Assembly (NCBI GenBank): GCA_964106915.2
Contig: OZ066914.1
Strand: one strand, 5' to 3'
Length of the DNA stretch: 64,000 nucleotides
Source: Podarcis gaigeae
Lineage: Eukaryota
Shown here: positions 1 through 64,000 of the stretch, in pieces
How the letters are laid out: each line of letters opens with the position of its first letter
Position numbering within the stretch: the first letter of the stretch is position 1
Translations under genes and position numbers: made by a program
Notes under the pieces: model-generated
Databases searched by the model: none
Seen by the model: the letters and a program-made list of their open reading frames with translations, nothing else
Told to the model about the DNA's origin: nothing

Positions 1-148
1 TACTCTAATGTTCTAAATCCTGGAATGTTTCTTGTGGCCTGTGCCCATTGCTGGAGATCGGATGCTGCCTTCGCCGTTTCTCTGCAGCAATAACAAACCA
101 TGAGAGACCCCTTTTTGTCTTCTTGGGGACAGAAGGGCTTTTGATTAC

Positions 149-242
149 CTCAAAAAGTTCCCTGATGACTTGATCAAGTCCACCATTTGCTTATGAGCAA
201 GTCCTTCGATGCTCGTTCCATTGATGTTGGTCAAAATATAAC
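149..242 (-). CDS. CYTIP: CYTIP coding exon 5 (PDZ C-terminal part: [32 protein letters not shown])
   Basis: Manual minus-strand translation resembles human [31 protein letters not shown]; cacag|GT acceptor, AG|gtaatc donor; 94 nt; phase fits exon 4. Later exons lie beyond the left edge. Confidence 0.93.
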
Positions 243-415
243 CTGTGATAATTCAAAAACGGATATAATTAGAAACTGTGTATTCATTGTTCCCTCTGTA
301 TCCTAAACAAAAGCAAATGGGAGAAGCAATAAACCAGGAGTGGGAAACCTCAGGCCCAAGGTTTGACTGTGGCTGTCCACACATCCATGTCCAGGCCTCA
401 AGACTCTGTCCAGGC

Positions 416-574
416 CAGAGGTGCCAACTTGAATAAAATATGGGGGGGGCAGGTAAGCCCTGCCACACATAATCGATCACATGATGCAGTGCATGCACAC
501 CATTTGAACGGCAATGCCCATCAACTTTGGAGGGGGGGTAAAGACCCCTCTGCCCCTAGAGGTTGGCTCCTATG
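416..574. mobile_element. hAT-type MITE in CYTIP intron 4
   Basis: 8-bp TSD GTCCAGGC (408-415, 575-582); imperfect TIRs CAGAGGTGCCAAC / GTTGGCTCCTATG. Confidence 0.8.
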
Positions 575-864
575 GTCCAGGCCAAACTGCTCACTGACTT
601 CACTCTGTGCCATCTTGTAGTGATTTTATCTGACTAGAATGCATCCTTGAATTCTGGTGCCTCTTGCTTACCTGCATGGCGAGAGGGGGGGGGTGTCTGT
701 GGTGTCTGTGTCTACGTTCCCCCCACACACACACACACACTACTGGTGTGTGGCCCCTGGAAAGTTGCCTGTGAGGAAGTGTGGTCCTCAGGCTGAATAT
801 TTTCCCCATCCCCACAGCGAACTTTGTTTGGGTGAATTTTAGGGTGGGGGAAAAGGCTAGTTAC

Positions 865-967
865 CACTTTGGAGTCCGGCAAGAGAGGCGGCGCTTCCTT
901 CTTTAACTTTGCAGATGTACGTGCAAGTTTCGAAGGAGTGGCTGATGTGGCGCTGCAATCGAAGGGT
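865..967 (-). CDS. CYTIP: CYTIP coding exon 4 (TLRLQRHISHSFETCTYICKVKEGSAASLAGLQSG)
   Basis: Resembles human ...[20 protein letters not shown]; ttcacag|ACC acceptor, G|gtaact donor; 103 nt, phase 0 to 1. Confidence 0.92.
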
Positions 968-2533
968 CTGTGAACAGAAACACAGCGTTGGGAACAGGAA
1001 AAGGTTTATCTTGCGGCTTGAAACTGGCTTACGTACCCATCAAACTGCATCCTCCCACCCATTCACTCTCCCACGCAACACTGAAACAAATGCTTCCTCT
1101 TTCTAAAAGATAAATAGTAGAGGGGAGGAACTAACAGGAACAAACATTGTTCCCACCCAACAACAAGGCTGTCCTTCTCCTTCCCAGACATTTAAAGAAG
1201 ATCAGGAAGAAATTGCTCATATGGCACCACAAAAGAAAGTATGTGTCCAAGGCCCTGGTGTGTTACACAGCTGTAAGACAGTCTGACAGTAGGTGTGTAT
1301 AATAATTCAACAAGCACCTAGCAGAACAGGGGGACAATTTTTTCATTATTATCATTATTTATTAAATTTGTGTACCACCCTATACCTGTAAATCTCGGGG
1401 CGGTTCACAACATAAAATTACAATATCAAGGATCTGGTCAGAGGCAAAGCAATGTTTCTTAGGTTTCCTGCCTGGGCATAGCTATTGGCTGCAACTAACA
1501 AAGTGAAGGGTATGTGAAGCAAAACTAAAGTAACTGTTTTGGCCCTAATCAGGTCCTGTCAAAATGACTAAATAGTGTCCCCTCCCAAGGTTAGCTCAAG
1601 CCATTTTGCTGCCTGAGGCAGAGCAGCAAATGCTGCCGACACGGCCAACCAAGTGGTTTTGGCACCTCAAGCAGGAAATCTCACAAGCATCTCTGCCCCT
1701 CCCTGGAAATAAAAATAGAACAGTAACAATTTGCTGTCCTTTCATGACACCCCAAATCAGCTGCCTGATATGCCTAATGGCAGGGCTGGCCCTGCAACAC
1801 CACCTCCCCTCTCCAATGGTTAAATGCCCACAACAGATATTCCTCACAATATAGCACTGGAAAAGGAAGTGAAGGGAAAGGAAGAAGAGGAGCTCAGACG
1901 CCTCAGGGGCCTCTTTCATTCGTCTCTGAGGCATTCGGTACTGTGAGATCTTCTGAGCTCTCACAGAAAGCCCGACCCACCTCCTTATGCATGGTTGTTG
2001 CTGTTGTTACAGCTGTTGTTGCTGTTACAGCTGTAACAACTGTTACAGCTGTTGTTGCTGTAACAGTTATATCCCAAGTTTCTTCCAATGGGAGTCAAGG
2101 TGGTACACACGGCTCTTCACTGCCCCCATTTTATCCTCAACAACAACCCAGTGAGGTAGAGTAGACTGAGTAGAGTAGCTTTCTGACTATTTCAACCCTT
2201 CTCTTCCAGGTCCTAATTCAGCATTCTAACCAGTAGGCCACACTGGGTCTTTCATAGTTATGAAATGCTGGCTTAGCATGGAATAAAGACCTCTCCATTC
2301 CAGTCAACATGGGGTAACAACCATGAGGAGCAGTTTAGCACCCCGTGAAACATTCTCTTTCTGTGAAGAAGCACTTCTGTTTTGTTTGTTTGCATTTTTG
2401 TCCCCTCCTTCCTCTAAGCAGGATACATGGTTCTTCCCATTATATCCTCACAACAATTTTGTGTGGAAGGTTTGGCTGAGGAAAAAAAGCCAGGACCAGC
2501 TCCAGGTTTGAGAGAGCCAAGTATCCCATAATG

Positions 2534-2576
<43 letters not shown>

Positions 2577-2686
2577 GCTTACATGGATGGGTGTGCTTGG
2601 GCTAACCTGATAACGGCAGCAGCACTCCAGAATGGTTTGAGAGCTCCCATTTTAATTTCCCTGCATTCATATTGTTAAAGGCTCAC

Positions 2687-2741
2687 CTGAATTTCAAATC
2701 CAAATGTTTCATTGTCTTCTTTGAAGATTTTAAGTGACTTT
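2687..2741 (-). CDS. CYTIP: CYTIP coding exon 3 (RKSLKIFKEDNETFGFEIQ; PDZ carboxylate-binding loop)
   Basis: DNETFGFEIQ matches the CYTIP motif; tgcag|A acceptor, CAG|gtgagc donor; 55 nt. Confidence 0.95.
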
Positions 2742-4013
2742 CTGCATTGAGAGAGAGAGATACACAGATACACATAAAGTCAATAACCCATTGGAAGGGA
2801 ATAACGTGTTTAAGGCTTAATTTAGAATAAATGTGCTGTTCATCATAAGCATCAGTAGTTCTTAACAAGTGCTTTGCAATGAAAAATCTAAAATCTCCCC
2901 ACATCTCCAAAGATCATGTGGACAGGATTTTTTACAGGACATACATTATTGTACACATCACCAAACTGTCACTGTGAGAATGTGGATCGACTGGATGTGT
3001 GCAAAGCTGAGCATACAAGGAAGCAATCGTGCATTGCCTCTCATCTCCTGCAGCCAAGGATACTTGAGGAATTCATCTTCTGACCAGATCTGCACATCCC
3101 AGATTTAACAAGCAGAACTGTACACAGTTATGCTTCAGATTTCACACTTCCCTGAATTCTGTGATGCAATTTTCAGCTTCAAAAAAGATGAAGTACTGAA
3201 ATGCATATAAAAATGTTTAGGGTAAAATACATTTTAAAAGGGGGAAATACATTCAAAAATACAAATTTTCATGAAGATTTTTTTTTTAAGTAGCAAAAAT
3301 GGGAATGAATGGACTTCTGCATAAACACATCTGAGAGTGACATAGATGAGAAACAGACTCATCCATTCATCCTTCCTCCCAGCTTACCTCCATGTTTTCC
3401 AGCATGGCATCATTTCAACCCACTTTTGAGTTCTGTGCTGGGCATATAGTGAAATGACCACCTAATTGCTTCACCCTTCACAATACTATATGCATGAATC
3501 CTTTCTGTCCCTATATTTGGCCTCCCATTTTGATTGTATGGTCTGGGCCACTGAGTGAAAGGAACGCATCACATATAAAGTGATGCCCCAGTTCCTCTGC
3601 ACTCTGGCCTTCCGTCTACCCAATTGGTAGCACAGGGGAAATGACCAGCCGTGTACTGTATTGGCGAAATGATTTCAAATCATTCTCAATATCATCGTCG
3701 TCAAAAGAAAGTATATACCAACTTTCATTTCCAGAAGAAATACGAAGGTAGTTAACTCTCTAATGATACTCTGCCACACTGCAATATGTAATGGTGGTTG
3801 CATTAGCTACTGGGTTTAGGGATGGGCTGTGGGTATGCATTGCTCAGTCTTTCCACAACTCTCCAGCCCACAGATTTCATTGTAGTTATTTGTTTTTCAC
3901 ACTTTCATCTTCCTCTTTCAGTATCTGCCTTGGGCCTCCACACACAATTGTCACATTTCTAGTAGCAGTGTAATGAACTAATATTTAGAGAGAGAAAGCA
4001 ATGCCTTTATTAC

Positions 4014-4063
4014 CTTCGAGGGCCAACAGAGTCACCTGAAGAGATTGTCCTACTTAAAGCAAG
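4014..4063 (-). CDS. CYTIP: CYTIP coding exon 2 (LALSRTISSGDSVGPRR)
   Basis: Resembles human LALTRSSSLSDFSWSQR; ctctcttctccttccag|CTT acceptor, AG|gtaata donor; 50 nt, phase 0 to 2. Confidence 0.9.
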
Positions 4064-4864
4064 CTGGAAGGAGAAGAGAGAAGGGAGGGCGTTGCATTAG
4101 AAATTCATTTGTGTCTAGAAAACAAAATGCTAGATGAAAGCTTTACATATGCAAAACTGCCAGTGAGAATTACGATCGTATAAGGTCCACCTGGTCCAGG
4201 GTCCTTTGAACAGGGCCAAGCAGGTGACTCTGAAAGTTCAAAATCAGGGCATGATGAAGACGGTTACGCCCTCTTGATTTTCCCCAGCTTAGGAACACAG
4301 AAATGTTAAAAATGGCCCTCCTGGATCAAAGGCCCATCTGCATTCTAAACCCGACAGTGGTCAACCAGCTATTTCCAGGAATCCCTCAAGTGGGGCAAAA
4401 AGGAAAAATTCCTTCTCTCCTGGTTGCTCACCAGCAGGGTGGTGTTGGGTGGCATCCTGACTCTGGTTCAAGCACATATCATGGCTACTAGCTGTTGATA
4501 AAGGCATCTCTCCAAAGAGTGCTGGCCCTACCATTAGGCAGAGTGAAGCTGCTGCCCCAGACAACTGATTTTGGATGTCATAAAAGTGAATAAATTGTAA
4601 GTCATGGGTTGCCTTTCAGTTGTGACTCTTCACTAACAGAAGTGGCTGTGCTTGCTCAAGGCAGGGCACTGGATTTTCAAAGAGTCCTCCTACCCAGTAC
4701 AGCTCTTCCTTTTTTGCAGTATCTGCTTCTGAAGAATAGTGGACCCTCTGAAACAGAATGGGGTATGCCATAGAGGGTGCTATTGGTAGAAGGGATCAAG
4801 GGAAAATGGGGTGTCTCGTCTTGTGCTAGTGAAAGTGCATCGCTAGGGCAAAGCACCATTTGAT

Positions 4865-4904
<40 letters not shown>

Positions 4905-5771
4905 CCCGTTTACTTCCAGGGAAGGGGGAAAGGAGCTTATGGGATTTTCTTCCTCAGGTGCCAAAATAACTTGACTGGCTTTGGGTACTGTGCCAAAATA
5001 CCTAGGGCCAGCCCTGACTCAGAGGCACCAGCAACCCAGTCATCACCATTGCCTGAAGTGAAACGATTTACACTTGTGGGAACAAATTTCAGCTCCCAAA
5101 AGTGGAAAGCAAGTGCCTCTCTTGATTAAAAATATAATCCATCTCAGCACATTTGTCAACTGAGAGCAGTCCCAGGTATGGCACATCTTAGTCAATTTAG
5201 CAAGCAGCCAAGGAACTTATTGACAGAGGGGGCTTGAACGATGAATTGATCTTGGGCCCAAAGCCCATGCCTGTGGTTTCTTTCAAGATTTAACCACAGC
5301 ACAAGCAAGCACTTCAGACCATGCCTGGCCACAATCCCTTAGAATCAACTGGGATTGCCTGTGCCAATCCTAGTTCATGCTTCTGTGCCCAGGGCCTGAG
5401 AAGGAAACCACATGGCAGCCTCCTTACAAAGTCATCCTTCTTTCCTAATATAAGTATTCAAGTTGTTTTGGCATCCGAGGAAGAAAATCTTACAAGCACC
5501 TCTCCCACAGAATAGAATTAAAAAGATAACCCTTTTTTCCCCAGTCGCAAAGCTCCAAATCAGCTGGCTGAGCCTCTGAGGCAGCTGCCTCCCCCTGCAG
5601 ACCAGCCCTAAAACAGTAGCCTAAGACATGGAAATTGAACAGGTGTCGATTTCTGTGGCATAGAGATAAATAGTGGGAAAGCCTCACCTGCTAAATTTCT
5701 GTGATTCAGGTGGATAATATATCCACAGCATCTAGGACTGTTAAAAGATTGCAACTGTAAAAGCAATAGAC

Positions 5772-5907
5772 CAGGCACCCCCAAACTCAGCCCTCCAGCT
5801 GTTTTGGGACTACAACTCCCATCATCCCTAGCTAACAGGACCAGTGGTCAGGGATGATGGGGATTGTAGTCCCAAAACAGCTGGCGGGCTGAGTTTGGGG
5901 ATGCCTG
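5772..5907. mobile_element. Palindromic hAT (Charlie-like) MITE
   Basis: 8-bp TSD CAATAGAC; near-complete fold-back with GGACTACAACTCCCATCATCCC core; ends CAGGCACCCCCAAACT / AGTTTGGGGATGCCTG. Confidence 0.88.
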
Positions 5908-6368
5908 CAATAGACACTTCAGGGCTGGCCCAAGACATTTTGGCACCTGAGGCGAACCACAAAATGGTGCTCTCCTCACCACCAGGGAAGAATGGGTGAA
6001 TGAAGGTCTACATCAGGAACGGGGTGGGGGTGATAAAGATCACACCTTGCCTCATGTGTGGACCAGCCCTGAATCTACCCAACAAGTCGTCTGCATTGTT
6101 ATTTCCCATTAGCCCAACTTGGAAATGAATGAACAAGAGCAGCAACAGAAATGTGAAGCATAAGAAAGACATATCCCAAAAAATTCTGTGGTGTGCTGAA
6201 GGCAACCCTCTTTATCCTTGATACCTCTGATAGATATATTTCCCACCCCATTCTCTTGACTGTAACTTGGTTTAACTGGTTTTAAAACTCTTTTGAACAC
6301 TTAACTGCTTTTAACTCTCTTTTTAAATTGTTGTAACCCACCCTCATGGTGAAATCTGGGTAAGAAGA

Positions 6369-6369
<1 letters not shown>

Positions 6370-6412
<43 letters not shown>
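6370..6412. repeat. (TAA)n microsatellite just downstream of the CYTIP exon 1 donor
   Basis: Direct reading. Confidence 0.95.
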
Positions 6413-6413
<1 letters not shown>

Positions 6414-6418
6414 CATAC

Positions 6419-6577
6419 CTGCTTGTAGTCCCTAGACAACGTGTCTATTGAATTTGTGAATGCCTGGCTTCTTTTGTTGTCCAGTGGTGGGTTACCTATG
6501 GGGTCCAAGTACGGGGTGTAAACTGAGCCCACACAGTTGGCGTTGCGATTCTGCTGAATGAGCCTCTTTAAGGACAT
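6419..6577 (-). CDS. CYTIP: CYTIP coding exon 1 (MSLKRLIQQNRNANCVGSVYTPY...TLSRDYKQ), cytohesin-interacting protein
   Basis: ORF 6344..6577 N-terminus resembles human MSLQRLLQHSSN...ATLPRGRKQ; CAG|gtatgg donor at 6419/6418; syntenic with ACVR1C. Confidence 0.92.
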
Positions 6578-6584
6578 CTTGAAT

Positions 6585-6730
6585 TCAACTGGAAGTCATT
6601 CACAGGCTAGCATTGCTTAAGGAACCTTGCGCGACTGAGGAAGGAAGCAAAAGTAGCAAACACACGAACAGGGTGGAGGGGGAGAGAACAAGGCCATGTG
6701 ACTTGTGGTTTAGGTGCAGTTTACATAAAT
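6585..6730 (-). promoter_or_regulatory. Candidate CYTIP proximal promoter / 5'UTR with ETS, RUNX and M-box-like motifs
   Basis: GGAAGT (6591-6596), GAGGAAGGAAGC (6637-6648), CATGTGAC (6695-6702) and TGTGGTTT (6704-6711) directly upstream of the ATG; motif matches only. Confidence 0.45.
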
Positions 6731-7912
6731 CTCTTCTCACAGATCAGTCAGTGTTACTCAATGTTTCTTTTTAAGCTTACAAGAGTTTGTCCCTGCAATT
6801 AAAGCAATCTGCTTATTCCCTCCCCACACTATCAACCCCCAACCCTCCCGTCCAGAAACACACACTGCTTGGATGCAAACAGAAGCAACTCTTTATCGTG
6901 CAGTTTCTGTGCCCCCTTGATAGTTTGTGTCTAAAACACCATCTGGCTTTAAATGTCCTTGGAGTTGATGAGTTTGCTGCATTCTCAGGCTTGTTTAGGT
7001 TTTGGTTTTTAAATCCCCATTTCCCATGGAACAGGACAGATTAATAAGATTTTTGTTAATATAAATAGATTAAAACCATAACTTACATGTAAAGCAGTAA
7101 TTCTTCAAGTAGTGGCGGCAGGAGGCCTTACCCAGGGATGTGTTATAGAGTTATAGAGATTGAGGGCCACATTCTGCTCTGCACAGCTTTCAGAGGGCCA
7201 CATGCCAAAGATGAATGAAGCCAGAGGCAAAAGTGGGAGGAGCAACAAAAGGACGTTTCACCTTTCCTCAGTAGGCTAGTGCTTTTTACGTATCCTCAGC
7301 ACACTCCTCTTTCCAGGCAAACACAGGCACAGAGCAGGGGCGGATTTTAGGGCAGTACGACTGGTTCAACCGCACTGGGTGCCGAGTCAAGAGGGTGCTG
7401 CAACAGTGACTTGGAGCAGAAGGCGCAAGAGGCCAGGGGTGCCAAATTTTGGTGTCACACAGAACGCCCACCGGAATCTGAAAGCTCAAAGGCCACCACT
7501 GAGTGCAAGGATATATTCCAGTCTGGCAGAAGCACTCAAGGGGGGTGCAGATCAGTGCCAGTGAGGGGTGTGGTGCTAGACCAGTGATGTCCAACCCTGG
7601 ACCACGATTGATAGGTAGATCACCCTGGTGCTCCTGGTCAATCGCGACACACCCCTCTCTGCCCCCTGCGCTATGTCCCATTGCTGTCACCAGTGAAGGG
7701 GGGTAAGCTGAATAACTCTTGCCCCAGTCGCTAAAAGAAACTCAAGAACTCTTGTCATCCCCTCCTAAAAACAGCTCAACAACTATGGTCGATGACAATG
7801 GGTAGATCAGTGCCAGTTTTATTATACTGGGAGTAGATTGCAGTCGCTAGAGAGTTGGGCGCTAGAACCATCCTGAGGTCTAGACAGAGAGCTGCATTTG
7901 GCCTCCAGGCCT

Positions 7913-7952
<40 letters not shown>

Positions 7953-10900
7953 ACACACACACACACACAACCCATATGACTGTCTGGTGTGTACCCATCC
8001 TTAGTGTAACCTGTGAAATGGACCTTTATCTCACAGCTGTATAGGGTCAATCTGATAGCTGTGCAGGATTGTCATTGTTGAATCACAGTGCTTCATTATA
8101 TGCAAATGGACCCGGGGATGGGAATTAATCTTTAACACAGTTGTTTTTATCTGCTGCAACCTGAATGCATGGATATGTGCTTCTCATTTACTTCAACTTC
8201 CTGAATTCCAAAAGACTATAGGCAAGACAACCTACATAGCAACTGTCCAGTCCATCATGCTTGTCTTTCTCTGAGGATTTCTGAGGACTATATTTTGGGA
8301 TGCAAACATGTAGATGAAGTTGAATTTGTGAGTCAAGCTTATCATCACCCTTCTTCCAATTAACTAGCGATGTTCCCAAAACTCACATTTGGATGCATGA
8401 ATCTCAGTGGTTTGTAATGGTCACCTCAAATACAAGACACACGTTACAGACCTAAAAGTTTAGCTATTCTCCATTTCAGAGTTTGATTCCTCCCTCTTTG
8501 TAATACTAGTGCAACCATACTCCACACAGTTCACATATTTGAAGTAAATGTGCTAGATAATAGAGTGATCATATTTTCCCAGTGACAGACTAGCTGTTTC
8601 TGCTTGGGAAGTGAGAAAATATGATATCCCCCTGAACATAAGCTTGAAGGATGACATCTGCATTACCCACAACTACTGTGAAACATGCAGTTTTATTGCA
8701 GGAAGAACCATTATCTGTGGAAGTCCCCTGAAATGTTGAGAAACTGGGGTTGGCACAACCCTTTAAAAAAGAACTTCAACTTAATCTGATTTCTTAGCTC
8801 ATTTAAATCATCTTTAACCAAAACTCGGTGCTTTTTTGCTTCTTGTTCCCCACTCTTCTTTGGTTTCCTGTATATACATTTGCAAGAGAAAGATGGGTTT
8901 CATTTGCTATCTTGTTTCCTGTAAAGGGTGAATAATGTCTGGCCTTCAAGATGAGTGTGGTCAGACACCCTTCAGAATACTCTTTTGCAGTAGTGCACCT
9001 GCATATTCTTTGAGCTGTGCTTTAAGGCTGGTGAGATAACATTTGCACAGAGAACTTCCAACTAATTTCAACACTTTTATCAGTGTAACATTTCTTCTGA
9101 ATCATAGTTTTCAGGAGAAACTATCTCTTTGTCAGTTGCATCATGTCACTAAACTTGATCTAGGAACAACAGCAAGATAACTGTGCAAAGACAATTGAGA
9201 AGGGAAAGAGCCTGGCTGCAGATGGGAGGCCCATTCATTCTGTGTCCAAAGTTGCCATTATTTCCTTACCTCCCATAAACCTAGGCCCTCTAAATGTCCC
9301 TATTTTCCAGGGACGTCTCTGATTTAGAGAAACCGTCCCGGTTTCTGTTTTGATCCCAAAATGTCCTGCTTTTCCTTAGGATGTCCCTATTTTCATTGAA
9401 GAACTGTAGGAGGGTAGGGAGTTATCCAACCCCCAAGCCGTCTGTACAAGGCAATCCTGTATAGGGAGTTCTGTTATGTTTTTATATATGAGTAGGGAGT
9501 TCTGTTATGTTTTTATATATGTTGGAAGCTGCCCAGAGTGGTTGGGGCAACCCAGTCAGATGGGTGGGGTATAAATAGTAAAATTACCCCTATGTAATGG
9601 GTCGTCTCTATTTTCATCAGAGAAATGTTGGAGGGTATGTAAACCAGTCAATGGAAGTGATGAAGCTAACTAGATCAAATGGTTTTGCTAACCACCCCTC
9701 CTTTTTTTAAAACGGGCTCCACCATGGCTCCGCTTGATTTATTTGCATTTTTAAAGTAAAATTGTTAAAACTACTCCACAGACATGGAGCGGGAAGGGGA
9801 GAAGAGACGTGTAGCTTGTCCACTGCTTATATCATGGGCACTCTTCAGTAGGTGCTCATAACTGCTCAGTGCTCATAGATTGCCATGGTAGTGGACATCA
9901 CCCTAATGGAAACTAAAGACCTTCCTCCAAACACCATTCTTTTGAATTGTTTGAAATCACGGGCCAACCATTCACATCTGCCTGGAAAAATGATACAGCA
10001 GCTGTTGGCCAAGGTATCTACACTCATTTTTATTTGTTTTCCCTTTCAACTCTGATCATAATGCAGGTTGCAAAGCCTGCTTCACCGGAAATGAGACTGC
10101 AACAAAAGAAACGAATGTCCACCATGATCGATGGCATTTCTATCTTGCCACTTTGGGCTCTCTTAAAGACTATAGCCTGTCTTCATTTATTTATTGAATT
10201 TGTAGACTGGCCTTCATCGGTAGATCTTGGGGTTGTCTTCTACCTCCAGCGGTTTGGTACTGATACATGAATCACAGCCCAGCAGGAAAAGGTGGGAGGC
10301 AAGAATTGCAGTAAAGCAAACCCCATCCCAAGCTGGGTCATTTCAAGAACCCAGGGAAGTTTAGCTTCATTGTAGAGCTTTCTATCTGCTCAGCTGCATT
10401 GCACACATTTGTTTTTCCTTGCCAGCACACGTCTTCATTCTCCACCACCACCACCACCACAGGCCTAACAAGCCAAGGATGCTCAACTCTCACACATCCA
10501 CCTCACTCTCCATCAATTCCCCTCTCTTTTGTTCCATTTCCTACCCCCCTGCCTTGATTCCATTCCCTTTTATTTTTCTTCCATCCCGCTATGTTATTTA
10601 TAGCTCAGGGCTAAGGACATGTCTCGCAGCCTGGCAAATCAATCACTGTAGCAAAGCAAAGATCAATGAACAGATGGAACTGGCTTGAAAGCTACCTGGC
10701 TGTTTGCAGTTGGAAAGAGGCTATAAGTAAGCTGCAAGCAACCTTTTTATTATTTATTTAAAAGGTGGTGGGGAAATCCAGTTCCATGTAAGCTCTAACT
10801 TTCACCCCAACCCTACCCCACTTTATCTGAGGGCTGCCTTTCAAAAACAAATTTAGTCAGTCTCTCTCTCTCTCTTAATAGAAATTAATCAGGCAGTTTC

Positions 10901-12769
10901 TCAGAAACATTAAATTTATTAGGAGTAGTTTGAACCACTCTCTATTACCCCTATTACTAGGTGCATGTGATCATAGTTGGGGGGGGGGGAGAAACACAGC
11001 AGTTATTGTAGGATAAAAGTGAACCATCTGCTTGTCACTGCTTGTTTTCTGCTGAACACAAACTAGGTGGTTCCTCTAGGAATAGCATCATCTCATCACT
11101 TGCTTAAGTGATATGACTAATGTCTCCAGTGACACTCTTCCTCTTTTCTTCCTTTATTTATGCATTGCTTTGTTGTGTGTTGCCAAAAACAATAAACGTG
11201 CATCCCTATGTCTTAAATATTATATGGGCCTCCCACCTTTTTTCTTTTCTTTTGGAAACAAAACAAAACAGGAGAAAGCTACGCTTAAGAGGCACCACCA
11301 GCAAATAAATCTGCTTGCGAAGTCAAAAAGTTCTGTAGATAATAATTCTGCTTTAACACAACTAAGTTTTTTTAAAAGTTAACCAAACGTTAATGAATTG
11401 ATTTAGTTACTTATTAACTGCATTTATATAGCTGCTGCATGAGAGGAGTTTTCAAAAGGCAGAAAAACCAACAACAATTCATTAACAATGCAATTTAGAA
11501 CACCAAAAGCTTATCACAAATTAATCAAACTAAAACAAAATTTAAAACTGAAAGAAGCTGGGAAGAAACGATATTCTAGACAACTCTCAGGTGGCTTACA
11601 ATGTTACTGGAGTAACTGCAGAGCTCCCATACCACTAAGATAGCCTCCCCAGTCTGCTACCCTGCCACATGTTGTTGGACTACAACTCCCATCATTCCTG
11701 CCTGCTGGCCTTGCTGGCTGGGGTTGATGGGAGTTGTAGTCCATCAGCAGCTGGAGGGCACCATGTTTGGAAGGTCGCACTAAGGCAAGCATCCCCAAAC
11801 TCGGCCCTCCAGATGTTTTGGGACTACAACTCCCATCATCCTTAGCTAACAGAACCAGAGGTCAGGGATGATGGGAACTGTAGTCCCAGAAGCATATTCA
11901 TTTGGACATGGATGTTCCATTTAGCTGTCATGGCAAATAGCAATTAATGGACCTGCCCTGCATGAGTACTTTTTTAAAAGAAAAAAGAAAAGGCATTTCA
12001 GCTATAGTCCATCAGATCATGCAGTAGTGAAGCATGTTGGTTTACTGTGCACACTTCCTTTTTTTGCTGATCAATTTTACCAGATGACTTCAAATTCTGA
12101 GTTTGTTTATTTTGTAACATTTTAATGGCTCTTCTGCTGTTAAAAGGGGGGCACTCAGGGTACTCAAAGTGATGTACAAATCTATTTAAAAGAAGAAGCC
12201 CCCCAAAATAAAGACAGTAAAAATGGCAAAAGAATACATTCCATTTTGAAAAGAATAAACAAATTGTTAAAGTATTCAGCACATGAACTCTCCTGGCAGG
12301 GTGGCCTGCTTGCAAAGATGTTGTTGGACTCCCATCAGCCCTAACTAGCATGACCAATGGTCAAGGATGATGGGAGTTGTAGTCTAACAACCTATAGTGA
12401 GCCATATGTGAGCTACCCCTACAACAGAGCAGAAATAGTGTATACACTGAGGGAAAGAGAGTGGAAATTCTCCATATTTGCTGGACAGGGATTCAAAGCT
12501 TATTAAACTGTTTATTAAACCATGGCTTAGCATTATGTGCGAGCTGGGCCACTATGTGATGTTAGAAGCGTTGAGTTTTTTTGAACCCCATCACTCTGAA
12601 CTTGTTTGCACTGGATCTCACGTGCTATTCTACTGCCCACTCATTCAGTTTGGAGAACTTTTTAAAAAGTTCTACACATGCTCCCTGAAATGTCATCATA
12701 CTGAGTAAGTTGGTGTCATCTGCAGTCATGACTCTTTGTGAGCTCATGTGATAAAGCTGACTGCCCCAC

Positions 12770-12802
<33 letters not shown>

Positions 12803-13810
12803 TCTGGTTCACCAAAAAGGGAAGGGGTAGGGTGCACTCTGGTGCACTTACAGTCCATTATTTTAACCCTTGACGTATTCCCCAAACCTATTGCACAGGT
12901 GAACCATGATGCTGTTTGCACATCACACTCTGTTTCTTCTTTGGTGCCACCATTTGATGGCAACCACTGGTGTGCAAGCCAGCCAAGAAAGCCACTCAGT
13001 TGCTAGTCATCAGTGCCAGCCAAGCAGGTCAGCCCATTTCAAAAGTCTCTGACTCCAGCTTGTCATAATAAATTAAAACACCCCTGAATCCACAACTCAT
13101 TCTTGGAGACATTTGGTTGCATCCAATGTTGTGCAAGCAACATCCCACTCATGCAATGGGATTTCCCCTTCCTCTTATCTCCTCATGCACTCACAGAAAC
13201 TGCTCCAGAGGGTCTTCCAACCCATATTTTGATGGGACTGGGGGGGGGGGAGAGACACTGCAAGGAAGAGGAGAGGAGGGGGAAGTTCCATTGCAAAAGC
13301 AAATGTTTGCTGCACAGGGAGGTGTGCTTCTATGAAATCTGTAGCATTTATTGAGAACCACTGATTTTATTTTATTTTTAAAGTAAATATGACTTGCGTA
13401 TTTGTGAACTCATAGTGTACACCAGCTGTTGAATTTGATTTTTCTAGTTTGGAAATAGCAGCAAAGGGGTTTACTAGTGCAAATAATTTCCCGTTTAAAA
13501 CAGTCAATGTAAAATTAATGGCTTATATCTAAAGATTCCACATTGCAATTATGTTTCCCTTGTGCAAGCATGCAGTGGGAAAGTGCTGGCCTCACCCTTC
13601 CCCTTTACAGTCCCTGGTGCCTCTCAGCACATGCTTTGGAGATTCCCTATGGTAGTCAGCTTTCAGGGGATACGGGGACTGGCAAATGGGCAAAACTGGT
13701 GACAGCACCTGTGCTGTGGGAGAATTGGATAAATCCGCTGTACACAAAAGATAAACCTGCTTTGTGTATCCAGCTTAAAGTATATCGAACAAACTTCCCA
13801 TGCAACAATG

Positions 13811-13957
13811 CAGTGGCGTAGCGTGGGTTGTCAGCACCCGGGGCAAGGCAAGTAATTTGCACCCCCTAACCCGTGGATTTGCGCCCCCTAACCCTAACCC
13901 CCAGATGTTGCGCCCGGTGCGGCCGGCCCCCCCTGCACCCCTCACGCTACGCCACTG
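13811..13957. mobile_element. GC-rich hAT-type MITE, copy 1
   Basis: 15-bp TIR CAGTGGCGTAGCGTG; perfect 8-bp TSD CAACAATG (13803-13810, 13958-13965). Confidence 0.92.
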
Positions 13958-16147
13958 CAACAATGGTTCTTTATTGGTGTGTTATTAGAGCTGCAGGCTT
14001 TCACTGGTCAATTAACCAGCTAAAGTAGCAGTGGGGAACCTTTGGCTTGCAAGACTACAACTCCCATCAGCCCCAGCCAGTGTGGCTAATTATTAGGGAT
14101 GATGGAAGCTGTACAACAGCATCTGAAAGGCCAAAAATTAAAGCTTTGGTTTATTGACCAGTTTGGGACACTTTTAATTGCTGGGGTAGAGAGTTAAAGG
14201 CACGTTTGCATATTTTGGAAGGTGTTTTGGCTCTGGTATGGAAATATGCTAAGGAAGGACAAAGACTCAAAGAGTTCTGACTTGTCTTTGTTCAATTGTG
14301 AGTTGCAACACAGTTCAGTACCTCAAAAAGGCACTAAACTGAAGTGTGGGAATATGCATGTTTATTTAAATTAGTTAAGCAATTCAGCAAATGATTGTTT
14401 AATTGGTTGATAAAGTATAAATTATTCCTTCAGTGACCCACCTTACAGGGTATAAATCCAGAAATATTTTTCAAGGTGGGGTCCTAAAGGGTAAAAGTCA
14501 CAGTTGTATTAATCTAAAGACATGCATCAAACAGAAAGCATGATCTAGTTTTCTATCTCATAAGTTGGCTCTTGAAACTGCACACTGACTCAGAAGTTAA
14601 TACCTATATGAGTAATAGTTAAAGTGCATTCTCTTAATTTTTCTTGCATGCCACTCACTGATGTGATAGTAATTTGTTAACTCCTCTTACATCTACTTTC
14701 CCAATCTGGTTTGCAGATTTTAGTAACAAAGTTATTCCTTGCCTTAGTTCCCTTTCTGATGGAATTGTAACACAACTACCTCTCATGAGGAAAACAGGTG
14801 TGTGTGTGTGTGTGTGTGTTTTAAAGCACTTTGCATAACAAAAGCCCGGTGCTTTTTAAGTGCCATGATATGCCAGGCATGTCAACACAGAGAGTACGAT
14901 TGCTGTTTAAAAAAAAAAACCAGAAAAGTTAAATAAAGGCCACTTCACAACATCATCTCTTGCCAAATGTCATTGGTAAACCTCAAGGTCACACTTCTGC
15001 GATTTTGCTCAAGCCTGTTCTTGACACTGTATCTTATTTACACCTTTAGAGGGTGGAAAGTTAGGCAGTTGCACTGTTCACACTTTTAAGTGACATTCTG
15101 AACCGTCTTCACTTCTCTCTGTTGTAGGAAGCTCAGGGTGGGGTTGTGCCATTTTACCTTCACCACAACAGTGTGGTGGACCATAAATGGAGCCAAGAAG
15201 GACCAACTGCCATTGGTTCTCCTTCAGACTGGTCTCCTGAGGATAAAATGGCATAACCCAGGGCTACCCAGTATTTTGCGCCCTCCACAGTGTAGTAAAC
15301 TGCAACTCCTGCCATCTCTGAGCAACCTGGCCCAATGACCAAGGATGATGGGAGTTGCAGTTGACAACATCTGGAGGGCACCCTGTTGGGTACCCCCGAC
15401 AGACCACACTCTGAGCTTCTTAAAATGGAGATAAGAAATGGAAGAAGCAGCATTGAGAGTGTCAACATCACCATGAGTATTTCCCATTTCTAATTCAGGG
15501 ATGAGGCACTTGTGGCCCTCCAGATATTGGACTACAACTCCTGTCAGCCAGCGATTAGGGGTAATGGGAGCTGTAGTTCAACAGCATTTGGAAAGCCACA
15601 GGATCTTCAACCCTGTTCTAGCTGAAGGTGCCAAATATCCTCTTCTCTTTTTTCTAGCTGTGAAACTCTTTCCTGCTTCTGTGAAACAAATAAAGCAACG
15701 GTGACCCTGCAACATATCAGTTCTACTAAGCAGGAGGCTACAATATCATTTAAGTGTCTTTACATTAAGCACCTTTAATTAGCTTTCTGATTGGGCACAC
15801 ATTGTGGTTTGTTCTCTTCGGCTTTTGAAAACAAACCTTGTTTCTCAATAATCTGTGCAACTATTACTCAATGTGTACCTCTCTTCATACTGAAGCCTGC
15901 AGAGAAGCCACAATAAACTTGCAACACAGACGTAACATCATGCACCAGAATGACTCCGCTGAGTCGATGACTTAGTGACTCAGCAATGAAAGTTCACTGC
16001 AGGACAAATGGGTAGGAACCATAATGAAATATAGCGGAATGGATCTGTGGTACTTGCAGCCAGGGGGAGTGGGGAATGGATAATCGCAACCCAGAAAGAG
16101 GATGGATTCCCTAGGAAATTCTTGTGTGTTGTGGTGGTTATAGTATT

Positions 16148-16298
16148 GGTAAAAAGGTAAAGGATCCCTGGATGGTTAAGTCCAGTCAAAGGCGGCTATG
16201 GGGTTGGGTCGCTCATCTCGCTTTCAGGCCTAGGGAGCTGGCGTTTGTCCACAGACAGCTTTTCGGGTCATGTGGCCAGCATGACTAAACCACTTCTG
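16148..16298 (-). mobile_element. Sauria SINE 3' fragment
   Basis: AAAGGT-type tail and body similar to the full copies at 37.6 kb and 39.6 kb. Confidence 0.75.
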
Positions 16299-16299
16299 A

Positions 16300-16435
16300 C
16301 AGTGTTGGCCAAACTTGGCCCTCCAGATGTTTTGTGACTACAATTCCCATCATCCCTCACCACTGGTCCTGTTAGTTAGGGATGATGGGAGTTGTAGTCC
16401 CAAAACTTCTGGAGGGCCAAGTTTGGTCATGCCTG
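16300..16435. mobile_element. Palindromic hAT MITE (same core as 5772-5907)
   Basis: Fold-back GACTACAATTCCCATCATCCC...GGGATGATGGGAGTTGTAGTC. Confidence 0.8.
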
Positions 16436-16984
16436 GACTAGGACATGAGATACCAGGGTTCAGAAATCTTAGCAGTGTGCACTATGTACCCTCAAAGCAC
16501 ATTGTTTCCTGCAAAGAATTCTGGGGAATGTAGTTCACCTCTCATAGTTACAATTCCCAGCAACCTTTAAATGGAATACAGTGCTCAGAATTATTTGAGA
16601 GGAAAGAGTGTGCTTTGAATGTGCTTTAAAAGTATAGTGTGTACAAGCCCTACTCAGCCATAAAGCTTGACGGGTGATTTTAGGTTACTCCCCCCTCACT
16701 AGGTGTTGTAAAGATAAAATTGGGAGGGGTAAACCATGTATAGCACCTTGAACTCCTTGGAGGAAAGCTGGAAAACAAATGTTAATGATGATGACGCCAC
16801 TAAACTTACCTGGGAATATCCATCTGTGCATGAATATGGCACCTTGTTTAATAAAGATTAAAAGCCAGACTCTCCCAAACTGTTAGTCAACCCCTCCTCA
16901 CAGTAGACCTTCCATTCAACTAATTAAACTAAATGTTTTAAAGAGGTTTCTATTGTATTTATTGTTTTGTTAGTTGATACCCTG

Positions 16985-17104
16985 GGCTATGGCCATACTA
17001 CCCTGAACATTCCCGATCTCGTCTGATTTTGGAAGCTAAGCAGGGTCAGACCTGGTTAATACTTGGATGGGAGACAGCCTGGGAATACCCGGTGCTGTAG
17101 GCTT
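16985..17104 (+). pseudogene. Full-length dispersed 5S rRNA pseudogene
   Basis: 120 nt colinear with vertebrate 5S (GGCCATAC..CCCGATCTCGTCTGAT..GGAAGCTAAGCAGGGTC..TGGATGGGAGAC..GGTGCTGTAGGCTT); about 13 substitutions versus the recalled human sequence; not in a tandem array. Confidence 0.92.
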
Positions 17105-17334
17105 GAGAACCAGTGTGGTGTAGTGGTTAAGAGTCTCGTAATCTTGGGAACCGGGTTCGCGTCTCCGCTCCTCCACATGCAGCTGCTGGGTGACCTTGGA
17201 CTAGTCACACTTCTCTGAAGTCTCTCAGCCTCACTCACCTCAGAGTGTTGTGGGGGAAGGAAGGGAAAGGAGATTGTTAGTCGCTTTGAGACTCCTTAAG
17301 GGGAGTGAAAGGTGGGATATCAAGTCCAAACTCT
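17105..17334 (+). mobile_element. tRNA-derived SINE (Squam3-like)
   Basis: A-box TGGTGTAGTGG, B-box GGTTCGCGTC; same family as 45005, 56317 and 59158. Family name is from recall. Confidence 0.8.
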
Positions 17335-17788
17335 CCTTAGGGAGGAAGGGAGATTTACCAGGCAGTTCCAGGTGCCTGGATACTGCGATTTTATTGGATT
17401 TGGCTTGTATTTTTGTTTTGATGCGGCTGCTTAATGATGTTGTGCTAAAGGAGGTTAAGATTGTAGAGAAGCTGAAAGAATTCTTTGCATCAGTCTCCAC
17501 AATAGAAGATACAGGGCAGATCCCAGTGACTGAACTAACTGCTGCAGGGAGTCTGAAGAACTGAGGCAGATGGTGGTGATGAGAGATGAAGTTCTGCATC
17601 TAATAAGAACTCACAAATTGTTGGGTCCAGGTGGCATCCACCTGAAAGTAGGAATATGTAACTTGTCCCTCAGACTGATGACTGGAAGTTAGTGAATGTA
17701 AAACCAATTTTTAAACAGAGACCCTGGAAATTACAGGCCAGTTAGCTTATCACCTATCCCAGGAAAACTGGTGAAAGGTATTGTTAAA

Positions 17789-18077
17789 GACTATGCTTTT
17801 GAAATATGGTACTGGAGGAGACTCTTGAGAGTCCCATGGACTGCAAGAAGATCAAACCTCTCCATTCTTAAGGAAATCAGCCCTGAGTGCTCACTGGAAG
17901 GACAGATCCTGAAGCCGAGGCTCCAATATTTTGGCCACCTCATGAGAAGAGAAGACTCCCTGGAAAAGACCCTGATGTTGGGAAAGATTGAGGGCACAAG
18001 GAGAAGGGGATGACAGAGGACGAAATGGGGATCACGAAGAGTCAGACATGACTAAACAACTAAACAACAACAACAAA
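17789..18077 (+). mobile_element. BovB (RTE LINE) 5'-truncated 3' end
   Basis: WRRLLRVPWTARRSNLSILKEISPECSLEGQILK..QYFGHLMRREDSLEKTLMLGKIEG; (CAA)n tail; TGTTAAA repeated on both sides. Confidence 0.92.
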
Positions 18078-18150
18078 TGTTAAACAACCTTGCTGAAGTA
18101 AGCTAGCATTGCTTCTTTGAGAGTAAGTCATGTGTCACAAACCTATTAGA

Positions 18151-18377
18151 TTAGGTGTTGGTCTGCCATAGTCAAAACAAAATTTAAAAATTCCTTCCAG
18201 CAGCACCTTAGAGACCAAAGAGAATAAAGTTTGTTATTGGTATTTAGAGAATAAAGTTTGTTATTAGTATGAGTTTTCATGTGCATGTATCTGAAGAAGT
18301 GTGCATGCACACGAAAACTCATACCAATAACAAACTTAGGTGGTCTCTAAGGTGCTACTGGAAGGAATTTTTTTAAT
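18151..18377. mobile_element. Penelope-like element terminal-repeat fragment with inverted duplication
   Basis: Inverted arms TTCCTTCCAGCAGCACCTTAGAGACC / GGTCTCTAAGGTGCTACTGGAAGGAA; flanking direct repeat CCTATTAGA; contains a hammerhead-like core. Confidence 0.7.
18287..18324 (+). ncRNA. Minimal hammerhead ribozyme motif, variant helix III
   Basis: GUAU-CUGAAGA-A-GUGUG(CAUG)CACAC-GAAA-AC-UC-AUAC: stem I, conserved core and stem II are present. Confidence 0.6.
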
Positions 18378-18683
18378 CCTATTAGAGTTCTCTGACAGTG
18401 TCAACAAGCTTCTATATATAGGTGATCCAGTTGACATAGCATATTTGGACTTTTAAAAAGCTTTTGACAAGTTACCTCACCAGAGACTCCTGAGTTAGCT
18501 TAGCAGTCATGAAATAAGAGAAGTCCTCTTGCAGATCAGGAAATGGTTAAATAGCAGGAAGCAGTGAGTAGGAACAAACAATCCTCTGAGTGGAGAAAGT
18601 GTTAGGGGTGGGCAATGAGGTGACCAGGTTTGCTGCCTATACTAAATTGTTTAGATGAACTAGGTGAGCAGAAATAATAATGA

Positions 18684-18734
<51 letters not shown>

Positions 18735-19516
18735 TTATTATTTATAGCCCGCCCATCTGGCTGGGTTTCCCCAGCCACTCTGGGCAGCTTCCAACAAAAT
18801 ATTAAAATACAGTAGTCCATCAAACATTAAAAGCTTCCCTAAACAGTGCTGCCTTCAGATGTCTTCTAAAAGTCAGATACAGTGCTCCCTCGGGTTAAGA
18901 ACTTAATTCGTTCCGGAGGTCCATTCTTAACCTGAAACTGTTCTTAACCTGAGGTACCACTTTAGCTAATGGGGCCTCCCGCTGCCGCCGTGCAATTTCT
19001 GTTCTCATACTGAAGCAAAGTTCTTAACCCAAGGTACTATTTCTGGGTTAGCGGAGTCTGTAACCTGAAGCGTCTGTAACCCGAGGTACCACTGTAGTTG
19101 TTTATTTTATTGACATCTGATGGGAGGGCGTTCCACAGGTGGGTGCCACCACCGAGAAAGCCCTCTGCCTGGTTCCCTGTAACTTGGCTTCTCACAGTGA
19201 GGGAACCGCCAGAAGGCCCTCGGCACTGGACCTCAGTGTCTGGGTAGAATGATGGGGATGAAGACGCTCCTTCAGGTATACTGGATCAAGGCTGTTTAGG
19301 GCTTTAAAGGTCAGCACGAACACTTTGAATTGTGCTCAGAAACGTACTGGGAGCCAATGTAGGTCTTTCAAGACTGGAGTTATGTGGTCTCGGCAGCCGC
19401 TCCCAGTCACCAGTCTAGCTGCCGCATTCTGGATTAGTTGTAGTTTCCAGGTCACCTTCAAAGGTAGCCCCAAGTAGAGTGCACTGCAGTAGTCCAAGTG
19501 AGAGATAACTAGAGCA
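18684..19516 (-). mobile_element. L2-type LINE 3' fragment with (AAT)n tail, split by a MITE
   Basis: Minus strand encodes an FKVFVLTFKALN-type L2 ORF2 C-terminus; related pieces near 23280-23665, 26550-26755 and 54190-54430. Confidence 0.75.
18880..19094. mobile_element. Tc1/mariner (Tigger-like) MITE nested in L2
   Basis: TA TSD; TIR consensus CAGTGGTACCTCGGGTTA. Confidence 0.88.
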
Positions 19517-20023
19517 GAAAGGTGTGTATCCCCTGCCCTCTAGTCTGGAGGTGATGTCATTAAGATATTTGTTTCTAAAGATCTAGATACCATGTCCATT
19601 TTCTTCAAAGATAGATATTGTAAGAGTAAATACCTGAGCTTTATGTTGTGTGCTCCCCACCCCCATACACATGAAGGGTGGGATGGGTGAGAAATAATCA
19701 ATCAATCAATCAGTTCTGAGTTGCACCATAATTGTCTAGCCTTAGGTGGCTATGCTGGTCCTTCCCCAACTGTGGCTCCACACCACCTGTGAGGTGACAA
19801 AAGGACATGGGGAGGCTGAGGGGAAGAGGCCCTCCCACTTTGACATCACTGGGCAGTGGGCTCTGTGTAGGTCTCCTGTTTGGGCCCTGAAATCTTAGGG
19901 TGTGGAGTGCTCCTGACCTGGCAACACTGCTGATAAGGAACTGCTAAGGATGGAGGAATTTTTCAGGATGGCTGATAATTTCAAAAGTTCCTTTCCACCT
20001 TTGCTCTCCTTAAGATTCTTGTA

Positions 20024-20248
20024 CAGTGTACCGCGGGTTACATACGCTTCAGGTTACAGACTCCGCTAACCCAGAAATAGTGCTTCAGGTTAAGAACTTT
20101 GATCCAGGATGAGAACAGAAATTGTACTCTGGCGGTGCGGCAGCAGCGGGAGGCCCCATTAGCTAAAGTGGTGCTTCAGGTTAAGAACAGTTTCAGGTAA
20201 AGAATGGACCTCTGGAACAAATTAAGTACTTAACCCAAGATACCACAG
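20024..20248. mobile_element. Tigger-like MITE
   Basis: TA flanks; same family as 18880, opposite orientation. Confidence 0.85.
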
Positions 20249-20529
20249 TATTTGCTTTTCATGTTGTTGTTATTTGATACATGGTGGTAAACTAACTAGC
20301 TAGCTAAATAAAATCACCCCCTGGCATCACTGAACAATGAAAACAACTATGCATTGTTATATTTTATTTTTTTAAAAAAATCTAAAGCATAGAATGTTTC
20401 ATTCAGAATTAACCCAGTATTCAGAGTACACACTCATAAAAAACCCCTTCAAGATCCAGCAGGTGGCGCACTGCTCTCACCAGAAGAAAAGCTGCTGTTT
20501 GCTCTCCGTGCCCATTTATAATTGCATTT

Positions 20530-20570
<41 letters not shown>

Positions 20571-20948
20571 CAAAGTAGAACTCTGATGCTATGAGGCCTA
20601 TCCTGGGACTCTCAGCTTTATTTATTCTCTTCAGAATAAATAGTTTACTCTGCTTAGGAAAGCATCTCAGTATGTATATAAACTGGCAGATGTACGAAAC
20701 GTTTTAAACAGCTGCAAGTTCTAGTTGACCTTACAGGTGATAAATTGTCTGTTTGAGCCTATACTGTAGTTAAGTGACCTGATGGTAAATTTTACTTTGT
20801 AATCATGTGTCTCTAATACAGTTTGTAAAGGCTGCTGTTGAAGTGGTGCAAATGTGCTTTAATATTTATGGTGTGGATGTGACCTTGGTTCTAGCTATCT
20901 TGGGAGAAGGAAGCTGTGTGAAGAAGTTGGAGCATATTGGGCCAGAAC

Positions 20949-21099
20949 CAGTGGCGTAGCGTGGGTTGTCAGCACCCGGGGCAAGGCAAGTAATTTGCAC
21001 CCCCTAACCCGTGGATTTGCGCCCCCTAACCCTAACCCCCAGATGTTGCGCCCGGTGCGGCCGGCCCCCCCCCCCGCACCCCTCCACGCTACGCCACTG
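20949..21099. mobile_element. GC-rich hAT-type MITE, copy 2
   Basis: Nearly identical to 13811-13957; perfect 8-bp TSD GCCAGAAC. Confidence 0.92.
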
Positions 21100-21844
21100 G
21101 CCAGAACACATGGAAAGGAGAGAGACCCGTTCGTTTCTTACCCCACTCCCCCTAATTGATGGGTGATAGAAGGGGGAGGCAGTAGTTAAAATAAAGAAGC
21201 GTCTACCTGCATCTCAGCCACAGCAAAGGTTTCTATCCTCACCTGCATGACAGGCAGATAACACACTGCAGAGTGCCTTCTCTAGGCGCTAACACAATAC
21301 ATTTCTCCTAAATGTTTAGGCATTCATTGAAATCTCCACCCACTGATTCTAACACGACAGAGAGGAAGTCCACTCCATTCTTCTGTGTTGACAGCTCTTG
21401 GTGGTGGCTGGTGACTAGTGGGGCAGAAAGCTAGTAGACTAACAGTAGGCAGAGCCAATGAAGGCAGGCAGGCAGGCAGGTAGGGAAAGGGATCTAACTG
21501 AAGGCAGACTGTGGTTGTGGGGCAGTGTCCCATTTGTCTTAATGTACCAGCCTCCGCTGACAGATAGTTGTCTCCTCCTTAACCTTGTCTTCCCCACCCC
21601 AGGCTAAATATATTTAGCTCTTTCAACTTTTCCTCTGAGGATTTGGTTCCTTCCTTCCTTCCTTCCTTCCTTCCTTCCTTCCTTCCTTCCTTCTTTTGCA
21701 TTTTCCAAAACAGGAACACAAAGCATAGTTAACCCCCCCATCCCCCTGTCCCACTTAGAACTTCGTACCAAATACAGCATGCATACATAAACCATATGAC
21801 TTCCCTTCCACCCCTTTCCTGGTTCCTTTGCTTTTCTACTACTC

Positions 21845-22069
21845 CAGGGGTCAGCAAACTTTTTTAGCAGGGGGCCGGACTATATTTTGAAAAAAATAAT
21901 AAAAATGAACAAATTCCTATGCCCCACAAATAACCCAGAGATGCAGTTTAAATAAAAGGACACATTCTACTCATGTAAAAACACACTGATTCTCAGACCC
22001 TCCACGGGCCGGATTGAGAAGGTGATTGGGCCGGATCCGGCCCCCGGGACTTAGTTTGCCTACTCCATG
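21845..22069. mobile_element. hAT-Charlie-type non-autonomous element
   Basis: Ends CAGGGGTCAGCAAACT ... GGCCGGATCCGGCCC..AGTTTGCCTACTCC. Confidence 0.65.
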
Positions 22070-22399
22070 TAATCCACATCTTTTTAATCTTTTTTAGGAT
22101 CTGGTTTCTAGACCGCTCACTATCCCATGACCATGCTCCAGTCAACATCCCTCTTAAAATTTGGTGCCCAAATAGACATGGTACTACAGATGCAGCATGA
22201 CCAGTGCAAAATAAGGTAAGAAATTTTATTTCTCCTATTCTTCAAACAATATGCAGAGATTTCTAGGCTTTAAAAAGCACCTAAGATTAGGACTTGGGGT
22301 GGGGGTGGGGAGAGAGAGGTGTCAGTGTTTTGTTTTTACTCAAAAAATAAAAAAATACCCCAAGGTCGAATGAGATATATATGACTTTAGGAAGACATA

Positions 22400-25300
22400 G
22401 TACATTTCGTAGGCATCGTGTTTTTATTCTTTAAAAGATGTTATGCTTCACAGAAACAATGGCAAAGAAGGATTAATATAGTAAAATTGCCACTTTACAA
22501 AAATACACTTTCAGAAAAATGTAGGTATTCAAAAATACAACATTCAAAACTCATTATTTACAACCAGAGGCAGCAGCAGTATTGAGCAATAAAAAAAATA
22601 AATATTTTACTTGTTACAGTATACACTAAGGTTAGACCAGGTACAAGTTTGAAGACTGACATCATCACTCAGTTCCATAACTATGTTTGAAGCTAGTCTC
22701 TTAATGAACATAAAAACATTCCTATTTCTATTTAAAAAAGCACAGCTTTTATGGAAACTTGTAGGTTTGAATCGCTACATATTCCCCACTCTGGAATGGC
22801 GCTATGCCCAACCATTAAGCATCTCCGAACTCTAAGAGTTGTGCTTTCTTCTGATATAGGCATCTTACCCAATACATTCAGGATCCTTCAAATTCAATTT
22901 ATTGCACTTCTGTCACATTCCATCAACAAAAAATAATAATACTCCTTTACTGGCAGAGCCATAAATTTGTGGCGCCTGCTAGCACAGAATATGTGTGTTC
23001 CTTTCAGAAAGGTTCATACAAAAGAAGATCACACAGCACAGACTTATACATAAAGTATTTCAAAACACAAATATGAAGCTTGTGGCAGCATCCAGTTAAA
23101 TATATTTTTTTCCCTGCAAGGCCGTTTATTTTTCACATTATAATTGCACAGTACAGGCAATAGGCATGGGGCTTCAATATAAGAAGATTTCAAACTATAC
23201 CAGTGATTCCTTAAAGAATGGGGGTGGGGGGGTTAAGAAGGAACATTCCTCACATATATATAGGCATCTCTCACTCAACTTGCAGCAACAGGAGGGTTGC
23301 TGCTAATTTTACAAAGTTAAGCAAATGGCAGGACAGCAGATAAGAGGGCGACAGGTTGATCCATAAAATGAATTTTAAGGATAGGCTCTGTGACTCACAA
23401 GTGCCATCAAAACGATGACTTAAGCGACCCTGCATGGCTTCCATCATATACAAAACCATAATAAAACATACAGAGCTGCCTTCAGATGTCTTCTAATGGT
23501 TGTATAGTTACTTCTCTCCTTCACATCTGATGGTAGGGCATTCCACAGGTGGGTGCCACTGCTGAGAAGGCCCTCTGCCTGGTTCCCTGTAACTTCACTT
23601 CTTGCAGTGAGGGAACCGCCAGAAGGCCCTCAGAGCTGGACCTCAGTGTCCAGCCTGAACAACAGACATCTAAAGACATAGCTCTTCTTTAAATATATAT
23701 ATTTAATAGTCTCATCACCCTCCCAGATTTGAAATTTTGAAAATATATACCCAAATTTTCATTATCTAATACCCATTGTTTTCTGACATCCTCCCTTCCA
23801 TTAACAATCACAGACATATTCTACAGCCGCATTCTAATTTTTGGCACCACATAGTACACAACCCAAGCTTATCCCAACAGCAGTGTTCCTTGGCTAAGTT
23901 TCTGGAATATGAAACTGGACACATGTAACAAAATGCCGTTTCCAACATTTAACTATAAATTTGCATTTGAAGCACTAAATAAATGGCCACTTTTAAGGCA
24001 ACATACAGTGAGAACTTTAAGTTTCACAGTATATGTGTTCGATTGAACGCCTCTCTTATTTGGTTAATAAAAGACAAACAAGAAACAAATTCTATACACA
24101 TTGCACCAACTAGTTTACAAAATTCTGTGGGAAATGCTTCAATGAATTTGGTCCAAGATTCTCTCTTGTTTGAAGGGTAACAGCACACGGTTTAGAACAT
24201 AGAAAGTGGCCTTGTATCAGGTTGGATCATTGGTCCACAAAGCTAAATATAATCCACACCAACTAACCGCAGCTTTCTATAGTCTTGGGACCAAACTACA
24301 GCTGTGCCTTCTAGTGAAGGGTTTTTGATAGAGATTTCCAGGGTGAAATGGAGGGAGCAGAGATCTGCATGGGAGGGCTAACATCCTTCCTATGGTTCCA
24401 ATCTAGATTGGGTCCCCTGCTGCTGTAATTTGCATAGGGGGAAAGTTCTTATTGAAGAAAACGAGTTATTCCCACCAAGCAAAACTGCAGGAATGGGTGG
24501 AGGCAATCCAAACTGGTACCACAGCAAGGAGTAAAGGGTTTAAATCCCCTTCCCCTTCTCTCTGCTCTACTAATTTCTGTAACACCACCACCACCACCAC
24601 TTAAATGCACAGCTACATAGCCACCACAACAGGTAGTGTGGCTGTTAGGGAAGGGTCTGTTATTTCACAAGGTGCTTGGCTGTAGCTGGATATGCTAGAG
24701 AAATATGCTTCCCTTCACAAACATTTTCTACAGTCACACAATGCTCGTAATGTACCTTAGCTTAGAACAGATATACTTAGCACATTTCGGTTTTCAGGAA
24801 TCCCTACCCAACATAGTAGCAATTCACTGAGAGACATTTGTCATGCCCTGGAAGGAGAGGGGGCTCATTGCTGCTCAAGGACCCTGCAGCAAGCCAGGAG
24901 GAACTTGAGAAGCTCGGTATCCCTGCAAGTGGGCATTAATGCTCCAGATCCCATGCAGATTTCCCAAGACATGCCTCTCTGGCCTGTAGTCACACTTGAA
25001 ATCCCATGAGGAAGAAAGCTCTAGGTCTATGTCATGTGAGGTCTTGTGGCTTAAGTCGCAGTTCTTTAGATGACCTGGAAAGCTATTCATCTTGTGAGAT
25101 TTACAGAAGGGAGGGGAGAAAGTGTGGCTCGAGCAGGCAATATATCTTAGCACAGAATAAATATGCAGAATATTACATTCAGGTTTCGCTTAGAATGCAA
25201 ACCTTAAATGCTCTAGTTTCTTCAGTTACTTTGCATACCATCTGCACAGACTACAAAAGTCCTAGGTGTGGTTGCATCCGGACCTTCTCCATGTTCTCTC

Positions 25301-25638
25301 AGTTGTGTCTTAGATGCATAAGGGCTTGCATGGCAGGCGCAGGGAGAGTGACGTCACACAGTGGAACATTGACCAGATCCGGTTTTCCAAAAAAGAGAGG
25401 GAGGAGGGTAACTTTTCATTAACCAGGCAAGGCAGTCTGTGGACATCATGAACCAACTGGAAATTAACCTTTGAACATACCAATGAAGTTAATTTCCAGT
25501 ATTCTGCTTTGGGCTCTTAAATACTGTGCTCCGCATCATGTGAGGTAGAGAGAGAAAGAAAACAAATGCAAAACTAACAAACCAACCAAAAACCAACAGA
25601 ATTTCCTCCCCTTTCCTCTTCTGTGGGGGTGTGCAAAT
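22400..25638 (-). other. Probable ACVR1C 3'UTR ending at an AATAAA signal (22423-22428)
   Basis: Follows the stop codon; AT-rich, repeat-poor distal block (~22420-23140) with AATAAA, U-rich downstream sequence, a Pumilio motif and miRNA seed matches. The end point is inferred. Confidence 0.5.
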
Positions 25639-25764
25639 CTAAGCTTTGGAATCTTCTTGTACGTAGAGCTGAGAAATGGTCTTCTTAATGCGAAGCGCTG
25701 TCAGTCGAGCTGCCCCATTGGCGTACCAGCACTCACGCATGATCCGGCCCATTACTCTGAGTGC
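25639..25764 (-). CDS. ACVR1C: ACVR1C exon 9, last coding exon ([41 protein letters not shown])
   Basis: Manual translation matches the ALK7 C-terminus; ttctcaag|GCA acceptor; TAG at 25641-25639. Confidence 0.97.
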
Positions 25765-27143
25765 CTTGAGAAAAGAGCAAAAGCAGAGTAAGAAGAGCAC
25801 ATCCATGGTTGTCGCAGTGCTTTGGCATGAAAATTGCCAGCAGGAACAAGACGGTGTCAGAATGTGCGCATATATATATATATATCATAAACACACGTTG
25901 TTGTATTTGAACTTGGAACCTTTCTGCTCATGCAACAAGACTGTGCTGCCTCCTCCTCCTCCTCCTCCTCCCCGCAGGTCCCTGCACCCCTGAAGAAGTG
26001 CTCCTGAGGGGCTGGGAGACCTGATAGGAACACCATGGCAGGGCAAAGAGGGCTGCAAGGAGGAAAGGGGGAAATCAATGGAAATTGGGGGGGGGGGGCT
26101 TGCAAAAGAACTTCTGCTCATGCAAATACGCTTTAAATGGGGTTATACCATTGGGGTGGCAAGTTCTATAGGGAGTATATCCGCAATCACTACTGTTGTG
26201 CATGTTTTGATATAATTCCTCAAGTTTACTGTCAGTAGTTAACTTTTTTTTAGACCATCACCAAAGCTCAAGGTCTGTCTGGAAGCCATGCTTTTGACGA
26301 AAGACCAAAATTCTTTTGAGCAGTAAGCCCCTGTGTGCTTGGTGCAATTAACTTTTTAGTATATAGGATTTTGCTGGAAATCCTAGATATATTTTTTTGT
26401 GGGGTGCAGGTATTTGATTCTTGACACCTGATTGAAGCACTACATTCAATACTCTTTTATCCCAGAGTTAAGCCTGTGCTGGGGAGCCAAGAGCTGCATT
26501 CTCTAGGCAAAGGGTGGTTGGGGGGGTCACCTGATGAGCTGCATATAAATATTATTATTATTATTATCATCAGACTGGGTTGCCTCAGCCACTCTGGGTG
26601 GCTCCCAACAAAATATTAAGAACAGAATCAAACATTAAAAGCTTCCTTATACAGGGCTGCCTTCAGGTTTCTTCTGAAAGTGAAATACTTGTTTATTTCC
26701 TGGACATCTGATGGGAGGGTGCCACTACTGAGAAGGCCCTCTGCCTGGTTCCCTATTGGGCAAAAAGTGGGTGGGACTAAAGGAAAGGTAGCTGGGACAC
26801 CGTTTTTCTCTCTTCTTCACACGTACTCTCTTAAACCCACCCACCCACCGACACTCAAACTCTTCCCAATTCTTTCATCATCCATGCATTTTCTCTCTCT
26901 AGGTTTGGAGGGCTGCATCGAAGGAAAGTCACATGATGTCCACCTGTGGATTAAACTCTGGCATTTGAAAAGCCTCTAGGGGTGAACTGCGCCTCACATT
27001 GAGCCCATTTACTTAACCAGACAGGTATATGCAACCATTTGAGATGGTAAGTTTTCATATTTTAGTTGTTAAAAACATGCACTTTTAAGATACACAGTAA
27101 AAGTTGCAGTTCAAAGAAGGTGGGAAGCAAGAGAAAATGTTAC

Positions 27144-27274
27144 CTCACAGCTTTGCCACTGATTTGGGATATTTGGTCTATGTTTTTGCTCACAGACTAC
27201 TTTTCTCATATCTTCTATTGAAGGATCAGAAGGCACAGCATCATAGTAAGGTAACTGGTACTCCTCAACAATTC
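27144..27274 (-). CDS. ACVR1C: ACVR1C exon 8 ([44 protein letters not shown])
   Basis: Within ORF 27111..27386; ttctag|GA acceptor, GAG|gtaaca donor; 131 nt. Confidence 0.97.
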
Positions 27275-28731
27275 CTAGAAGAGGAATGTGGTAAAAATAT
27301 AAATTTACTAGGGGACTTTCAGTTGTTATGGGAGCAAAACATGGACAGATGTAGTACAGAAACAGCTTCCTGGCAAACCTGGGCAAATATCCATTGTGTC
27401 AGCAAATATGTTCTTGATAACATTGTGCGTTTTCCAAATGCTTTGGTAAAAAAAAAAAATCTGTAAAGCTGCATCCTTGAAGCATTCAGAAACTTATTTT
27501 CATTCAGGGCTACATGGGAAAGTCCTTGAAATTGCCGGCAATCATTCCTGTCAAACTAACTCTGCGGTACCCACAATTCTTTCTGTCAGCTTGTTAAGGG
27601 CAGGTGAAGACCCAATATGGGCTAATACAACTCTGGCTTGGATCCAAAGAATGAGAAATGAAAGGAGATGATGCTTTTCAGTGGGGGAAATGTAATAACG
27701 CAACCTATTATATAATGCAATATGACAACCCCTTATGTTGGAGCCGTAGCCCAGCTCTATGGTTTTACAATCCAGTGGGGGATGAGGAAGGGATCCCGAG
27801 GGCCATCTGGTCCTACCCTTTGCAATGCAGGAATCCTGTCCACAGGATTGAACCCCAACCTTCCAGTTAATAGCCAGATGCACAGACCTAGAAGTCTCAA
27901 AGACGAAAGAAAGCCTTGCACTTGAGCTAGATGCAGGCCTGTGGTTGTGGAAGAGTTTGGGGGTGTTTGTGTGGAGTTCATTTATGCTGTGCTTTAATTA
28001 GCAGGGTAATGTGTTTGATGCAGGAAATCTTGGTCAAGTTGGGTAACCTTAAGTGACAGCTAAGATAGGGTTGGAGATTGAACTCTCAGTATGCAAAAGG
28101 AGGATAGAGAGCATTCACATTGCGGTGGAGGGCTGCAGGTTCCGAATTCCACGATAGATGGTGTGATGGGCTGGGACTAGACTAAGGGGTGGCAGAAGAA
28201 GTGTCTATATGTTTGGGTGCTGGTTGGTCCATGTGGGTTTGTGCTGGTGTTCTTGGTTGGCAGTCAGAAGAAGAAGACAGCAAAGAGGAAGAGGATCAAG
28301 GAAGAAGAAAGGAGACCTGAGAGGGAAGACAAAGTGGTTTGATGGCTGAAGACTTGCTGGGGTGGGTAGCTGAATCACTTGAATGGACAGGGAGAACTTG
28401 TCTACAGGGGTGTCTACAGAGTTGGGAATGCTGGGCTCTGGTGCCTGGTAGAAGTTCCAGAGGAAGGTCTTCCAAGACAAGACAGCAGAAACAGACCCAC
28501 ACTTCATTAGGTGAGTAGGGGTTAAAACAGAGGCTTCAACAAAAGTCCTCAGTCACAGTGTTGAGGGCTTAATTAACAAGGGCAATTGCCAAAGTCTGTC
28601 TCGTATTAGTAATAGTAGTGTAAATTGAGCTGTTGGTATTGAAAGTGACAGTAACAAATTAGCAAAGTGTGTAATTTGAAGCTTGCACACTACGCAATCT
28701 TACTATATTCGACAATATTAACATTTATTTA

Positions 28732-29515
28732 TGGTGCCCCGCAAGACGAAAGGGTTTTCCGATTTTTAGCGGCTTCGCAAGACGAATTTCCCCATGGGCT
28801 TGCTTCGCAAGAATAAAGCCCATAGGGAAATCTCCGGAGACAGCGGGGAAGCGCAGCATGCCTTCTCCTCTGTTCCCGGACCTGTCTTCCTCCCCACCGC
28901 CAACATTCAGAAGGCTGTTCTGAAGGCTGGCGGTGGGAAGAAAAGCCCTTCTCCCCCGCCAGCCTTCAGAAGAGTTCCCGCAGGGCTGCCTAGGCTGCGG
29001 ATAGCAGCCTGCTGCCCCGCGTGAGGGGCGCTCTTAAGCAGAGCGCCCCTCGCGCGGGGCAGACATCTGCAGCTACCCCTATCCGCAGCTTGGAGAGCCC
29101 TGCGGGGAAGTCCTGCAGGGCACCCCAAGCTGCGAATGTCTGCCCCGCGCGAGGGGTGCTCGGAAGCAGAGCGCCCCTCGCGCTGGGCAGCAGGCTGCTA
29201 TCCGCAGCCTAGGCAGCCCTGCGGGAACTCTTCTGAAGGCTGGCGGTGGGAGAAGGGCTTTTATTCCCACCGCCAGCCTTCAGAAGGCTGTTCTGAAGGC
29301 TGGCGGTGGGGAGAAATGTCCTTCTCCCCCCGCCAGCCTTCAGAGGAGGTCCGGGGACAGACTGTCCCCGGACCTGGTCTGAAGGTGGTCTCCATAGGAA
29401 TGCATTAATTGATTTTCAATGCATTCCTATGGGAAACTGTGCTTCACAAGACGAAAAACTCGCAAGAAGAAAAAACTTGCGGAACGAATTAATTTCGTCT
29501 TGCGAGGCACCACTG
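28732..29515. mobile_element. Tigger/pogo-like non-autonomous DNA transposon with a large internal GC-rich inverted repeat
   Basis: Right TIR TTCGTCTTGCGAGGCACCACTG|TA; left TIR TGGTGCCCCGCAAGACGAA lacks the first CAG; internal arms ~28890-29070 and ~29130-29313. Confidence 0.8.
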
Positions 29516-30182
29516 TAACTATATACAACTGGCTTTATCCCATAGCTACCAGGATTACTGGTAAGTTAAGGGTACAAGTGATATTAAAAGGTAGCAGAAG
29601 TACAGGTGCAGGAAAACTATTGGGCGTGGAAGTTGGATTTGTTTAAGGAAGAAATACCCTCTTTCCCACCACAGGGAACCACCTAGGAAAGGCTACAGAA
29701 GTTTGACTCAGGACAACAATCAAATCGTAAATGGCTTCTGGTTTTCACCAATCCTGAAGCAGCAGCTGAATGGCCTACTGGGATGTCATTTTATTAACTT
29801 CTTAAATTGATATACTGCCCTTCAACCAAGGATCACTGTTCTCTTTATGCTTGCATTTTAGACATATGATATTTGTAACTCAATGCTCTTCTGTTATTAC
29901 AATGCTACATTTTGTAAGCTACTTACCTGGTGAAAGAAGGTATATGTTCTTAAAATTTAATTAAAGTACCAGTTGTGCAATTTCCTATTCTCCAGTCTCC
30001 CCCACTATTCCTTTCCTCCTCACCACCGATTATTTCTGTCACTCATAAGTCACCTTTAAGCAGTGTTATTTGTCTAGAAAAAAGAGCTGCCCTTCTTTTA
30101 TAATGGCAATGGTGCACAACTGAGAGGTGCCAGAAAAAAACCCTGCCTTTAGGCATTATTCATGTGAGGGAGCATCACACTA

Positions 30183-30248
30183 CAGTGGTACCTCGGGTTA
30201 AGAACTTAATTCATTCCGGAGGTCCGGTCTTAACCTGAGGTACCACTG
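30183..30248. mobile_element. 66-bp deletion derivative of the Tigger-like MITE
   Basis: TA|CAGTGGTACCTCGGGTTAAG...CTTAACCTGAGGTACCACTG|TA. Confidence 0.88.
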
Positions 30249-30545
30249 TATGTCTAGGACACAAAGCACCCCCATCCCTGCAACGAAGAGGATCTTCTTC
30301 AGATGCCTGCATTGGTACGGCTAGTCGCATGTGATGCTACAGTAGCATAGCAGTGCTCCCTGGTCATAGTGTGAGACCCTTCTTCCCATGTGTAACACTA
30401 CAACCCCTATTCCTGTGTTAGAAACTGCACTGAGTGCCAAGCAAACAGGATGAAACATGTCCCTGTTTTTATGCTATCTAAGAATTGTTTTAAAACACAA
30501 TGGCAGGTGTCTGGAGCATTAAAAAGAGAGAGAGATAGGTTATAC

Positions 30546-30670
30546 CTCCAACTGAGCATCTTCGGGATATCTCCCAGTACACCAGCCCAAGAGAGTAGAT
30601 ATCTGCACGCTTGAAGGACTCGAAGATACTTATGTTCATCGTGTCATCAAGTATTTCTGGAGCCATGTAC
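30546..30670 (-). CDS. ACVR1C: ACVR1C exon 7 ([42 protein letters not shown])
   Basis: Within ORF 30490..30708; kinase APE motif; tttgaaag|G acceptor, G|gtataa donor; 125 nt. Confidence 0.97.
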
Positions 30671-31932
30671 CTTTCAAATACAGAGATACCAAAACTCATA
30701 TTTACCAAAGAGGTAGAAAGGGGTGTGTTTAGTTAACTAGGATTAAAATTAAGGGACAACAAATAAAAATGAAATACAAATGTGGTCTTTTTAGAACACT
30801 GAACTTGCTTGAGAGAAAGCAGAAGATTCGAGGCATTCTTGTTAGGTCTCCCAATTCCTGGGAGTTGGTCTTCAGCCCTTCTTATGAGATCAACATTTAT
30901 GTATTATGAAAACATTACGAAGGGAGGCAGGATCTCAGTAACTGATCCTGATCCCTTGGACCTGTGCACATTGAGTAGACCATGAGAACAGTACTGCCTA
31001 GTTTGTACATCACACTAAGTCAAACCATGGCTGTCAAAGAAGCCACTTCATTTGTACCTGGCAGTTCTACGGTAGCACTGTGCTGAACTAAGCCATGACT
31101 TGACTTAGTGTATTGTCTGAACCTGGGCTCATGCGTTAGCTCTCTCCAAATCAACCATGTGCAAAACTAAGGTTTTTCCTATGACTTACAGCTTATGATT
31201 TGTCCATGAGATTGGGTTCAGGTGACACAGTAAAGCAAACCTTGAGCTCAAGTCATCTTTAAGCAACTGCAGGAATCCTAGTCTATTTGCTTCTCCTGCT
31301 GCCCTCCACAGCACAGGAAACAGCGAGGGCAAACTGCAAGCTGCATTAACCTGCTGTTTAGCACTGCATGGGGTTTTTCCCTTTCTTTTAACAAAGCAGC
31401 TCCAGAGCTGGGCCTGTCAGGAGGGAAGCTCCGACTGGCACACTACAGCTTTTCTTTGAGGGGAACTTGGTGTGGGGGGGAGGGTTAATTCCACCCTACC
31501 TGATTGTCCTGTCCCTGCCCTCAGTGGCTGCTATTTTAAAAGAAATCATGCACGCACGCACAGCAGTAACATACACATATTTTGCAATGTGCCATTTGGC
31601 CGTAATAAAGGCAGATATGCAGCGAGACTTGAGTAATACAACATTAATTTTTGAAGGATTCTTGGCCACTGGTATCTTGATTCTCATTTGCCTAGTTACA
31701 CATGTTGCTGCATGTCGTGTGGACAAATTTGAGTGAGGGCAATGAGACCGTGAAACATATTTCACCCCGTTTCACCAGACCCTTCAAATATCTCTGAAAC
31801 AAACTGAGGATGGGGCAACATTTCACAGGGGAAAAGGTTTTGGGTTTTTTGCCATATGCATGTATAATTCCAACTCAACCCTCTTTGGGTGTGAAACATT
31901 TAATGGGAAATATTACAAGCATACTGACTTAC

Positions 31933-32089
31933 CTCTTGGTTCCCACTCTAGTATTCTGAGGTATGTCAATTGTGTTTAACAAAGAGTCATGCTTGACAGC
32001 CAGTCCCAGGTCAGCAATGGCACAGGTTTCATTCCTTTTGACTAAAATGTTTTTAGATTTCAGATCTCTGTGGGAAATGGCTGGTTTGC
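31933..32089 (-). CDS. ACVR1C: ACVR1C exon 6 ([53 protein letters not shown])
   Basis: Absent from the ORF track; manual translation gives the HRD catalytic loop, DLG and GTKR motifs; cgcag|GC acceptor, AG|gtaagt donor; 157 nt. Confidence 0.97.
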
Positions 32090-33092
32090 CTGCGAAGCAC
32101 AAAAAAATATGCCCACAATGTCTTTACGTTACCCACTGATATATTTAACAGAAACGTTTATTCCCTTTACATGTATATATCTATCAACACTGTGGGATGT
32201 GATCCATAAGTAGCAGTCAAGTACAACATTCCTTGTTTTCCTAGAGTGGACATGCAGGGGAATGTTTGGGTCAGCCAGCTGAAAACTTCCTGTTTCCTCC
32301 TGGCTGGGGCATACTTCCTTTGCATGTGACCTTATCTGCCCAGGTAACAAAAGGGCAAGTCATGCAGCACACTCTCTCTCTTTGACTTCCTCCATCGTTG
32401 GAGCAGCTTTTTACCTAGAAATGCTCTGTTGGCTGCCAACAGGAAACACTGGGATTGTCCCCATATGGGATACACCCACACGTATATACTTTGTAACTAA
32501 GTCTGCTTTCAGGGATCCAACTGTGAACTGATGATGTGAGTAAACTAAGTCAAGATTGTGGCATGTTTATTCTATGAAGAGTGATATAAGGGGAATCTAA
32601 GAGTAAGAGGCTTAAACAAGTCTGCAACCTGTTATCTGCTGTGCGTTTAAAAGGGGGAATGTAAAACTCTGCTAAGTAAAGGAACTTGCTAATGCAAGTT
32701 AGGAAGACTATTAGAAAACAATATATCCTCTCCTCCCTCCCTAAACATTCCCACAAACACAGTTGCTTCACATCCATATACCTCTCCCCACTTCTTCAAT
32801 GTAAATTTTAATTTTGTGTTGGGGAGAGGGGAGTGAAAGGCAATTTCCCCACTAATATTAATATTTAGGCACCCACTCCCTCATTTATATTAAAAGCGTT
32901 GGAATTTTTTGTAAACACGTATCTACCAAATGTACTGTGCTCATTTAATACACAAAGATGACAGAGAAGGGGCAGAAATAATCATGATTCAAACAAATCC
33001 TGGTTCACTCACTTCTCCAACATTCATCCAAGTCATCTTCTGCCCGAAGTGAGCTTAATATGAAGGTAACTGCATAAACATAAACATATTAC

Positions 33093-33260
33093 CTTGAGTG
33101 CCAACGATCTCCATGTGAAGATGGGCTAAGCCACTCGCTATGGAAAATGTCATCTTGATCATCCCGTTGGCTGTTACAGTGTTGTTGTTTAAGTAGTCAA
33201 ACAAAGAACCTTGGTCGTGGTATTCTGAGACAAGCCACAGCTGAGTCCAAGTCCCATTAT
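33093..33260 (-). CDS. ACVR1C: ACVR1C exon 5 ([56 protein letters not shown])
   Basis: Within ORF 33055..33282; L45 loop DNKDNGTW typical of ALK4/5/7; ccacag|AT acceptor, G|gtaata donor; 168 nt. Confidence 0.97.
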
Positions 33261-35918
33261 CTGTGGAGAGACATAACTGCATTTAACAATAAGTAGCAGT
33301 AGAGCACAGCAACCCTCAAAGGTGAAAATATTTTCTAAAGGTATTCACATTGCAAGGCCCGTTTATTTTTGCAACGGAATATTTGGCAATGCAGAAAATA
33401 AGAAGAGCCCTGCCAAATCAGGCCCAAGGTCCATCTAGTCTTGCATCCTGTTCTCACAGTGACCAGTGAGATGCTTATGGGAAGCCCAAACACAGGACAT
33501 GAGTACAACAGCACTCTGATCCCCATAAATTGGCATTTAGAGAAAGCCCCAGGGCCTCCAACAGTGAGTGAGAACAAAGTGAATATGGCCAGCAGCCTTG
33601 GTAGCCTTCTCCTTCTCCACGAATTTTGTCTCATCCTCTTTTGAAGCCATCCAAGCTGGTAGCCATCACTACTTCTTCTGGAAGCAAATTTCATGGTTTA
33701 AGTATGCACTGTGTGAAGAAGGACTTTCTTTGGGCTGCCCTGAACCTCTCAATGTTCTGCTTCATTGGATGATCCCAAATTCATGTCCCCAAGTCACTCT
33801 TCCTTATACATAAGAGTTGCAAATGTTTTAACCTTTCCTCACAGCAGAATTTCTCCATCCCCTTTTGGTTGCCGTTTTCTGACCCCATTTCAACTCTACA
33901 GTATCCTTTTTAAGATGAAGCAACCAGAACTGTACACTGTAGGAAAAGTTTAATTCATGCCAGAATGGAATTTCACACTAAAAAGCTGCAATCTCCAACA
34001 CACTTACTAGGGCATAAGTCCCACTGAAGATGGTGGGGGCTTATTTCCAAGTGAACATGCATAGGACTGTGTTGCAAATCTTATTTTGTAAGCCACATAG
34101 CAAGGAAATCACTGGTAAAGATCCACTTGTCATTAGAAGAAGAGGAGGAAGTTTCAAGGCTGGACTCTTGAGCTGCCTGCAGCCCATCTGTCTCATTTGC
34201 TTGAGTCCTCAACAGGACCTGAATTGTCATGAGGAATGTCATCTATACTAATCATCTGTTTAGAAAATATCTTTAAAAATCTGTTGATATGCCTTTTTTT
34301 ATAGGGCATGTGTGTGATGTCTCCTAAGGTGTTCAAGAGAATGGATGCTAGTTCCCCCCCATCCCGATAGGAAATTACAGCTACAACTAGCTGCATATTC
34401 TAGTAAAGTATCTGAGATAGTTGGGTCAGCAGTCATATGATTGCTGGAAAATGTGAGACAAGCACCAGCATAGGATTAAAATGTATGAAAGAACAGAAAT
34501 TACAAATGAGCTCCAAGAGTTCAAGTTTGGAAAACTGCTAATATAATAATATTGTGCAAGATTAATAACCATAATGCATGGCACCCTTTAGTAATGGGCA
34601 CTGTCTTGCACCTCAAGTTGCAATTATTCCACACTTGTATCAGATCAGAGCATTACTTCTGTACTCATTATCCCCACAAAGGCAAGCATCCTTGTCCTTT
34701 GAAATCAATGGGCTTAACAGCATGCTGCATTGTGAAAGCTATAATGATGTATTAAAAAATGCCAAGTACCACAATGAATGGACTTAAAATACGGATAGTT
34801 GTTTGTTTTGCAATTTAACTTTAAATGTAATCAAAAATAGACTTTCCGACCTTCCTAAATCTCTTTTCCTTGCCATATTTTAATGATGGACACTGATATT
34901 TCAATACTTTAGTGAGATTGCTTTATTGTGTATTTTAATCCTTTTGTATGTTTAATGTATGTATTTTAACAATGCTGTGTGATTGGTTTCTATATTTTGT
35001 AATATTTCAGCATTCAGAGGTATACAAATTAATAAATAATTATAATTAAACTACTTGTGTCCCCCCCACCCTCTGCCAAAATCTGGAATGGTACCCTTGT
35101 CTTCACACCTGTTTTCTAATTAATTGGGTTGCTATAAACCATTTAAAATGTTCCCAGCAGAATGTAGAACTACAGTTCCGTGGAAACCAAAACAATCAGG
35201 TCTCGATTCCCATGCTCTCATATTTAATTTAAATTATATGTTTCTATAATTGTTTGGCATCCAATATAGTGTATCATGCCAGTGTGCTGTAGTGATCAGA
35301 GCGTTGGACTGAGAGCGTGGAGAGACAGATTCAAATCCTTGGCTCACCCTTTCTCAGACCAAACTACCTCACAGGGCTATTGTGAAGATCAAAGGGGAAC
35401 ATATGTGATATGCTGCCTCGAGCCCCTTAGAGGAAAGGCAGGATATAAATGCAATAAATAAATAACAAGGAACACCATAAAGACATTAAATTAAAAATCA
35501 AATGCTCACACACTGTTAAACACACTGATGAGACACACTAACAGCACCTCAGTGGGAAGCAATACTAATAACAGCACCAAGGGTAGTGCTAAAAGCCACC
35601 ACCCATGGAAATTAGTGGGGGAGAAACTAAATACAGCAAATCAAACCAGATCTCCTGCCCAAAGCCCTGTGCATAGAGGATATCAACAAAAGCAAGATTG
35701 CCATGTTTAAGATACATGCACAGGGAAATCCTTTTCTCTTTATAACTACTGAAACTCCATTGGTGAGGGAATCCTGGAAAGTGCATACAATGAAGATCTC
35801 AGGGGTGGGGAGGCTTGTACAGGAGTATAAACAGAGTGGGACTACACTTGGCATCACATCATCCAAATCATAATAAACCAGGCTTTCTTAAAGAATATAA
35901 CAACACAGGGCTAATCTA

Positions 35919-36224
<306 letters not shown>

Positions 36225-36474
36225 TTAACCCTCCCTCCAATAATTACCACTGCTCTACAATACGTGCAATATATACGCAGAGGCAATCTTCAATTTGTGA
36301 AATCCACATTTTCTTGTAATCAGTGGCAAAACTCCCATTGTTTTTGGTACAGCTGGATCGCTCTTTGGTTGCAATCTATCCATCTAATAGCAAACCCAGA
36401 TGGCAAGTGCCAACAGGCTTGGATCCAAAATGGGCTTTCTGGTACTGAGGAATGCTTGTTGTGGCTATCACACA

Positions 36475-36521
<47 letters not shown>

Positions 36522-37601
36522 TCAATATCATGGGATCGTCTCAGTCAGGACCAGCAGGTCATAGCTGATATCTCATATTAAGCATAAGGTTATCAGTTGT
36601 TGCCGTCCCAAATTTTGTGTTATGCCACGTTCCCCTTGGCAACCATTTTGTGTTATGCTATGCTTTCCTCATAGCAGCTATTTTGTGACTGGTGCCCCCA
36701 GCACTCTCTCAAAATTTGAAATATGCCACTGGTCCAAAAAGGTGGATGACCCCTGCTTTACAGTATGCCATTTTCAACCCAAGGGCAACAGGGCCAACTA
36801 GCAGCCCACAGGCATAGTCTCACCTCAGAAGCAAACTTGATCTGGCCCTCCTGAGAATGACACACTAGAAAAGGAGAATGAATTACCAACAGCAGATTTA
36901 ACCCTTGATTATTAGATAACTTGGGGGATAATGTCATAACCTTACAGATGGAAAATAAAAGTAGTCCCTGAGAATGACAACGGCACTGTTCAAAGATATC
37001 AGATAACAATGACATGAGTATCATCACTTCTGTTTTGTGAACAATTGATAGATCAGCCCTGTCTAAGGCCAGGACTTCAGGACACTCTGCTTGGAAGAAA
37101 TTAGATTTCAGCCCCAGTGTCTTCACTTCACATAAGGCATGGTGTTAAGCAAGAAGATTAATCTAAATCTACACTTATTTCAAAACAGTTTTAAAGTTTC
37201 TGGCTCAGGAAACACCCAGGAATTGTCAGCATGGGCCTGACCTTTGAAGCCAAAACATTTGTCTTTTGCAGACATACAAAGAATAGTCTGGAAATGCTGC
37301 AGAGACTTCGGCTGCTATAGCTTGACAAGTCTTCAACCTCTTCCCCATTTGGCTTGCGGTCAGATATTGCTCAGAATATCAAAGATGGCACTTTTCCCCT
37401 GGCAAACTTTAGCTCTCAGTGGAGAAAGACACAGAATATGCTGAAGTAAATAGTATCTCTCAGAGTGGTGAATGGCACTATTTAGCGGGAAGAAACTCCA
37501 ATGAAAATCCTCTTTATTATATATTTTTACATGGCTGTTTATCTGTGTATATTTTAAAATTTTATATATGGATGTTTTATGATGGCCTGTATTTGTAATG
37601 C

Positions 37602-37947
37602 GGTGGCGCTGTGGATTAAACCACAGAGCTTAGGGCTTGCCGATCAGAAGGTTGGCGGTTCGAATCCCCGCGACGGGGTGAGCTCCCGTTGCTCGGTTCC
37701 TGCTTCTGCCAACCTAGCAGTTCAAAAGCAAATCAAAGTGCAAGTAGATAAATAGGTACCGCTCCGGCGGGAAGGTAAACGGTGTTTCCGTGCGCTGCTC
37801 TGGTTCGCTAGAAGCGGCTTAGCCATGCTGGCCACATGACCCGGAAGCTGTACGCCGGCTCCCTCAGCCAATAAAGCGAGATGAGCGCCACAACCCCAGA
37901 TTCAGTCACAACTAGACCTAATGGTCAGGGGTCCCTTTACCTTTACC
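37602..37947 (+). mobile_element. Sauria SINE, nearly full length
   Basis: tRNA-like A/B boxes (TGGCGCTGTGG, GGTTCGAATCC), characteristic body, (ACCTTT)n tail; TSD TATTTGTAATGC. Confidence 0.93.
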
Positions 37948-38644
37948 TATTTGTAATGCCTAATAAAGGTTTGGCAAAGTAAGTAAGTAAGCAAGCTGAA
38001 GTCAGATGAACATTTCTAAAGCCATCGTCACCTTTCAGGGAACCCTTACCTGGAACGTCCCAAGTTTTATCATGCGGGGGGGGGGGCACATACTTTTTCC
38101 ACATAGTACACCAATTCTAAGCAGCAGCCTTACTAACTGCATTTCAGGGTGTTTTTCCCCCATGTTACTTATTTGAATAGTCACACATGTGTTGGGAAAG
38201 ATTAACATTCTCCAGATGGTTTCATGTGCATGCATGTCTTTTATGAAACAGACTGCATGAAACACATCTTGAGAAGAAGGCATGCCTCACTCTAACAGAG
38301 AAGCTACACAAAACTGCCCCGGTCATTATGCAATATTGATTCTTAATGTTGCTATGGCCTTCGGGTTAATACAATAAACTATTTGGTTTGCATTTTTAAT
38401 GTCTAGCTGTGACACCTGTTCTTTGCATAGCTGTAAACACAATGCAGCTGCGTAACAGACGCCAGATTAAAAGCATTTTTTCTACTTGCACTTCCAAATA
38501 CCAGGAGTATGCCTCACCCCCTTGGCTTCCCATTTTCAGGCTCTTCCAGAGAGATTTTTTAGCACTGTGCCTCTTGGAATATTACCTTAATCTGCTACAC
38601 ATCATGGGAAATTCCAACAGAATCCACAGCGCACACTCACATAC

Positions 38645-38890
38645 CAGATCCAGAACCTGATGTCGTCATATCATAAATCAGATCTTTGAGAGTCTTCCCT
38701 GGGTTCACCAGACTGCATTCCGACAGAGGCTCTTCAATGTTCTGTCTTCTTTTCTTCCTGAATCTGCAGTTGTTGCCTTGATGTGTGCACAGAGTCAGCA
38801 TTAAAGCTATAGACAAGACACATACTGGTACAGTTATAACCACCGTCAGTTCCACAGGGCCCAGTTTTGATTTCCTTGCAGCCTCTGGAC
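38645..38890 (-). CDS. ACVR1C: ACVR1C exon 3 (juxtamembrane, transmembrane helix, [10 protein letters not shown] box)
   Basis: [32 protein letters not shown]...[13 protein letters not shown]; tttttaag|GT acceptor, G|gtatgt donor; 246 nt, symmetric phase 1. Confidence 0.96.
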
Positions 38891-39164
38891 CTTAAAAAGA
38901 CACAAACCAAAATCTGTCAAATCCACTATGCTCTCAAAGAAGCATGTAAATGTACTTTTTTATATAAAAAAAAACAACAACTGGAAGTGACAACAAAGAT
39001 TGACATTATATTGAGAAAGTTGAGAACGTAGCTGTCTTGGTTATCGAACTCCATGGTCACATCCATACCGTATGTTTAAAGCGCATGGTTTCCCTGAAAA
39101 AACTTGGGAACTATAGTGTGTTAAAGCAGCTTGGAATTGTAGCTCGGGGGGGGGGGAAACTACA

Positions 39165-39587
39165 GTTTGATATGATACGATATCTTTATTATCATTGTCC
39201 CATACAGAACAATGAAATTGAAAATCTACATAAGACATTCAAAAACCCCTAAAAACTCTGAAACCCCATTTTAAAATATACAATAGAGACCCCTTATACT
39301 GCTTTTAGAACCAGAATTGCATTTGGGTAGAAACTGTTTCTGAGGCGGCTAGTCCTGGTCTTTATAACCCTATACCTTCTTCCAGAAGGCAGAAGCTGAA
39401 AGAGATCATTTCCGGGGTGCGTACTATCCTGTGCTATCTCTGCAGCTTTCAAATGGCACCTGACAGAATAGATTTGATCTAAGGTGGGAAGAGTGCACCC
39501 AATTATTCTCTCTGCAGTCTTTACAACCCTGGACAGCATTGTTTTTTCCCTGGCCGTGCAGCTCCCAAACCACACACACAGTATTCT
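39165..39587 (-). mobile_element. Rex1/Babar LINE 3' fragment
   Basis: VWFGSCTAREK..LSRVVKTAERIIG..LP..HPGNDLFQLLPSGRRYRVIKTRTSRLRNSFYP is a typical Rex1 C-terminus; AATAAA and short tandem tail. Confidence 0.85.
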
Positions 39588-39606
39588 TTGCAAAGATTGT
39601 TAAAGG

Positions 39607-39965
39607 TAAAGGTAAAGGTACCCCTGCCCATACGGGCCAGTCTTGACAGACTCTGGGGTTGTGCGCCCATCTCACTTAAGAGGCCAGGGGCCAGCGCTGT
39701 CCGGAGACACTTCCGGGTCACGTGGCCAGCGTGACATTGCTGCTCTGGCGAGCCAGAGCCGCACACGGAGACGCCGTTTACCTTCCCGCCAGTAAGCGGT
39801 CCCTATTTATCTACTTGTACCCGGAGGTGCTTTCAAACTGCTAGGTTGGCAGGCGCTGGGACCGAGCAGTGGGAGCGCACCCCGCCGCAGGGATTCGAAC
39901 CGCCGACCTTTCGATTGGCAAGTCCTAGGCTCTGAGGCTTTAACCCACAGCGCCACCTGCGTCCC
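39607..39965 (-). mobile_element. Sauria SINE, full length, different subfamily from the 37.6 kb copy
   Basis: GGGACGCAGGTGGCGCTGTGG head on the minus strand, (ACCTTT)n tail; 19-bp TSD TTGCAAAGATTGTTAAAGG (39588-39606, 39966-39984). Confidence 0.93.
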
Positions 39966-41746
39966 TTGCAAAGATTGTTAAAGGGTTATAAATGCTTGAT
40001 GTGGATTTGACCCAGGTCATTCCAAAGTCTTCACTCCTCATCAACATCAATTCACCAGTGCTTAAACTTCTGCTAAGCAATTTACAAAGAATAATACAGG
40101 TATCTCTTTGTCATGCTTTTCCAAAGTGACTGGAATAATCTGACAAGTCCCAGGAGCCTATGGTGCAACTCCACACACACATACATACACATCCACACTC
40201 CACAACCAGTATTATCCCAAGTTTCAGAGGGGTGGTGCTGTGGTGGGGAAGGGCCAGAGCATGGGCTTCTCCCTACACAGCCTGGAGGTTGTCATTTTAT
40301 GCCAGAAGCACAGAAAAAGTCCAATGCTTCCACTGCAAGCGAAGAAATGGGGCCTAGAAGATGTGACACAAAATGGGGGGGAGGCAGTTCAAACAAAAGG
40401 CGAATGTATAAGAGTCTAGATATGTTCAAAATGGCAACTAATACAAGAGGTCAGTTCTGGCATGGAAGAGCTCAATGGCAGTTAATCCTCTGTAAAGTAG
40501 GATGCATGTTCACATGGTTAGGTCCTCAAAAAGCCATCCATTCAAAGTCTGCTTTACAGATAAAGAGCCTTAAAGAGGGGATAGCAATAGTAGGGCAAGT
40601 GCTTCATTTCTACTTAGCTGACAATAATGGTTTCTGAATTTGCATCTATGCCTATAGCTTGGCTTATGGAAATGTGTGTCCTCTTTTTTTGGTGATGCCT
40701 ATTGGGCCAGCCTATTGACACAGAATTGGCTAAGCGGCCTCTCCCTCTTCTGTGGACAGCTACTGTGCAAATAAATTACCTCACAGGTTCAGAACGCAAG
40801 TCTTTTTTAAACCAGATCAGATAGCTACATACATGCATCTAGTGAACATTTCTGGTGTGTGTGTGTGTAAATTTCTATTTCACAGCAGCATAGAACAATC
40901 AGAAGAGCGCTTGCTTCTTGTAAAAAAAAGCACAACAGAGGCAAGGATCAAAAGGACCCGGTTAAAATTTGGCTGCAGAATACAGTGTGATGAGGTGACA
41001 TCTACTGCCCTCAATTTAGCCAATTTCTTTGTTGTGTGCTGCCAAGCACTCAGCTTCTGTAAACAAACCACTCAGTGGGTGGAATGTCATCACTGATAAG
41101 CTTATCACCAGAGGTCTAATGGGCATGGGACATGAGCAGAGATCTTCCCACTGACACCTTAGTACCCTTCATAGGAAGGAGAGTCTATCCACATGCTGAA
41201 GAGGCAAGGATGCCACACCACTCAACCATGTGTTGAGTGCAGGGGTCTAGGAAAGGGAAATCTACATGCTCCATGTGTGGATGTCAGAGCAGGGCCAGAG
41301 AAACTGCATGGCTTGAGAGCAGTGGCACAGTTACACTGCTTCTTCGCCACCTTTGCATGAAGGGGGTTCCTGTCATGTTTACAATGTGCTTATCACATGC
41401 ATCAACATATTTACACATGGCATTAGAACACCAGATGGGTGTCATGCTAGCATGATCATGCCACATGGGTCAGTGGACACATAGTATGTGTCAACCCGAT
41501 GTGCCGTGCATGGAATGCTTACCTGGAAAAGCACAATGTATTTAGAGCTTTGTAAACCAAAACGTAACACTTTTTTAGCCTGGTTTGGATCATTAGGAAA
41601 ATAATTTAAAATAAGAACGGCCAATATTATAGGTTGCAGCCACACGTGGAATACAGTCTACAGTTCTGTTCGCCTCACCTCAAAAAGGATATTCAGAAAA
41701 AAGACCCTGGGGTTGAGGCAACTCCATTTTGCGGATAGGTTGTGTG

Positions 41747-41893
41747 GAATCACGGAGTCATGGAATTGGGAGGGGCCGCAAGAGTCATCTAGTCCAATTC
41801 CCTGCAATGCAGGAATCTTTTGCCCAATGTGGGGCTCAAACCCACGACCCTGAAGTTAAGAGTGTCATGCTTTACCAGCTGAGCTATCCCAGG
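41747..41893 (-). mobile_element. tRNA-Lys-derived SINE with CR1-type 3' tail
   Basis: Minus strand GGATAGCTCAGCTGGTAAAGCATGACACTCTTAA..GGGTCGTGGGTTTGAGCCCCAC followed by a TTGGACTAGATGAC CR1-like tail. Confidence 0.75.
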
Positions 41894-44800
41894 AAGGCTT
41901 TTGTAGAAAGAGGCAAATAAGGGGTGATACAATACAGGTGTATAAAACAATGCTTGGTTTGGGGAAAGTGGATGGAAAAATGTTGTTTTTTTCTCCCACT
42001 CTCATATCGCTAGAACTTGGGGACATTCAATGACACTGAATGGTGGGAGATTAAGAACTGACTTAGTTGGTCTCTAAGGTGCTACTGGAAGGAATTTTTT
42101 TTAATTTTGTTTTGACAAAAGGAAGCAATTCCTCACGCACTGCATAGCTTTTTTAAAATGCATTTTTATTAAAGATTTTCTTGGTTTACAAAGGTATGTG
42201 CAATGTCTCTCTCTCGGTTTTTTTTCCCCATGCACTGCATAGCTAAACGATGGAATTCGCTTGCACAAGAGCCAGAAATGGCCACCAATTTGGCCATCTT
42301 TTAAAGAGAATTAGGTAAATTCATGGACTATAAGGCCATCAGTGCTTACGGATCATGGAAGAAGGTATATTACTCTCCCCACGCCAGTTCCAGAGGCTAT
42401 GTGACTCTGAAGACCAGTTGCTAGGGAGTTGCTAGGGAGTGTCAAAGAGTGCTGTTGTGCTCATACCCTGCTTGCAGGCCTGGTCTAACTTGAAGGGCTC
42501 TGATGTTCTTACTGTGGGAAGCATATTGTTGAACAACTGCTAAACAAAATGGGTTTGCAGTTTGATCCATCAGTGGTGGTATTCATCCATAACTGTGTCT
42601 ATAGTATCCTCAAATATTGCATCAGTGGAGATTACATTTTCACCATGTTAGAAATAATAGCCTTTGCTGCTTCCTTATAGCCTAGGATGTTTACTTGGAA
42701 GGAAGGGCCACTTATTTTAATCGGACTTACTTCTGAGTAAACTTGCTTAGAATTTCAGACACCAGTCCCCTGAGAATTTGATCAAGAGATAATGCCTCTG
42801 TCTGGAGGTGGGTGGGGCGGAAGAAATCCTGGGAAACAGAACGTTCTGTCTATTACACAGAAAATTTATTTTTAACACTACATCGTGATACTCAATGACA
42901 GGTCATCAGAGGCAACAAAAGTCTGATGAGGATAAACTCATGAACTATGCTGGAAATACAATAAAAAAGTTAACAGCTCAATAAAGCCAAACTGTGGAAT
43001 GATCAAAGTCTGGCCAAAACTAAAGGAAAAATTGCACCATCACCATGTTTACAGCTTATGAATTAGGATACATAAAATCTCCTGGTGACTAACTGAGGCC
43101 ACTAATGGACAACGGTAAACAAAACAGGTCTTCCAGCTCTTATTTAAATACCTACCCAGTTATTTAGGGTTCAAAAACAGAAGCTGTTTATAAATTAACT
43201 TGCAACCAGATGAGTGATCCAATATCTGCCTGATGGATTTGAAGTACTGAATGAATCACTGACCATGTTCTGCTAATGAAGACCACTTTTAAGCAATGGA
43301 ATAGGAAATTTGGTTGCTAAGCAGTTGAAAACAGCCCTTTGAAGGGCAAGGTAAATTAAAAGCAACCAATATATGTCATAAAGCAATAGTAATCCAATTT
43401 CAATTACTAGCAGAAAAACATATTAGTACACAATAGTGGTTTTAACATGCGCATGTTAAAGCAGACCCCTGGCTTGAAGCACTAACTCAAAAAGTTTAAG
43501 TGAATTTACAAGGTAAGCCTATGCCTGTTTACACAGAAATATCTCAGTGAGACTTGTTCCCTAGCAAGTATGTTTAGGGTTGCAGCCGCAGAAGGATATT
43601 CTGAAGTTTTACTACAAACCCATTTCTTCACCAAAGCCTGAGATAGCACTTGGAGGCCCTACTGGAGGATTTTAAGGTTTGGGTAAGTATATGTGGGAGA
43701 AGATCTTTCCGGTTACCTGGTCCAAGCCTTTTAAGGTTTTAAAAGATAAAAATACTACTTGGCCAACTGCAGCTCTGCAGCTCAGCTGACAAAAACATAG
43801 GTGTAATGTGATTAAACTGCCCAGTACCAGTTTTGCTCTTTGGGGATTAATGCAGTTTCCTGACTGTTTTTAAAGGCAGCCCCATGTACAACACACTGCA
43901 TTAGTCTAAACAGGAAGTGAGGAAAGCATGGGTAATTGTGGCCAAGCTATTCTCGCCCAGGTAAGGTTGCAGCTGGCATATTAGACAAAGCTGACAAAAG
44001 TTCCTCATTCAGTTACTTACCTGCCTTCATCTAAAGGTCCCAGGGCAATTTACAATCGAAGACCATATACAGTTATAAAAACAGATAAAGCCGTTACAGT
44101 GATAAAATAAGCAAGCCCATTCCATATGGAATAGTAGAGTAGAAATCCAGTAAAAGAGATGGGGCCCATGAAACAGAAAATCATAATGGTCAAAGACCAG
44201 GATAAAGAGGTCCACTTTTAGCATATGGCAATTGCTACGCAGTGAAGATGTTAGCCGCACACCTGTGGGGAGGGAGCCTGACAGTTTAAGGGCTGCCACA
44301 AAATGCCCTCTCCTGAGTCACCAGTCTGATGAGCGAGCAATAAAGCATCATCCACATACTGCCAATGCCTCGGACAAATCTCTGGTTGAGCTATCCCAGT
44401 TGCTTCATGTAGATGTTAAAACAGCATGGGAGAAATAACAGAACCCAGCAGAATTCAAAAGCATGACAGTCAAGGGTCGAGCAGTAATCTCCCAGTGCCA
44501 TCTTTTGGAAACAGTCATTCAGACAGGAATGGAACTGCTGCCAGGCAATGCCTTCCACACCTAACCTATTCAGAAGGATTTCATGGCTGGTGGTGTCAAA
44601 AGCCATTGAGAAGTCCAGGAGAATCAACAAGGCAGCACTTCCTTACGCCAAGTCAGACAGTTGTCCCATCTAGCTCCTTACTGAAGCTCACTAAATGTGG
44701 CTCCCCAGGTTTCAGACAGGGGCCATTGTCAGCACTACCTGGAGATGTCAGGGATTGAACCAGGAACCTTCTGAATGCAAGGCAAATGCTCTACCACTGA

Positions 44801-45004
44801 GCTATCTATGGACCTTCCCCAACAGGTTCCCTGCCCCTGGTTCAAACAGCATCATTCTGTAGGGTATTGCTTGCAACATCATACAGGAGAGGAGGGAAGG
44901 TGAAGGGACTAGTGGGAGTAATGGGGAGATTTTCCACTAATGCACTACCCCTTTCCACTAAAGGGGTTGGGCTTTTAAAGAGACACACAGAGCTTCTAAC
45001 ATCA

Positions 45005-45249
45005 AGAAGAAGAAGAAGAAGAGTTTGGATTTGATATCCCGCCTTTCACTCCCTTTAAGGAGTCTCAAAGTGGCTAACTTTCCCTTCCTCCCCACAACAG
45101 ACACTCTGTGAGGTGAGTGGGGCTGAGAGACTTCAAAGAAGTGTGACTAGCCCAAGGTCACCCAGCAGCTGCATGTGGAGGAGCGGAGACGCGAACCCGG
45201 TTCCCCAGATTACGAGTCTACCACTCTTAACCACTACACCACACTGGCT
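45005..45249 (-). mobile_element. Squam3-like tRNA SINE with (CTT)n tail
   Basis: Same family as 17105, 56317 and 59158. Confidence 0.85.
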
Positions 45250-46251
45250 ATGCATGCTTACTTGGAATGTTTACGAAGTCATAAAGAGCAAAGGAAACTC
45301 CCTTGTACCGAATCAGTCTGCTTTGCTGAGCTAAATTGACCTATGGTCCTTCCAGGTGGCTCAACCCAAGGCAACCATGGACAGAAGCTGAATGTTCTCA
45401 GCTTCATGTATGTGCTATCCTGATACCCAATAAGCAAGTTTGGAGCAAATATTTGGTGATGCTACCAGTCTGGGTAATTAAATATTACTTTTATGAAATA
45501 CTGGCGTGGTTCAGCATACAAAGCAGGTTCCAAGGCTCTCATCGGTGCACAACACACTTGCCTGTTTTTCATGTTCATCAAAACAGAACTTTCAGAGGTG
45601 TTGCCTGTGCTTGAGCAAAGGCCACAGCATATCTGAAGTTTATCAGAAGAGGACTCTTTGCTTAGCTTCAGTAACACGTACACACAATCCCTGCCGCTGC
45701 AAAACAGTTGACCAGGCAAACTACACGGTTATGGAGCAATTTGGGAGTTGCTCCTGAGCAAACATTCATAAACTAGTTTCACAGGTATCCAAAGGATTTT
45801 GAATCCCAGCATTTTCCTCACCGGACAATGGCTGCATACAGACAGAAAGACAAATCACGCTTTGGCATTACATCTGAACACGAGTTAGGTTACAAAACAT
45901 GGTTTGTGAGGGGGTGGGTAAACCAGGGTGTGAGTTATAAACCATGGGGTTGGACTCATGTTTTCTGAACTGAACTAATGGAACCTTGTCAATCTGGATC
46001 TGGATGAACAGGCTTGTCAGTGACAGGCCCCTCTGTTAACCCTAATCAGAAATGGGGGGTGATGTAAGTGGGCTTTAAGGCAAATATTTTAAATAACAAA
46101 TAAATAAATGGGACCCAGTTTTAATTTAATGTGACCACTTCTCAAGGCATTATCTTCACTGTAACATACTGAATTAACAGTTATTCTTTCTGCCTAATTA
46201 ACCTTGGGAATGACAGCTGCATCCAGAAGTGGATGTAAGGATTTTAATATA

Positions 46252-46466
46252 CAGTGGTACCTTGGGTTACATACGCTTCAGGTTACAGACTCCGCTAACC
46301 CAGAAATATTACCTCGGGTTAAGAACTTTGCTTGAGGATGAAAACAGAAATCGTGCAGCGGCAGCAGGAGGCCCCATTAGCTAAAGTGGTGCTTCAGGTT
46401 AAGAACAGTTTCAGGTTAAGAACGGAACTCCAGAACGAATTAAGTTCTTTACCCGAGATACCATTG
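46252..46466. mobile_element. Tigger-like MITE
   Basis: TA flanks and family TIRs. Confidence 0.87.
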
Positions 46467-46972
46467 TAATTCTCCAAACCACTGCTAAAAAATAAAAAAA
46501 AAATTCATGAATTACTGTTGCCAGGATCCAGTGTTAATTTCTGGCTTCCCCATAATTATGTATTTGAGCCAATGAACTTATTTTGTACCACACTAGATGC
46601 TTAAGTCTCAGCCCCATCCAAATTCAAAGATTCACAACCTGTGCTAACTTTACAGGCATCTGTGTGGCTATTGCATGCGACCAACTTTGGTGTCGGGTGT
46701 CTTGAGCTACAGAGGACGGAATCCTCTGCCAGAATCTCTGAGATGCTGGAATTCATAACAGCAACTCAAAGGCATAGTGAACTGTGCTATAGGAACTGGC
46801 CTCCGCCCAATCTTCTAGCCTCTTGCATTATTTCAACTGCTCCAAGAAGGCAGCAGATCTAGCTCTCTAGGTCTCCACAGCTTTGCTCTCTGCTAAGATA
46901 GCAAGCAACAAATCAGGCTGCCCATTCTTTACTAAGATCAGACCAATTTAAAACAGATTAGTGCTATAAACC

Positions 46973-47445
46973 CCCTTCATGGATCACTGCCTTGCCGTGG
47001 CGAAGGGGCTTGAATAACTCAGAGAAGCTATGAACTATGCCGAGCAGGGCACACAAAATGAACAGGTCATAGTGGAGAGTTTGGACCAAACACAATCCAC
47101 CTGGAGGAGGAACCGGCAAGCCACTACAGTATCCCTGCCAAGAAAACTCCATGGACAAAGACAACTGGCATACAAAAGTTATGACGCTGGAAGATGAGCC
47201 CCTCAGGTCGGAAGGCGTCCAACATGCTACTGGGGAAGAGCGGAGGACAAGTACAAGTAGATTCAGAGCTGATGAAGCGGCTGGCCAAAGCCGAAAGGAT
47301 GCTCAGTTGCGGATATGCCTGGAAGCGAAAGGAAAGGCCAATGCTGTAAAGAAAAATATTGCATAGGAACCAAAGACAGAAGTGCCTGGCGTGCTTTGGT
47401 CCATGGGGTCACGAAGAGGCGGACATGACTAAACAAAAACAAAAA
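46973..47445 (+). mobile_element. Internally deleted (bipartite) BovB derivative
   Basis: BovB 5'UTR and ORF start (to ...CIGT) joined at ~47371 to the BovB 3' terminus (CCATGGGGTCACGAAGAG..GACTAAACAA); 13-bp TSD AGTGCTATAAACC. Confidence 0.85.
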
Positions 47446-48719
47446 AGTGCTATAAACCAGAGAGGTGGCAAACAGTTTGCTACACATGTGATTATTCTAA
47501 TCTGATTGGTAGAATCCCGTTTACTTGTATCGGGAAGATGTTCTATTAGCACAAACATGGCATAAAGAAAGTGCAGCTTCTAATACAAAACTGCAGACCG
47601 CAAAATAAATGTATATATAAAAAGATGATCTTGCCTAGGAATGGACATTTCCAGTTATGTGTTATGTGTTTGTTATGTGTTAATCTGCACCAACATTTTT
47701 ATTTCGTTTTCTTTCAAAACACCTCTTTCTAAATGCAGGTTGGCCCCAAATACACATTATTACATGCCTTATGGAATTTACTTTTTTATTATTTTGCCAA
47801 AAATTGCATCACAAAATCTGAGTGCGTTCTGAACTCCACGTTAAATTGGGAGGTGTGGATCAAGTCAGAACAGAATTTGCAGAGAATGAATTCCTCAAGC
47901 ACCTCTACCTACCTTTGAGTTCAATACTGCAATATACATGCTCCTCACATGACAGTGTTATTGTTTTATGCCACATAGTTTCAAAATCAGAACACCACAG
48001 GAAAAAACCTTTATGCAGATTCAGCCAACAATCCTCCAAGTGCATTTTGCTTCCTTTATGAGTAACAGAAGTATAACCTCAGCATTATAATCCTGCTGTA
48101 GTATCACCAATTTCCAGGAAAGACTAATCTAATATAACAAAGCAACCTGATGCCCTTCAGCTGTTTTGAACTGTAACACCCATCAGTCAGTGTTAAAAAA
48201 TCATATATATAATCTAATCACCAAATGTCACCTTAAACCTGGGTTATGGTCACCACAACAGAATGTCTAGGTGCCAATTTTTCCATTGATGGTGGTGGTT
48301 GTTATTCACTTTATTTCTATACGTACTGCTTTATATTTTAAAGAACAAATCTCAAAGCGGTTTACAAAACATTAAAACATCAAAATAAAACAATCCAGAA
48401 TAAAACAAATTCACACTTCAAGGAAAATATTTCAGATCCTTCTCGAAGTGACATTTTGCTTTCCCCAGTCACCAACCAGGGATCCAGAGATCTCCACATG
48501 GTCACAACTGGACCACAATTTTGAACACTGATCAGTCCCAGCTATGACTAGTGGGAGTTGTTGTCCAAAACATCTTAAAGGCACCAGGTTGGTTAAGGCA
48601 GTAGGACTCACTTCATTTCATCAAGCATATTTAGATGGAGGAAGACAGAAGGTAGGCTTGCACTCAGCTCTTCCCCATCTCTTTCTGTGTCTCTCTCAGT
48701 AAAGGAAGATGCCTTATAC

Positions 48720-48857
48720 CAGCGGTTCTCAACCTGTGAGTCCCCAGATGTTGTTGGACTACAACTCCCATCATCCCTGAGCTCTGGCCTTGGTAGCTAG
48801 GGGAGATGGGAGTTGTAGTCCAACAACATCTGGGGACCCACAGGTTGAGAAAGGCTG
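48720..48857. mobile_element. Palindromic hAT MITE with SPIN/URR1-like TIR
   Basis: TIR CAGCGGTTCTCAACCTGTG; 8-bp TSD CCTTATAC; GGACTACAACTCCCATC hairpin core. Confidence 0.88.
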
Positions 48858-51041
48858 CCTTATACTATGTCAGACCCCTGGCCCATCCAGTCCAATATTA
48901 TTTGGATGGCTGCAGCTTTCAAAGGAATAAGTCTTTCTTCTTAGCCTGCTACTTTTTTTGTTTTAGCTGGAGAAGCCAGGGATTGATTATTGGGTTCTAA
49001 CCAGTCAAAGCACGCACACACTGCCACTGTGCAATGGCCCCTCCATGCTTTAAGAAGCATCAAAACGAAAGGTTAGCATCATCAGCATCTCCAGTCTCCC
49101 ACACTGACCAGGTAAATCCTGCACAATGCAAAGAAAGCTTAAAGCAGATCCTTTATGGAACAGCACAGCAGGCAAATGGCTTTGGTGAAAACTGCTTGCT
49201 TGCAAGCAAATAGCGCCAGTCACACAAAACTATTATCAGGTTTTATCTCTAAAGGCAAGGGAAAACACACACTTCACAGTTTTCTATCAGCTTAAAACAT
49301 AGCATAGCTTAAAAACCCAACACCACCCCATCACACAAAAAGGCTCTCAAATGGAATCACCTCGTCTCAATTGTGAATGTTGGTTTCATTGGAAACATTT
49401 CCTCTCCTTACTGATGTTATGAATTCAGCCTCTCGAAAAATCTCTTACAGATGCTGTGCAGCATTGCTTTATATTAACGCTATTTTCTAGAGCCTGGTGG
49501 CATAGGAACATTAACCATCCTGTGGGTCTTTCCTCAGGAGCAAACCCCATTGAGCTTAATGGGACTTACTGTTAAGATAATCCTATACCTTATTCCATTG
49601 AGTTCAGCAGGGCTGACTTCCGTGTAGACTGCGAGAGGAGAGAGAGAGAAGGATCCCTTTCTGGATCTCAATACCTTCTTAACATAGCTTGAAGCCACAG
49701 AGAGCTATTTATTCTGCAACATATATAGAAGTAAAAGAAGCAGACTACACTTTGTGCTAACAGTTTGCCTTGACAGACCACCATAAGAGACGGGAGAACT
49801 GTAATGAACAACACTGAAAGGTGTTGAGCTGGCACACATTATTTAGGCATATAAATACATCTGTTTTTGATGTAATCTGTTCCAATACATCTATTTTTAG
49901 TGCAGTTTTCAATCTCACTTCTTCACATTTCTTCATACCTTTTGGGGCTGCTGGGGTGCTTTATTTTATTTTTATCAGAATTTTTTAAAAAAATTGTTAT
50001 TATCATCCTAGCAGAAGCGTGCAAGCAGCAGAACACCAGAGGTAATGGGGCAGCTCATCGGCCAGGAGTTCCCAATTGGTCTTGCTAATTCAGCGATTTA
50101 TCCCAAAATGGTTTATTCTTAATAGGAAGCTGGAGTCACATGCCCCCACTCTTAAAACACATTTAGTTCTCCTGGTTCCAATTGCACTTACTTCCAGAAT
50201 TGCATACCAGTTCAGGTTGGGATATGCCACCATCACCTGCTGGAGGACCTGCATGATTATGGGAGTTGTAGTCCAGGATGAAGGGAACTGTACTGCAGCA
50301 ACATCTCAAGGGCACCACATTGACTATCCCTGACTTAGGGGTGAGCGGCATCTATATGCTCTGTAATATACAAGTGTTACTACCTATCTCTCTAAAAAGT
50401 GGTCTAAAAGGGCTCTAAAAAGTCTTGGCTTCGGAAACCACTTATTTCACAGCTCAACATAACACAGGGGTCAAATGTCAGAGTGGAAGCATCAGAAGCT
50501 AATAATTAAGGCTGCCCCCCAACCCCCGGCCGATGAACATGAAATATTCATATGGCAATATTCAGTGCTGTTTTTCTAGAAAAAGAGGTGCCGGAACTCT
50601 CCATGAACGCCTCCCTCGTTCTCTTATAATGGCAATGGTGCACACCTGAGAGGTGCCAGAACTGAGTTCCGGCTGAACAAAAGATCTGGCGAGAGTCAGC
50701 ATTGGTCATACATTGGCGAGAGTCAGCATTGGTTGCATCCACTGAATTCACACCTAGAGTGTGACTTAATCGTACTTCACTTACAGTGGAGAATAACCAT
50801 TACCACACACCTTGGGGCTTGGACACTGAACCATGACTGGTGCATCACCCTTCATTTTTGGTCAGTTAAATTAAATAAAATATGGTGTGATCATAGCCGA
50901 TCCAGAAGCTGAACTTGGAACCCATTTAAGCTGAACCCATGTTTAAGGACAGATGTCCTATATTCTGTGGTAACTAATATCACAACAGAAGTACTCTGTA
51001 ATACATGCACACAAACACACCCATACACTACGTCCCATATA

Positions 51042-51571
51042 CCGTATTTTTCGCTCTATAGGACACACTCTTTCCCCTCCAAAAACTAAGGGGAAATGTG
51101 TGTGCGTCCTATGGAGCGAATGCAGGCTCCGTGGCTTCAGCGATAGCAACATGAAGCCTCTGAAGCGCAGCGGGAGCGCTCCCTCCTCACTCCGGAGGTT
51201 TTGTGTTGCTTTTGCTGAAGCCTGGAGAGCGAGAGGGGTCGGTGCACACCGACCCCTCTCGCTCTCCAGACTTCAGGGATAGCCACCTGAAGCCTTCGGA
51301 GCGCAGCGCGAGTTCCCACTGCGCTCCGCAGGCTTTGGGTTCCTTTTTCTGAAGCTATGAGAGCTAGACTCTCCTGGCTTCAGGAGAGAGGGAGAGCTGC
51401 TCAGCGCCCCTTCAGCCATGCGGGAGGAGAAATGGAAGGGGCTCCGTTTCTCCTGCCGCTTCGCTGAAGGGGTGCTGAGCAGAGAGGGGGAGAATTTTTT
51501 TTTCTTGTTCTCCCCCTCTAAAACAAGGTGCATCCTATGGTCCGGTGCGTGCTATAGAGCGAAAAATATGG
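51042..51571. mobile_element. Tc2/pogo-like non-autonomous DNA transposon with internal hairpins
   Basis: TA|CCGTATTTTTCGCTCTATAG ... CTATAGAGCGAAAAATATGG|TA. Confidence 0.85.
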
Positions 51572-52180
51572 TATTTGAATTGTTCACCAGTTTCATGTTG
51601 CTAGTCTCCCCCTGCTGGTTGGAATGTGAAACGTCAGGCTGAATGACAGGCTAACCAACTCCGCCTTTTTTTTCCTGAGGCAGCCATGGTCCAGAGGGTT
51701 GCCCCACACTCCAGCGTCTCAGTCATAATCTCATGGCCACAATGAAATCCAGCCACCCAAAGGCAGGGCAGCCCTCCGATTTCTATGCATCTTAATTCAC
51801 CCTACCATGAGGCAACACAAGATTCTACACAGGATTCCAGGCAGACCACAAACCACCTTGTTACTACCGAAAGGAAAAAGGAAACCCTCTCCTGTGACAA
51901 AGCAACAGTTAAAGCTGAAGCAAGAAATCAACAATAATTAAACATTAACAGCAAAATAAACACAGTATGAAAATGAAACACCCAGAGATGTCCTATCAAG
52001 TGTGCCTCTGCACAATCGCACTTCAAAGCTGCCCTCAGCAACGGTTCTTTGGAAGCCAATCGCGTTTTGGAGCAAGGAGCACTTCTTCATATAAAATCCC
52101 TCTGTGCTCAAGGCAGTAGGCAGAGAGCAATCGTAACCCCCACCCCAATTTGCAAAGGGGGTAGGATTCACGGCAGAGAC

Positions 52181-52314
52181 CACAGAACTGTAGAGTTGGA
52201 AGGGACCACGAGGCGAATCATGTCCAACTCCCTGCAGTGCAGGAATCTTTTGCCAAAGTGGGGCTCGATCCTGAGATTAAGAGTCTCATGCTGTACTGAC
52301 AGAGCTATCCTAGC
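52181..52314 (-). mobile_element. tRNA-Lys-derived SINE with CR1-type tail
   Basis: Same architecture as 41747-41893. Confidence 0.72.
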
Positions 52315-52737
52315 CAGCACACGACTCCAAAGGTCCCCACACTCAAAGCGGAAGTCAACCTCTGCATTTATATGTGTATGTGTGTGTGTGTGTGTGTGTG
52401 TGTATTCCTTGTGTTTACTGAGATTTTATATTAACTGTATGCTGCTTAGGTGTTTTAGAGGAGTCAGCAGTATATGATTACTTTTATAGATATTTATTTT
52501 ATAAATAAATAAAAAACACTGACTGTTGCATTAGCAGTGGCAGAACCCTAGTGCTTTATTTTTATGACTATGAATCAGGCTTTCCAAAGTTGGAGGCAGC
52601 CTCCTCCAGTTGTTGCTAGATTATGACTCCCATCATCCCTGACCGTTGGGCCACATTGGCTTGGGCTGACGGGAGGTAGAAATCAACCACACCTGTAAGG
52701 CGCCACACCTTGGGGAAGGTTGATGTAAATGCTAGTA

Positions 52738-52962
52738 CAGTGGTAACTCTGGTTACGTACTTAATTCGTTCCAGAGGTCCGTTCTTAACCTGAAACTGTT
52801 CTTAACCTGAAGCACCACTTTAGCTAATGGGGCCTCCGCTGCCGCCGCACCGCCGGAGCACAATTTCTGTTTTCATCCTGAAGCAAAGTTCTTAACCCGA
52901 GGTACTATTTCTGGGTTAGCGGAGTCTGTAACCTGAAGCGTATGTAACCCGAGGTACCACTG
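52738..52962. mobile_element. Tigger-like MITE
   Basis: TA flanks and family TIRs. Confidence 0.88.
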
Positions 52963-53549
52963 TATTTAAACTTTTTAAAGGTGTACGGTAAGTAACCTGT
53001 GAGGGCATTCTGCAGTTTCCCAATCGGTCTTGTGATAATGAGGGGAATGAGCTGAAGCCTGGTGGAAGCAACTCCTTCGTCAGCGTGCCAGGGCAGCTGA
53101 AGAGTCGGACAAAACCACAGCCATATGTCTTTTCTCCTCATACCAGTTCATTGCTGAAGGACAAATTCTTGCATTGTAGGATTCTACCTAAACTGGCACA
53201 AACCTCATGTACATCTCAACTGAGGGGTTCTTTTCTCCCTTCTTTATTTGGCGTTCTCAGAAGGCAAGTGTCCCACTTTAAATAAGATAGTCCACTTATT
53301 TGAAGGAGTGATCACAGAAGCATTGTAGAAGGGACCAAAAGGGTCATCTAGCCCAACCCCCTGCAATGCCATTCATAAGAACCAAAAGCTGGGTCAAGGC
53401 AAGGTCAAGGAAAGAGGAAGCTAAGCAACACCAGATACAGGGTCGCAGTTTGAAGGCAGGGTGGGAATGTGAGCCTGATGTACACATAGAACAAAAACCA
53501 GAAATACAGCAAACAAAAGGGAAACTCTGCAGCGTTTACAAGGATGCTA

Positions 53550-53775
53550 CAGTGGTACCTCGTGTTACATACGCTTCAGGTTACATACTCCGCTAACCCA
53601 GAAATAGTGCTTCAGGTTAAGAACTTTGCTTCAGGATGAGAACAGAAATCGTGCTCCGGTGGCGCAGCGGCAGCAAGAGGCCCCATTAGCTAAAGTGGTG
53701 CTTCAGGTTAAGAACAGTTTCAGGTTAAGTACGGACCTCCAGAACGAATTAAGTACTTAACCTGAGGTACCACTG
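53550..53775. mobile_element. Tigger-like MITE, inverted relative to 52738 and 62797
   Basis: TA flanks and family TIRs. Confidence 0.88.
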
Positions 53776-53929
53776 TACTTCACATGAAATTCAAAATAGC
53801 CTCCAAGGACTATTTAAAATAAACTGTGGGTATATCCACTGCTTTTTTAAAAAAAATCTGTTTGTCCCCTCACCACCATAGCAATTTTCCTTTAATACTT
53901 CATTCACAATCTTGTTGCCTAAGAGGGAG

Positions 53930-53995
<66 letters not shown>

Positions 53996-54834
53996 GAATG
54001 ACTGAAAAAGGTCAAAGTCAAGTTTTAAGTTAAATAATCTTTATAGCTACAGCACTTTATTATAATCATTTATAGAAATGGCTGCTGTGCTACATTAATT
54101 CTCTAAAGTGCTACTAAAGTTCACAGATTTGCCTAGAGGGATGTGACTGGGCGGGGGGCACAAAAAACTCACAAACTCCGTAGAAGTGGGCCTAAAGAGC
54201 TAGAATTACTGCAGTACAACTAATCCAGAAAGTGGCAGCTAGACTAGTGACTGGGAGCGGCTGACAGGACCATATAACACCGGTCCTAACGGATCTGCAC
54301 TGGCTCCCAATATGTTTCTGAGCATAATTCAAAGTGTTGGTGCTGACCTTTAAAGCCCTAAACGGCCTCAGCCCAGTATACCTGAAGAAGCATCTCCACC
54401 CACATTGTTCAGTCCACACGTCGAGGGCTCTGGAAGAGGGAATATCACCAGGTGCTACTTTCAAGCTAAAATTCCCTGTTTTGCACAACTATTAAAGGTG
54501 TGGGAGCCCTGCTGCCTATGACATCTGGCCATCCTTTTATCAAGGCAAGACCAAAAATCCTGCCTTGAACAATTGACAGGAATTTCCAGGAAAGAAAAAA
54601 ATTAAAAAGTTGTACCTCTAATCATTCGTTTGGCAGGTTTCAAATTTGTGCTAACAGATTTCGCGAAATAGTGTTTTAACAAACAAAAAACCCCACAATT
54701 TGTTTTTACTCTAACACACTGCTCAACCCTATGCACACTGACTAAGAAGCAAGTCTCACTGGGTTCAATGGGAAGCACTCCCAGCTAAGCATAGGATAGT
54801 AGCAGATTTCTTTACCCTAACAAGCATAGCTTAC

Positions 54835-55068
54835 CTGTGGGCAGGTGAATGGTGATGTTGTTGCAGAAATCTGTATAGCAGCATTCTGTCTTGGTTATGT
54901 TCTTAGAACTGTGGCAGAAGATTTGTGCTTTCAGTTGTGGTAGGGAGACACACGCCTTTATTACTTCTTGTCTACCGTTTTTTGTTAGCATGACAGAAGC
55001 CCAGCATGCACCCTCAGTTTCACAGGTGAAGTTTGTTTTTTCACACAACTGGCACACGCATGTTAGAC
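54835..55068 (-). CDS. ACVR1C: ACVR1C exon 2 (extracellular cysteine-rich ligand-binding domain)
   Basis: [28 protein letters not shown]...[17 protein letters not shown] closely resembles the ALK7 ectodomain; ttttcag|GT acceptor, G|gtaagc donor; 234 nt. Signal-peptide exon 1 is not in the window. Confidence 0.97.
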
Positions 55069-55166
55069 CTGAAAAGATAATGAATCATTGGGTGAACACC
55101 ACCAAGTAAAACCAAGTTTGTGCTGGTTGAGTTGCACATGGAGAGGAGATAAAAGTTTAGTGTTCT

Positions 55167-55683
55167 AACCAGAAGCATTTTTGTTAGAGATTGTAGGACA
55201 AGACCTGCCAAGAAAAACAAAGAACTTATTTATGTATGCTACAACAGCGGCAAGAGTCTTGATAGCACAAGGATGGAAGAATGAGGAAATCCCAACGAAA
55301 GAACAGTGGCAAGAAAAATTGATGAGCTATGCAGAACTGGCCAAATTGACATACAAACTGCGGGACAAGGACAACTGTGACTTTAAGGAAGAATGGGAGC
55401 TTTTCACAAATTATCTAAAAAGACAACAAAATGAACTGGACTCCTTGGCAGGTTTTGAAAAACATACATAAATTTATTTGTTGATACATGATAGATAGAT
55501 AAGGATATGTACAATTTTATAACATGCAGAGAATAATATGTGCAGAGAAATCAGAGAGAGGAGGTGAGGGAAGTCTGGGGGGGGGGGAGGGATGGAAGGG
55601 GGAAAGGGGGGGAACTATGTCTGTGATTATACAGTTTGACAATTTGTTATGTTGAAATTGCTCAATAAAAATATTTTTTTAAA
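55167..55683 (+). mobile_element. L1 LINE 5'-truncated 3' end
   Basis: ORF 55181..55471 (LFMYATTAARVLIAQGWKNEEIPTKEQWQ) resembles a reptile L1 ORF2 C-terminus; G-rich 3'UTR, AATAAA, A tail; TSD AAAAGTTTAGT(G/A)TTCT. Confidence 0.85.
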
Positions 55684-56316
55684 AAAAGTTTAGTATTCTT
55701 TAAAAAATTGAAAAGTTCACAATCTTGATGAAAATCAGTTTTTGAGCTTTACTCAAAATTCTAAATGGTGTATCTTTATTCAAACACTGGCTTACTTCCA
55801 TTTTAAGACTCTTAAATGTGAACCCCATGCTACTTGCTCTGCGGTCCCAGTATGTGGCATGCATTGAAACACTTTGGGCTGGTTGAATTTAAAACAAACA
55901 TAGAAGGTTGCATTCAGACAGCACTTTATTCCATTTTTCTGATGTTTCCTTACCTGATCATTTCCATGTTTTGTGTGATCTTTCACATGACGTAAAAGCC
56001 ATTTCTTAAACACTAGCAGAAATGAGTGGAAGTTTAGTGCTCATTTCCCTGTTATTTGCTTACAGAAATAAATATGTATTTGCAACTTGGTTATGCCAGA
56101 AAATTACAGGGCTTTTGAACTGTAATGTCCTGTGATGGGACTGAGAGTGGTATTCTGGTACGCAGTTCTTTCTCACCATTTAGTGTGACATGGCAGTGTA
56201 ACGATAAAAAAGCCACAGTCCTGTAATGCAACAGGTAATGTTGTGTAAAAGGAGCATTAGAACCTGTGATGGAAGCACTAGTATTGTAATCAGGAAAACT
56301 ATTGCAACCACACTGA

Positions 56317-56576
56317 GAGCCAGTGTGGTGTAGTGGTTAAGAGCAGTAGTCTCGTAATCTGGGGAACCGGGTTCGCTTCCCTGCTCCTCCACATGCAGCT
56401 GCTGGGTGACCTTGGGCTAGTCGCACTTCTCTGAAGTCTCTCAGCCCCATTCACCTCACAGAGTGTTTGTTGTGGGGGAGGAAGGGAAAGGAGAATGTTA
56501 GCCGCTTTGAGACTCCTTAAAGGGAGTGAAAGGCGGGATATCAAATCCAAACTCCTCTTCTTCTTCTTCTTCTTCT
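56317..56576 (+). mobile_element. Squam3-like tRNA SINE with (CTT)n tail
   Basis: A and B boxes, family body, (CTT)n tail. Confidence 0.85.
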
Positions 56577-57516
56577 CCACGTCACAATGCACTCCAAGTT
56601 CATCGATTGCTTTACCATGGTTGTGCAGTCAGTTGCAGACTAAAGGATCATGCACTCCCACCGCTTCCTTTCTGGGGCACAAACGCTCCCAGATAGGCCT
56701 AACATAGTTAACCACTGAATCAGCAGTAATGTTCCCCATAGTAATGTTCAGTAATGTTCCCCATACAACCAAGGAAAGTACCCACTTAATCACAGACTTT
56801 AAAACCAGCCTAGTTTTTGTGCCTGTGGTTTTTTCCATGCATGAACTGTGTGCACTGTGTTGTTTGCTGAGCCCTGACTTTTGAATTTAGACTCCACAGG
56901 AGTATTAGTAACTAAGCAGATTTATTGACAAACTCTACACAGCTCCCCAGAAGGGTTCTTAACACAGCCCCATTGTAGCAGGATTTTGCCAAGCAAGTTG
57001 GGAGGGGGATATCTGCGTTGCCCCTAAGGGAACAGTGTAAAGCCAGTTCACTGTATTCCAGGGATGGGCAACCTCTGGCTTTCCAGATGTTGCTGGCCTC
57101 TCACCATCACTTGATCATTGGTCGTGTGGGCTGAAGCTGACGGGAGTTGGAGTCCAACAACATCTGAAAGGGCAGAAGCTGCATCAGAGTACAATGCACG
57201 AATGTTATTAAGCAGCTGCCAGACTATCATACATGGCTGGTGGGTTGCATTCCTCATGGTGGGTCAGATTGTACAGTCCTAGTCTAAAGCTGTGAGGAGG
57301 GTTGGCTTTCTTCAAAGCAGTTCAGACGGTGTCCCTTTAAAAAAGGAAAGGAAAACCTATACCCGCATCATCCCAATACTATATTATTTTGCTTTCAGGC
57401 ATCACTAAATTGACTCTACAAAGAGATGCTCTGTGCCAGCTTTACATCATGGGAAAGATATGCCTGGCTCATAAACTGAGGGTAACAGTACATTCCAGTG
57501 TAAGAAGGCAATCCTG

Positions 57517-57555
<39 letters not shown>

Positions 57556-58516
57556 TGTGATTCCTCACAAATAATTGCCCTCAGCCTCTCTAATTTACTG
57601 AATGGTCCCTACCCAGACAATCATAACATCAGTGCCAATAAACCTCATGGTGCAAAATGTTTTTCAGCATCTGTACCAAATACTTTATTCTTAGAATTAG
57701 AGTATTTTTGCATTATGCATCAAGCCAATACTTGAGTTATGATGCAGAACAGGCCTTTTAAATCTTGTTAAATACAAACACAAACACGCTTGCTTGATGA
57801 CTGCAGTTACACCTGCTGAGAATTGAATCTGTTTTCCATCAGTACAGTTCTAATAGTCCTTTGGGGAAAGGGTGTGTGTGTGTGTGTGTAGCTTGTTTAA
57901 CTGGGTCCTTTCAAGTTAAATTGAGGTATATTTTCAAAATTGCATTTTGCTCTGTGTGCGCTCTATATTTAAACCAAATCCTGTCTTCCTAAAAGCATAT
58001 AATTTTCCATAGCCTTTTAAAGTTATTCAGTGTGTTTTAGTGACTATTTGCCACTAAATATTTGCCTGAATGAAACTACCATTCATGAATTTGTTAGCTG
58101 TAATGAACAAATAAAATTACTCAGACCTTTTTGTTGTCAAGGTGAAGACAGAAAAGGAAAATGCTTATTTTGTATGGAACACAAATGCGGGTCTATAACA
58201 AGCTGTTGTTATGTGGAGTGCTTAAGGATTCCTGCTAGCCAGCCATGCCCTTTCCCAGGTACTGCATTGTCCCTTCTCTCATCTCAACTCCTGAATTATG
58301 CAACCACCCACTGACCATGCTCAGTCATTAGTGGCAAGTTTCTCTCTCAGAACACCCTTCCCCAAAAAGATGTTTCATACTTCAGCAAACTTTACTGTCC
58401 TTCTCTTTCACCCACCCTTCAACCATACATGCTGTAGAAGTGGGAACCCAGACAATCTAGCAAATGCATGTAGGGCAGGGCAGGCCCTGCTATCATGTTC
58501 CTGTTCTTCCCTATGC

Positions 58517-58612
58517 AAAACAAAAAAAAATCCTTCCAGTAGCACCTTAAAGACCAACTAAGTTAGTTCTTGGTATGAGCTTTCGTGTGCATGCACACTT
58601 CTTCAGATACAC
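58517..58612 (-). mobile_element. Penelope-like terminal-repeat fragment
   Basis: Same sequence family as 18151-18377 and ~42062-42115. Confidence 0.7.
58573..58610 (-). ncRNA. Minimal type-I hammerhead ribozyme motif, sense to ACVR1C intron 1
   Basis: Minus strand GUAU-CUGAAGA-A-GUGUG(CAUG)CACAC-GAAA-GC-UC-AUAC with palindromic AGCU in place of helix III. Confidence 0.7.
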
Positions 58613-59157
58613 ACGATCTGTAACTGTAACTTCCCTATGCACATTCCCTATGCACATTTCTGTATCTGTAACTTCCCTATGCACATTCACTAAAATATTC
58701 CTGCCCCCATCCCATTTTGGAACATCCGTTTTAAAAGCATTCTGTGGACAAGACCAACTGGGAACAATTGCTGAGATCACTAGGCTGTTTTGGCTTCTTG
58801 GAATAAAGAGTTAACTTCACCGACACAGTATTTTTATTATTATTGCTGATCTGCACCTGATTCTGACTTCTGACAGGTGAGCACACCTTCCTGTCACCTG
58901 TGTGACATGGTTGACAAGACACAAAAGCAATTTGAAAACCAAATTTGGTTGTCAGTCTTGTCCTTTATCCCATTCTCCCATCAGGCTATCCAGCTTTACT
59001 TTCATAAGCACCAAGCATACTTTCATTCAAACATTCTTCCATCACCTTTGTGGAGTGGGGGATAGTAGTGGTTCAAGATGCAAAACTGCTCTGGGGACTG
59101 ATCAAGGATTGGAAGAAGCTGTGTGTGTTGGCATATGAGAGCCAGTGTGGTGTATAT

Positions 59158-59400
59158 GAGAGCCAGTGTGGTGTAGTGGTTAAGAGCGGTAAACTCGTAA
59201 TCCTTGGAACTGGGTTCTTGTCTCCGCTCCTCCACATGCAGCTGCTGGGTGACCTTGGGCTAGTCACACTTCTCTGAAGTCTCTCAGCCCCACTCACCTC
59301 ACAGAGTGTTTGTTGTGGGGGAGGAAGGGAAAGGAGAATGTTGGCCGCTTTGAGACTCCTTCGGGTAGTGTAAAAGCGGGGTATCAAATCCAAATCCAAA
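59158..59400 (+). mobile_element. Squam3-like tRNA SINE with tandemly duplicated 5' junction
   Basis: Family match; ATATGAGAGCCAGTGTGGTGT occurs twice (59133-59174). Confidence 0.85.
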
Positions 59401-61019
59401 CCCTCACACCTAGGTAGAACAGTTTTCAACGGAGCCTATCCGAATGACCATCCACTTTGCAATCCAGCATTATCATTTACACAGATGAGCTGTGTATGCC
59501 TCTGCCTGAAAAGGCTAGACTATTACTTATAAAAGTCAGCAATGTGCCTTTTAATCTCCAAACTAAAAATGTGGTCTTAAATAAGAAGACATTTGCTAGT
59601 TTTTGCCCAGAAGGTCTACAGATAAGCTTAATGGGTTTTGAAAGGACATCTCATAGTAACTCGGCTCGTATCATATGCTTGTTTGCAGCATTTTTCTATA
59701 CCGTGATTTATTGGTTGGCAAAAGCACTTCTATTTTAGTCTCATCTCTCTCTCCATAAAACAACAATATTTTTCACATGCAAAATGACTCATGCCTATTC
59801 CCATATCATTTGCCATTCAACTTATCTCCTCTCCTCCAACATATGAGACTGAAATAGCTATTCATATTTTTCTATTCTGGCACCCAAAAGCCAGTTAGAT
59901 TGCAAAACATTACTGAACAGGTTACTGTGATCTTCCATTCATTAAACTGATTCTGAAGCTCCTTGTTTTTTATATATTGGGGAGAACAGTGTGTACAAGC
60001 CTGATTTCTATGGGGTCCAAACACCTATAGAATAGTGGACGCATTGTTAGGGTAAGAGTCCGAGGGAACTGTGAGGTTACTTTGGTAAATGAAGTGCATT
60101 TAAAGACTCTCGTGGTTTAATAATAACATAAAAAGCCTTATTGCAGATGTAGCTGGATCCTGTTAGGTGCATCCATTGATTGCACATTTGTATCCAAAAC
60201 TGAAAGAGAAAAACATTTTGCTTTGCTATCCGCATCGGATCTAAAGCAAAGAAAATATATTAACCAGAATTGGGCAGACGTGATTGTAGGCATGTTGAGC
60301 CTACCAACTTAAAAGACTGGGCAGGTCAAGTGACACTCTTGCAGTTGTTTTAAACTTCTGCAAGACTTTGGACCTCCTGAGGCATGAGCATATACTGCAA
60401 ACATTAAAGCAGATGGCTAGCAAAGTGTTCTGGTCTGGAAACAAAGGAGGTGAGACTATGTTAATCTAATCATGTTTATTCTGGCATGTGCCTCATATAG
60501 CTTCAAACCCTTGGACTTTTTTATTTTTCTTGCTTTACCAAAGTCAACTCAGGGGTCATATTAAACAGCAATAAATACAGAGCAGTGCTCTGTTTTGCTC
60601 TTTCTTCTTTTCAACCTTTCCTAGGCAATTTTCCCCACATTGAGACTGTCTCTCAGATATGTGCAGTGCATCAAAGGCCTGCTTTGGCATCAGTGCTCTT
60701 ACTTTCCACATCATCTTTTTCTTTATATTCTGAATTACACATGGCTAAACATGTAAGGAATCTGGATTTGCCACTGAATTTACCCTCAACAAGGGGTCAA
60801 GGCTTTAATGAAGATACGCTACAATATGTGGTACAGTAACTTCAAAACATCTGCATGTCATATTCACAGCTTATATTTTTAAAACATCATAGAAGTACTA
60901 TCTTTAAAATAAACACCACCCAGTAATGAGTGAAGTCGTCCATAGAGGCACATTATTACCAAAAGCAGCATATTCTGGCATCCAATTATGTTCAGGTATG
61001 TATACCCTTCTGCACTAAC

Positions 61020-61720
61020 GGGAGGTGATGAGAACACAAAAAGTTGCCAACATAAATGGCAATAAATGGGTGGGTGAAAAGAACCGAATTATGCCAGTGC
61101 TTCTCCAGCTTCACTGGCTGCCAGTCTGTTTGCAGCACCAATTCAAATTCTGAAGGACCACTTCTTCCCATACAGGCACCTTCCCCATTTACACGCATTC
61201 TATTTGCGAGTGACCACACACAGGTCTGGTGCTGGGTACCTGGAAATGGGGAGCACTCGGTCAACCAACCCCACTGTCCCTGCAACTCACATGAGCCAGA
61301 AAGGTAGTGGAACTGACACAGCTGACAGGTAGGGAAGCCTCTTCTCCAGGTGTCAGCTGGGCTGGTCAACCAAGCCTCACTGTGCCTCCAGCTCATAAGA
61401 AGACCCTGCCTAGAGCCCAAAGAGGTCCTTTGGATGGGTCTCCTCCCTAGCCATGAGGACTTTCCAGGGTGCTCCTCATTTACAGGCCCTGGACCGTAAC
61501 TCCCCCATAAATGGAAAGTCACCTGTATATCCCTATTGCAGTAGTAGCCAACCATCAGAGATGCAAGGTGCTGTATCCAAAATTCCTGGAGAGCACCATG
61601 TTGGCTATCACTGATGTACCTGGACCTGGAGGTCATCTTCAGAGGCTCTTCTTCAGGTGCCTCTGCCAAATAAGATGTGACAGGCAGCTACAGGAGAAAG
61701 GGCTTTTTCATTGGTAGTGC
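61020..61720 (+). mobile_element. Old, decayed L2-like LINE fragment
   Basis: LHWLPV-like motif (CTTCACTGGCTGCCAGT) and L2-like 3' region; heavily degenerate. Confidence 0.5.
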
Positions 61721-62796
61721 CCTGGTTTATGGGATGTCCAAGCCAAAAGAATGGCTTGTAAATGGGTTTGTTTACAGTCCAGAGAACATTAAATTATTAA
61801 TGAGCCGTGCAACTTACACCAGTTTTATTCCCAGAAATCCCATGGAATTTGTATCTCCCGGTATATAGTAAACTTGCAATTTATGTGAGGGTTACATTCC
61901 AGGGATGGTGCCTAAAGGCGAAATCATGTATAACAAAAACCCATCGGGTTAAATGGCAGGTGGGATTGCCCAAGCTATGTTTCCCAGAACATTACTCCCT
62001 TTCTGCCCCTTGAAAATAAACTTTTTTTGTCACGTGCACAAAGCTGAAGCATACAAGTTACACGCACGTAAACTGTGGGCTTACTGTAGATTGGTAACTG
62101 TACACTTTTATTCTTCTGTCATGAATGCTACATGATAGAAGTGCCATGTTCACTGATGTTGCTCATCACACCATCAAAATAAATACTGAGGTGCCAGTTA
62201 CAATATTCCCAGTTATGTAAGTGTATAAAATTACAAGACATAAAAACCAAGAATTATTCAAAAAGTAAGTTTGAAGCCCCTGTATTTGCACTCAACAATA
62301 AAAGTCAATGGACTCGTATTTTCTCGTACGATGCCTCCATATCATTACAACTTGGACTGAACCCATCCTACTTAATACCTTTTGACTGGTTATTCCCTTT
62401 TAAACCTAATTGACCTAGTTCTTGAATGTATACATTGATTATAATTAAATGCATTAAGCTCCTTAACATCCCCGAAAAAATAATAATGAAGACACATCAG
62501 CTACAAGCAGCTGTCAGCACTATATGGACAATAGACTGAGGAAAGTGGAGGGAATATGAATTATATCTTTGATTGGGGGGGGGGAGGAGAAGTTATATAT
62601 AATGGGAAATATTATGAATGAATAGATGTGAACCCCTGGTCTCTTGGAAGCAAAAAAAGAAAAAAGCTGGGGGAAAACAGACTTGGTATTCCAGTTGAAT
62701 TATGCAATTAACTATCTGGAGAACACATGCTTGTCACGTACATTTATGCGCAGGCTTGCTTTCTGGACTTTACATGGCACCTCAAATTTTAAAATA

Positions 62797-63022
62797 CAGT
62801 GGTACCTCAGGTTAAGTACTTAATTCGTTCCGGAGGTCCATTCTTAAACTGAAACTGTTCTTAACCTGAAGCACCACTTTAGCTAATGGGGCCTCCTGCT
62901 GCTGCCGCGCTGCAGGAGCACGATTTCTGTTCTCATCTTGAAGCAAAGTTCTTAAGCCGAGGTAATATTTCTGGGTTACCGGAGTCTGTAATCTGAAGCG
63001 TATGTAACCCGAGGTACCACTG
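62797..63022. mobile_element. Tigger-like MITE
   Basis: TA flanks and family TIRs. Confidence 0.88.
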
Positions 63023-64000
63023 TAATACAAATTTGAACACACAGAATAAAGCTAAGTGACCATGAGAAAAGGGTATTGTACAACCAGTGCTGATACTTTG
63101 AATGCACCTATCTCAGTGTAACCAGGGTGTTCTATAACCAGGGTTGGGGAACCTGTGGCCCTCCACAATTCCCATCATCTCTGGCCACTGGCCATGAGAG
63201 CTGATACAAGTTGTAGTTTAACAACATCTGGAGGGCCACATGTTCCCTATCTCTGCTCTAACCCCTCACACACATACATAGCAAACTGTATTCAAACCCC
63301 CAATTTTTTTTTACTGGAATTGTGTCTGCCTCAGACGCCTTGCATTAGAAGTTGCACACATCATAATTATTTATAATGGATTTTGCTCTTACTTCTACCA
63401 CTGTTGACACGCAAGCATCTACACTGCACAAACACTTTGGGTCATATAAACATTCATGCCATGCACCACAGTAATTAAACCTAGTACTTATCGTCTCTAT
63501 ACAATAGTGTGGAATCTGATATTAGGTTGAAAATATTCAGCATGTTTTGGCTATCAACTTTCAGTGTTTAAAAAAGGAAAATGAGGAGAGCCACACAGGT
63601 GTGAAGATAGGATTTCCAGAGTATGCAACATTTGGTGAAATTGCCAGAAGCTTATTTGCAACATAGCTTTGCAAAATAAGCAGATATTTGCAAATTTTCT
63701 GACTTTCCATAATCTATACAGATTATAGAATTCCACATTTTCAGCATAGAATGTGGGTTACCTTGGAACAAACATGTTCCATATATTTAGAACATATTAC
63801 ATCTAGCTCTGCTGCCAATATACACTAGAATTCCAAGTTCATGCAAATATGTTCTTATGGAAAAATCTTCTTGAGAGAACTCAGGTTTAGACATGGAAGC
63901 AATCGGGTCCACCTCACCACCTCTCCTGTTTTTTCCTGATTGCACCCCACTGCTCTTCATTTCATGCAAATTCCCCAAAGAGCTGAAGTGCCTCTTCTCT

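Follow-up and report, generated by a model that had tools for sequence, protein, structure and literature searches.

Intron 1 of ACVR1C in Podarcis gaigeae very probably holds a hammerhead ribozyme that is a passenger on a young insertion, 166 bp long, of a Penelope-like element (PLE) of the Neptune type. The insertion was likely copied from a capped, uncut RNA that starts at the first base of the ribozyme, and the ribozyme in it is predicted to misfold, with likely no effect on the host transcript. We present below the motif and the gene in which it lies, the element from which it came, the places where copies of the family begin, and what these imply for cleavage of ACVR1C RNA. The window throughout is the whole 64,000-nucleotide stretch of DNA that was analysed.

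The hammerhead motif and its host intron

Read directly on the minus strand from 58610 to 58573, the motif consists of the segments GUAU, CUGAAGA, A, GUGUG, CAUG, CACAC, GAAA, GC, UC and AUAC. Element positions are numbered from +1 = 58610. Helix I (GUAU/AUAC) pairs 58610-58607 with 58576-58573, and the core CUGAAGA is followed by an extra A, a 5-bp helix II (GUGUG/CACAC) closed by the loop CAUG, then GAAA and the palindrome AGCU. Cleavage is predicted after C17, between 58577 and 58576, that is, at +35. In letters, layout and cut site this reading agrees with the first-pass annotation of the same DNA. The features of a minimal hammerhead (min-HHR) are present: a CUGAnGA plus GAAA core with an NUH triplet, here CUC; a helix I of 4-5 bp; a helix II that has the G10.1-C11.1 pair, with one extra base following A9; no helix III loop, the 15/16 positions being palindromic (AGCU); and a location in the pLTR of a PLE. 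By the features tested, the motif is a minimal PLE hammerhead and would work like one. Its earlier classification as a minimal type-I hammerhead of a Penelope-like element, of the dimer type with a palindromic AGCU, is borne out by the sequence and by the pLTR matches. Helix II and its loop (58585-58598) together form a perfect 14-nt palindrome, which likely drives both fold-back of the cDNA and non-productive dimers of the RNA.

The feature (58573-58610, minus strand) is supported by its sequence, by shuffles, by exact genomic copies and by the peak of copy starts at +1 discussed below. The 34-nt core pattern had no match in 100 shuffles at up to three mismatches. The exact 38-mer occurs 9,021 times genome-wide (4,512 and 4,509 copies on the two contig strands), and the reversed control not at all. 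The window has 8 matches to a loose CUGAnGA..GAAA pattern, not significantly more than the 5.6 expected, and the Rfam covariance models gave no hammerhead match to the motif up to E = 10, which is consistent with a motif that has no helix III. Of the checks that the first-pass annotation had proposed, the copy count speaks for the motif, whereas the hammerhead search yielded no Rfam match.

The host gene is identified by its exon 2 (54836-55068, minus strand), which encodes the activin receptor ectodomain and matches, at 100% identity, proteins from lacertids that bear the name activin receptor type-1C. This identity was used for the name in place of PDB comparison, which returned no ALK7 match and ALK4 as the best match. 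A signal-peptide exon lies on a CpG-rich stretch about 3 kb past the window end, with its ATG at extended coordinate 66947, and joins the ectodomain exon in phase. Intron 1 therefore extends from 55069 to past the window end (about 66871 in extended coordinates). The exon identity and the in-phase exon beyond the window place the motif in ACVR1C intron 1 in sense orientation, as had been proposed. Upstream of ACVR1C, on the same strand, are the kinase exons (L062-L063) of another type I receptor gene, which from synteny and sequence we take to be ACVR1-like. The window also contains a 5S rRNA-like copy (16985-17103, plus strand; 84 bits) and a partial tRNA-like match (44748-44804, minus strand), each probably a pseudogene or SINE head, as well as a SINE-like repeat (~59143-59400) with further copies in the window, presumably of the Sauria type.

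The parent element and the structure of the insertion

At many family loci the motif comes after the end of an ORF with RVT_1, GIY-YIG and a Cys-rich linker. At locus L088, one 706-aa frame contains PF00078 (E 9e-11) and PF01541 (E 3e-5), its linker has a Cys cluster at residue 566 and a CxxC at 610, and the hammerhead +1 lies 181 nt after the ORF stop. We found no parent that is intact and full-length; the longest frame made up wholly of element sequence has 706 aa and is 5'-truncated. The single ORF with RT plus GIY-YIG at its C terminus is present in the parent element and not in the window stub. Over its first 80 nt, the window arm is identical at 79-80 positions to pLTRs directly behind RT/GIY-YIG frames at all five loci compared. 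By this sequence identity, the stub is shown to be the pLTR of an endonuclease-bearing (EN+) PLE with RT and GIY-YIG. A Zn-finger-like Cys motif in the RT-EN linker marks both Neptune and Nematis (PMC8557442), and the assignment to Neptune, which rests on the linker motif and the vertebrate host, is provisional. The first in-frame ATG of the element ORF is at +99, inside the tail, and a TATA-like box begins 31-33 nt upstream of +1.

The arrangement of copies was scored in a positional sample, the first 5.5 Mb of contig C1, in which arms with less than 60 nt of flank were dropped and 118 were kept. The first 30 BLAST loci were left out of the counts, as they are biased toward copies that resemble the 5' junction of the query. 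A head-to-head partner was found in 63 of the 118 arms, a tail in 53 and a tandem neighbour in 10. Inverted arms with an optional tail are a known PLE pattern (PMC3846280, PMC8557442).

Divergent motifs of the same genome bear on whether the fold matters to the element. When the window motif was aligned with eight divergent motifs from 30 loci, all found with a search pattern that fixed the core but not the helices, 75% of the helix cells were paired, against 57% in shuffled and 24-46% in slid controls, with double-sided changes at seven of the nine pairs. Since the divergent motifs keep their helices paired, the fold is under selection in active lineages. On the sequence record, selection acts on the ribozyme in the parent lineage, though not at the ACVR1C locus. 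In the parent it would probably act as a dimer- or protein-dependent cutter that takes off a capped 34-nt leader. In the parent RNA, helix I and the core are predicted to be drawn into pairing with downstream bases of the pLTR (+1 to +75; 58512-58610, minus strand), possibly as a built-in off fold. Older, divergent hammerhead families occur in the same genome (L196, L198, L200, L203, L177, L178, L185 and L186), and the motifs of L196 and L198 closely resemble the one published from the turtle. A different GIY-YIG-bearing frame on the minus strand of L026 (about 2200-3100) probably belongs to another PLE family, which by resemblance would be Poseidon-like.

The whole insertion in ACVR1C spans 58506-58671. 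Its 12-bp target-site duplication, read on the minus strand, has an upstream copy at 58672-58683 and a downstream copy at 58506-58517, the same 12 letters fitting either side. The forward pLTR arm (58516-58612, minus strand), recognized by pLTR identity, is 97 nt long, runs from -2 to +95 and ends at the tail-less 3' end. Next to it is a 6-nt fold-back stub (58611-58616, minus strand), which reverse-complements the 3' strand of helix II together with G12/A13. The stub is supported by its sequence, by folding and by the same junction at other loci, where it continues as a full inverted arm (L010-L012, L014, L024-L026); it likely arose by self-priming of the cDNA. The remainder, from 58616 to 58671 (plus strand), is a junction filler of inverted tail-end pieces and two re-copies of the target site, identified from its sequence and by comparison with the tail; it would be the product of abortive priming.

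In all three related organisms compared (B, C and D), the site is empty: contigs join 58505 to 58672 with 12 shared letters, a joint seen in runs X4, X6 and X7 and not in X2. Contigs from a second sample of organism A enter the element from both flanks, and the insertion is present there. Its absence from all three relatives indicates that the insertion is young. The locus is not conserved, as an exapted intronic hammerhead would be, and it has a single copy, with no tandem array of at least two hammerhead units such as would mark a retrozyme. The family has another insertion in the window at 18155-18378, which derives from an older subfamily and has an inverted tailed arm; in its hammerhead (18287-18324, plus strand) G15.2 is changed to A and the AGCU palindrome is broken. 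Two more 5'-truncated stubs, at ~42050-42120 (plus strand) and at extended coordinate ~68520, start past the hammerhead.

Starts of family copies and the template RNA

Family copies begin preferentially at the 5' edge of the hammerhead. In the positional sample, 26 of the 118 arms start at -2 to +1 and three at the cut site (+35). The background is 44 arms scattered over the 44 positions from +6 to +49, and 30 arms read further upstream without a second peak. The class that starts at -2 (12 of 118) is as large as that at +1 (9 of 118), and may come from fold-back or from a second start. Genome-wide, with patterns that demand two non-template bases before the break, there were 1,989 breaks at +1; the cut site had 43, and a control position (+40) had 45. 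The +35 and +40 patterns can be compared like for like; the +1 pattern spans more subfamilies, so that the 45-fold ratio in its favour is only approximate. In 100 listed of the 1,989 breaks at +1, counted by hand, the base at -1 was G in 70, A in 19 and C in 11; the pattern excludes template T at -1, and about 30% G is expected. Loose contig ends at 58610, with a matching first letter, were among the best supported in all four runs (71, 58, 48 and 62 contigs), and the cut site was absent among the best 24 of 619 loose-end positions.

An untemplated G at full-length 5' ends has been read as a copied cap in LINE-1 and SVA (PMC4859970). The excess of breaks at +1, the extra G and the TATA-like box ~31 nt upstream together point to a capped, uncleaved RNA as the template. 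We infer that transcription of the element begins at helix I, that the RNA carries a cap, and that reverse transcription copies it, still uncut, from internal sites near +95 and +130; start site, cap and non-cleavage are all read here from DNA junctions. The motif would then mark the 5' end of the element RNA, a point that the first-pass annotation missed. Reverse transcriptases can add a non-templated C without a cap. The small number of breaks at the cut site does not show that cleavage is rare, since the cut product, with its 5'-OH, might be degraded before it is copied. A literature search, with subscription papers mostly outside it, did not find the coincidence of start site and ribozyme in print.

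The pile-up at +1 could alternatively mark a splice acceptor, or a stall of the reverse transcriptase at the 5' edge of the hammerhead, and not a transcription start. A pyrimidine-rich, acceptor-like TTTCAG does end at -2, which counts against the +1 start, and helices I and II could stall the enzyme. An intron of D. virilis ends at helix I (PMC4209133), and, also against the +1 start, the D. virilis Penelope has a TATA-less internal promoter with an intron 46 bp below the start (PMC2377424). Splicing, however, predicts a common upstream exon, whereas the 100 listed upstream flanks are heterogeneous, and a stall does not predict one exact base with an extra G. The 30 arms that read through upstream without a second peak also tell against this explanation, which we regard as unlikely.

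The junctions at ORF starts raise the question of whether the short unit propagates by itself, as a retrozyme or SINE amplified through hammerhead-made circles. Many of the 61 junctions listed resume at helix I of a new copy, most copies are short and without an ORF, and retrozymes derive from PLE pLTRs (bioRxiv 10.64898/2026.07.22.740005). The same junctions, however, leave the ORF start at variable points and join helix I rather than the cut site, a tandem neighbour is less common than a head-to-head partner (10 vs 63 of the 118 arms), and the window copy is single and without a promoter. Such self-propagation therefore seems very improbable.

With a capped, uncut template as the preferred reading, the insertion could have been made as follows. 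Pol II would initiate at the G of helix I, ~31 nt below the TATA-like box. The element protein would nick the target and begin reverse transcription inside the RNA, at ~+95 or ~+130, and synthesis would proceed through the intact ribozyme to the cap. At its end, the cDNA would turn back on itself over a few bases of the helix II palindrome, and abortive copies of the tail, with priming from the other strand, would be attached to this end, resulting in the 12-bp duplication. The promoter lies upstream of +1 and is hence not copied, so that the stub was likely dead on arrival.

Activity of the intronic copy and comparison with known systems

Whether the intronic copy can cut ACVR1C RNA was assessed by equilibrium two-dimensional folding. 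In the isolated 38-mer both helices are predicted to form (P 0.64-0.98). With at least 5 nt of the real upstream sequence, the predicted probability of helix I is at most 0.036 in 36 of 36 contexts; with 0-3 upstream nt it varies from 0.02 to 0.95 across 12 contexts. In ACVR1C pre-mRNA the fold-back stub would sequester G12 and the 3' strand of helix II by pairing, and is predicted to block the hammerhead fold. The model may under-call the fold, because downstream pLTR bases lower it in the parent too.

The first-pass annotation had proposed a latent self-cleaving motif that other transcripts of the repeat family could activate in trans. On this view, extended to the element protein as a second activator, the ribozyme would cut ACVR1C pre-mRNA when a partner transcript pairs through AGCU or the protein binds, with reduced ACVR1C output as the result. 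The core is indeed intact and lies in sense, potential partner copies number in the thousands, min-HHR dimers and trimers cleave weakly (PMC4209133), and an anole PLE hammerhead cleaves once its protein is added (PMC11167929). The AGCU contact in trans, however, amounts to 4 bp (predicted at -3.9 kcal/mol), and the predicted dimer (-30.6) pairs through the helix II palindrome instead. A partner in cis is also missing: among the family's pattern matches across the window and the 80 kb that follow, ACVR1C pre-mRNA has no further copy in sense. The insertion is absent from relatives B, C and D, and the anole RNA-seq reported with that element had no reads ending at the cut site (PMC11167929).

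Nor is the core protected in inserted copies. In a substitution table of sampled arms (79 of 120 kept), G12 leads all core bases in changes, with 9 of 79 arms affected. Genome-wide, G12A is found in 735 copies and C11.1U in 559, the two outcomes of one CpG. Inserted copies decay neutrally, with G12 lost by ordinary CpG decay. A catalytically dead sublineage and editing were both considered for G12A and rejected: the opposite CpG outcome is nearly as common, the change is spread over several subfamily backgrounds, and at 9 of 30 loci G12 persists in the inverted partner arm. The annotation's expectation of conservation across copies thus holds for the helices, which are kept in divergent motifs, and not for the core, in which G12 is the most mutated base. 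Given the misfold caused by the stub, the lack of a sense partner and the CpG decay of G12, a latent host-gene switch is improbable, and that proposal is not sustained for so young a copy. The accompanying view that a lone monomer would be slow can be accepted as slow or inactive, in line with published min-HHR monomers that did not cleave (PMC4209133). By the folding model, the copy in the ACVR1C intron is likely inert.

A broader role for the hammerhead is doubtful but can be framed. As the first 38 nt of a capped mRNA, the Neptune hammerhead could be a self-decapping off switch, gated by dimerization or by protein; a cut would take the cap and 34 nt, and only uncut RNA would be translated and mobilized. 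In the germ line, the same partner RNA or protein might then act in trans on thousands of intronic copies that are young and in sense; their cleavage would dampen host pre-mRNAs, including that of ACVR1C.

The min-HHR of PLEs is already known as a kind, and the Podarcis family is a further member. Its motif has the same architecture as the min-HHR of Chrysemys picta bellii (Cervera and de la Pena 2014, PMC4209133): GCAU CUGAAGAA GUGGG..CCCAC..AUGC in the turtle vs GUAU CUGAAGAA GUGUG..CACAC..AUAC in Podarcis, with one double-sided change in each helix. The extra base after A9, G10.1-C11.1, the palindromic 15.2/16.2 and the mostly solo, dispersed copies are shared. Unlike in the turtle, helix II and its loop form a perfect 14-nt palindrome in the window, and the window family is very young and homogeneous (9,021 identical copies), whereas the turtle paper stresses the variability of min-HHRs (PMC4209133). 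In two supplementary files of that paper, no lizard or Anolis entry was found.

The parent element resembles the Neptune-clade EN+ PLEs in its RT followed by a C-terminal GIY-YIG, Cys-rich linker and pLTR hammerhead (Craig et al. 2021, PMC8557442; Arkhipova et al. 2013, PMC3846280), and in its inverted 5'-truncated arms, optional 30-40 bp tail and target-site duplication (PMC8557442, PMC3846280). A TATA box with an Inr-like motif in the pLTR is also found in Adineta Pen2a (PMC8557442, PMC3846280). As in PAc, a Poseidon element of Anolis carolinensis, two internal RT start sites bound the tail (Frangieh et al. 2024, PMC11167929). PAc also uses unprocessed RNA as template, and its hammerhead is dispensable for insertion in vitro; its ORF, however, begins inside helix II (PMC11167929), whereas the first in-frame ATG of the Podarcis element is at +99.

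The role of PLE hammerheads is described as unclear (PMC8557442). They have been proposed to cut precursor RNA into templates or circles (PMC4209133), although in the published assays min-HHR monomers did not cleave and dimers cleaved little (PMC4209133). That proposal makes a prediction which is tested here by thousands of natural insertions. There is nothing unusual about the ACVR1C locus itself. What the family statistics add is modest and testable, and they name an exact candidate start site, the G of helix I. With breaks at the cut site no commoner than at the control (43 vs 45) and ~2,000 copies starting at helix I, the family extends the in vitro result from the anole to the genome record.
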